Below are positions 1 through 64,000 of a stretch of 64,000 bases of DNA, one piece after another (positions within the stretch are counted from its first letter, which is position 1; each line of letters starts with the position of its first letter). Below the pieces are notes generated by a model. That model saw only the letters and a program-made list of their open reading frames with translations, made no database searches and was not told the origin of the DNA. The DNA lies in contig NC_045698.1 of the NCBI RefSeq assembly GCF_009834535.1, positions 68,510,001-68,574,000 of the forward strand, in the 5' to 3' direction. This stretch comes from Camelus ferus. Its lineage: Eukaryota. The position numbers were made by a program, and so were the translations under genes.

Positions 1-399
1 TGTTTCTTTAGATAATTAACAGGTACTCCATAAGAAAAAAAAAATGCTCTTTGATCAAATTAGTTTGGGGAAATTCTGGGATACATAAAATCAAATAAGT
101 TTACCACAAAACTCATAAAGGCTTTATTAAAATGCCATTATACATAATAAATGTTTTAAAGGGGGAACAGATTACCAGCATTGTCCAGACTTAGAGTGTG
201 AATCCAGGAACATTACCACAAGGGTATCACCGCCCCACTACTGCTCTTAAGCTTCTCATTTCTACTGGCACAATGGCATGCCGTGTTCTTTCTAATCCAA
301 AGTAACAAACAATGTGCCAACTTCCTCTCTCAGCAATCTTCTCTCTCCATTTACAGTCAAATTCCATGAAAGAGCTGAGGCTCTCACTGTTACATGAAC

Positions 400-1200
400 C
401 TTCCTCAAAATCTGCCTTTATCTCCATTGCTCAGGTCCCTGTGGATGCTGCAGTCCCATGGTTACTGTCTTCTTGTTGCTGAATGTAATGCACATTTTCA
501 AATCTATTCTTACTTGACCTCCCAGTAGCTTATGATGCTGGTGAACACTCCCAGTTTCTTAAAATATTTCTTTCTCTTGAATTTTTTGCCTGCCTTCCAC
601 TCCTCAATAACCTTTAGTGGCTCTTCTTTGTTTTCATACTTGTGTGAGTGTTCTGGGGGGGTACTTTGCAGGTGATCTCTCTTCCAGTTAGATGCTTCCT
701 ATCCTAGCTGACTCATCATTTCCCAGGGCTTCACAGAGTATCACATGTACTGATTTCCTAATGTGTATCTTTAACACAGATCCTTCTCAGCTTTAGATCC
801 ATGTATTAGTTATCTAACTACCTCCACTTGAATGACTCTTAGACACCAAATGTTCAACAACTTCCAAATTTAGATCATTGTTTCTTGCTCCAAACTGGAT
901 CTTCCTCTAGTTTCCTTATGAAAAAGTTACTAGTCCTCAAGTCAGCCACCAGGGTAGTCTTGATTTCTCCCTCTCCCTCCCCTCTTTACCCTGCTTAACT
1001 TCAAGTTCCTCTTGACTCTAACTTATTTTTCAAATCCATTATGCCTCTCAATTTCTACTACCAATCTTGCTAGTCCAGACCATGGTCACTATCAGCTGGA
1101 TTTCTGCACACTCTAAACTTGGCTCATCCTCCTTTAGTTTGGCCCTCTCTGATTTAGTCTTAACTTCATTATCCTAATTAAAAAACCCTTAAGCAACTTC
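400..1200 (+). mobile_element. L2 LINE fragment
   Basis: Pyrimidine-rich L2-like segments (cttgacctcccagtagc..., ctccaaactggatcttcct...). Confidence 0.7.
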
Positions 1201-2460
1201 CCATTGTCAGTGCAAAATACTGGTCACAGGATCCTGGAAATGTAATCATCTATCCTAATTATTAAAATGTATACTGTCTGCTAGATGCCACAAATTGTCA
1301 GAAAAGAGAAAATTTCAGAGAGACTAGTTATTTTCATTGTAAAGGACAAAAAAATCCAATACATACTTTCATTGTATTAAATATTTTACAATTAAATAAG
1401 TATTATTTAGCCAAAATGCAGTATTAGGGCAAAGATAGTGCTTAATAATACTCTTTTGTAACAGGAGTGGGAGGAACATGAGTCCTAGCTGTCACGGAGA
1501 ATCATCCCGTAGAGGAGAGGACTGTTCTCCTTCCTTACACGGTTGAATAGATATTATGGGCTTTTCCCCGCTAAGGATTCATAGTACAACAAGAGAAAAG
1601 AATAGAATCTCTGAAGTGTCTGGCTACCCATTTGCCTGCAGGGGCAGCCATGGCCACAGTCTGGATCAAACAGAGAAAGATACGTGGAATTTAATTGGTT
1701 GAAAACATAGCCAGTTATTCATTGAGCCAATGGCACCTTGAACCCTTGCTTGCTATATTTTTGCAATAACTTTACTGACTGAACACCCTCGGTTTCAGTA
1801 GATGGCAGTTTTAAAAATTTCAATGGCTAAGTGGTACCCATATAGAAATCTACTCAATATTATGATATTGATCAGAATTACAATGTTTCTCTATGGGTGG
1901 ACTCATTAATTTTAAGTGAAGATTTTAAGCCTCTGGGTGAACTCAGTCAGTGTGGGTAAAATTCAGTTTCAGCATCAGTAGTCTCATTCCTCTACAGTAA
2001 CTTGAAAAATGATGATCCTTTTTTTTTTTCCCATTCTCTCATCAGAAGGAGTTCCAGAAGAAGTATAAGAGGAAACTGTGTTCTAAGTTTAGCTTGGCCT
2101 TCCCTGCTCTGTTAGGTTTCTCTGATGACCTCCCCAAAAGAGGCAATCATGTTTCCCCCTGTACCACCAACCATATCTTATAGTTTTTGGTTTTTTCCTT
2201 TAATAACAGGGCTGAGATTTTTTTTACCTATCTTACTTCTTCATTAGAATATGATTTTCTTGAGGAGATATATTCTTCACAAGAAGAAATTTGATATACT
2301 TTTAACATTTATATTGCACAAAAAATGACCATAATAGGAACCCATAATGTTTTTAAATTTAGTAATTATGCAGAGGTGTTGCATAATCCTTATTATCATC
2401 TCTAATATTAATGTTTCTTATTTGTTAACAATGTTTTCTTGGACTATTGGTCATTCTCTT

Positions 2461-2718
2461 TTTGTTCTGTTTTGTTTTTTAATTGAAGTATAGTCAATTT
2501 ACAATGTTGTGTTAATTTCTGGTGTACAGCATAGTGATTCATTTATACACATATATATTCATTTCATATTCTTTTTCATGATAGGTTATTACAAGGTATT
2601 GAATATAACTCCCTGTGCTACAGAGTGGGGCTTTGCTGTTTATTTTAGATATAGTAGTGTGTAATCTGCAAATCCCCAACCCCCAATTTACCCCTCCCCA
2701 CCCTAGTAACCTTGCTTT
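2461..2718 (-). mobile_element. L1 3' end (cetartiodactyl/camelid-type)
   Basis: ttttaattgaagtatagtcaatttacaatgttgtgttaatttctggtgtacagcatagtgattca... Confidence 0.85.
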
Positions 2719-2804
2719 CTTTCTGAAAGTTTAAACTTGTTACAATTTACCAAATTAGTTGAAATTGTGACTGTTTTTTTGCTGGAGTTGAAAGTAATGC
2801 ACAG

Positions 2805-3130
2805 TGTTCATTCATTCAAAGCCCCATATATACTTAAATAGCACCCACACTGTATCAGGCACTGCTCTAGGTACAGGGGATCCAGTAGTGAATATGATAT
2901 GACTGAAAAAAGAAGTCTTACACTTATGTAACTTACTTTCTGGTGGAGAATAACTAATAAACAAATGAAATTTAAAATACCTAATATAATGTCAGATAAT
3001 GGTAAGTGATAGGAAGAAAAATAAAGCAAGGTAATATGATAGAGAAAGGGGGCTGTTTTTCATTAGGATGATCATGAAAATGGTTCCTTGATGGAGCAGA
3101 GAGGCTATTAATTAAGTTGTTCAAGAAGAG
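2805..3130 (-). mobile_element. L2 3' end
   Basis: ttcattcattcaa...caggcactgctctaggtacaggggat... Confidence 0.75.
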
Positions 3131-4559
3131 GAGAATACATGGGAAAGACAGATGTGTGTGTAGCCTCCAAACAGGCTAAGAGAAATGTCCTGGATACAAC
3201 TTTTATTTTTGTAGCTTCTCAGGGCAGCGGTGGACAAGCATAATACAAATAAGTCCCTCGCTCCCCAAAACAGAGGCAGATATGACTGATGTTACATTAC
3301 TTTGTTTGACATAAAAATTTAGACTTTTATAGGAAAAGATCTATGAGTAGGTGTGATTGTTCACATAGCCTCTCAGTAGTCTCTGGTTTGCAGCATTTAG
3401 CTACAGAAAAATAATGCCCTTTCTACAGACATTACATTTCAAGATTCCTCTCTCCTACCACCACCACCAAAAACTCAGTATGATTTGCTATGATCAGTTA
3501 TAGTTCACATTAAAAAATACATTTCTCTCTTCCAAAATGGCAGCATATGTTTGATTCACCCAAAAGGTACATATTCATTCACAGGCAGGAACGCTGTTAC
3601 TTTTTGGTTATTGTATTCAAACAGCATGTGTGTCCTTAGACAAAACAACAGAGAAACCAGCAAACCAGAAACCAGCAAATCAGTAAAGAAACTCTAATAC
3701 AGAGGGGAAAATAATAGACACTGACTTTTTTCTTTAATACAGATTACAACATGGCTTTAGAGAGCCTCATTAATAAGGTATTTTTGCAGGCAAGTTAGAA
3801 AGGTGATTTTCTGTGAATCATTGGAAAAGTAAAAAAATGAATGCTCTAACTATAGCTTCCATCCACACATTGTATCACCTATATGCCTAAGGAAGGAAGC
3901 ACTGATTAGGGTTTCACTAACCAGGTCATTAGTTAAGCAGAAGGCATGTGATTGGGAAAGCCATTTACTATTTTTTCCTGGTAGAATGTTTTCTTAATGC
4001 ATGGTGCAACCCAGGGGACACGATGGGAGCAATTTTGACTTTCATTTCATAGAAAAGGGGAGGAAAGCAAGGCTTTAAGAGCTGTCATTTTAAAAAATTT
4101 TTAAGCCCACAGTTATTCAGAAATAACAGAATTACCATAATTATTAAATAGAAAAAGAAATCCATTAGTGAACAAAGAAATGGGCTAAATCCGAACTGAT
4201 TACTTTACAAACACAATTTACCTTCAGTCCCGAAAGAACAAAGGCAACTTTCTTAAATGAACTGTCCTTTCTCTCAGGCCTATATTGTTAATTGCTTCTG
4301 TTTTAACAGATAAAAAGGGTCAAATAAAAAAAAACCAAAAACTGATGGATTTGTTTATTAGACCTTCTCATAACCGCAAAACAATAATAAATGTTTCAAA
4401 CTGAAATGGAGTCATATTAGCTGTATTAAAGTTCAATGCATGCCTCTGACGGAAAAGTGTTTACTAGATTACTAAGGCTTTTTCTTTTTTTTAACTTTTA
4501 GGTAAAATGCTTGGAGTGTAGTTCGAGTCAGTTCAGTTCGAGCCGGAGCAATAATCCTG

Positions 4560-5068
4560 CGCTAAGTACTCTTCATACAGTGCAGTGCTAGATGAAATGT
4601 GGGATATGAAGACACTAAGACTTGACAGCTGGCCTCTGAGGGATCACGATCTAGTGCAGGAGAAAGGAGTTTAAAGCAATTAACCATAAAGTAAGACATA
4701 ATGTATTAAGTGCTGTAATAGAGATACTACGTGACAAGAGAGTAGAGCAAAGGAAGAATTAATTCTGACTGGGGAAGGAAAAAGATTCCTAAAAGTGGTT
4801 TCTGAGCTAGTTCTTTTTTTAAAAAGTTCAGATTTTGATAGGTAAAGGAAAGAAGAAAACACGAAGACATCAAGGAGTTAACGTACACAGGAGACTTGAG
4901 CACAGAGTGTCTGGAGCTTAGAACACTGGGAGAGGGTGAGAATGCAGCAGCAGATGAGGCTGGAATGTGAGGCTGAAGTTAGACCAGGGAGGACTGTGGA
5001 TGCAAGCTCAAGTTCGGGCTCCATCTGCTAAGTGACAGGAATTCACAAAAAGGTTTGTAAGCCAAATA
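4560..5068 (-). mobile_element. L2 fragment, continuing at about 6290-6510 after the LTR insertions
   Basis: Purine-rich L2-like sequence on both sides of the LTR pair. Confidence 0.65.
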
Positions 5069-5072
5069 GTGG

Positions 5073-6285
5073 TGAGACAGGAGCAAAGGGGGACAGTTAT
5101 TGAAGGAATGACACAACAATTGAGGACAGGGCAAACTGGTTATGAGACAGGAAGGAGGCCGGGTACAGCCATTCAAGGAATGCTACAGCAATTAACATCA
5201 AAATGGTGGCAGATTCAACCCCCAGTAGGCCTTGAGGCTCAAGATGGTGGGAGATTTGACTTCCAGCAGATCTTGAGCTTCATTATACGCCCATTGTAAC
5301 ACATTAACATGGTGAATAACATGCCCACAGGCACCATGGCCGTCCCAAGGCTGGCCACAAAAGGTCAAAGAGTAGGAAATGGCCAACTTCCTGGGAATCC
5401 CTGCCCCTTCCCCAGGCTAGTTAGACTGGTCCTTCCACTTATTAGCATATGAAGCCACCAAGCTCATAAAAACTGGCTACATGGTGCTTCGCAGCTGCCG
5501 CCTCCACCCTCTCTCTCTCTCTCTCCCCCCTCTTCTTTGGAGGTGGCCTGCACTCTGACTATGGAGTGTATACCTGCTTTTACTCATCTGAGCACTCAAC
5601 CCCCATACCTCATGGCCTTTCTCTTGCCTTTTGGTATATCTCTCTAAATAAATCTACCTTTACTCAACTGTGGCTCACTCTTGAATTCTTTCCTGCACGA
5701 AGCCAAGGACCCACACTTGGCAGGGCACGTCCCAGGGGCTCAACCAAAGCCTGAGAAACAGCCGCCCTCACGCCCCACATCCATTTTTCCTACATCAGTT
5801 ACAACCAAGATGGCAGATGATTCAACTTCCAGTAGACCTTGAGCCTCATGGCACACCCACAGGAACCATGACAGTTCCCAAGCTGACGTAAAAGGTTAAA
5901 AATTGGGTGAGGGGTTGGCAGCTGATTCCTGGAAATCCCTGCCCCTTCCCCAGAGCAGTTAAAATAATCCTCCTACCCGTTAGCATATGAAATTATCAAG
6001 CTCATAAAAACTAACAACTCTGCACCTTGTGGTCACTCTTCCTCTTGCCTTCTGAGACAGCCTCCACTGTGTCTATGGAGGGTGTATATTTTTACTTTAA
6101 ACACCCCACACCTCTTGGTCTCTCTCCCTCTCGCCTTTTGAGATGGCTTGCATTCTGCTTATGGAATGTGTATCTCCTAAGCTGCCTTCCCTTCTGAGTG
6201 AGAGGGACCCCACTTGCATTCACTTTACTATGCCTTGCTCTTGAAATCTTTCCTGCACAAGACAAGAACCTATTCTCCTGCGACA
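5073..6285 (+). mobile_element. Older related ERV1-class solo LTR split by the nested LTR (5073-5142 plus 5802-6285)
   Basis: Starts tgagacagga and ends tcctgcgaca (imperfect terminal inverted repeat). 5802-6285 aligns by eye with the inner LTR. TSD only partly matched (gtgg/gtca). Confidence 0.8.
5143..5797 (+). mobile_element. ERV1-class solo LTR (655 bp), nested inside a related LTR
   Basis: TG...CA termini (tgagacaggaa / ttcctacatca), 4-bp target site duplication GTTA (5139-5142, 5798-5801), AATAAA at 5647-5652, internal 41-bp tandem repeat at 5199-5280. Confidence 0.9.
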
Positions 6286-6513
6286 GTCACCTGTGTTTGG
6301 CGAGGCAAGTTTGGTGGCAAAGAAAGTAACAGATTGCAGAGCCAAGAAATTCAAGTAAGAGATCATGTCACAAATGGACACTTTAGCAAGGGAAAGTGTA
6401 GAGGTGAACCACAGCTTGGGCAAGAAGATGTAATATAAGGGATAAATTGTGGGAAAGAAACAGTGGGATCTGATGTGGGGGTGTAGGGAATGAGAGAGAA
6501 ATAAGGGTCAAAA

Positions 6514-7095
6514 TGACTTTGGATACAGATCATAAAACCAGGCCCTGTGAGGCCCTCCTGGACACAAAAGCCTTTCTGTGTCCCCCTGTTTCTTATTTGC
6601 AACCTAAAGACTTCAGCCTCCTAGACCTCCCAAAGCTCCAAAGAGCAGATTCAAACAGTTGCCCATCAGGGAAGTAAGGGAATGCAGAAACAAAGGAGGA
6701 GCAATCACAAAAAGACAGTGCAGCTGTTAAAGCGGGAGCCAGGTTCCTACTCGAGGAATAAACCTAACAGTATCCTGTGAGTTCTTCTGCAGGAACTAAG
6801 GCCCTCACCCAGATGGAGGATGGCAACTTCAGGCTGAACACAAGATTCCTGGAACACTGCCCTATTACCTCACCACCAACCGATTAGAAGAAATTCACAA
6901 GTCCTGCAGCCCTCACTCCAAATTTCGCCTATTAAAACTTCTCCCAGAAGACCATTGGAGAGTTTGGGTGTTTGGAGCACGAGCCACCCACTCTCCCTGC
7001 TCAGCCCTGCAATGAACCTTTCTCTGCTTCAATCACTCTGTTTCAGTTTGTTTGGCCTTACTGTGTATCAGGCACACTAACTTGTGTTTGTAACA
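6514..7095 (+). mobile_element. ERV1-class solo LTR (different family)
   Basis: U3-R-U5-like layout, TATA-like ctattaaaa, degenerate PAS aatgaa, ends ...tttgtaaca; left end uncertain. Confidence 0.75.
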
Positions 7096-7236
7096 AAAGG
7101 ATAATGATGCATTTAAATAAGGTGTAGGCTGAGAAGGTTTGAGGAAGTCAAGGCAAAAAAATGTACTATTTATATAAAAAATACTTAAAATTTTGCTGAA
7201 AGCTGGAATGTCTATGATTTAAGAAATCACCTAATC

Positions 7237-7420
7237 CAGTAGTTCTTGACTCTGGCTGAACCTGAGAACCAGATGAGGCGCAGTATTGTAAAAACCTTGT
7301 CATTTTCCCCCCACTTCAAGGGATTTGGATTTAAGTGGTCTGACCAGGCATTCTTTCCCTTGATTATTTTTTAAAGTTCCCCCAAGTGATACAAATATAC
7401 AGCCAGGTTTAAACCCTCTA
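7237..7420. mobile_element. MER5A-like hAT-Charlie MITE
   Basis: cagtagttcttgactctggctg...aaagttccccaagtgat...cagccaggttt. Confidence 0.7.
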
Positions 7421-7959
7421 AAATAATCTGTATCCTTTCATTTACCGATTATCTTATTAGTCAACGGGATCTTAATCCTTTTGAAAGTTTTCAATTTCTT
7501 GGCAGATTATGCTCCTGGCTCTTCTCTACAAGCATCTGACTTCCTTCCCTGTCTCTGTCTCCTCGTTTCATACATTTGTCCAATGAGTCCAATCAGTGAT
7601 GTGCCAGATATTGTTTAAGAAACTGGGGATACAAAAATGACTGGAACATGACTGCTGCTTATTTTCAATGCCTTTTCGATGACTGTATTTCATGGCTTTA
7701 ACCACACATCTTTATGCTTAACTCCTAAATTATGTCCCTAGTCCAGATCTCTCCTAATTCTAAGTACTACATTTCCAATTTACTCTCTAGATGTCTCATC
7801 CTAGATGCCCTGTTGCCACCACAAACTCAGTATTTCTAAATTAAAATTCACTTTCCCTCCAACTCTACATGACTAACTTTACAAAAATGTAATGAGAATC
7901 TAGCATATATTTTGTTCACGTAAAATCACCCATCTACTCTTTCAGATTTCACTTCTGGA

Positions 7960-8376
7960 GGCATCCTTGCCCGTCACTTCTGATGGGGAAACCTCACTGT
8001 TGGGCTGCACCCTGCAGTTTCAAGACTGAAGAAAGGGCCTGGAGTCAGCGACAGAGAAGTCAGCGGTTTAATGGATGGGGAGCTTATCTGTCCAAAGCAA
8101 GGAGTGACTCCCCAGGGTGGGCAGTAGAGGGTGGGGTGGGACTTACTGGCACTCCTCCTTCCGGGCAGGGGGAGGTTAGCAGTTTAGGAGGAACGGATGT
8201 CCGTTACCAGGGAAACCACAGAGGGGCACGCCCATCACAGGCCCCTTGATAAGAACAGTCACTAGCTGGGGCAGGTGTGTAGGAAGGTCAGTCCTGTAAG
8301 TGCAGATGAAGCAGGCACTGGCAGAGCAGGGGATGTTCAGAGAGCAAGAGAACAGCCATCCTGAGTGGCCTGACCA
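7960..8376 (-). mobile_element. LTR-like element in reverse orientation
   Basis: Minus strand begins TGTGGTCAGG; GC-rich U3-like body; ATTAAA on the minus strand at 8067-8072. Confidence 0.6.
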
Positions 8377-8789
8377 CACACTCACCTGGGCTGTTCCTGG
8401 TCCCGTGTACAGCACAGGACTGCTACCAATTAAGGTTTCCTTAGGTTTTCAACAGGAAACAGGATCCTCAATTCAGGATCATTTTCATTTTTTTCTTCAT
8501 TTCTCCCTCCACCACACATACACAGACAGCTAAACCGGCAGAATTTTTCTCTAGTCTAGAGGGTAAAGCAGCCTCCTACTCCCTAATTTTGATTTTTCTC
8601 TCTAAAGGTATAACTTCTAATGTGATATTTTCCTCCAATACTGCATCGCCAAACTTAGGTTGGGGATACACACAAGTCAGAGACTAGATGTTTCCTTCTC
8701 ACTCTCAAATCCTGTCCTATGTTGATGAACACACTGCTTGGTTGGAAAGGTTAAGGTGGAAATAACAGGAGGGAAAATTCTGCTAATAA

Positions 8790-8935
8790 TATTGCGATCT
8801 TCTTAGCTGTATTTAACCTCTTTGTGTTTTAGTTTCTCATTAATACAATAAGGATAGTTGTACATACCTGTCATGGTTATTATAAAGATTAAATAAGAAA
8901 AATGAACAAGCACTTAACTGTTCTCATTATTATTC
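8790..8935 (+). mobile_element. MIR SINE
   Basis: tttaacctctttgtgttttagtttctcatt... core similarity. Confidence 0.65.
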
Positions 8936-11724
8936 TTTTCTGATGGTCCACAAATTCACCTTTGACATCTAGCTATCTGATAGCTGTTACAATAAGAGTT
9001 AGGTAAAGAATATGAATGTTTAGTATAAAAAAAAAGTTATGAGTACAGTTGCCATGAGGATCATCATTAAAATGCATTTCCTGCAATATTAGTGAATATA
9101 GTTCTCTCTCTGGGGCTGGAGGCAGGTGATTCTAGGCAATAAGAATCCTGGAGGACTGGTCAGATGTCTTGATTAATTGCCATTTTTGAAGCAGAAGTAA
9201 GAGCATCAAGAAACCGTGAACAAACACCAGACTCTCAAATAAGCTTGCATCCAGCACAGCTCCATGCCAGCCGCCAACCAAGGTACTCAGCTATAAACTG
9301 GAGGTACTTACTTGCCTTCTAAAGTCATCAAAGAGTTTAGCCGACCAGCAAATGATAACAATAAACAGCTAACCATGCATGAAACAAGAAATCAGAATTT
9401 TCTACTTGTTTGCATGTTTAAGCTAGGAGAGATGCCAGTCAATGAGCTTTAAAAAAAGGGGGGGGGGGTGCTGAGGCAAATGCAAGATGGCATTTAGAAT
9501 TTCCATCAAGACCTAGGGAAACGTGGCCAGCACTATACATAATGGAGGGAAGCTACAGCTCTCGGAGGCTCTGGGAAATGAGCTTCCTGCAATAAGCAGG
9601 GAAATGAAGCTAAGGCAGATTCTGCTGCTAAGTGGGGCAGACGTGCCTTTGTTTGGTGAGGCAGAGATTCCCTCTTGTGCACCTGCTGGGATTCTTCATG
9701 CCAGTTTGGGTCACTTGGGCGCAACTGTTCCGCTTGGCAAAAGGATTCCGAAGGTCTCACTTAATGTCATTCTGAGTGCCCAGCTGGGGTGAGGGACCCA
9801 GAGGCTTTAGGAGAGTGGCTTTAGAAAGGAGCACCTTGCTTACCTGGGGAGGGTGGGGTGTTGCTCTTAGCTCTCCCAGATTCTGCTTTTAGCTCACAGT
9901 TCAATTATTCACTGAAAGTTAGAAACAAAATCATGTGTTTTAGCCCTTGATTAAAGAGAAGATAATGTTTTGTTTTTTAGAAAAGTCAGCTGCAGAGATT
10001 GAGTGTGAACGAGGCTGTGGCTGCCGCTGACAGGTTTTGATTTGGCTAATCACAGAGGTCTTCCTCGAATACTAACTAAGGATTCCAAGCAGAACAAATT
10101 CATTCCTGATGAAGTCTTGCAGCCGACAACGTGGAATAATTTGAATCACAGACCTGTAAAATTTGATCAGGATGGAATTAAACGACTCTGCTGAAGTGTT
10201 TTGGTAAGTCTTTCTTCACCAAGGCAGTACAGTGAAAGGGGGTAGTCAATGAAGGGCCATTTTCATCTGTCATCTTGCTCCATGTCCTGTTGCTGAGAGG
10301 GACTCTGAGGGTCACACCATGGAGAATATGCTTGCTTGCCTGGGTCACACTTAAAGATATGGCCCAACACTCCAACCTCTTGATTACCAGTTACAGCTCC
10401 ATCATTTACAGAGGCAACCAGAGCTCTTAGGATTCATTTATGACAAGATCACCTCTTGGGGGTGATGATATTTTTTACATTTATCTGTGTGACATATAAT
10501 TTCTTACTTCTCTTATACTTTACATCTCATGCAGTTTGAGGAATACAAAGTACATGGAAAGAAAATTGGAAAGGAGCATAAAAATATGAACCCCCATCTT
10601 GAACTACACTGACACCAAGGTAGAAAATTCCTTGAAGTGGCCTTGATAAATAATTTCCTTCCAGAGACAGAGATTCCTCAGGTTCTAGTCAAGTGCCTGT
10701 CAATTGTGCTGTGGAAGGAAGCAATTTGTACCAAGGTAATGAAGGAATTTCTTTTGTGTTTTCAAGAACATGTTGAAAATCAGTATTAAAACATTTTACT
10801 ACAAAAAGGTGGCACATCTGAAAGGTTTTTTTTTTCAGCGTTGTGGCCTGCTACTTTGTCTCCTCGATACAAGACATGATGAGGGAAGTTTCTGAGAATG
10901 ACAGAAAAGTACAGCTAATCAAATTTTAGGACATGTAAGTGATGGTGAGATGAGAGGTCAGGCTGGCAGATTTTTGCAAAGGAAAGGAAGATGGGGGAAA
11001 AAAAGAGTATCCAAGATGGATATTACAAAAAATAATTCCTGAGTTCAGGGGAAATGAGCTAAATAGGAAACCTATGGCCAGTAAGGTAAAGGTGATCCAA
11101 GAAAATCCAGTGTACAAATTGCTGCATTTTTGCAGCAATATAACGTTTTGCAGAAATATAACATATTATATTTCACTGACTAATCTAAAAATTTGCTAAG
11201 TGCTTGGTAATAAAGGAGATATTATTGCTAGAACCAGGAATCAAACACTTGGCTTCTCACAGCAAAGAACAGGCTCTCACTTCGAGTTACTTTTCCAGCA
11301 GGCTGACCTCTGCATGGGCCCCCAGGCATGCACAGTAAAATGTGGACTAGGGGACAGGACAAAGGGTGCCCAAGCCTGAAAAGTTGACATTTACCTACAA
11401 ACACATATAAGAATGAGCATGTTTACTGTTGAAAACTTTCTCTAAATTCAAAGAGACTTCTTTTTAAACTGAGCATCACTCTTCTAAAATACGGCAAAAT
11501 TTCCCAGGGTGGATCTTCTTTTGTTCATTACACAACAATCCATTCAGGGATAATCATGGGGATGAGAAAATAAGATCAACCCATGTAACATAGTTTTTTT
11601 TCACATTCACACTTGTGTTACCTTTTTTTTGCAGATGTAATGGCCTTGGTAATGCAGTACAGGCTTTTCCCTATCATAATTCTACCCTATGGCTTAAATT
11701 ATTCAAAAAAAAAACTGCTTGCTT

Positions 11725-11865
11725 ATATGATACATACATATATATATAAAAAATTTATACATATATACATAAAGAGTATATGTTTATATATATAAATATA
11801 GGTTTTATATGTGTATATCTAAACAAATCATGCATATGTATATAGGCATGTTTATATATGTATAA
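11725..11865. repeat. (TA)-rich low-complexity region
   Basis: Direct reading. Confidence 0.85.
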
Positions 11866-12489
11866 ACTAAGATTCACACAGGAGATGATGAATGAAGAAG
11901 TGTTTATTCTGAGTCACATGGTACCAGAATACAAGAAAGGGCTTTGTCTCTTCTACTGAATCCTACATTGGCATTGATTCAAAGGAGAGAAGAATGCTTT
12001 AGATAAGTTTGGAAGCAATTTTTTTGCATGCGTTTATGCTTAACACGTCACAGTTTTTCTTTGCTATAATTTATTTAAAAATAGTTTGTGGAATAATGCA
12101 CTGAAAATGAAAATCTTATTTTAGGCAAACTGGAAAGCATTCCAAGTGCTATTCATATAAAATGATAGACTCACTCAGTCTCTGATTTACTGGAACAAAT
12201 ATGACAAGTCACTTGACATTTCCTTGGCCTAGAATAGCTAGAAATGGAGATATTATTCTTGATGCAATTCAGAGAATTGTTAACATCTATAACTAATATC
12301 ATGTATGTTTGTAACATATTTTCATGTGTACATTGTAATGACAAAATTAAAAAGAAAATATTTTGTTTCTCTAATATTCTCATGTGGAACCCAAAGATAA
12401 AGAAATATTGATTATTAGAAAGATTTTGGGTCCTTCAGAAAACAATCAGTAAATATTTTGAAAAGTATCTGTAGAAAATAAATTCCTGC

Positions 12490-13470
12490 AAATTGACTCT
12501 AGCCTCCATCACTGCCTTCAATAATGATAAAATCCCCAGTTTCATGGGATATGTCTCTTCTCTTTGGTTTCTCCTACAACTGTTCACAGGGAGCGTCTTC
12601 TTAAAGCTCTCTTCCTTCAATTTCTGTGAAGCTGTAGTTAGTTTTTCTCCCGCGACTCATTCCTTCTTCATTTCTGGCTTCAGCTCCTCTTGCCCCTTCC
12701 GCTACATAAATGAGGGCTTCTGCCAAGTTTCCATTTTCTTTCTATGCCTTCTCCCTCATACTTTTTACATACTCCTATGGCTTCAAATTTTACTACTAGG
12801 TTGAAATTTTTTCATGCATTTCTTTAGCAGCGGACTTCTCTTATGGTTCTAGTTCTAATTTCAGCTCCCCATCCATAAACTTCATATCTGCATCATGTGT
12901 AGTATTTCTGGCATCCAGACCTTTCTGACCATGTGGGACTTGGCGAATATCTCTTCCCTAGTGCATTTACTTCTTCCATTTTCTCCTCCTAATACCAATC
13001 ACCTCCCTAACTAAAACCTCTAGGCTCCAGATCAATACATTCAATATATTCAACTGACTCCTTAATGGCTCCATGTTAAAGTCAAAAATCTCTAGCAATT
13101 CAACTTATACCAGAGCTCTTCAATTACTCTCCCAGTCTGATCCTTATCTGGTGCTCTTTGCCTTAATGAATTGTATCAGTTTCCATCTCATTTCACAAAC
13201 CATAGCATAAGAATTAATCCATGACTCACTCCATGTGCAATACAGTCCAGTCGTCACTGTTGATTTATTCAAAGCTACCATTCTCTTTCTCCACACTACC
13301 AGGAGCTTCCTAACCATTTTCTCCACATAAGCACTTTTTTACCCCCCCCCCTTTTTTTTTTACTGCAACTAGAATTAAGCTTTATTTCTTTTTGCTTCAT
13401 TTATCTAAAATTTTATCCACTCTTAAAATCTCAGCTTATAGTCCACTCGTTCCTCAAGCTCTTCTCTGAT
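12490..13470 (+). mobile_element. L2 fragment
   Basis: CT-rich L2-like sequence. Confidence 0.7.
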
Positions 13471-13499
13471 TTCCACTAGTCTTCAAATTTTATTTTCAT

Positions 13500-13670
13500 T
13501 TTTCATGCAGCAATGAGATGGCAAACTATGTTCTTTGATAATTCCCATCTCTCAGATATGAAATCTAATGCTCAAAAAGAGAAATGATATGCCAAAGTTC
13601 ACCAAATTAGTCGGTAACAGAGGAGGGCTTTGAAATCAGGTGTATGTGACTTAAAATTCACCCTTGGCTA
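13500..13670 (-). mobile_element. MIR SINE
   Basis: cccatctctcagatatgaaatctaatgctc...ctttgaaatcagg. Confidence 0.65.
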
Positions 13671-13826
13671 TAATACTGCCTCCCTCAACATTCAGTCTTT
13701 CTCTAACACGTTAGTGTTAACATGACACTTATCTTGTGCTTCCATTCTTTCATATTCCCACCTGGTGCAGAAACGCCTTGAAAGAGGAACCATTGTTTCA
13801 TTCGTTCACTTAAAAAATGCTTTCAT

Positions 13827-13917
13827 CTATGATATACCTGGTATAGGTACACCATATGCTATACCTACTATAGGTATATCATAGGACGTAGAAATACAGT
13901 CCTATGAGGACATAGGA
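13827..13917. repeat. Cluster of overlapping inverted repeats
   Basis: ctatgatatacct / aggtatatcatag (13 bp perfect), cataggac / gtcctatg (8 bp), tcctatg / catagga (7 bp). Confidence 0.9.
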
Positions 13918-14829
13918 TGACTTGTCAGATTAAACAAGTGCCTGCCTCCAACATTAAATACACTGTTTCAGCAGATCTCAATAATTATTAACAAGCTATA
14001 AATAGGCTCTATTTTTATTATAACATTATTAATAATCTTAGGCAAATATAGGATGTCATGAGTCTAGTTATTGGAATCTTGAAAAAGTAACTTAGAGTTG
14101 TCTATGGTATAATTCAGGGTTGGGAAGATAGAAACACTTTGTTTCAAAGAAATTCCTATAAAATACCCAGAGGTGTAGCCAATTTTTATTCACCCTTTAA
14201 AATATTATATATAATTCAAAACAGAAATTTAAGGACTGAGTTCAGAAGTGACATCTAAAGGTGGGATAGGAAGCCAGGGCCACACCAGGGATCAGGACCA
14301 AGTCTGGCTCCTGGCAATCCATTTAGCATGGTTCCCTTCTTATTACTATCTATGATCTTTTGCAGACTCTCAAACAACTACAGTCCTTCCTCTCTCTGAG
14401 TGACCGCTGACTTCTGCAGCCCCAAATACTGCCTTTCCTTTGGGCTGTTTTGTAATCAGGAGTGTCTGAGTCAGCACAGCTACCTGTGAGCTGGTCCCTT
14501 GGAAGTCAAATTTCCTACCCTTGGCTTCCAGCTTCATCCTTCACTAATGTAGACTCAGCTTACTCATTAGTGAGAAGAGATGATATTAACTAAAGACTAC
14601 TAAAAAAATAAGTCCTTTATGTAAAAGATTTACCAGTACACATAGCCCAGGGCAAACTTTCAGCAACAGAAGAAATTATGTTCTTTTTAATATCTCAAAA
14701 ATAATTCAGGGATGATTTGAAAGTCTTATTTGAGTATGGCTTTCACACACAAAAAAGTGGGTTTTGTGTTAATTGCCTATCATGAGCTCAAAAAAAAAAA
14801 AATCCTAGAAGTGTATAATGTATTATAGG

Positions 14830-15670
14830 AGGAGATGGAAAGTATTACAAGGAGGTTGATATTTAAATTGGATTTTGAGCGATGTGCAAGAGTATGCCAT
14901 ATTAAAGGAATGAAAGATGGAGTGTAGAAAGAGAACAAACAGTTATTTGCAGGCGTGAGTGAATTTGGTTCTGTTTAGGAATTACTCTTAGGGATTGATG
15001 CATGGATTTCTGAGCAAGAGCGAGAGAACAAACTGAGAAGGGAAAGAAAGGTTCTTGGGACTAGACGATGGAGGGTTTCACTAAAGAGGTTAAAAAGTCT
15101 TGAATTTGTCAGAAGGTTGATGGTGTTATAAACAAGGGATGGATGTAATCAGCTTTGTCTTTGAATCTGCTTCTGTGTGAGAATGGAGTCACAGGGTCAG
15201 GGAGACCAGCACAGAAGATCTTATAGTTGTCCCAGTGAAAGATTATAGTATCTCAGATTATTTTAGTGTCAAAGGGGTTGGAGACAAATCTGTGTAGTCA
15301 AGAGGTATACAGTTATAATTCATGACATTATATTCTTTGTAGGGACTGAAGAAAATAGATGACAGCATTTTGGCCTTAGTAACTAGGTGGATGATGATAC
15401 TATTTGTTAAGAGAGGAAACATAGAAGATGAACATGGGTAGAAATGTGGGGGGGGGTATTTACCTTTAAATACTTTACATTTGCCAATTAGCAGTTGTCT
15501 GTCTGAGTGTGGACGTGAGGAAGCATTTCCAGGTTGAAAGATCACCTTAAAGGTGTTGGTATAAAGAGACCACTGACAGCTGGAATGGAGGAGACAGCCT
15601 GCAGAGGGCACGCAGCAGCAGAAGAGCCGAGGACGGGCCGCAGCCCACCTGTACTTCGTGCCCTGCACAG
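14830..15670 (-). mobile_element. L2 fragment
   Basis: Purine-rich L2-like sequence (gaaagatcacc, gagaagatcttatagttgtccc). Confidence 0.65.
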
Positions 15671-16997
15671 TACACCTGCATGAGGTAGATATTCCACAAG
15701 TCCTGATTAAGATTCGATAAGAATGAATAAAACCCTCTCATTTTAAGGGTCTTCTCAGTGCAAAGATAAACTTCCGCAAATTTAAATTTTTAACGTTGGG
15801 CTTGATCTGCTCTGTCCCTGCTGTGTAGCAGTTAGCTGGCAGTGGCCTGACTTCCTGCCATGGTTCTAGGGGATGGGCACTGAGGCTCTTTCCTTGTGTC
15901 CTGGGACACAAGATCTGGCAATGGGTACCTCTGGGAATGGCCAGTCAGAGAAAATGTGTCCTCTTAAAAATAATAAGCTTCTCATAGACATTATTTGAGC
16001 TTAATAGGAGCTTCCTGAATTAATGGGTACCTGAGAAAATCTCTTTTGCTTTTTGGGTACTGGAGTGATGGTACGAGAAAAGTAGAAAGAATGAATAGAT
16101 TGAAATTCATGGAAAACAGAGGAAAATTAAATTACATGAGACAGAAATGACAAAGTAGATAAGTCCCTCAGACTGCAAACAAAATGTTAACCATTGCCTT
16201 TGAGGCTGTCCATGTTTGAGTGATATTGATACCCTTATCATAACAACAACATAAATATGTAGTTGGAATGCAATGCTAAGTCGCACATTAAATTTAATCA
16301 TCATTCATATTACCTATGTATTAAAGTCTTAAAAAATGTTAGAAACTCATTAATATTTAAATACTGCCGGGTTTTATACATCAACCCAGGACATATGTGA
16401 CCTTGTATCCTATCAGAATTACACCTTCCCACGTGATTGTATCCTTCTGACCTGACTCTGCAGCAGAAGACCTCCTTCAAGAAGTCTTTCTCTAAAACAT
16501 CACTAAGCAGTGTGATCAGACACATCACCTACTGAAGGTAGGTTTCCTCACTGAATCACCTATTTGGCACCTCAGACTCCCAGGTGCCCTGAAGTGTAGC
16601 TTTGAAATGGTAGGTGACATTCTGCCGCTTACTGTGTTTTCACACAAGGCAGCCCTTGATCATGTTGTCACTTCACATGAAGAGACTCAGATGGAGAGGA
16701 GGTTGACTTTTGCTGCCTTCTCAGAAATGAACAAAGAAGTTCTCTCTGGGAGAGTCAGATCTGGAATTTTCTAACTTGATTGAGCAATATTTCACCGGGC
16801 TGCAAGGCGACCATATGCCACACACTTTCCAATTGCCTTTAGACTTGCTAAATGCATTTATAGACTGAGAACGAGCACTAGGAAAAATGTGGTAGATGAA
16901 ATGAAGTTTTTTTTTTTTCACACTGCCCCTTTTATTATTGTGTTATAAAAACCCAGGCTCAAAACAGATTGAGGTATATTTATCTTTTAATGAAAAT

Positions 16998-17575
16998 CGC
17001 CGGGAGGTTTGAAGTCAAATATTCTTATCTTTTTCTCCTGTCTCCAATGCATGACTCGTTCGCACTGCTGACCTAGCAGTACGGTCCTAGCGGGAGCTAC
17101 AATGATATTGTGGACTGACTTCCTTCAGAAGGGACTTTTAAAGGCGGCAAAGAAGCCAGCGTGCCCCCTTTTAAGCGCCACTGTCCAAGGCTGTGCACGT
17201 CGACTTTTCTGGAGCGCAAAGGGCAGCAAAGTTCAGGGGCGCGTGTGCAGCTGAGAGGAGCAAGTTCTCAGGCCGTGGTCAGGAAGCTGGCCTCAGCCGC
17301 CCCAGGGGCTCTGTGCAACACGAACGGGCTCGAGGACTTACCTGAACTGCAGGTGTGGGAGGCCGTGCGTGTCTACAGCTCCGGGTCCTTTCCTGCCACG
17401 CAGGCGGTGCTGCCGCGAGCAGCGGTGGAGCGACCAGCGGCTCCTCCCCGCCGGGCCCCGCCCCGCCCGGCCGAGCACCGCCCCTTCCGGTTGCCTGCCA
17501 GGCCTCCTGACGCAGAGACGGGCTCTCAGACGCTTGCTTAGTATGAGTGCTCTTCCCAGTTGTTTCCTCCCTCGA
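16998..17575 (-). promoter_or_regulatory. Small orphan CpG island with promoter architecture (GC boxes, ETS, CRE-like site)
   Basis: About 41 CpGs counted by hand in about 580 bp, core 17160-17535. GC boxes at 17446-17484, CCGGAAG (minus) at 17484-17490, TGACGCA at 17508-17514. Confidence 0.75.
17336..17344 (-). promoter_or_regulatory. Consensus 5' splice donor CAG|GTAAGT ending a putative non-coding first exon
   Basis: Plus strand acttacctg; perfect U1 complement about 100 bp downstream of the GC boxes on the minus strand. Confidence 0.6.
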
Positions 17576-19059
17576 TTTTACTTCTTAAGTAAACTAGTGG
17601 GCAAATAACTGGTACTTCTTTTGTTTTTAGTTCCTTCCTGAATTTCAAATTTCGTAACAGTGAAGAGATTGGTTCTTGGTACTGGGAAGGGTGAAATCGA
17701 GGAAAGAAGAAAAAGTAAATAAGGGAATGGCGTTTAAAGCAAGATTGTTATCAGTCAGCATTTCAACAGATACATGTAAAAAGAGCACTCTGGGGAAATA
17801 CAGTAATTTAATGTCAAAATGATTGTAATTTTATGCCTAAATACCTCAACATGAAAGGAACTCTCTTAATCTTAATTAGGGATAGGTGGGGGCATTTTAA
17901 TTTTTTCCCACTAACTACATAGCTCCTGGAACGAATTGCCTTCCAAGAACAATAGATAATGGAAAAACACAGTTGCATCCTACGTTCTGGAGAGCATAAA
18001 TAACATTGCACTGAATTCTCGACTCTGAACTGGAGCAGCATCTCAATCCAGCTGGTAGTAACTAAATGTCCTGTATCTATCAATTCAAATGGAAGGCTTT
18101 ACATTTTCCTCTATTACTGTACAGTCACTTCCTATGAATGAACTATATGCAAATGGCAAAGCAAGCTTGAAGAACCGATTTGGCCAAGTTATTTTTAATC
18201 TATTACCCCTGAATGAAAGCCTCAATCAAATTGTGTGCAGCTTAACATTTAAGGGTTTTTGTAAACTGGTGAAACAAATGTATCTTCTATGTGGATGTGC
18301 TTGTCAGGGACTACCCTACTCCTGCTCTCCCTTTCTAATGGTTCACAGAGCCACTTAGCATCCAGCCAGGGATGGCTGAACAAGCTTGCCTAAATTTGAA
18401 CTCTTCTCCACTCACTTGAGATGGGCAGACCCTCTCCCACCAAAACCTACTGGAGTGTCCCCAAAACTAAGCATTGTCTGAAGAAAAGGGGGTTTCTGGA
18501 AAAAAAATTTAATACATTTTCTTTTCCTCTTCTTTATTTTTCCCTATTCTAAGAAATACTCTAACTTAAAGTCAATTTGGCCATGAAAATTATGTTCATC
18601 GTTGGATTTGGTTGATCAAATTTTGAGCTGCAGCAATTTGTGGTATGAGAGCTAGCTAATGCTGCATGAAAGAAACAGTTAAGCAACTTCTCGAGGGAAT
18701 ACAAAGGGGACAGAAAGGATCTAGTCAACATTAACTGATGGTTAATAATTAACTCATTTTCACATTATTAAGGTTCTTACCATTTATTAAATGTCAAACA
18801 CTACAGTGAGAAGATGATTTCAGACTTCAAGTATTTCCATCATTAATTACCATCTTTTTGTAGAACCAAATACATCCTCAAATGTGACTATAATTTTAGG
18901 TCATTTTAGGAAATTAAAACAAAACAAAACAAATTCTGCAATTAATCTATAAACACTAACAATGCTAAAAGGCACTCTGACTTCAGAGATATTAGAGTAT
19001 TTAAATATCTACGCCTTGGAATCAAGAAAACACAGTAATTAAATAATCCATCCAACTGA

Positions 19060-19420
19060 AAGTATCACAGAACTACTACGTGGCAGGTACTGTGAGAGGC
19101 ACTCTAATCATAACACATGGAACCAAGACAATACAATCTCTGTCCCCAAGCTGTCAACAGTTTGCAGATTCAGTAAGTAATGACAATAAAGTTTGACAGT
19201 GCTTTGATGGGGGAAATAAAGATTGATGTTTGAGCTGAGACCCAAATGATAAATAGATGCTAGTCAGATAATATGTAGTGGGGGCCAGGCAGGGGTTTCT
19301 AAGGAGCTGACCAGAGGAAATAGAAAAAAGGATGGCCCATAAGGTGTAAGTGTCAAGAATGTGATTAAAGAGACAAAAAGATACAAGTTCCCGAAGGGCT
19401 AATAAGGTGAGAGTAATGGA
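19060..19420 (-). mobile_element. L2 fragment
   Basis: ctactacgtggcaggtactgtgagaggcact...gagctgagacccaaatga. Confidence 0.65.
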
Positions 19421-19734
19421 AAACCACATTTAGATCTATAATAGTTATCATTTAATACAGTCAAGGTCCTAGTCATGCTAAGTGCAAATTCTCCCTGAGA
19501 TACCCTTTTTCCTTTGAAGTGAATGGAATTAAATATTGGTGGTAAGGAAACTATTTAAACGGAGGATCAACCTGTAAGTAACAGAACTTTTTGACTTGAG
19601 ACTTAGAGATGTGCACATGGAATACCCTGTCTTGCCCCAGGCAGAGAAATTTCTGCTTTGCATCTGGAAAGCTGGAGGCAGGATATCATCTGAAAATTAT
19701 TCTTCCATCGGAGTATTCCAACAGACAGGATTTA

Positions 19735-19960
19735 AAAATTGTACATTCATGCAATAGAATACTAAATAGCGGTGAAAATAACTCAAATGCTGCTACATGC
19801 ATTAAAATAAATATAGCCCATACATATCATGCTTGGCGAAAAATCCATTGGTAAAATGATATATAAAGTATGATTCTACTTTTACTGAGATTCAAACCAT
19901 GTGTAACAAACTATATATGGTTTAATGATATAAACATGCAGTAAAATTATCATGGAAAAT
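19735..19960 (+). mobile_element. Old L1M (L1MC/L1ME-like) 3' UTR fragment
   Basis: tacattcatgcaatagaatactaaatagcggtgaaaa... similarity. Confidence 0.6.
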
Positions 19961-20399
19961 CCGGGGTTTTATATTCTGTTTTGTTATGAACGTATGTTAA
20001 TATATGTTAATGTTTCTACTAACAAAGAAGGTTATTCCTTACAAGAACTACTCCCTTAGCAACAGCGCTAATATCTAGTGCCCTTAGTGCACAGTATATC
20101 ACAAAGTCTTCTCACCATTAAAATTATTTTCCATTAATTATGACATCTGAGCATATCTAAGTATCAGACTCTATGAAGCCATTATTCTTCTCTCTGGTTA
20201 ACAGATTGAAAATCAGAGATTTCACAGCAAATAAGTGCAGGAGCCAGGACAAGACCAGCTCTTTTGTCTATAGCCCTGGGATGCTTCCCACATAGGCATA
20301 ACCTGTTATTGACTGTGAAAGTCCCTACAATTTATCAAAGAAAGACTGTCTGGGGCTGTGCTCTCCACGTCAATAGTCATTAGCTCTCTGTTGCTATCG

Positions 20400-22800
20400 A
20401 ACACTTTAACAGTTGTTCAGGAAAATCTATGAGTTCAGTATTTGGGGAGGCATCAACCTATGTGTCCCTGATATATTTTTTTTTCCCAGCCAGGGACCTG
20501 ATTTTGATAAAACAAGCTTCTTTGGTTGAGAGTTCTACCTTCTTTGCAGCTGGACTATTCAGATGATTCGGTTTGGGGCCTGATCCTCAGATGTCTCTGC
20601 TTTCTCACTTCAGGGGAAGAATGTATCTGTGTGAGTTCCCAAGGAGTCCTTTTATCTTTTATATTACTTTTCAACTGCCTGTTAATTAGCAATCATTTTT
20701 CATTATGTTTTTCTAGGGTACCAGTTTGGTGCCTAACAATACCCATTCAATTCTACTGTCCTTTAAATGACCATTGCCCCTCTAGCTATCACATGGCGTT
20801 AGGACACCACCTGAGTTCACTGAGTGAGGAGAGAGCCTAAGGCAGTGTAGGCTGCACACTTGAGCCACATGAATAGGTGACCCACAATGCATATTAACCA
20901 CTTCTACTGAACTATTGTTTGTCCCTCAGCTGGTATCTATGACCTCCTTGGGGGGGCCCTGTGACTGAATGACAGACAGGGAAAATTATGGTCTGGCTCT
21001 TATATGGGTCAGCTTAATAGTTTGATGTAAGTGGAAAATGTCCACCTGCTGTCCTTCAGCCCAGTCTAGGTGTGGTCCTACAGGACAGTGGTGAGAGAAG
21101 ACCCTCCCAGGGAGCAAAGCTGGGAGTAGTATCCTTGGTCCTTCACTTTGTTGAGTTGGATAGACAAAGACTGAAAGACAGAAAATAGGACGTCTGGAAT
21201 ATTATATGCAGATGGACTTGGGAGAAGACACAAAATTTGTGGATTATTGTGTGTCTCACATTAACATCTGACAGAGACATATAGCCCCTCTCACTGAAAA
21301 GAATTTCAACTGCTAGGTGGACAAGATGGCCCATCCTGCTAATGTCAGTCAGCTCATTTCTCAGCTGGCACAATGTTTGAACAATGGGCTGTTGAACAGA
21401 TTGTCCATAGTGGCTGAGATGGAATTATGTGTCGACTGAAAAAAACACACAGCCTTAAAGTTGAGAGTTAGTTTTCTTTGGCGGACATTTCTGAGAACCT
21501 AAGCCTGGGATGCAGCCTCTTAGATCCCTCTAAGAGGGGGCTCGGAAGAGACAAGGGAGGAGCCAGGTATATGAGTTTTGGCAACCAAAACCAAGTAGTG
21601 GGAATATCAAAAGATTACTGTTAATTAAAGAAAAGCAGGTAACTCAAGTTAAGGAATTAGGGTTTTTCTGTGTATGGGAAGGTGCAAAATTCTGGGCTTA
21701 CTGAAATTCTTCCTTTGATATGCACCATACAACAATTTAATCTCACCAGAAATGACATAGTCCTGGATATGGATTTGCTTTTCCACGCACAGTGCCAACC
21801 ATACCATCCAGGCTCTTACAAATCCCTAATTCATTGGAATGGGATCTTGCAAATTTCCTCAGACTAACAAGACAATTTTACGGCAAAAATGGTGAGGCAA
21901 TGGATGAATGTAAAGTACCATTACCATGGAATCTACTTGCATCTTTATATACCTTATCACCACAAAGTGCCAAACTAATATGATAATGGAACTACCTCTT
22001 AACTGCTCAGTAAAATGACAGCTCAGAGCCAAGACACCATGCAGGTTTGGTATGCTGTCCATTAAAATGTGCAATATCCGTTAAACTTATGGCCATTATA
22101 TGGTGCTATGTCCCCAATATCTAGAATATCAGTCCCATAACCAACTAATAAAAGTACCATTGGCTACTCTTCCTATTACTCCTGTCAATCCATCCTGGAG
22201 ATTTGTGCTTCATGGAGTCACAATTTAGACTCTGCTAGATCATGTCTTGATTTCTACTGGGGGGATGTTTCTTCCAGGGGACACAATAAAGATCTCAAGT
22301 GAACTAGAACCTAAAATTACCCCCTCATCCAATTGGGCTGCTCATGCCAATGGGCCAGTAGGAAGGAAGGAGGTTTTCATGCTGGCAGGGTATTGGCACT
22401 GATCATGACAAAGAGTTAGCGAGGGTGCTATTTGCTAGTTAAAGGGGAGGGCATGTCTGGGACCAGGAAGACTCACTGCTTGGCTCTTGGTGCTTCAGGG
22501 CCCAGAAATAAATCTGAGTGACACTTGCAGCAATCAAGGTCCACTACAGACAAGTCAACTAAGTGCTCAGACTCCTTGAAGATTTGAGTCTCCCCCTAGG
22601 CAAGAATGCCACACCAGCTGAAGTGATGGAGCTTTAAGAAAGAGATAATGTACACCGATTATGGCTTGCAATGATTTACAGATGGTGGGACTATAGCTGC
22701 CAAGCTAACCCTCTTATATAAACTCTTCTGTAAAGTTTACAGCCAACTAACAAATTGGAGAGTTGGTTATGGAGGGCACAAGCCTCTGCATGTGGTACAC
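20400..22800 (+). mobile_element. Highly decayed ERVL-class internal (pol RNase H/integrase-like) remnant
   Basis: Segments such as ggacagtggtgagagaagaccctcccagggagcaaagctgg and aggtggacaagatggcccatcctg resemble ERVL pol consensus; no open frame; boundaries approximate. Confidence 0.7.
21430..21728 (-). mobile_element. Truncated ERV1-type LTR inserted into the ERVL remnant
   Basis: tgtcgactgaaaaaaa...aagattactgttaattaaagaaaa...gatatgcacc matches a common laurasiatherian LTR in reverse orientation. Confidence 0.7.
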
Positions 22801-23237
22801 TGGAAGGACTATATTAAACACCTTGTGTAGTACCTTATTTCTTCTCTGCCTCACCTCTCATTCCAGTCACTAATTCAGCAAAAAATATTGTGCAGACAGT
22901 GCCTCCTGTCACGCGAGCATTGCCTCTCTTGCATACTGCTCAGGTCCTTTTCTAGCATATGCTTTGGGACACCTGTGGGAGCTAGCTTACAATTCATATG
23001 TGCAACTCAGAAGTTCAGGGGGTTTATGACTCATAAAGAAACTCTCAAGGGGAGATTGTGTCTGATGGATAATTGCTTCCCCTTTACATCCCTTGAATCC
23101 TGAGATCCTTATCATAAGTTTCCTCAGATAGTCCAAGTGGGATTGCGTACTCAGTATTCACAGAAGCTGTCAGTTTAAAAACACATCTTTATAGAAGCTT
23201 TCTTTCCTTCTCTGGTACACCTTCCCTGTAGCTTAGC

Positions 23238-23406
23238 CCACTCAGTCTGCTATAACCAAATATAATAGGCCAGGTGGCATACAAACAACAAACATTTATT
23301 TCTGCCCATTCCGGAGACTGGGAAGTCCAAGATCAAACCACCAGCAGCCTGGTGTCCTGTGAGGGCCTGTCTCCCGGTTCAAGGTCAGCCATCTTCTTGC
23401 TGTGCC
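23238..23406 (-). mobile_element. MaLR (MLT1-type) LTR fragment, truncated by a gap
   Basis: aacaacaaacatttatttct...ctgggaagtccaagatcaa...gccatcttcttgctgtg is typical of MLT1. Confidence 0.8.
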
Positions 23407-23585
23407 NNNNNNNNNNNNNNNNNNNNNNNNNNNNNNNNNNNNNNNNNNNNNNNNNNNNNNNNNNNNNNNNNNNNNNNNNNNNNNNNNNNNNNNNNNNNNN
23501 NNNNNNNNNNNNNNNNNNNNNNNNNNNNNNNNNNNNNNNNNNNNNNNNNNNNNNNNNNNNNNNNNNNNNNNNNNNNNNNNNNNNN
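23407..23585. other. Assembly gap (179 N)
   Basis: Run of n. Confidence 1.
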
Positions 23586-26286
23586 GGCACCCTGGTTCCT
23601 CACTTCTGCTTTCTGGGAGCATTTACCCGATAGACTATTTGCATTAAAATGCCTTTGAGCTGTGTTTTAAAAGGAAACCTAAACTCTGAATGTGACATAC
23701 AAATGCACATTTTTCTATGAATAGATTCTTTATTTTATTATCCCCACATGTCCATACATCTGCCATTTTATAAAGCATCAGAATAGATAAGATTTCAAGA
23801 GGTATGGAAATAAAAAGACAAGAAAAATCCTACTGAAACACATTTTAGATAAGGACAGAAGAAAAGGAGACCCCAGAGAAGAGAGGATATAATCATTGAG
23901 TGAGAAGTGGTATTAGGAGACTCACATTCCACATCTTGGAAAGTTTGGGCACATGGATTTTCAAATTCCAGGATCCCCCCAAAATCAAACTTAAAAGTCA
24001 TGATAATCTGAAAACATGTACTGAAGTGCTAGAAATAAATCACTTTAAGAAGTCATTACTTAGAAGCAAGTACAAGATGTGTTCTTTTATGTGGATTCCT
24101 TCAAACTGGAAACACCAAGTAAATGTTAACACAAAGACACTTGGAAGTGGAGGGTCTTGTGGATTGTTTCAATAGGTATGTGGTTACTTGGCTTTGGTGG
24201 TAAGTGCTTGGTTTAGGGTCAATTTCAGCTTTATTTAACTTTGTAATTCAACAATGATTCTGGAGAAGTACGGTAAGGAGCAGGGGTGGAAGTTGTAAAA
24301 GTTCCATAAGCAGAGATTGTTGAATATTTCCGTTTTTTAGAATAATAGTTTCTCAAACTCTACTGTTTATATCACTAAAAAAAAATGCAGCCTGCTTCTG
24401 TTCTTCGTGGCTTCTGAATGGAGTATTGCTTGTCTTGATTTTGCCACCTGACTACAAGTCACGCTCAGAGCAGCCTGTGTCCTCTGCCTGGCCTCCTCTA
24501 TGCCCCCTCAGCTCTCTGGGCACTCTAGGAATAGAATACTTGCCACCAAAGGAAATGATTATTTCCTTGTTAGTCTCTTTCATCTAAATTTTGATAACCA
24601 CCAGGAAAAGTACTCCTCATGTTTCACAGACTGCCTAGTAGGTAGTATTACTTTATAAATGTTGAATCAATTTTAACCATTTCATAAGATAAATTATTTT
24701 TTAGGTTTCACATACCATCAAATTTGCACATGCATACATATTAAATGAGTTTATAAATTCACATAAGAAAAACATGCCATCGGTGTCTATAGAAGGAAAT
24801 AAAATTACCCCATAAGTGAATGCCTCGTATACTGATAAAAAGTAGGAGTGAGAATATTGAATACAAATGATTATTCTAACTCACAAGAACACTAACAGCT
24901 ACAACAGTGTCCATAGAAAAGCAGAAAGTATACTTACTTTTCTTTTACTAAGCCTATGTTTTACCTTTGGACATTCAGCAAATAAGGTCTTAAAATAAAA
25001 TATAAGCCCATATTTTAAAAAAGAAAAATCTTGACTTATTAGGAGAGCCTTCAGAAACATTTCTGCATAATGGATGTGGTAAATATGAAACATCTGAGCC
25101 TGCGTTTACCCTGTTACTATTCTGTACCTGAGAGACAAACGATCTAGATCTGTTTGACACAATGACCTCATGCCCAGTTGCGGAGACCAATGAACATAGA
25201 ATCCAAAGCAGAGCAACTCTGGTGTAGTGATCTTTCCTGGAGAACATCTGCTACCAGCTGAGTGTTTACTCTTTGGCGGCACTGGCAGATGTGCTGGTAG
25301 GCAGCCCATCTGTGCGGTGATGGGAGGCTGGAGCGAAGGAAGCTGGGCTGGGCAGACAGAGCGAGCTTACTCTAATACACTGACTTGTTCCAGAAAATGC
25401 AAATTATTACCTCATAGCATGTTTCTTTCTTCCTGTGCTATTAATGTTTTAAAAGCTAACTAATGTGTGCATTGCCCAGCAATAAAGTTTAGGTCTGGGA
25501 CTGCTCCTAGGAATGTTGTCACGGTCGAATTATTATTTTAGAAAAGAGAGCAACTGTTACTGTAAAAATATAAAAAGTTTAGATAATAAATATGTAAGTT
25601 TAAAATATTTTCCTATTTGAAAATATTCAAAAATATTTTGGCCTATGAGAAAAGAACACATTGAATAAAGTAAGCATCAACTTTTCTAACTGAAGCTCTT
25701 ATCTGTTCTCTTCTTTTGTATTGTTAAATTCAGAAGTGTTATATCCAAAATCTGCTCTGCAGGACATCATTTCACACTTAATGGAAGTTATATACAAAAT
25801 TATCAATGACTTTTTAAACAATAAAATTTCTTTCTTTATTGCAAGATTTCTCAGCTCTTTTCCTATGTTAATGTATTTTCTGAATCTCCAAGGAAGAGAT
25901 ACACAGAGTTGTCATCCAAAGAGCACATTTTTTTGTGGAGCATGTCCTGGACTAGTATTCTCTTGTGTTTACTTGAGAAATTCGACTTTGAGGATTGAAT
26001 CAGAAGCCATCAATCTGGAAGCAAAACCATTTTAAAAAGAGAGCTATTTATGTTGGCATTCAATTCTTTCACATAATTTGTTTATTGAGATTCCAGAAAT
26101 TAAGCACCTAAGTGACTGAAATCTATCTTTTAAGAATGGATTAAACAATACTTATACATTTATATCTGAGATTATTTGTTTACTTTTCGTTCATGCATGA
26201 TGAAGATAGTATGCAGGGGAAATCACTGAGCTGTCCCCTTAATCTGGAGATTAGGTTACTCTCATTCTCAGGAAGAGAAGGAAACT

Positions 26287-26289
<3 letters not shown>

Positions 26290-26318
<29 letters not shown>
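26290..26318 (+). repeat. Poly(A)29 tract
   Basis: Direct reading. Confidence 0.95.
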
Positions 26319-26321
<3 letters not shown>

Positions 26322-26739
26322 ATGTAAAATAGATGAACTTAGCCATCTGCAGAATTTCAACCTTAAGATAGTTCTGTAAATAGTTGCTACTAGTGAGAAT
26401 GAAACACCCAAATTCATTCAAACTGTAGAGGAATCTTATAATTAGACTTTAAAATAAATAAATTTTGTGAACCATAAAGTCAGATTCTAACATAAGAGTA
26501 ACCCAGTTTGCATGAAAAAAATGCAGGAAAATTTGCATCAAAAATTGGCAGTTTATACAGCACCATCCAGGACACATTGCCCTGGAAGGCACAGTTCTTC
26601 TTGTCACTCGAGAGGATCGTTCTTTTTTCATTTATTAGACTTTCCCAAAGTCTAAATTATATACCCCACCTATAGACTTACCTCGACTTTTGATCTGTGC
26701 TCAAAATAGACGGTGGTCACTGAAGTCAGACAGACCACT

Positions 26740-26880
26740 TGAATTTAAATCCTTGTTTTCTCACTTCTGAGCTTTGTGACCTTCAGCAAACCACAAAATC
26801 TCTCAGCTAATCTCATCTGTAAAACTGGATGTTGTAGTAAGCATCTCATAGGCTCATGGTGAGGTCTGATTATATCCCAA
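26740..26880 (+). mobile_element. MIR SINE
   Basis: tttgtgaccttcagcaaacc...ctcatctgtaaaactgg. Confidence 0.7.
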
Positions 26881-27593
26881 GAATAAATCAGGACTGCCCA
26901 TTGTACATGGATCTTTGAGAGTAGAAGGTAATTATGCACATACAAATAAGATCGATATTCATCAACCATTGTTCATGGTTCATTGTTGGTTTCTAGAAAT
27001 GCTTCAACATTTTAGAAGGCTAAAAGTGAACTCATGAAAATAAAGGAAATAATTTCTAGAGAAAATAGTGCAGTCTGAGAACACAGACTAGCTAGTTACA
27101 GAAAGCCATGGAAGATTTAAATATTTGGTTTTCAGAATCCTCTTCTGGAAGGTAACCTGCAAACAGTAGCAAGTGGGTGCAACGGCAGTTGACATCACAA
27201 GTAAGAATGTGCGGGGCTTAAGGAGCCACTGGCCTCCTCATCCATGAAGCTGGAGACCCAGTGACAGCAGCCAGTGGGAACATGAACTGGAGATAAATGA
27301 CTGTAACTCGTGTGACACTCCGTTCCCTCAACCACAAGCATAATGCACCACACAGAAAACTGTTAAAGAGGTTCTGATGTTCATGGGGCTTTTGATAGTG
27401 TTCACATTGACATACATACACTTTACAATAAATGATTTGCCAAACTGCCGATGGCTGGGGCTGAGGGGTAGGGAGAACAAAGGCGCCAGCTAAAGCTTGC
27501 TAAAGCTTTTTCTTACCTTATGTTGACATGTAAGGTGGAACCGAGGTCTTGGATATAAGAGATAAGAGAGAAATTGAAAAAAAGGGGGGAGGG

Positions 27594-27604
27594 TTTAATT
27601 TATT
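27594..27604 (-). terminator. ST8SIA4: Probable distal polyadenylation signal of ST8SIA4 (AATAAA overlapping ATTAAA)
   Basis: Minus strand ctgtaaAATAAATTAAAccc, followed by a U-rich downstream stretch (ttttttcaatttctctctt). Confidence 0.65.
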
Positions 27605-27929
27605 TTACAGTTTTACAAATGATAAAACAATAACACCCAATTGCTATACATAAACAATAGGGAAACAGTGTTGAACAGAATGAACTTGACAGAATAAACC
27701 TCAGCTTTCAATTCCACAAATGATGTAAGAAATACTCAGTAGCAATTATCCTGTGCAGCAATGCTATCTCTGTAAACTTTTTTTTTCCTGCTATATACAT
27801 TTGAAACACTTGTGCTTTTGCCTACACAAAGAAACAGTATCATTAAAAGGTGCTACTTAAATGGGGAGACACAGGGTCTGAAGCCACAATCTGAAAACTG
27901 CAATTCAAATACATGGCCAGCTTCAAGAC

Positions 27930-27975
27930 TTTTTTTTTTTTTTTACTTTTAATTTTTTTTTTTTTTTTTTTTTTT
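27930..27975 (-). repeat. Compound A23/A15 tract (mRNA sense) inside the ST8SIA4 3' UTR
   Basis: Plus strand T15-ac-tttt-aa-T23. Confidence 0.95.
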
Positions 27976-28177
27976 AAGATTTGGATATACTAGACCCTTA
28001 TTTTAACTCTAGGTATGAACAGCATAGAATTCAGTTATAAAGTAGCTCCCTTTAAAGCAGGTTAGTAACTGAAGTCTCAAAAGAACTTCTTTATTCTAAA
28101 GCGGTCTTATCTCCAGAGTGCTCCACAGGGCAGCCCCTGAAGATGTCAGCATTACACAAAGCTAGTGTGTGTATATT

Positions 28178-28332
28178 NNNNNNNNNNNNNNNNNNNNNNN
28201 NNNNNNNNNNNNNNNNNNNNNNNNNNNNNNNNNNNNNNNNNNNNNNNNNNNNNNNNNNNNNNNNNNNNNNNNNNNNNNNNNNNNNNNNNNNNNNNNNNNN
28301 NNNNNNNNNNNNNNNNNNNNNNNNNNNNNNNN
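28178..28332. other. Assembly gap (155 N) inside the ST8SIA4 3' UTR
   Basis: Run of n. Confidence 1.
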
Positions 28333-28606
28333 TGAACAATAACCTTCCCTCACTCCATTTGCAAAACACTGGTATATTGATAATGTCTGATGGGGAAACT
28401 CTCAAAACTTGTAGAGGTAACAACTAACTATACATAACTCTTCCTACACCCCTTCCACAATTACAGATATTCCCAACAATATCCACGGGAAAATGAGTCT
28501 TCTATGAACTAAATACCACACTGTGTGAATTATGACTAACCGGCTCAATTAGAAATAAATTACTTTGTTCACCCTTTTCCTGTGTTGTAGCTTAATAACT
28601 AGTTGG

Positions 28607-28614
28607 TATGTACA
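28607..28614 (-). promoter_or_regulatory. Pumilio response element (UGUANAUA) in 3' UTR
   Basis: mRNA-sense TGTACATA. Confidence 0.4.
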
Positions 28615-29071
28615 CAACCTATAGCTTATTTAAATAAATTTCTTCTGTAAGCATATACGTAGAAATCCTCATTAGCAATGGATAGACATTTCCTACGCTA
28701 GACGATACATAAAGACATCGGAATGCCCGGCACCTTCTTCAGGTAGAAAAACTTCCAGTCATTTCATCAGTCCTGTGGGCCAAATCATTGGATTTGCCCA
28801 GAAGAATCTGTTACTAAGTTATCTGTTTCTTTTGTATTCCAGCAACTTAATATTAAGTACACGACAGGCTGGGTAATAATGATGAAAATGTTCCTACGGC
28901 CTACTCTTGTCAACAGCACGGTAACAACCACGTTCTCTGAAGGACAGGAATAGTTCACAATCAGCTGCCCGAGCACTGCCAGGTACAGGGTTACATCGTG
29001 GAAAAGAAAGAAAAAGATTAAAGCTGTGAACATATGATAGTCTCAAAAGGAAAAAACAAACAAACAGGTGT

Positions 29072-29079
29072 TTCAAGTA
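29072..29079 (-). promoter_or_regulatory. miR-26 8mer seed site in 3' UTR
   Basis: mRNA-sense TACTTGAA. Confidence 0.6.
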
Positions 29080-29772
29080 TGTATTTATAATCTGATTTCA
29101 TCACGCTCCCTTTTGCCCCCAATGGGTTAAATCTCAATTCTTTTTCTTCCTTTTGCTGTTAGCCTTCGGTGACGTCCTTGCCCTGTCCCTGTGAGAAGGC
29201 CACAGCGGATGTGAAGGGGGAGGGACACAGAAAGGTATCCAATAGGGAATGAAATGGTCTTGTACAGTTTGTCTTTGAACACTAACTGCCTTTAATTGAA
29301 TTCATTCTTGAGTATTGAAAGTTCCCTGAGATGAACAAAAGTAGTCTCAGTCGATACTGAAGCCCTTTTTACATGCTGAGCATATTCAGAACTGGGCAAA
29401 GTATTTAGAGAACACAAAGCCTACGGCAACAAAGCCACGTGAAGCTAAAAAGGCACTACTCAACGCATCTACGGGATAAACACCACCGCACAGAACAGTA
29501 AAGGTCTGGGACGCTTTTGCTGTGGCCTTAAAAGCTGTTTAAATGCATTTGTTGAAAAATGCAGTAAAAACGGCAAGGTACCTTGCTGCTGCTTCTTGAG
29601 ACATACTTTCAGTGAGTTCTGAGATGGATTTTATCTATAAGGATTTACCTGTGACTTCAAACATTTCTGTTGAATTCAAACTAAAGGCTACTCAAACAAC
29701 CTGTCTGCAAATAGTCCAAATTAGGTAATTAACCTATTTTGGATTCATTAAGTAAATCCGATTTTTCAAGTT

Positions 29773-29780
29773 TACATTCA
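29773..29780 (-). promoter_or_regulatory. Second miR-181 8mer seed site in 3' UTR
   Basis: mRNA-sense TGAATGTA. Confidence 0.5.
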
Positions 29781-29989
29781 AAATATGGACCCAATTCTTC
29801 AAAAATTTCCAATAAATAAGAGGTTCAATGATAAAAGCACATCATGTTCTATCCATTTTTAGCTATGCATCTCCTTTATGGATTCTATTTTGTTTTCTCA
29901 GAGATACATAAATTCTCAGAAAATATAATCTTCTGTATCCCAAGGTTCTACCATATTTTAAAAAAGAATACCACATACTATTAATATAT

Positions 29990-29997
29990 TGAGAACT
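29990..29997 (-). promoter_or_regulatory. miR-146 8mer seed site in 3' UTR
   Basis: mRNA-sense AGTTCTCA; plus strand tgagaactg equals miR-146 nt 1-9. Confidence 0.6.
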
Positions 29998-30029
29998 GTA
30001 CTACCATGAATATCCTTTGTCCTTGAAAA

Positions 30030-30150
30030 CATACATATAGTCTCCATGCTATTTCTTCTTTTTTCAGACTGTCTTCCCTAAGGAACAAAACATATATACT
30101 CCTCATGCTATTTCTTCTTTTCTCAGACTGCCTTCCCTAAGAAACAAGAA
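30030..30150. repeat. 59-bp tandem duplication in the ST8SIA4 3' UTR
   Basis: catgctatttcttc starts at 30045 and at 30104; a few mismatches between copies. Confidence 0.9.
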
Positions 30151-31396
30151 GTAATCTATGTTGTTTCAGGTCAAGAGCAGAAGTGGGAACACAGCACTTC
30201 TGTTTTCTAAAGAAACAATTTACCATCAGAATTACCTACCAGCATACTAATTACCAGAAATTGGCCTACTAGTCAATTCTGCTATATGTTAAAAGTTTTT
30301 AAATTTTTATTAATAATTTCATGTGCTTGTATGAAAACACATTAATGTGATAACGAATAAATTTAACTACAGAAAAAAATACTGGTTAATTTAACTTGAA
30401 GTGCAAAATACTGATGTACAGTTTCATTGTTAAACCTCTTAAAAGTAATGATGTCTGTGATGAAAACAACACTCTATCAATCATATTATTTCTGCACTAA
30501 GAGAATTTAACAATAATCTAGAGAGCGTGCCAGTCTTTCCATCTGAATAACAAGGGGGATATCAAAGAACTAGAAGTCACATTCCAGCCCTATCAGTTGA
30601 ACATTTACTCTAAAGGGCAAAATGCTTCCACAAAATCATTATGAAATGTAAAAGCTGTGGAATCTTCCGTCAAATAAAAATAAAGTTTGAAAAGTTTAAA
30701 ATATCCAGAGACAACTTTTATATTAGTAGCATAATAATATATTAATATATTATCTTCATGAAAGGAGAATGGTTTGTTGTGTAGACACATCATTATAATC
30801 TTTGGTACCAAAAGTACATTTTTTTTTCCTGCTAATTTTATCATCTCAGATGACACAGAATATCTTTCCTTTAGAATGGCTCACGATTACCGAGTGATAC
30901 AGTTTAGATGGTACCTTCTACACCACTGGAAAAAAATCTGGAGGTTTACAGTTGTGCAAAATAAAACCTTTTTACAGAGTCATTGTGGGATAACTCTTTA
31001 AAAATATAAGAACTTCAAAAATGATCACTTGCAGGTTATTCATCTCATTCATATTTATCTCAGAAAGGATTTCTAAGCATCCCGACACCAAAACCAAAAG
31101 AGATTCCAGAAGGCAAAGGAGAACAGAAACAAAAACATAAAATTCATGATCAAACACAGAGTCCTGACTGAAGGCATTGACTTGAGTTGTTTAATCTGAA
31201 GGATTTCACTGCTCAAACTGTTTCCCTCTTGATTTCTGCTGACAGGACGCTTCAGTTTTCCCGAGGGCTGAGTTGTGTTCCCGGGTGCCTCTTCTCATGT
31301 GCTTGGCCTTGCAGTGGCAGCCCAACAGTGATGAACATATTTGCTTCATTAACTAATGACAAGTGCATTGTTGGATCTTGTAAACACTACTGTTTA

Positions 31397-31404
31397 TACA
31401 TTCA
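31397..31404 (-). promoter_or_regulatory. miR-181 8mer seed site in 3' UTR
   Basis: mRNA-sense TGAATGTA (plus strand tacattca). Confidence 0.65.
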
Positions 31405-31642
31405 AACTGTGTTCTTAGTGGAAGTGGCACTTACTAGGACCCTTGAAGTCAAAATACATAATTTTTAGAGCACTTTGCAGGTATTTCATCAGCTGGTAGT
31501 GGATTTCTCATGAATGTCCTTTATCACCTTTCAGGTAAGTGGTGGATGCTGAAATCCAGTCTTGTTTTGGATCCTATTTGCAAATCTCAGGAAGCATCTT
31601 CAGAAAAGAAGTGCATATTCAGTCTGTATTTTCAGATGTGCT

Positions 31643-31925
31643 TTATTGCTTTACGCACTTTCCTGTTGTCAGTTTCAGAGCTCCTCTATTATGCAGCACA
31701 TTTAATGTTTTGAATTCTAATGGCATTCTATGAGGACTTGCATTGGAAAAGTATCTATACTTTAAGTCATCATAGTAATGATATTTGACAGGTTTTCCAT
31801 TCAAATCCTTAGGGAATGGCCAGAATCCGTATAGGTGAATTTCATCACAGAATCTTGTGGCGAGTGTATACATGAGCAGACCTGTGCTGGGTCTTTTGAT
31901 GGGAACTTTGTTTGTCAGCCAGTAA
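31643..31925 (-). CDS. ST8SIA4: Last coding exon (human exon 5 equivalent) of ST8 alpha-N-acetyl-neuraminide alpha-2,8-sialyltransferase 4 (polysialyltransferase PST); encodes the last base of G266 through Q359 and the stop
   Basis: Translation [93 protein letters not shown] matches the ST8SIA4 C-terminus as I recall it: end of the PSTD, sialylmotif S, motif III (HYYD), VS motif with His331, and Cys292/Cys356. It starts right after a canonical ...ttttttcccccAG acceptor. The length of 283 nt equals the coding part of human exon 5. The track's GTG start at 31945 is intronic. Confidence 0.98.
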
Positions 31926-31965
31926 CTGGGGGAAAAAACACACACACGAGAGAAGAATTTAGAGA
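31926..31965 (-). promoter_or_regulatory. ST8SIA4: 3' splice acceptor and polypyrimidine tract of the ST8SIA4 last intron
   Basis: Minus strand reads ttcttctctcgtgtgtgtgttttttcccccag|TTACTGG; the AG is at 31927-31926. Confidence 0.95.
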
Positions 31966-34900
31966 AACACTCAACAAACCCTGTAGCAAGTCTACTACGT
32001 ATAAAGTAAATAAAATTTGAGAAGTAAGTGTATGAATGACATTCAAAAGATTGCTGAAGAAATAATACATTCCTTAAGCATTTAGAAAATTGAATACATT
32101 TATTTTATTTTTCTTACCCTTTATTTTCTTGCTTATTTTTGAGGTCATATGAATAGCCAGGGGACCTGGAATGTAGGTAAATATGACTGTGGAATCTTAT
32201 ATACAAAATGAACTAGCAGCAAACATTTTACATAGTAGAATCTCCTCAGAAAGGGTTAAACATGACTGCAAAAGGCACAGTAATTGGGCAGTGACTTAAG
32301 TAATTTTCCCAGAACAGAAGGATTGAAACTACGACTAAGTTTTTCAAATTCTTTAATATTTCAATTAAAAACTTAAACAAATAAATGCTTTGCCTGTATT
32401 ATATTAACTGACTTATTCAACTCCAATTTCCAAGTCACATTTTACTACAGCTAATTAAGAATATAGCCTCAACCCACAGAACAACATAAAACAAATATTT
32501 GTAAATAGTTTACCATTTATGCAGTTTAAAACTTTGTTCAATAGGTAAAATATATTTCAATGCTGATATGTATTTTATAGTACTCATTTTAAGAGGCAAT
32601 AAAATATTCCAAAATGTCTGATCCACCATTGTTGCCAAACTTTGTTCATCTGAAAAGCATGCACACTCATAAGTTAATCATCACCTCTGGCAGGGAAGGA
32701 GGTTTCCAACACTTGGCATATTCATTATCTTATGTGGAATAAGCTAAAAGAGGAAGAATATGGATCTTCTCTTACTTTCAAAGCTGTCCAATTATAAATA
32801 AAGTTAATAAATTGCTTGGTTTTTTAATTTTTGTTTTTATTATTATCTCCTATGTAGGGAAATATATACCCAGCCATCCAAATATGAGATCATTAGATTC
32901 TGGTTGTTGCTGTGTTTAAACATTTGCCTTAGATTTCACATAATATTATTTCCTTTTTCTTTTAAAAAATAATTTTTGAAGCTTTCCAAGGTAGATCAAA
33001 TACATCTAGAATACTGAATATGAAAAGAACAAAATTTTGTTTTAATTCTTTTGGTTAAAGAAATATTGGACTTTCAAACCTCATTACAAACATCCAAAAC
33101 ATGGAAAATACACTTATCTATTATTACTCCTGTGTTTTGTTTTGTTTTTTTTCCTTTGTCTTCTTTTTCCCCCTACCTTTGAACCAGGATTGACGGTTCA
33201 CATTTTCAGTTTTGCTTGTTGGGTGAAGGCCATGTGCTGAATGTTGTGCACCAGGTGAAGTGTATTGCGGAACTTCTGTTATCACAAGTGTTTTGAGAAA
33301 GCATATTCTCAGGAAAGAAGATTCATAAGGAATTTTCAGAGAAGAACATGTATGAATTTCCTCATAACTCAAAAGTATGAGCAAAAACTTTAGCACGTAT
33401 ATTGCTCACAACATGAAGAAACCACAGAGATTTCGTGCATGGAGCATAGTTAATCTACAGATTGAAGGCACTGAAGAAACAGCCTGAAGCTCTCGCAGCT
33501 CTGAGAAAGCAGGTGTTATTAACATGAAATGATTATTATAGAAAAGTTCTGTGAGCATGATCTGTGTGTGGTTACAAATGTCAGCTGATGCAGTGGGTTC
33601 CTTTAAAGAGTACATTTATTTATAAATGTTTATAAAAAGTATATTTATTTATAAATGTTATAAATGTGGGTGAAGCAAGTTCAAACTCAGTCGAGAAAAT
33701 GGTTATTTCCATCAAAGAATGTCACTTATTGGGAAGTTTGGCAGCATGAAGGTCATGCTGAATTATCTTATTTCTCAAATGAGGGAAAAAAAATAGCTAG
33801 GAGAAAATAATATGAGGCCACATTATTTGTATGGGACCCCAAGGTCACATTATATATAAGATCACATTATAAACAAGCTTTGTGATGTTTGACTTTGAAC
33901 AATTTGAATAATTTCAAAGAAAATTAAGCTACTCATTTGTCAGGATATTTTTGGAGAAACAATGCAAAATAAATGCCTCTTATCTTAATAATTTCTAAGA
34001 ATAAATCACAGGAAAGCAGGCCTTAATAAATGGCATCAACATGTAACAGATAAATTGAAACAAAACCTTAAAGCATGTCAAGAACTAAGGCCACAAGCAG
34101 TAACATTTTGTGTTAAAAGACACAGGAGTGGATCCGAACACAATCAGTAAGAGTTTTCTATGTGCTTACTACAAATATAATGTTAGGTTTGAAATTGTTT
34201 AGGCCAACCTCCAGTATCAAGTTTCAGTATTTGGCCAAGAACATAGTATAATTTTAAGTATCTGAAAGTATTTGCTTTTATCTAAAAAGCTGACATTTAA
34301 AAAACTACAAATTTCTTGTGAAGGTTGATCAAAAACAGACTATTAAGTTTTTAATCCGAATCAGGAAAATAAGGCACTGATAAAATAATGAACTATTCAT
34401 GCTCTAATTCAGCACAAGCTGCCCTAATTTTTATCTCAAATTCTTATCTGTTCTAGTTTAAAATTTAGCAATGTTTTCAATTTAGCAAATAATCTAGTTT
34501 CCATGTATGTATTCCTTTTTACAGAAACTGATTTTTTTTTAAATTATAAAATCAATGCAGGTTCCCTGCAGAAGATGTGAAGGAAAAAAGAAACGAATGT
34601 GGAAGAAAAATATTACCTATAGTCCAATCACATAGAGAGAATTATTGTCGTAATGTCCTGCCCCTGTTTGTTTCCCTAGCTGTTTGGATCTTCATATATA
34701 TTACACTCATTCATAGACATACACAGAACGTTTCTCATCAGCTAGGCTGTTTTATTTCAGGTATTATTAATTCTCTCTCCCCTGCCTTCCCTTCTGCTTT
34801 GGTACTCTAATACTTTGTCTTGCTGTATGAAACAAACTCACTCTGCGTTTGATATGTAAGTTTTTGAACATTTCTAACTTTTATAGATGCAATACTCTCC

Positions 34901-35561
34901 ATAAATCTCACTACTTCCCAGCAGGGAAGCTTTGTTCCTGCTAAGCAAGGTGTCTTACCGACTCTTCATCCAACATATCAGCCCCATTTCTTATTTCAAA
35001 CTAACTCCACACTTGGAATGCCTTTACTCACCAAACCAGTGTGCTACAGAAGGCCATATTTATGGCCACAAGATGTGGGTGTGAACCTATAATATAATGC
35101 TTATGAGTACTCAGGAAAGCTACTTCAGTTCCTTGGACCTTGGCTAGTAATATCTCATATACAAGATTGTTATGATAAAGTAAAAGAGATACTAAGTATG
35201 TAAGAACATAGTATAAAGCTTGACACGTAGGAAGTAACAGTAGTTGAATTTCAACACATCCCACACAACCCATTCTCCAGTCCACTCCACAACCTACTTT
35301 CTCCTGGTGCCTTCTGTAACTACATATTGGCTGGAAAACTGTGGTCATGTCATTTCACCTCAATGGCATGCTTCTTTAGTTGAGAAACAAAACCATCTGA
35401 CTGGCTTTGGGGCTTCCTCTGTCTATAAGATTCTATTGCTGTTTCAAATCTTCTCTCCACGAAACTGCAAGCTCCCTGAAATTGTGTGAAACTCTCTTGC
35501 TCCTGCTCTGCTTCCTCCTCCCCGCTCTGTTCCCTTTACCTTGTTTCAGTTTTTAACATAC

Positions 35562-36057
35562 TGCAAAGCAAAGAAGGGACCTGATAACAAACTGACATCA
35601 TCATGGAGTAACAACAGTCAGGCACACAAAATGGAGTCAGTGCGCCACTGAGGATCTGGTCTCAGACACACCTCTGCACCACTGAGAACCTGAACTCTGT
35701 TTGAACTGTACCAGACCGGAGCACACCACCAGCTGTCTTCAGAACAACACCTGCCAGCTGCAGCCTCATGCTTTCAAGGTCTCCCCTTGTAACTACACAA
35801 CCACTTCAGGCTCCAACCAATCTTAACAATCATCCTTATTTCTTGCCAGCTCCAATTATAATTATTGACAGACAACTCATGTAACTAACTGTAACCTATG
35901 GTTTTTGCCTTTACTAGCCTCCCCCATTTTATAATCCTGTGGAACACAATTCCAGTATTTCTTGAATATGTGTCTCCCAGGCTGCAGTCCTAACAAATTC
36001 CAAATAAACACCTTTTTCCTTTCAATCAGGTCTCTGTTTCTAAAACTTTGGTTAACA
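35562..36057 (+). mobile_element. ERV1-class solo LTR in the ST8SIA4 intron (antisense to the gene)
   Basis: TG...ggttaaCA, AATAAA near 36003, inserted in an L2 tail; probable TSD ATAC. Confidence 0.75.
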
Positions 36058-37274
36058 TACTTAATAGATGCTTCTTGATTTTAAAGCTGGCAATGTGTTA
36101 GATTTTATCTCATAATAAATTAGATAATAATCACCTGATGAGCCAAAATACATGATTATTTCAGGAAACCAATGTTTTAGAAATAAAAGCAAAAAATATT
36201 ATTCAATAGCAGTCTTTAATATACTGATGACAGCTCACACTCAACATATTGGAAAACAATGAATATTAATTTGTATTTGTGTTGAAATAAAGAGGCCTAG
36301 AAGTTTAGAAGTAATATATTTCCTCTTAAAATATTATTCTTCTTCCTAAAATCGATCGTGAAAATTTCTAGAAGAATTTGAATACAGAGTATGGAATTCC
36401 ACTGTGCCAACAGTTTTAACTTAATATCATACTATATGCAAAGTTTCCATTCATGAGTCCAGAGATTACTTGCTCTGGAACGTGAGCCAGAGTCCAGAGC
36501 AACACACGTTTGTGCGCTGAGTTCTTCTCTCTTCCTCCTCTCATATTTATATTCCCACAACTGAGCTTTGTGCTTAGCACCAAAGGAAGATTCTGTTAAA
36601 GGTAAATAACATGCCTTCTGGTTATAAAATATCTACAGGAATTTGAGATATTGTAGAAGAATTAGCTTTCTATACTACATCTTTGCAGAAGATGTCTGCA
36701 TCTTCCCAGTTCGACATTCCATACCCCAAACTAATTCTTGTATAATACCTGAATATTATATATGAATTTCTGGGGTTCTGTCCTCCATATTGGTCAATAT
36801 GTTGGTTCATTCTTCAGAGGAGTATATGTGTATGTGTTATAATATACAAAATTTAAAGCAATCATCCTTGAGCACATGGAGTTTTATTTTCAACCGTTTA
36901 GGTCATCCTTTCATTATGTTCCCAGTCTGCAGTATAGTACGTTACATGAATTCATTCAAAGTGCATAAAACTTAATTTTGTTTTAAAAATGTTTTGGTAA
37001 AGTTCATGATACCTTTTAAGATTATGAGATGGCTTGTCTTGTCACAAAACTAGAGTTGGTGATAATTTCTTAAAAACAAAATAGAACTTCCAGCACTATC
37101 CTCACTGAGAATGATTCAGTCCACCGTGAATTAATCCTTATATTATTCCAGAGAAGCAAAAAGTGATAGGTTTTACACCTACTTCTCATGCGAGGAAACA
37201 AAGGGGCAATTAATGTGTCCTGGCAAGCTAGGAGTAAATCCGGGAGTAAAAACATAAGCAATGTATTAAAAGGC

Positions 37275-37485
37275 AGCAGTAATAATAATAATTTATTGAG
37301 TATTTATAATGATCCAGAGACAGTGTTAAGAGCTCTACATATGTAGAATTTTTCATTTAATCTTCACCATCAACTTATGAATAGGTGTTATTTCACACGT
37401 GAGTACACCAAGGCTTGGGAAGGTTAAATACCAGATTAAAGCCACAGAAATTATAGGTAACAAGACCAGGATTCAAACCCACTTA
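37275..37485 (-). mobile_element. MIR SINE
   Basis: aatttattgagtattta...ggattcaaaccc. Confidence 0.7.
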
Positions 37486-38544
37486 TACCTGGCTATGATG
37501 ATTTCAATCAAAGAATTGGATTTCTTAGCTTTTTCAGATCATGTAGCTTGGAATAGCAAGTCCTTGGGACTATTTTCAATACAGAGTTCACACAGGGAAA
37601 AATAAACATCCATATGGCGTTTTGGTGACCAACAGTCTGGTGTCAACAGTGATGTGTTTTACACATGGAGCTTTTTTGGCTTTTCGTTTTTATCCAAGGG
37701 AAATAAGAGCTGACCAGAATAAAGGACCCATTTTTCCCATGAACGGTCTCAAAAGTGTTTGAAATCAGAAGATAATTTTGTAGTTTCAGTATGTAACTTA
37801 CTTAACCACATTGCAAATGCCAAAGGCAGTGACAGTGAATCAAAGGGTAGGGATTTCCATGCAGGTTTGAACAAGGTTTCTTAAACTATTTTGAAGTGTC
37901 ATTAAAACGAAAGCAGGAACTTGTAACCTTAAGAGGTCAATCTATCAATAGTTTTTTTTTTTTTCTGTGCGCCCTTTATACACAGATCTCTGTACTGGTC
38001 AGTTGATAAAAGGAAAACAGAAAATTCTTTCTGCCGAGGCCCTCCGTAGTATACATTTAGAAAATGTTTTATCCACCCTCAAGCCTAATTCATCAGAGGC
38101 ATAGAGGACTCATGACATGGGAAAAGGAATACAGATACTACTTGAGTCCTAATAATCTCTACATTCTATATGGTACCTATTTATGTCACTTGACTTCCAT
38201 TGTAGGAATTAGGCTTTGACCCTAACTCTGAATTTCACTCATATTTTTATCTGGCTAGATACATAGTCAGGTTGAGTGTGGATACATTGTGAAGAAACTC
38301 TAAATCTACATATACTCCACCGGTTTTGTCAAGTGCCAGATTTTATTAGTGAACATAGAATTCTCATTATTGTGATAGCAGTAATTCCACTTCACACTCA
38401 CAGTTTCAAAGTATTGTCACGTGAGTCTTACAGACTCCTGTAATATATGCTATAGTACATATTACCATCTCTATTTCACAGAGGGTGCAGTTAATAGCTC
38501 TAGAAGTAAGATAATTTGCCCAACTCTGCTAGCTAATGTCCTGC

Positions 38545-38748
38545 TCTGGTATGCTGGTGGCTGTTTTAATGCAGACACTGGCTAGGGGACAGAGGGCTGT
38601 GAATCGTAGCATTCGTCAATTTCTGTGATATAGCTACTCCCATCACAGCTGATTTCAAGTTATTAACCTGATACTAATGAGCACTGAGCTGAGGAGAGAT
38701 GGCAAAACCAGCTCTTGCAAGCCAGTACAAGCCAGCGTCAGTACACTG
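38545..38748. mobile_element. MER63-like hAT MITE
   Basis: tggtatgctggt...gatttcaagtta...gcaagccagtacaagccagc. Confidence 0.65.
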
Positions 38749-39149
38749 TAGACGAGACAGAAAATATTCCTCCTGACTTTTAGCTCCTTTCAGTTTGCAT
38801 GATAAAATTCAACATTAAAGAACTCTGCCTTAGAAAGATTCCCAGGTAGTTGTTCATATACATGTTATTTGCAAGGAGAGAAGATGGGGGTATAAGTTGC
38901 ACCTTTGTAAAGATGGTGTCACTTCTTACTACTAGAGAAGTTTAACATCATTACATAATGAAAATAGAGGTGACTGTTGCTCCTATTTTTATCTCATAAT
39001 TTCTAGCTCAGTGCTGGGTACACAGTAGGTACATAATGAGTGCTTCCTTAATTTGTTCTTGCTGGCATCTTAGAGGTTTGTAGTGCTAATAAGATGGAGC
39101 ATACTCATGATGTGACAACCTCTTAGTGACAACATTCAACAGTGGGAAA

Positions 39150-39295
39150 GCACTGGAAAAGCTGGAGCCATGGCTTTGCTTTACCTTGAGCTAACTACGT
39201 GGTCTTGGACAAATCACTTAAACTCATTCAGCCTCAGTTTGCTTACCAATAAAATGAGATTCTTAATATGGTTTCTACTACACCTACAACTCTCC
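39150..39295 (+). mobile_element. MIR SINE
   Basis: gtggtcttggacaaatcacttaaactcattcagcctcagttt. Confidence 0.7.
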
Positions 39296-41574
39296 TTTAT
39301 AAAAGGTCACAAGTAATCTGAATTTAGATGGAAGAACATGAGTGTTCACCTAACTGCAGTAGTCCGATCTTTACATTTTGCTTGTATCTATTAACTACTC
39401 CCACTTTAATAATGCATTGACATAATATGCAGCCTTTCCCTTCAATAACATGACAGAGCTGTTTGATAAAAATCATCCCTGCTGACAAACTTAACATCAT
39501 TTCTGGTTTCCTGTAATACTTGTAATTAGAGAGCATAAGATGTTTCTCCACTTTCAAAAATTGTAATAAATTGACTGTTACCTAAAAATTATAAAATTAT
39601 CCATCATAATTTCAACGATAAAGCTAATGGAAGAAAATGATATCATAGGAAAAATGAAACCTTGCTGAGAAGTGAGAAAACTTAAACAAAAATAAACAGA
39701 GGGAATACTTTTAACTTTATTTACCATGTCAGAAACCAGGATGGAATTTAGGTAGATCACTCCAAAACTGCATCATATGCTGATCAGATATTGATGAAAG
39801 AGACTTAAGAGAAATAATTATAGATGGATTCCACTTGTATTTAACAAAATATCTTTGGGGGCCTTTCAAAGATAATGCTTAAAAGCCTGAACTAGTGCAT
39901 GGTGATTATGGCAAAAAATAAAGTAGACATAATGCCACAGGTTTTAATGAGTTTCTCTTTTAATCCAATTGAATTCTAAAAGACAACTGAAATTTACAAT
40001 CTAAACTGCCAGAACGAGGAAGTGGTGACGTCCGAAAGGTGAAATACTGGAAACACAGAAGGGGGTGGTCCTTTGAAGCATGATGAAGGAGTTAAATGAG
40101 GTTATGCTGAAGTGCTTTGTGAATGATCCTTTTTATGAGATCAGGTTGATTTTTTAAAATTAAAAAACACTGAAATCTTATATTTATCCTAATAAGATTA
40201 AAAGGAAGCGGTATAATCATTTATTATAAGACATGGAGTCTTACAAGAAAAGGAAGTAGAATTGAAAGTAAGTAGAGCAGGGAATCCTAATGCTTAGCAT
40301 AAATGGCTTAGCTATTGGAAGATTAAAATGACAGCAGTGTTTTATTCATGAAATGTTTTCCTTTGCATAAACATTTATTCTAAGGAGGCACTTAGAGATT
40401 ATACTTTCACATTCTCCTGTCAACATACGGACAGTTTCTCAATAAAAGTCCACATTACTATGGTAACAAAGTATAAATAACTCTTCTAATGGCCTGATGA
40501 TCTTCTTTTAGCTTCATCTGGACAATTTACAAATGGATATGCCCAGTTTACATCAATACGTCCGGTTAGATTAACCTTCTAGATAGGAGATGTGCTAAAA
40601 TCTATTTCAAGAGGAGTAAGGATCAGCAAATGCGATCTACAATGCATTAAATAACAATGTAATCTATGACACATTCAATAATGAAAAATGCTTGCTAGCA
40701 AAGTGTACAAACAACATCAGCCACAGATCAAAGTTCTTATCAAATCCCAGTGAAGGAACAGAATCAAGACAGTTACAAGCAAGCTCAAAGAAGTTCTTTA
40801 AAAATTTCCCAGCAAGTATCAAAACAGTAACAGTTGGGGAAGTTAGTCAAACATAGATCATTATTCTATATTTTTATTCCTGTCATGAAGTGTGTGATGC
40901 TGAAGAGACTGCCCATTTAGAAAACTGCTTTGTCCTTGGCATGAATTTATCCCTCAATAAAGGGCTTTCTATGAGCATTCAAGCTGAGAAAGAGAGAAAC
41001 GCCCCATGAAAGAATGTTGCCGCGGCAATGCCACGGATGCGGGCTTTGGGATCTGCATCATATGCTTAAAGCTACATGTCACTAGAAATACCACTGCTGT
41101 AATTCTGTTCAACAAGATTAACTAGGAGATAATTTAAAAATTTTATTTTTAAACCTATGAAGGACTAGGGTGATAAGTAATTTTCCCTCTAGACGTCAAT
41201 CTCTAGTTGACCAAAGTCCAATCTAATGGAATCAATGCTAATTTTCCTCCCTTTTCTTATTTAGTCTCACTTAATGCTGATCCCTTCAACACATTTGTAG
41301 GTAGAATCACTTAATTTATAAAATCACATTTATTAAATAGTTGCTAAATGGAAGACCTTTAGTAGATATTTTTAAAAAATATCTTGTTCTTCTGAGGAAG
41401 TAAAACAATCAGAAATCCAGCTGTAAAGACACTTACACTATGTAAATACTATTCTTTGCAATGGGAAAGTATGAAAGTAAAAAAAGTACTACAGAATCAG
41501 GCTCCTGTGTAACAAACTATACGGTGCCTGAGACTGGCCCCTATTTTGATGTTTGTCATAACATTCAGTTAAAA

Positions 41575-43238
41575 TGCAACACTGGAAACAAAAAAGTTGG
41601 ACCCTTCCACCACACCATATGCAAGAAACAATTCAAAAAGGATCACAGACCTAAATTTAAGAGCTAAACTCTAAAACTCTTAGAAGAAATACAGGCGTAA
41701 CATACCATGACCTTAGACAAAGCCTTCTTAGGTTTGACACCAAAAAGGTCAAGAGACAAAACAAAAAATAAATTGAACTTCATCAAATTAAAAATTTTTT
41801 ATGCTTCAAAGAAGGCCATCAAAGTAAAAAAAAAAAAAAAACAAAAAAACAGAATGGGAGAAAATACTTGCAAATCATGTATCTGATAAGAGATTTGGCA
41901 CCTAAAATACATAAATAACTTCCACAACTCAATAATAAATAGTCAAAGAACCTCAGCTTAAAAACTGGGGAAAGAAGTAGACATTTTTTCCCAAAGAAGA
42001 TATACAAATGGCCACAGGAAAAGACAGTAAACATCATTATGCAGTAGGGAAATGTGAGATAATTTTTGCACCACGCAGAATGGTTATAATAAAAAAGACA
42101 AAGCATAATGTGCAGGCGAGGATGTGAATAACTGAACCTCATGCGTTGTTGGTGCTTGTGTATGCGAGTAAGATGGAGTTGCCTCTCTGGAAAGTCCGGA
42201 AGATCCTCGAAAGGCTAACATCGAGTTATCATATGATGCAGCCACTGCACACCTGGGTACACGATTCTCTACTCAACCAAACTTTATTTAGGCTCCTCTG
42301 AGCCCTTCTCTCAACCAGGCCTCTACTTTGGCCTTCTGTGTCCATCTTCTCTGAGTCTAATTTTAGGAAGAATCCTGCCAAGTTAGTTTAGTGAGACTCC
42401 CTCTACCCTTGTTATTTGACCACTCTTGACATCTGATCAGATTTCTCATACCCCAACTTTGATGCCCAAGCCTTGGGCCTAGCTTTAGCAGAATCTTGTT
42501 AACTGTGTAGGCAGGAATCTCCACCACCCACCTCTCCCTGCCTTGATGTCTTCTCTTAGAATTTCCCACCCCTACTCCCCTCTTTGGCCAGAAATCTTCA
42601 CTTATTTTTGCTGTATTCAGAATTGAGGTCAGTTCTATACTGAAGTCTCTTTTCCCCTATTGCAATAGTTTCTGAATAAAATCTGTCTTTATCACTTTTG
42701 GCCAGTGCCTGGCTGTTTCTCTTTGGTAATACTCAAAAGAACTGAAAACATGATCATACAAAAACTTGTACACAGATATTTATAGTGGCATTATTCATTA
42801 TAGCTGAAAAGTGAAAACCTACATTTTCATCAAATGATTAATGGATAAGTAAAATATGGGACTATTACATGACAATGAAAATGAAATACTAATACATGCT
42901 ACAAGGATGAACATTGAAGACATTATTGTAAGTGAAAGGAGCCAGTCACACAAGAGCAAATATTACCTGATCCATTTATGTGAAACGCCTGGAACAGAGT
43001 AATTCACCGGGACGGAAGCAGACAAGCATTGCCAAGAGCTCGAGCTAGGGGCTGAGGGGGAAATCAGGAGTGACAGCTAATGTGTCTGGGGTTTCTTTTT
43101 GGGTGAAGAAAATGTTCCAAAATTGACTGTGGTTAATAGTCGCCCAACTCTGTCAACATACTGATTTAACTGTATACTTTAAAGAGTGTATTACATAGTA
43201 TGTGAATTATGTAGCAATAAAGCTATTATATTAAAAAA
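41575..43238 (+). mobile_element. L1MB-type fragment (ORF2 end plus 3' UTR) interrupted by an LTR at 42262-42729
   Basis: aagttggaccc...ctaaaactcttagaagaaa ORF2-like sequence; 3' UTR ends gcaataaagctattatattaaaaaat; frames broken. Confidence 0.85.
42262..42729 (+). mobile_element. MER34/MER39-like ERV1 LTR inserted into an L1
   Basis: gattctct...ccaaactttatttaggctcct...gaataaaatctgtc; the flanks rejoin into continuous L1 consensus. Confidence 0.7.
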
Positions 43239-46141
43239 TGTAATATTGAGCATTTTTTCCTTACATTGGTAAGGAGATAAATTCCTAAGTTAAACGTATC
43301 AGTTTCCTTTAATGTTATAACTTGTTCACAACTCTCAAGAATTAAATAGGGAATTATAACCCTACAGAAACTAAACAACAAACAGATTTTAAAACTTAGA
43401 TATCTATCATCTATTTATCAATCTATCCGTATCATCTATTATATACATCAACTGTATGAATTGTCTCTTTAATATTATAACATTTCTCAAAATAAGAAAT
43501 GGAAAAGATAACAGAGAAGCAAGTATGAAATTGGCCGTATTGTGTTGTACAACCGAGAAGCTTTGGGACATGGAAAATCCTCGGACGTAGAATGGAGTTA
43601 GTTATCAGAGTGAGCTCTGCTCAAATGAGAATTTGCTTTGTGAGACTTGGTCCTTCCTTGATCATGTCTGCATTTCAGTTTCCTGATCTGTAAATCTGAG
43701 CTAAACCATCTTACCTTTGGGGATATTGGAGGAACTGAATAATATGATACAAGTAAGAGTTCACTGTGAATTATGAATTTATACACAAATAAAATTGAAT
43801 ATATTATGTTGATGCAACTGTATTAGATTACCTGTGCATGTGCCTATATAACACTCAACTCGACTAGTGAATCTGAGCTCAGTTTAGTTTAGTTCTATTT
43901 TTTGTTTGTTTAAAGAACTTGTCGAATTATTGCCTGCACTATACAACGAGGGCTTAAAAATCATCTAGCAAAACAAAACAAAACAAACGAACAAACAAAC
44001 AAAATACCCAATAGTTACTTCTTTTAAACTTGATAAATTTTAAGAGGCAGGGAGAAATGATCATTAGATTTCCATCTAGAATATGAACTATGCAATTCAA
44101 CTGAATATAGCAATCATGAAATTCACATAAATTTAAAGGCACTGCCTAAGACAAACATTATTTCATATTTGTTTTCCTTTAGCTATACTGATATAATAGA
44201 AATTCAGGAATGAGAGTCACAAAACTTTTTTCTAGACTCTTTGAATAAGAATATAAGTTGATGGAGATAATTAGCTCAGACTTCATAACAATAAACTTAT
44301 CAAGAGGGTGAAACATAACTTTCTTTAAAATGAAAATGTAATTGAAATGGCTTTTTGTTGTTGTTGTTGTTCAAGAGGAATATTTCCATAATAAAGCATC
44401 ACAAATCACTTGTCTGATGATTGATTCTACTTGGGAAAAAAAAAAAATCTGAAGACAAGCAATCTGTGGGAGTTGGCTTACAAAGCATGTGTATAGTATT
44501 CTTGACCATCTGTTTCTCTGTGTTAGTATATTCATGTGATATTATTTTGTATGCTGACTTGAATTTCATTTAAACTTCCTTCACGCATGAAACATGCATA
44601 GAGTGCAGAAAGCAACAGATGAATCGGGGGAATGTGCAGGTTCAGAAAGGGAGTTTACACTACTGGAGAATAAATCACATTTAAACTTTGGAATAAAAGT
44701 GATCAGCTTAAAATATTGAGAAATCTCACACTGAATCTCTAATGGTCTTGCTTAACTAATAAAACACCTCTGAAATTTCTCAGTTGCTATCTTAATAATA
44801 AAGAGGATAAATGAAATGCACTACCAAAAAGGATGAAAATCATTAAAATTCCTGGGCACCTTGTAAGAGCTGTCCAGAGAGTCCTTCATTTTGTACAGGC
44901 ACGAGCCTTTTTGCCTTTGGCCTAACAATGGTGTATGAAAGCAAACTCAAACTCAGGGACCGAGTGATGTATCTGAGGAACATTAAATTAGACTTAAGAG
45001 AAAAAAAAAAAAAAAAGAAGCCAACCTAGGCCATTCTGGACTGTTCCTCAATTAAATAAGAAAATATATCTGGTGGGTTCTTCAAAGTGGTTGCCTACAT
45101 GAAAGACTTGGTAAATATGATCTTCATCCAGTTTACTAGAACCATAGGTTATTCACCAGAGAAGAGGAGACAGGTAGATTTCTGGAGTGAAGTAGAAGCA
45201 GAAGATTAATAAAAATTATAGTTATTTTGATTGGGCTTAAGTCATACTATTTATTTTGAAATTCCAAGTATAATAAAGAAGGCATGAGATTCCATGGTTT
45301 TCAAAACGGGACAAGGTTTAAAAATGCTTTTGAGGATGGTCTATAAAATCGACCTAAATTCTGTATAATATTAACATTAAACTTTCTAAGTTGGTGATGT
45401 TGAAGTGTAGTAATGAGCAGAGACAAAAAAGTGCATTGACAACTATCTTGGATAGTTCACATTTTGGTTATTAAATTCTGTCTGTAGTACATGGAGTTCC
45501 CAAATTAAGTGTTTAAATATTCTTAATTCTTATTTTTGTAATCTAGACCAACTGCCTATTATTTCTAGTCTCACAGACCTTAAAGAAAGCTGAAATCACT
45601 CATTATGGTTGCTTTTCTTATGGCTAGAATTATCAGGTCAGCGACAGGCTCTGGGAGTGCAGGGCAGTGATGGAATTTTGGACATTAAAAGGGCTTTTTA
45701 GGCCTAGCAAAGGGTTATGATATGAAATAATATTATTTTCCCATCACTATCAATGTATAAATAAATGTGCAGTTTGTAGCTATAGAATTAAGGTCTATCT
45801 GTCTTATGTAGATTAAGAAAAAAACAAACAAAAGAGTATTTGACTAATTTATAGCTTGCAGATTAGCTTTCCCTGAAACTGAATTGCCAGTAAGGCTTAA
45901 CTTAAGTTGATTATATTAAGGTCAAAATAAAATTTTAATTCATGTAATTTACATAAAATATAATTTGGCAGAATCAACAAATCCTTATCAGCAGAATAGT
46001 TTATTTCATTTCCTCTCAATATTTCATCAGGACTCTGCATTTCCAGAACTCTAGTTCTCTGAAGAATATTTTGACCAGAGAGAAAACCAGGGAACCAGAC
46101 ATTTATACTAGTTGAAAATCCTCTTTTCAAAATGTAGTGGA

Positions 46142-46225
46142 TATATGTATGTACACGTATGACTGAAACATTATGCTGTACACCAGAAATTGACACCTTT
46201 GTAAACTGACTATATTTCAAAAAAA
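46142..46225 (+). mobile_element. Severely 5'-truncated L1 3' end (camelid-type) with degenerate TSD
   Basis: tatgactgaaacattatgctgtacaccagaaattgacac...ttcaaaaaaa, flanked by aaaatgtagtgga / aaaactgtaatgga. Confidence 0.8.
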
Positions 46226-49200
46226 CTGTAATGGAGGTTTGGTTGATTTGCAATGGTCTAAAACTATTTTTAATATGTGGCTCTATGGACTAAAGAAATT
46301 GGAACTGCAGTGCAATGCTAAGTGAGGATCTTGCAGTTTTTATACGTCACACACTCTGGCCAGTTTCCCTGTCACTGTCTCTTGTCCATATTCAAGAGGG
46401 GATTACACATTTCATTGTGGGAAAACAACATTCCTTTTCAAACAGAAGTTCTACATAAGTTTCAATTTCTAGTTGATTCATCAAAACAAAGCTGGTTCAG
46501 AAAGGGGAAAAATTATAAATTGCTTACATTTGTTCAACCTAAAACATTATTCACAATCTGCCAGTGATGATGGCTAAACCATCTGGGGAATACGACAGGT
46601 AGTTGGGGGAAAAAAAAACTGTCACAGTGCAATGAAGAAATAACGTGTGTGGAAGTCTCAAGGTTACCTCATAGTTCAGTGATGGCTTTCAGGTATTTTG
46701 GAATAGACAAGTTCTGAATTTATATACACACAAACCAGAAGCACTTTTATACAGTCAGCACGGACATACTTGTTAAATAAAAATGAATGAATTACTGGAA
46801 GCAAGAGTTTTCTGAGACAAACAAGTGAAACAAATTACTACAGGTTATGATTAGGATTCTAATAATCATATGAATCTCTATGTAAGCATACTATTAACTA
46901 TAGCAATATAAAGGTGTATGTTGCATATTATATTTACATACACAATTACATATAATATACCAATATATAAAAATACACATGTAAACAAACATATATATGT
47001 GTGTCACTAGTTTGCTATGCAAATATATATACACACAAATATCTCATAGGTATATCAAGTATCAGTACAGAGGTGACAATATTGCCTTCAACTCAAAACA
47101 TTTTAGAATAGCAAGACTTTTTTTACCTGTGTGTTAGTTGAATCAAATCTGTCTCTCATTTCCTTTTTGCTATTAGAACGAAGTTTGTTGGCTGACAGTG
47201 CAGATCTGTATAATTCCTAATAAAACTCTGCCTACGATGAAGCATTTTTGTTATGAGATTTATTTTAGCCAATTTTATCAAGAATGTACCAAATTTGGTA
47301 CTTGACCTATTTCCTACTTTTCAGAAACTTTAAAAATGAAATTAAAATAAATTTGCCCTAAAATTGATTTACTATTGATTTAAAATTAATTTTCTATTAA
47401 GAAACTGCCTATATAATCACTAATGTTATTCGCTAACTTCTCTTGACATTAATGCACAAGTTAGAAGCTTTCAAACTCTATTACAAATTTTGGTTTTAGT
47501 GCTACTAATTGATTAAATGTTGACTAGAATAAGTTCAGTATCAAGGAATAAATATGAAATAATTCTTTTTAATCTGGCTTGCGGAACCTTCTCTCCTTCA
47601 AACATTTCTTTAAACTACCTTGGGGGATCTATGCCAATTCCGTCTTCACTGAAGAAAGAGGAGAACAGCAGTGCATATTTTAAATCCATATGGCTTCCAA
47701 ATACTCCCTTCCCCTTTCAAACATAGGCCAAGAGAAATACTGAATAAGTCTGCCTCCAGAAAATGCTCAGCAATCGAAGATGAGAAGAGGTATCAGGGTC
47801 ACTTCCACTCATCTGCGTATTTAGTTAGACCCTCCTGTTGAAACAAATCACATTCAAATGTGACTGGAGCTGTGCATTTGTATTCATTCTACCGTGGAAA
47901 CAGTCTGGATGCTTTTCTCCGGAGACTTAACGTATCTCAGTGACAGCTGCATTGCCACAATGTGCTGAAGTGGCTCATCTCGACAGGTCATATCCTGGAT
48001 TGCTCATTCTGAGTGGCAGCTGGGATACCAGAGGGTTTTCTCACAGTGGGTAGGCCCTGTATTTAATCAGGCCCTCCCTGGTTTCCGAGACAAGCTGCAC
48101 GTGTGGCTACAGGCCATTCTAAGAAGTTCAAGATGTACCTTTGTCACTCCCTAAATAGCAGTGACATTCATGGCAGCAATCTCTGCAGCTCTGCAACAGC
48201 AGTGCTAAGTGCCTTTTATGATCACAGATTTCCTGTGTCCCATTGTAGCACTCTCTCCCGATCCCACAGGCAGCGTCAGCACCATGGACACTGCTGGTAA
48301 ACACTGGTTAAGTGACTCAGGATTCAAACTGAAATCTACATCTACACCTATTTGTCGGTGTCTGTACAGATGTACGTCTATACAGATGTATAAACCAATA
48401 TAAGCAATAAAACATCTTAATTTAGTGCTGGAACATCTCACCAACCAGAGCAAAACTGTGATTGTAACAACAAAACATCAGTCTGTCTATTCCCATTCAC
48501 TGGAAAGTCAGTTCCTGTCCTTCCTTCCTTCTGGGGGTGAGTTTTCATTCCTTGAGTTCATTACCGACTGCCCTGTATAAACCAGCCATGGTACAAAATC
48601 CTAATGAGGGGATCTAATATGTGGTGACGTAAGGAGCCCTTCCCTCTGCTTTTCTGAGTCCCCCTCTTCACACCAGGTGAGCAGCTTTTCGGGGCATTCG
48701 CCCAGAGCTGCAGAGAGAGCAACTCTGTTAATCCTCTTCCAAACTCGGAACTCCACTTTTCACTCCCTGAAATCTCAGAAAGCAATACCTTTTTGAAAAC
48801 CTTTGAAAGTGGCTTATAATGGAGTCAAATATTTTTGTATTAGAAGGGAACATCGGTTGAATTTACAGTTTTTAAGCCCATCTTTGTTAAAAGACTCCTC
48901 TCAGGCCAAAAGCCTGGATGGTATCCTAGATTTTCTCACTTGTGAGACTCGAGAGGCATGTTTCATGATTAAACCTGCAGTTTGCCTGGGGACAATCTGG
49001 GTAGAAAGCTCTAGCATTCCAGCAGAGGAGGACCAGCGGTTTGCATGGGGTGAGGAAGGTCCTCAGTCCACAGGTGTCCATCAATTCAAGTCAAGAGGTA
49101 AAGGCTGTCAGTCGATACCACTCCCTAACTGAGCAAGGGATAAGAGCTGCCCAGTACTCTCTCTCTCTCCCCTTCAAAGCAATTATCTTAAGGCTTGACA

Positions 49201-49829
49201 CCCTCTCCTTTGTCTTTTTTCTCTCCTGGATTAGAAATTAAACCTGAATTTTTTCCCAAACAAAAGTACATATATCCTTTTTGATCCATTTTCCTTAATT
49301 CCTCCCAGCTATTGACCAAATGCTTTGATAAAGCTTTTCATTTCCTTGCAGTTTTTCTTTGCCTTAATTCTATTCTAGAGTAATAAAGAAAAGGTTGAAA
49401 AACAAAGGATATTGACAGTGATAAACCTACAACAGAGAAAGGAAAGTCATAAGTTAAACAGAAAATAGACATAATAAATTATTCGTGTCCTTAACCTTTA
49501 AAATCTTGAACATACCCTTTAGCAACATAGTCTCTACTAAGTAAAATTGATTTTTCTAAAGTACAATTAAACAAGGTAAAGAGATATAAAATCTTATGTA
49601 TTTATTATTTATGTTGTACTAGTAATAGTTCAATAGCAATGTTTTTGCAATCTTCGGCCATGAATGTGCAACATGAAAGATAAGGGGCCTTTGCGGTCCA
49701 GTCTAAGAGTTTAGCTCTTTATAAAGATTTGAAAAACATCGTACAAGAAGACCTGCTCCAAGGGACAAACGAGTGGAAGGCAGGAGAGCTAGACGTATCA
49801 CTGTGAGTAGTTATGGTCACAATGCGGCC

Positions 49830-50030
49830 AGACTGAAGAGGCTCAAGGCCCAGCGCTACCACTTACTGTGCGAGCTTGTACAAGATATTTAACTTTGCTG
49901 TGTGCTGTGTCTCACTCCATCTCAAACAAACAGGGGTAATATCCACCTGATGGATTTGTTATAGAGACTAAATAATTTAAGATTTGTAAAGGAGTGTAAC
50001 AATGCCTGGCACATAGTACTACACTACTTA
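49830..50030 (+). mobile_element. MIR SINE
   Basis: ccacttactgtgcgagcttgtacaag...aatgcctggcacatagta. Confidence 0.65.
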
Positions 50031-51907
50031 CTGCTGAATACAACACCCAATAAGAAAGCAACTTTTTAAAGCTCGATTCATTTCTAAGTTAGAAACTGTG
50101 AATATGCAGCTAATATCCATATAAAACAAACATTTTATACTTGTGAATTCAGGAAACCCTTTCAAAACCTCAATAGATCTATTTTATGTCTTGTAATATC
50201 TTTGGGTGATAATGTATTATAATAATGCTTGTGACTTTAGGCAAGCAGTCAAGAACGGTTCAAAAATATGGCAAATCATTGTAATGTTATTTTGACAAAG
50301 ATATCCTTTAGAATGGTGGTGTTATATTTGTGTGTGTGTGTGCATATGTGTACAGATATGCAGAAAGCATACAGGTGCAAATACAACTAAAATCACTTTT
50401 TAAAAGATACAAATGATTTCTAAACAGGATTAAATACATAGTCATATATATTTATATAACGATATCTGCATGACTTAAAATCTAAATCTTATTTTTTATT
50501 ACATTTACTTAGTCTGTAACTATAAGTACAGTGTTTTAATAACAAATAGCTAAAATACGGTATGACCAACACATTAGTTCATAAAATTTAGACCCATAGC
50601 TTCTCCAAATAAATCCAACTGTGAATTCATATAGGACTTGATTTGAGCGTCCACTGACAACTTTCTGTAACATTAGGAGTTGAAAACGAAGTTGCTAGTT
50701 TTACCAGTGGATCATTAGTTATATTACACGATTATCTACATACATTCCTTTTGGAAAGATTTCTCTCTTTTATTCACGTGTGCTCCTGTCCTTCCTCAAC
50801 CACTTAGTTTTGAGGGGCTATTATCTGCCAGGCACTCTGCGGGGGAACAAGTGCAGGACAGGACAGACACGGTTTACCAACCTGGGGAAACTGACAATCT
50901 CCATCCTATTACTGAGCACCAAGCGAGCTGCTCATAAGCCAAGCAAGGAAATGTACGGAGTGCCTTGGAGGTGCCAGACCAGGGAACGCTCCAAAACATG
51001 ACCATAAAACTATGAGGAGTATATCTTATGAAATGAAACATTTCCCAATTCTCCAACTTCCTGTCTGGATTCTTGAACAAGTTTCTTACTATTTCCAAGC
51101 CTCAACTGCTCTCATCTAAAAAGAGACTTATAAAACCCACTGATGATGAGGATTAAATGAGGAAATAAATGTTCAACAGAGTTACTCTTACTGCCATGTC
51201 CTTCCTCCCGCGCAGACACACAACTCTTCTCCAGCATATTTCCCCCTCATTCTGCCTCATCGCCCTCATCTTCCCTTCATTCTCCACCACTTCTGCTCCA
51301 CCCCTTGACCTTCCATTGGAGTTGGAGTCTAGTTCTTAGCTAGATGGAGTGCTCCTAGATGGGCCAGATCTGATCATCTCTGAGGGGACAAACCAAAAAT
51401 CATTTTATGTTTAAAATTCTCATCTGACTCTCGATCTAACTTTTCTACGTTTTTTTTTGCAGGGGAGAACAGGTGGGTGACATACGAATCTATATACGCA
51501 AATGGAAAGTATTTGAATACAGCCTCAGAACCTAGAAGCTAATTTTGTTTAAACCATTGATTCTTGAAAAGGCTTAGAATGTATTTAGGAGTTCTAAACA
51601 GAAACTAGTTTTGTTTAAAATCAACACTATATTGATCTAAGTAGATACCGACTATCAATAACAGAGACTTCACATCTAGATAGTTAAATGTGTCATTCAC
51701 ACTTAAAGCAAGAGCTCTGATACAAATCAGTCCATGATTTAGGTTTTTTAATTAAATTAATTTTTTTTTTTTTAGTTATCTCTACATGGACTAGTTTTTC
51801 CTTTCGGGGCTTTGTAGGCACACCACAGTTTTTGCGATTAGACCTGAAATGTGCTATTGCGTAACTGGGACATATGCCTGGGGGAAGCCTTCCCAATTCT
51901 TAAAAAA

Positions 51908-51975
51908 TATTGAGGATATTTCTGTATCACAGATGTTTCATTATTGAAGATATTTCAGTATCACAGATGTTTCAT
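51908..51975. repeat. 34-bp tandem duplication
   Basis: tattgaggatatttctgtatcacagatgtttcat / tattgaagatatttcagtatcacagatgtttcat (2 mismatches). Confidence 0.95.
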
Positions 51976-52099
51976 TTTTCAAACACACCTTGGACCAGAG
52001 CAACTACGATAATAAGAAGAAAGATTTGCTATTCCCATCGATGAAGTGAAGGAAATTGTTCTTATTTTCAAAGTGTGAATCTTCTTTCAATTAATGTAG

Positions 52100-52950
52100 G
52101 CTAGTGCACTGAAATGCATCATACACTCTAAAAATTCAATATACCCTTAGCTAACTTCCATCTTTCTGTTTCCCTCTCTTCTTGCTTTTATTGGCCTACA
52201 ATAGGCCATCATTAATATGCACACAACTTAGCAAATCAGCCTTCAAAACATTCCTATAGGCTCCAGTTACCCAATACAAGACTAACTTTTTGAAAGTACA
52301 GCTCTGATCTTACACTTTTTGCTCACAAACCTCTCCTGATTCTCCACTTTCAAAAGAACAAAGTTCCTGGTTACACCATTCAAAGCTTTCTAGAATCTCA
52401 CACTAGTCAAACTTTTTAGTAAAATGTTGCACTGTCTCATTCAATTATTTTCTCATTTCTCTTACTCAGTTATTTCTATTCTAATGACTTTGTTCATCTT
52501 CTCTATGTGTCAAGCAAGTTCCTTTTACCCTGCTGATCTACCATCTTCGATTAGGGAAATCCAATATACATTTCAAGACCCAAAATGCCTCTTTTTGATG
52601 AAATAGCTCATGATTTACACTGATTAAAGTAACTCTTCTTTATTGCACACTGTTCTATTCATTCATTCATTCATTCATTCATTCAGTCCTTAATTAATCA
52701 GGTGCCAGATACCATTTAATGTATTCAAAGGTGAATAAGGCAAATTCTCTGATATCACATCACACAGTCATCTGTTTGGTTGTATTTGGTGTTTAGTTTT
52801 ATACACTGCTTTGGTTAACACTCACCTTGCGGGCAAAACTGAGAACCCCTGGAGGGCAGAGATTAAACTAATTGATCTTTCTGTTCCTGGGTCCTGCCAG
52901 GGAACTTTTGCATGTAGAGGAAGACAGTATATCTTTGTTGAAGTGAATTC
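52100..52950. mobile_element. Cluster of L2 fragments in both orientations, including a (TTCA)n tail at about 52657-52684
   Basis: L2 body 52100-52650 (+), reverse L2 tail from 52657, forward L2 tail about 52840-52950. Confidence 0.65.
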
Positions 52951-53149
52951 CTGGTCTTTTCTGGACTTCTGATTCATGATAAAAGACACACAGGGTTTTT
53001 GGTGATTCATACCATTTCAGCTATTGTGAGTTGGTCTCTAAAATAACTTTATTGGTTTTAATGGGCTCCAAAATGAATGACCTAGCATAATAAGTTAGAA
53101 TTTTACTTTAAAGCATTGCCAGTGTAAAAGGCACTAAAGAGCACTGATT

Positions 53150-53340
53150 ATGGACTCAAGCTGCTTGGCTTGGACTCTGGCTTTACCTTTTACTAGTTGT
53201 GTAAGCTTGGGCAAGTTACTTAACTAGTTCCTTCCTCAGTTTCCTCATGTGAAAAATGAAAGTAATAAAAGAAGCAGCTCACCCGGTTGTTTATGTAGTG
53301 TGAAAATCACTTGTAACACTGATTGCCACATAGTGTTACA
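53150..53340 (+). mobile_element. MIR SINE
   Basis: gtgtaagcttgggcaagttacttaac...cctcagtttcctcatgtgaaaaatg. Confidence 0.7.
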
Positions 53341-53359
53341 TGAGTGTTGTAATATTATA

Positions 53360-53690
53360 CAATGAAATGACTGCAAAAAGGCTTTTGTCTTTACAGATGT
53401 CATTTTCTCTGCCTGGAACACTTCTTCACCATTCCTTGCATTAACTAACACGCCAATCTTTCCAGTAGGCCTTTTTCTTTTAATTAAGCCCCCATTCTCA
53501 CTTCTTCTAGAAGTGACTCTCACACAGCATCCTACCGTCCTGTAATTTCCTGGTTACCAAGATCATCCAATATAATCATTCAAGAAAGTGAGAACTGTGT
53601 CTATTTAATCCAAGTTTGCACCCTAGACCTAGTGAAGTACCTGGCACATAGCATATGTTCAACAAAAGTTGAATAAATAGATGAAATTAC
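53360..53690 (+). mobile_element. L2 3' end
   Basis: ...ctagtgaagtacctggcacatagcatatgttcaacaaaagttgaataaat. Confidence 0.7.
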
Positions 53691-54434
53691 TGAAAGAAAC
53701 TGAAGTTTAGGAAATCATCTTAATCAAGTGAATATTAGTAAAAGATATTAGTATAAAATGCAATCTAAATATATCAACATATATAAAATGTATATGTGCA
53801 TATAATATTGAGGTCTATTTTTAATAGAATTTAAAAAGTTGAAAAAGGAAAGTAATAAAAGGAAATAAAACGTGAAATCCTATAGCAACAAAAGGAGCAA
53901 CTGTTAACTTGTAGGGCACAGAAAGAGTAGAACAGCGTAGGATTTAGCATTTCTTAAAACTTTACTTGGATATTAAACACAGTAACCCCTTGGTTGTCTA
54001 TCTCACATAAAAAAGAAATGTCCTTACTTGTGACAAAGCCTGTAATGTGGTATCTAATGCGAACATTGAAACATTTGCTAGAAGGAATTACAATGTGACT
54101 TATTTTAATTTGAGGGTTTTGAATTTCTGGATGTTTAAAAGCTTTTTTCTCATTCTCAAGCTGTCACTCTTGATGAAACTGACCTACCCTTCTTGAATTA
54201 ATTTTTCAAAGCCATAAAACAAAGGAAAAATGGGACGAAGTCTTCCAGTTTATACTCTTACATCTGTAGCCACAGCACTCCCGCATCCCCGAAAGTGCTA
54301 CTAATGATATTAATTTGGTCTCTGCAATTTGTACACAAAGTTCTCATCACAAATTCTAAACACACACACAGGTTCAGGTCTGTTAGCAAGTGGTCATTTC
54401 ATTCACTATACAAAGTGACATTTCTCTTTTAGAT

Positions 54435-55195
54435 TATATGGTATAATAAGAAACATATTTGATCTTTGCCCCCAGTTCCTGGCACAGAGTTCCTAACACT
54501 TAGAATTTCCTGAGTGATAGGAGTATCTTTTGTGCTTTGTAAAGGCTCATTTTAAATTACACCTAAGTTCATACTAACAAGATGACTTAGGGTGGGGTCC
54601 CTAGATTCCTCAGGACTAGGGCTGGTGATTAGAAAGACCAACTGATTTTTTAGGGTGAGAAATTTCAGCCCCACCTAGACGGCCAGAAAGGAGCGGTGAG
54701 ATGGAGATTTGGAGACTGGGACGCAAAAAGCTTCTGAACAAGGCAATTCAGAGAGCTCCCTGGCTGGTATACCCTCCAAGGTGCTGAAAGCTCCCACTCA
54801 CCCCAGTTTTCCCACTCTCTGCTCCAAACCTTGCCATACGTGTCTCTTCCATTTGGCAGTTCCTGAGTTATATCCCTTATAATAAATCAGTAATAAGTAA
54901 AGTACTCTCCTGAGTTACTTAAGTTGTTCTAGCAAATTATCAAACCCAAGGAAGGGGTTGTGAGAACCCTTGATTTATAGCTGGTCTGTCAGAAATACAC
55001 ATAGCCAGGGACTTAGAATTAGTGTCTGTAATAGGGGCAGGCACATGGAACTGAGTCCTTCAACTTCAGGGATCTGATGCTAACTCCAGGTAGATTTTGT
55101 CGAAATTAAATCAAATTGTTGAACATACAACTGGTGTCCAGAAAATTAAAAGAATTTGTTGTTAGTATCAGAAAACACTCCAGAAATTATCATGT
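54435..55195 (+). mobile_element. MER21-like LTR
   Basis: ccccagttcctggcacagag...gggctggtgattagaaagacc...tgatgctaactccaggtagat are hallmark MER21 segments. Confidence 0.8.
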
Positions 55196-56059
55196 GAGGA
55201 GTCAGTCAACTGTTTATGGAATTACTGGCTATTCTGACAGCCAAGCAGGGTTCTCTATTTTGAAAGACGTTGCCATTTTCCCCAGACATAACTGAATTAC
55301 GTGTGTGAAGAAATAGGCGCATACATGGGAAAAGCAATAATTTTTCAAAAAATTATTTTTTTCCAGTCACAATAAATGCGGCCACCTGAAATTGGAATGT
55401 GTATGATGTTATAGAAGGCAAACATTGGACAATGGCTTCATGCAGATTTGAAATTATTGGTAGCTGGAATAGGTTTCACATTCATTCTCACCAAAGCTTC
55501 ATCAGAAGTGGTATTTCTCACTTATGTGAAATGTTTAAGATGAAGTTTAAAATGGAAAAAGATATTATGGATGCTGTGGTTGCCAATTAATATGTCAGAA
55601 ATTCCACAGTAAAAGACAATAGAGATTTACCAACAACTAATGCAGATCTGTTTCATCTGCCAAGTTTAGAATAGATGTATTTCCCCTTTTAGGGATTCAG
55701 TAGACATATTCATCCATTATTAATATTCACCAGAATGGAAAGATAAACATCAGCTGAATTCAAACCAAATTGAGGGAGATATAAAAGTGGAGAGGAAGAC
55801 AAACTCAGACATCTGGAGTAGAGTACATTCTGATATCAGGGTAAGGCATAAGATGTAATTACTGGGTCTCCTATTGGTTTTTCTAGCCAAAGTTTTTATT
55901 TATTTCAATATATTAGAAGCAACTGCTATTAATTAAATAAACCAGCAGAAAGAAGGGGAAGTTGCCAAAAGAGAGGGGACTATCTGAAGAGAGAAATAAG
56001 CTTTTCTTCATCACCCAAAGGGTAATTTACTGAATCTGTTTTTCAGTGATGCATTAATT

Positions 56060-56290
56060 AGAGCTAAGCTTTGTTTAGCACTTAAAATGTGTCAGGCACT
56101 GATCTATATACTCTACATATAACTCAAAAGATCCTCTCAGCAGCCCTACGAAGTAGATACTTTAATAACCCCATTTTACAGATCAAACACCTGAAGCATG
56201 ATAAGAGTAAAGAACTGGCCCAAAGTCAGAGTTGGTAAACTGTGGAAATGGGAAATAATAAGCAATCCACCTCTAGAGCCTGTGCCTTAA
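56060..56290 (-). mobile_element. MIR SINE
   Basis: taaccccattttacagat...aactggcccaaagtcaga. Confidence 0.7.
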
Positions 56291-57011
56291 AAATTACGTT
56301 GAGCTGAATCTCAGTAATGCTATTAATTTGGCCATGCAATTTTTCGTTGGCATTGCAGCAATTAAATTTCAAATTAAAAAACTTAAATTACTAAAAAATA
56401 AAATGTGACCAAGGGTCCAATATTCCATGTTATAACTTTCTTGGGTATTATTCTGAGATTAGTTATTGGGCATGTTGCATTAACTGATAAAAAATGCAGA
56501 GAAGCAGAAACCCTTCTAAAATCTACTGTAGATAAAAAAAGGTTAATGTGTTTTTCTGTTAAATATATGGTATTGCTTATTAAGAGCAACCTGAATTAAA
56601 CAACTTTGACTTCTATGGCAAACGTTAAATCCCATATTGACTTCTTAACTTGCCAAATAAAAGTTACCATTCTGTCTCTCTGAAGGGGACAAATAATTTG
56701 AGGAATAAAAAATAATTTAAGCAATCAACTTGAACTATGCATAATTAGAAAACAAATTTCTAGAAAAGCACTTTGTCATCTCTGGATTCTATTTCTACTT
56801 AGATTTGGTAGAAAAAACATTGATACTTGGAAAAGAATAAAATCCATCAGAGAAAATCGCTACGGTTCTGTGCTGACATTCAAATGGAATACTCTGGAGA
56901 CTGGTTTTCCAACTTCTAGGTAAAAACAGTCCCATGTCAGTTATTACCACTACTGAGTTTACTCACAGGAGCTCTAATGGAAATTTAGGGAATTTTCTCA
57001 TTAGTGCTATG

Positions 57012-57025
57012 ACACACACACACAC

Positions 57026-57060
<35 letters not shown>
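57012..57060. repeat. (CA)n microsatellite with one interruption
   Basis: Direct reading. Confidence 0.97.
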
Positions 57061-57063
<3 letters not shown>

Positions 57064-57559
57064 ATACCTGAGAGAAATAACAGACCATTTAGATTATTAT
57101 TCTACTTTCACTTGTAAAATCTGAGTCATCATAAGTGTCAGAGTTACTTCGGGGAGTCAGTGTTGAATTGGTTTACAAGGAAAGAGAGAACAAAAGACTG
57201 GACAGTTATATGATAGCTAGCTAGATATAGACTTCGGCACCTTTTTCATATTTTCTTTAAATTTGGGGAAAACAGATAAAACAAAATCATAAGCCCATTT
57301 ATACCTTAATCTTATGTCCCCATTTCTATAACCAAATTCGGTCTCAAGGGTAATTCTCACAGGCAATTTTACTTTCCTCTTATGTCCTATTTTTTTCTTT
57401 CTCTTTTTTTTTTTCTTTCATATATCACTCACCCCAAACTCAAAGTCCTAACCTTCTTCACACCATTGGGCAAAAGAGATGATTTCCTTTATGTGACAGG
57501 TGAAGAACTATAAATAACAGAAGACAGAGTTCAATAACTGTGCCAAGTGATTTTCCCAG

Positions 57560-57562
57560 CAC

Positions 57563-57607
<45 letters not shown>
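57560..57607. repeat. (CA)n microsatellite
   Basis: Direct reading. Confidence 0.97.
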
Positions 57608-57610
<3 letters not shown>

Positions 57611-59277
57611 CTTTCATTTTGCCAGCCTTGTCACAGACAAAATAAAATAAATGGTGTTCACACGTCCTGTGCGCAGCACAACCTTTTACTGGGATTTAAA
57701 TGCTCATCTCCAAGTCATTTCTTTTTTGCTTTTCCCAAATCAAATGCTATATTTGCATGTTTTTTATTGCTTCTCTCACCCAGATAAGACAATTAATGGA
57801 AACAAATGGCACAGATTTGCTGCCTGTAACACGTACTGGTTCTGTGGCACTGGGCAAGCCTCTTCTTGCACCAGGGAAGAAATACTGTAGATGCAATGGT
57901 TACAGTGGAACGACATTCGACCATGGGAATGAATTAAGAGGTTTTACATGAAACATCCACTGTGCTATTTTGCCAGTACAGCTCTATAAAATCAGTTTCC
58001 TTGAAAAAAAAATCATCCTCTTCAATTACAAGATTAAAACTGCTCAAAAAAAAAGAGTAATGATCAGCTACATATGATTTCAGGTATTGCTGCAGAAGAT
58101 TTGGTTCTAATTATTTCTGCTGACATGCTTTTATTATGGAATGAGAAAGAAACAATATTCCAGTTTCTTAACCTATAACTTCTCTGAAATAGATAACTGA
58201 GAGTTATATTAAAACACAGATTAAATATTTTCCCTTTAAATCTGAACTGTTCCTTTGCATACATATTTTTTTCTATTTAGAAACAAATCTTAATCTGTAT
58301 TAAAAATTAGTTCAATAGAATACTGCATTAGAGTTCTGGAATATCTAATACCTAACACAGAATTGGATGCACATTAACATGCACATATATACAGATGTAC
58401 AAATATATACATTTGTTACAGGATTTTAATCATGTATTATCAAATATCAAAACTCATTTCTGTTTTCTTTATAACGTTTTTACCAGAATTATTTTCCCTT
58501 CCTATATTTTTAGTTATGACTAAATGAAATGACAATATAATTTTACTTCCTCAGATAGGTTACTATCCTTTTTACTAGTATCATCTTGGTTTTTAGGTTA
58601 CATAGTCAAGAAATCAAAATTTTCCCATTATGGAAATAAATACATTTCTTACCTATGAGAATCAATGTCAAAGCTATCAAGTTTATAGAATAAAATGGAA
58701 AATTTTAACTTCTGTCAAAATGCTTTCAAGCATTTATAGTAGAGAAATTAAAGTTTTGTCATATCACAACTATCATTAATAAGATTAGTTGTTCTTACAT
58801 TTTAGAAAAAAAGAACAATATGTAGATAAATAATAATAAGTTTAAATATTCATTTCTGACAAACATCATAAAATCGAAGGCCATTTGAAAGCATTTAGCC
58901 AGGCCAAGTTCAAAAGCAGAGTATAGAATTCAAGTACTTTTTCTTTAGTCAATAATATTGAGAGATTCCACTTTAAGGATTATTATATAAATTATTCATT
59001 ATGCATGTTTATATTTGATTAGAATAATAAAACCAAAGAGATGGATTATATAAAAGCTATTGATTATGCTTTTATATATACATCAGTGTTGTCAGTGTAT
59101 GTGTGTTAGCTGATCTAAACCACGCTAACAAATACAATAGAAAGAAAACATTCTGACAAGTGAGATAGCATTTCTGAGTTGCCAGTGTGATAGAAAGGAT
59201 TTCACTTAATAAGCTTGTGTTTTAATGGCCTGAATTTCTCTGCAGAACACACAAGAATCTCCCTGAATCATACATCT

Positions 59278-59487
59278 ATCTCGGTGGGCTGGAGCTGGCT
59301 CTTAATGATTTACCAGAGCCATTGTTAAATTTTCTTGAATTTTTAAAGCTGGCTGACGTCTCATAAGCAGCTTGAAATTGGACATAGTGGGAGTGTTTAT
59401 ACTATGGAAATCACCAAGTGCTATAATCCAGGTTTGTGTGTTTTCCCAGGGAGCTGATTATTAAACATTTATTAGCACATATTGCCT
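59278..59487. mobile_element. MER63-like hAT MITE (opposite orientation to the 38.5 kb copy)
   Basis: gggctggagctggctc...agcttgaaattggacatagtgggagtg...taaacatttattagcaca. Confidence 0.7.
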
Positions 59488-61454
59488 GAAAAGAACCTCC
59501 ACTGGTGAAACGCTGAGTAATTTTCTGCAACTATTTCACAAACAGTTTCTTAAAATAATGAAAAGAGCATGGCATTTGGTGTCAAAAGGTGGATATTTGA
59601 GACCAATCTACTGTCTACAGAGTCTTAGTAAGTCCCTTAACCTATCCAAATAGGCCATAATGTCAGTATTTTTAGTAAGACTTTTTATTAGATGATATGC
59701 AAAGTTTTCTCCAGTTCTAAGACTGTCTGAATCAATTACCACATATGTTTATACCTCCTTCTCCTCCTAGGAAGTAGAATAATAAAACTAATGGTTAAGA
59801 GCTGGATAAAGCAAAAAACCAGGATGGATCAATCAGGCTGACTGTCAGGATGGAGGAGAGGAAGCGGTGTGTGGCTGGTGAAGAGATGGAGACCAATGCC
59901 AGGACACAGAAGACAGAAGAGCACAGCTCTAGCTCATAGTCATCTTGGAAAAATGAAGGTCCAGCACCGCCAGATCTTCTGCTTTTTTAAAGAATCAATG
60001 AAACCTAAAATTTTTATGTGAAAGCTCATGGTTCTTAAACAACAAGTTTCATTTTTAAATATATGTGTTGTTCAACAGGTCAGGAGCCCAGAATCAAATT
60101 GTTAGTCATCAGTTCAGTACCTCTATTCCATAATCAGGAAGAGGAATAGAAAATCTAGCAGTAGGGTGTTTCTACAAGAGAAATGAAGGAAATCAGGTAT
60201 TTTAATGAAGATTAACATTATAATGCTTATACTACTAGTAAAGAGATGAGTGGTGAATAGACACTGAAAATAGTATTTTAAAAATCTGTCTTGGCCAGAA
60301 ATAATATCTAAATTATACTTTTCTCTTTCCAGTCCAAACATTAGTAGCTGATTATGTCTGGAACACTACAGGGAGCACTAGAGCAAAAAACTCATTAAAG
60401 TAAAAACTACAATAAATGTCACAGTGTAACAAGTGGTTTGCTGATTTATCTATAAGAATGCAATTAGTTTAATCTGAACTTAAAAACTTAAAGACTCATT
60501 AGGTCCAGAGACTGAAGTGTAAGCCATCAACATTGCAGCTACTTAGAATATATGTTCTGGCACTTTTTCGGGTATATTGTCATAAGCATTGGCTTTGTAT
60601 GGAATAATAAACGTGCACAATAGAAAACAAAATGGTCACTACGTAATTTCAGCCAGTTGTGAAACAAGGATATTCTGATTCTTACCCTGTGTCATCCACA
60701 TTAAACCTGCCAGCAAAATTGTTTAAACAATAGTGACAAAAGCTAGTTCTAAACACAGAAGATTATTTTTATTTCTACAACCTTTCACCAACTTAGAATG
60801 TGTAAGAATTGATATTTAGTTATGATACAAATTTCACTGGTTCTGTGGCCAAATAGTTTTAAAGTTCCTTATTGTGTTTCAAATTTCATTTAAAATAAGA
60901 TATCTCAAATTTAGATGGTTTGAGCTTTACAAATAATATGGCACACCATCAATCAGTTTTCTAGAAGAGATCTTGATTTTGCTCTGCAGATGTCAGCTGA
61001 AAGCCTGAATAGATAAATGAACTGAAATTTAACTAAATGCTTCAGAACACAGCTACGGGATTTGTGCTGTCTCTTTTAGAGTTGAAAAAAAAACTGGAAT
61101 GCTATTTTAGAATTACTTAAAGGTTTGTGTCTGAAGTTTGGGGTATAAATCCTTTGCTAGATAGGGTGTTTATTTAGCTGTTTCCTTTCCTTGTCTACGA
61201 AAAATAATCTTCTCTTATCTCTGGCCAGGAAACAGAAGCCAGAAACAGCTCAAGATCTGTGATAACTTATAAAAACGGGAATGCATTCACTTTCTGGATA
61301 TCATTTTGGCAAAGAGTACAAAGCTACATAAATTAATAGGTTTTATTATATTGGAAAACCATACATCCAAAAGGAATGACAAAATGGCACAACTGCTGTC
61401 ATCCTAACATAAAGCTACATGCTTCCATAGAGATACTGGTGGAAAGTGAGCTGC

Positions 61455-61560
61455 TGGGATCAGCGGTTCTAGCTCTGCCACTAACTGAATGTCTACTCTT
61501 GGATGAGACTCTGGGCCTCAGTAGCCTGCTCTGTAAAATGAGGGGTTTAGCTTGATTATG
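61455..61560 (+). mobile_element. MIR SINE
   Basis: tctagctctgccactaac...ctctgggcctcagtagcctgctctgtaaaatgagg. Confidence 0.65.
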
Positions 61561-64000
61561 TCAAAGGATCAATAAAGTCTCTTAAATATATATTAATTAG
61601 CTATGCATAATATATATTAACATATTTAAATTACATCATTTAAATATTTCCACTACACCTCGCATCTTTTTTAACTACTCCTGATGCTGAACTTTATATT
61701 ACATTATATATGGCTTTATCAGTGAGACACAGCAAAATTTTCTGATGCAAATTTGCTTCAGCTTTTCAAGTGGGTTAAATTTTTCTAAGCATTTATGACT
61801 TTCCTCACACCTTTTTCAACATTTTCAAATATTTTCTGCTTATTTTAGGGAGGAATATAGTGTGGGTTTTAAAGAAATCTAAAGCAGAGGACACAGTTGC
61901 TTAATGAACACACACAAATACATGGCAATTCCAGAGTTTCCTTTAGGGTAAAAGAGGGGCGACTTTCAAAGAAATGACAGAACTTGTTTTCAGTGTATTA
62001 CCATAATGGAATAAAGAACAAGCTATGAAAATGTTCCCTAATATCATCAACCATCAGCCTGTTTTTTAGAAAGTCCCCAATCAAACCTAAGTGTTAAAAG
62101 GTCCAGAACGTTGAGTGGAGATGCCAAATTCCCCAAGCAGTTCACTGCATCATGACTCACAAGGCTGGGGCAATGCAGAGTCATTTCCTAGCACATGAAC
62201 TGCTGGAGAGGAAACCACATGCCCCCATCAGCCCCTGGTCAGTGAGGGCAGCATCACATTTGAATAGTTTGGTTTGCCTTTGAGTCTCCTTCCCAGGCAG
62301 CCTCTGCTTGCTCTTGTAACTTGCCTGTCCCCAGGTTTCTGAAGTATATAAGAAAACCAATCTCCAAAGGTTTCCTGTTATGTAGATCCAAATGAATAAC
62401 GTCAATGAAAACAGTTTGTCTAGTATGGTCACTTTTTTTTCCTTTTGGTAATTGCTTCTTCCTCTTCTGTTCTCCAGTAAATCTCTACCTTCCACCTAAT
62501 CTGTATGCAGTCCCCCTAGGCCTTCTCATTGTCATATTCAGTGACTCACATGTTCAAGAACTTAGTTCCTGTGCACACCAAGTACAATGAGGAAACCAGA
62601 GCAAAAGAAATGTCAAGCTCACCATATATCATGGTGGAGAAAGAAGACAGATTCATAAATCGACTCGACTATAATTTTGTTCTGTCACCTTGAATTATTT
62701 CTAAACAGATTATTCATTTCAGTCGTTGTATAACTGTTTCCTTTTATCACCTTCCATCCCTTTCTAAAATAAATTTTAGCATGTAGAATCACTATTTGGA
62801 TTCTGAAGCTTCTTGCAAATTGGGATTTTGGTGAATATTCCTTTAAAAAAATCAAGCCATAAAATATTGAAGTCATTCTATCTAGTTCTTTCAAAAGAGG
62901 ACTATTATGCAGTATTTAGCTGAGCTACAACTTGCCAACAGGCACTACTGTGAGTTCTTAGTCTATACTCTTAGCTAACCTTTCATCCTGCTTGCACACT
63001 CTTTTGTGCATCTCTGTTCAGTGACTCTGCTCAACTCACATATCCCAGTGGAAGCATTCCAGACATTTTCCAAATCCCTGGGGCTAGCATTCCCAAATTG
63101 CCTGGTCTCTTCCTTATGTGAACCTGTGGATTATGAAGGATGCGCTTCTGTGACCTTCGCTGCAGCTTCAGACCTAGCCCAGCTCCAGCACAGAAAGCGT
63201 CTCTAAGTGCTGAAGGAGCGAGCATGAAGAAACTCATCTATTCAGATTTTCCCAGTGTGGAATTGCATGATTTAAAGTATTTTGCCACTTCAACATAAAC
63301 TTTTTAAATTAAAAATTTTGTATTTCATTTTTTTATTTAGTCTGATAGGAATGCTCTGTTTTCTACATTACTCAAATATCTGTATAAAACATACTCTGTG
63401 TTAATTATTTCCCATAAAATAATCAGCTTACTATTTTTGATACTGGCAGCAATTCTGTTGTAGGCATCTGTTCCAGGGAAAAAAGAAAGAAAATATTTGC
63501 CAGCTGAATAGACTACAAAAGGTGCTTAGCAGCAGTGATTCTTCCTAGTGGTGACTTTTACTGAGGGAGAACTGCTGACGGATGATTTGACTACAACACT
63601 GAATTCTACAAAGTATCAATTTCTTTTTTTTTTAATGGTGACCTACCAAGAAGCAAAAATGAAGATGAAAGTTCTGGGAAAATGCCTACATTCCACCTCA
63701 ACAGTTTCTTTAATTTTTATTATTTTAAAATACATACTGTTAAATATTTATGATGACTCTACAATTTTCTCAAGCACTACTGAAAAACAGGTATTTTAAT
63801 GTAAGTTCAGACTGTCATATTGTGAAAATTTTATATATGGTCATAAAATAATTTCTGCAGAAATTTTACAAAATTCCCTTGAGAAAAGTAAGATGATCAA
63901 TAGAATAAAATACAAAATCATAACTTTACCTGCAAATAATTTTACTTTAAGTAAGATCCACTGGAGCAAAGGAAAATAATGAAGTTAGATCATATTAGAC

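Follow-up and report, generated by a model that had tools for sequence, protein, structure and literature searches.

A candidate orphan CpG-island promoter with a consensus minus-strand splice donor downstream of ST8SIA4 in Camelus ferus

An apparently orphan CpG island is located downstream of the sialyltransferase gene ST8SIA4 in Camelus ferus, at positions 16998-17575 of the window, by which is meant the whole 64,000-nucleotide stretch of DNA that was analyzed (NCBI RefSeq assembly GCF_009834535.1, contig NC_045698.1, positions 68,510,001 to 68,574,000 of the forward strand). The island is probably a genuine, unmethylated one with some regulatory or promoter role. At roughly even confidence, it is read here as a promoter of the Sp1/ETS type that probably drives a minus-strand, non-coding transcript with a first exon ending at 17342. 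A first-pass annotation of the same DNA had proposed the promoter of an unannotated spliced transcript; the proposal is sustained as regards a genuine CpG island, a promoter-type order of motifs, and a consensus splice donor on the minus strand, all in a segment in which no repeat, retrocopy, RNA-gene relic, or coding exon was detected; the start site, strand, splicing, and any function of the RNA are inferred.

Composition and genomic setting

The island, to which no strand is assigned, comprises 578 bp with 41 CpGs, a G+C content of 0.611, and an observed-to-expected CpG ratio (CpG o/e) of 0.76, set against background values of 0.369 and 0.22, respectively, for the whole 64-kb window; the earlier description of a sharp island of about 41 CpGs in about 580 bp of CpG-poor DNA was thus accurate. 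Within the core (17350-17500), G+C rises to as much as 72-82%. Length, G+C, and CpG o/e all lie above the Gardiner-Garden/Frommer thresholds (at least 200 bp, 50%, and 0.6) as well as the strict Takai/Jones ones (at least 500 bp, 55%, and 0.65). No other part of the 64 kb has island values: the eight CpG-richest 500-bp intervals all overlap 16998-17575, and the runner-up region, at about 28.5-29.1 kb, contains at most 12 CpGs per 500 bp. Neither TpG (o/e 1.06) nor CpA (o/e 1.10) is in excess within the island, and its CpGs are therefore not undergoing deamination decay, as those of a decaying CpG-rich insert would be. A high CpG o/e without an excess of TpG or CpA is the typical look of germline-unmethylated DNA, and the ratio of 0.76 found here suggests that the island belongs to this class.

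The nearest coding exon is the last one of ST8SIA4 (sialyltransferase family 29; 31649-31921, minus strand), with the stop codon immediately downstream, and no coding exon occurs within 14 kb of the island. The identity of the gene is given by the open frame at 31649-32104 (minus strand), which contains the C-terminal part of the protein (Glyco_transf_29, Pfam PF00777, E 1e-23), ends in ...TTGKCVKQ before a stop codon just below 31649, and shares 96-98% identity with ST8SIA4 proteins. The distance from this stop codon to the island is 14.1 kb. Candidate ST8SIA4 poly(A) signals are found at 26636, 26086, and 25840, and the 3′ end of a bat gene model that includes the UTR aligns at approximately camel 25,900, such that the island lies some 8-9 kb (8.4-9.2 kb) beyond the likely poly(A) site; the "10 kb downstream of ST8SIA4" of the first-pass annotation is a fair approximation. 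According to the same annotation, no human gene is known at this position, which agrees with the HGNC-named genes tabulated for a human 5q deletion (PMC6552940 supplement; unnamed lncRNAs are not included). No gene is tabulated just downstream of ST8SIA4, and between FAM174A and ST8SIA4 there is only RN7SKP62, about 74 kb from ST8SIA4.

Some further features of the window may be recorded. Its longest open frame (15261-15737, minus strand, 159 codons) has no Pfam match, adjoins a strongly G-skewed stretch (14800-15400, GC skew up to +0.52), and may be an old repeat. Runs of N occupy 23407-23585 (179 nt) and 28178-28332 (155 nt), the second of these within the ST8SIA4 3′ UTR.

Promoter-type motifs and the splice donor

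In the 5′-to-3′ direction of the minus strand, the island presents a CRE half-site, the ETS core CCGGAAG, a group of GC boxes, about 100 nt without an ATG, and the splice donor CAG/GTAAGT, in that order. The CRE half-site, TGACG(CAG) at 17508-17515 of the plus strand, is the most upstream of these motifs in the minus-strand reading (its TGACG, 17508-17512, becomes CGTCA when the minus strand is read). The ETS/GABP-type core is a motif match at 17484-17490 (minus strand), and it is followed by the GC-box cluster (17446-17484, minus strand), which includes three canonical minus-strand GGGCGG hexamers (17458-63, 17463-68, and 17478-83) and one G-rich variant at about 17447-52, and which sits partly within an imperfect 20-nt tandem duplication; an additional GGGCGG occurs outside the cluster at 17297-302. 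Every motif listed in the first-pass annotation (TGACG, CCGGAAG, the GC-box region, and the donor) is present at the place assigned to it. Its count of four GC boxes is slightly generous, as three are canonical GGGCGG hexamers and the fourth is only the G-rich variant.

The donor is a perfect U1-complementary site at 17336-17344 of the minus strand, in which 17342 would be the last exon base and the intron would begin with the GT at 17341-17340. On a simple donor matrix, with frequencies taken from general knowledge, it scores 12.5 bits, which is the matrix maximum and the best score of 127,982 positions, only 18 of which reach at least 10 bits; the donor proposed earlier at 17342/17341 is thus the top-scoring one of the approximately 128,000 positions. 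Each strand of the window contains the perfect 9-mer once, against an expectation of 0.23-0.24 per strand, and about 0.001 is therefore expected in any given 300 nt of one strand. (The other perfect CAGGTAAGT in the window, at 31532-31540 of the plus strand, falls within the ST8SIA4 3′ UTR, some 115 nt from its start and in antisense orientation, and is probably a chance occurrence.) The consensus 5′ splice site thus stands at first-exon distance, about 100 nt, from the GC boxes, and would close a putative first exon at 17342-17445 (minus strand) of about 100 nt, free of ATG, whose 5′ limit is drawn from the motif positions only. The donor is spanned by a perfect 15-nt palindrome, ACCTGAACTGCAGGT (17340-17354), so that both strands have a CAGGT donor core, the minus strand as CAG/GTAAGT and the plus strand as CAG/GTGTGG, the latter (last exon base 17352) being a weaker, moderate site of 9.6 bits.

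The absence of ATG, claimed earlier for about 100 nt, is real and extends considerably further: the minus strand is free of ATG from 17759 to 17052, a run of 709 nt and the longest of its kind in the window. As dinucleotide shuffling gives a P(0) of about 0.03, which is mildly unusual, and as the plus strand likewise has an ATG-free run (441 nt), this property is largely one of composition.

Occurrence of the island in RNA libraries

Sequencing runs were sampled by words, and the share of words from the island core (17200-17560) was estimated, run by run, and compared with that from the surrounding 4 kb (14500-18500), of whose words those of the core should be a subset. In two runs with records labelled RNA-Seq, the core exceeds its flanks 7-fold and 21-fold, respectively: a metatranscriptomic RNA-Seq cDNA run (X11) contains about 13 of the 34 core words (38%; flanks about 5%), and a random-primed cDNA run (X12) contains about 16 of the 34 (47%; flanks about 2%). 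A transcriptomic RNA-Seq run (X28) contains 23% of the core, with flanks below the listing threshold for the 4 kb, and a run of the same study (X7) has the opposite pattern (core 9%, flanks 31%). The shares in X11, X12, and X28 correspond to a contig of about 115-200 nt somewhere in 17200-17560, each share amounting to one short, strandless contig per run in which RNA and GC-biased carry-over of DNA are not separable. Such a length would be expected of a short exon and no less of a short bidirectional promoter transcript. The runs thus weakly support the presence of something of the island core in RNA libraries. Runs of two further studies (P1 and P2), marked "RNA?", cover 27-80% of the whole 4 kb and are uninformative because their contigs total 0.5-1.0 Gb, a large fraction of a genome of about 2 Gb; they are possibly DNA libraries or heavily intronic ones. 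Exact patterns from the island (a 22-mer of exon 1 and the ETS...CRE pair) had no match in JGI metagenome contigs.

Promoter or distal regulatory element

In the preferred reading, the orphan island would be kept free of germline methylation and would serve as a Pol II promoter without a TATA box, of the type that combines Sp1 with ETS/CRE sites, with an unannotated and probably non-coding transcript as its product. The start site would lie at about 17400-17480, within the GC-box cluster or a little past it, and the productive direction of transcription would most likely be that of the minus strand, the same as for ST8SIA4. The minus strand is favored because of the perfect U1-binding donor about 100 nt downstream, at 17342; this donor would have two roles, defining exon 1 and preventing use of the AATAAA close by, at 16936.

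The nature of ST8SIA4, a neural and immune gene under developmental regulation, lends some weight to a different, possible though rather unlikely, role for the island as a distal regulatory element. It would then act as a booster of a poised enhancer or as a site of Polycomb/CXXC tethering, perhaps for ST8SIA4 itself, and its transcription would be unstable and bidirectional, with no defined spliced RNA. Orphan islands have been described as boosting poised enhancers (bioRxiv 10.1101/2020.08.05.237768), and several of the present results agree with such a role. The GC skew over the putative exon is approximately zero, and there is therefore no strand signal of the R-loop type; the signal in the sequencing runs covers only about 115-200 nt of the core, as short bidirectional transcripts would; and convincing downstream exons were not found, in that a strict acceptor-donor matrix scan of the minus strand below 17341 yielded no more than two or three possible internal exons (6252-6112, 9586-9312, and 6193-6112), so that a multi-exon model is unsupported. 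Against a purely regulatory island stands the U1 site, a perfect 9-nt match some 100 nt away from the GC boxes that is expected about 0.001 times by chance and is typical of productive first exons, together with a grammar of Sp1, ETS, and CRE motifs that is typical of promoters. Promoter and distal regulatory roles are, moreover, not mutually exclusive.

Direction of transcription

CpG-island promoters are usually divergent, and the island promoter could fire mainly on the plus strand, toward the 3′ end of ST8SIA4, or both ways to the same extent, in which case the minus-strand donor would be incidental; this is considered unlikely. The poly(A) signals speak in its favor: the minus direction meets an ATTAAA at 455 nt and an AATAAA at 510 nt, whereas in the plus direction the first 1.2 kb beyond 17575 contain neither signal. 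Donor-like sites are also available on the plus strand, at 17352 (9.6 bits) and 17885 (8.3 bits), and the evidence from the runs, being based on contigs, carries no direction. In a rightward transcript, however, the first of these sites would precede the GC boxes, whereas the minus strand has the strongest possible donor at the usual first-exon distance. The case for minus-strand transcription accordingly consists of this U1 site and of the longer ATG-free run on that strand.

Origin of the island

The island might also have arrived as a lineage-specific insertion in minus-strand orientation, reaching from about 17575 to 16907, that is, as the retrocopy of a GC-rich RNA, unspliced or non-coding, or as another retro-element with AATAAA and a poly(A) tail at its end, island-like in composition because it is young or landed in an unmethylated state. 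This origin is judged improbable. In its favor is a retrocopy-like 3′ end that the minus strand shows some 510 nt past the GC boxes, in which a poly(A) signal (AATAAA, 16936-16931) is followed, after a 12-nt spacer, by a genomic A12 tract (16918-16907), the classic 3′ end of a retroposed RNA (16936-16907). The AATAAA at 16936 may be the poly(A) site of an unspliced short transcript or the tail of an old retro-element; the A12 tract would cause internal priming in oligo-dT libraries. No target-site duplication flanks the segment, as comparison of the flank at 16890-16920 with 17500-17800 pairs only chance 10-mers, and a young retrocopy or repeat, which would keep its duplications, is therefore unlikely. 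An old insert would have lost its CpGs unless protected, and would then be a functional island anyway. The A12 tract, furthermore, is separated from the island itself by about 90 nt and is embedded in AT-rich DNA, and the segment contains a consensus donor.

Homology searches likewise provide no parent for an inserted copy. Neither a parent gene nor an RNA family was detectable among 5.8 billion proteins, in Pfam, or in Rfam at E ≤ 1. The two longest frames of the island (140 aa on the plus strand and 101 aa on the minus strand) have no match among those proteins, in a search that would miss ORFs under about 55 aa; the only ATG-started ORF of the island (17102-17251, plus strand) returned nothing on exact look-up; and no Pfam family was found in five open frames, three of which lie over the island. 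A GTG-started ORF of 46 aa occupies 17338-17478 of the minus strand. Rfam families matched nowhere in the window at gathering thresholds, nor in 17038-17800 when the cutoff was relaxed to E ≤ 1; no tRNA-like sequence or SINE head was found in the island; and when 16850-17700 and 15500-19500 were compared by BLASTN with the remainder of the window, only poly-T matches appeared. The earlier remark that the island could not be matched to a repeat or retrocopy is thus borne out by protein, Pfam, Rfam, and tRNA comparisons and by the lack of a second copy in the window. An RNA-gene relic (no Rfam match even at E ≤ 1), a tRNA-derived SINE (no tRNA-like sequence), and a coding exon (the sole minus-strand ATG in about 800 nt opens a frame of 21 codons) are rejected.

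Comparison with other mammals bears on the same question. The ST8SIA4 gene and its 10-kb flanks were compared in two horseshoe bats, cattle, four equids, a pangolin, Molossus, Myotis, and the cat. The ST8SIA4 3′ UTR and the DNA beyond it are collinear with the camel sequence and 72-86% identical (loci L001, L003-L009, L015-L019, and L023). Because the recorded gene range ends at the stop codon, the flanks stop at camel 21,200-23,000, short of the island, with the one exception of a horseshoe bat (L001, GCA_014108255.1), in which the collinear alignment reaches camel 18,613 and then ends abruptly. The last 2.4 kb of the bat locus (104035-106403) has no match in camel 1-33,000 and contains no CpG island. 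This interruption, with no island counterpart in the remaining 2.4 kb, would suit an insertion in the camel lineage; nevertheless, the unaligned tail includes at least one bat repeat, an element of about 400 bp that is repeated elsewhere in the locus, and it may simply be a bat insertion.

Two side observations arose from this comparison. At least 8-13 kb past the ST8SIA4 stop codon are collinear in bats, cattle, equids, pangolin, and cat (18613-31646), which is unusually well preserved for non-coding DNA. In Myotis brandtii (L021, KE163134.1), a single scaffold carries two records of one ST8SIA4 protein; one of these records is a 283-bp "gene" with the last exon only, a split of annotation or assembly on a gap-rich scaffold.

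A variant of the promoter reading, in which the promoter newly arose in camelids or in the camel, possibly seeded by an insert ending in AATAAA and A12, and drives a young spliced lncRNA co-oriented with ST8SIA4, appears doubtful at best. If true, it would offer a datable de novo birth of a promoter and first exon in collinear, well-conserved intergenic DNA.

Significance

About half of mammalian CpG islands are orphans, many with transcription initiation, and orphan islands with promoter features number more than 10,000 per mammalian genome (PMC2944787); the present finding is therefore useful for annotation and not surprising. The island is plausibly an ordinary orphan CpG-island promoter, and would be more interesting only if lineage-specific. 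Confirmation would give the camel annotation a transcription unit that it now lacks, probably a lncRNA, beside ST8SIA4. This gene encodes a polysialyltransferase of interest in the nervous and immune systems, and the island could also mark a regulatory element for it.

Comparison with known systems

The island resembles a processed retrocopy in having an AATAAA followed by a genomic A12 tract at its minus-strand 3′ side, and differs from one in lacking a target-site duplication and parent homology, in having a consensus donor, and in being CpG-rich. A closer parallel is found among the TATA-less Sp1/ETS (GABP-type) island promoters with a strong first-exon 5′ splice site, for which the U1-versus-poly(A)-signal model of promoter directionality is used: as in such promoters, a GC-box cluster stands by CCGGAAG and a CRE half-site, there is no TATA box, and a consensus U1 site is located about 100 nt downstream on one strand. 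The asymmetry of poly(A) signals, in contrast, is the reverse of that in the model, as the proposed sense side has an ATTAAA at +455 and an AATAAA at +510 and the antisense side has none for 1.2 kb.

With the orphan islands of poised enhancers, the present one shares its small size and its distal position beside a developmentally regulated gene (bioRxiv 10.1101/2020.08.05.237768); unlike them, it has a consensus donor and an ETS/Sp1/CRE grammar that point more to a promoter. Finally, the orphan CpG-island promoters of Illingworth et al. (2010; PMC2944787) were defined by CAP-seq or bisulfite data, H3K4me3, Pol II, and capped 5′ ends, whereas the camel island is known from its sequence and from word shares in RNA libraries. 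It is like these promoters in being intergenic and apparently far from annotated promoters, in having the usual CpG density and size, and in combining promoter-type motifs with hints of transcription in RNA libraries.
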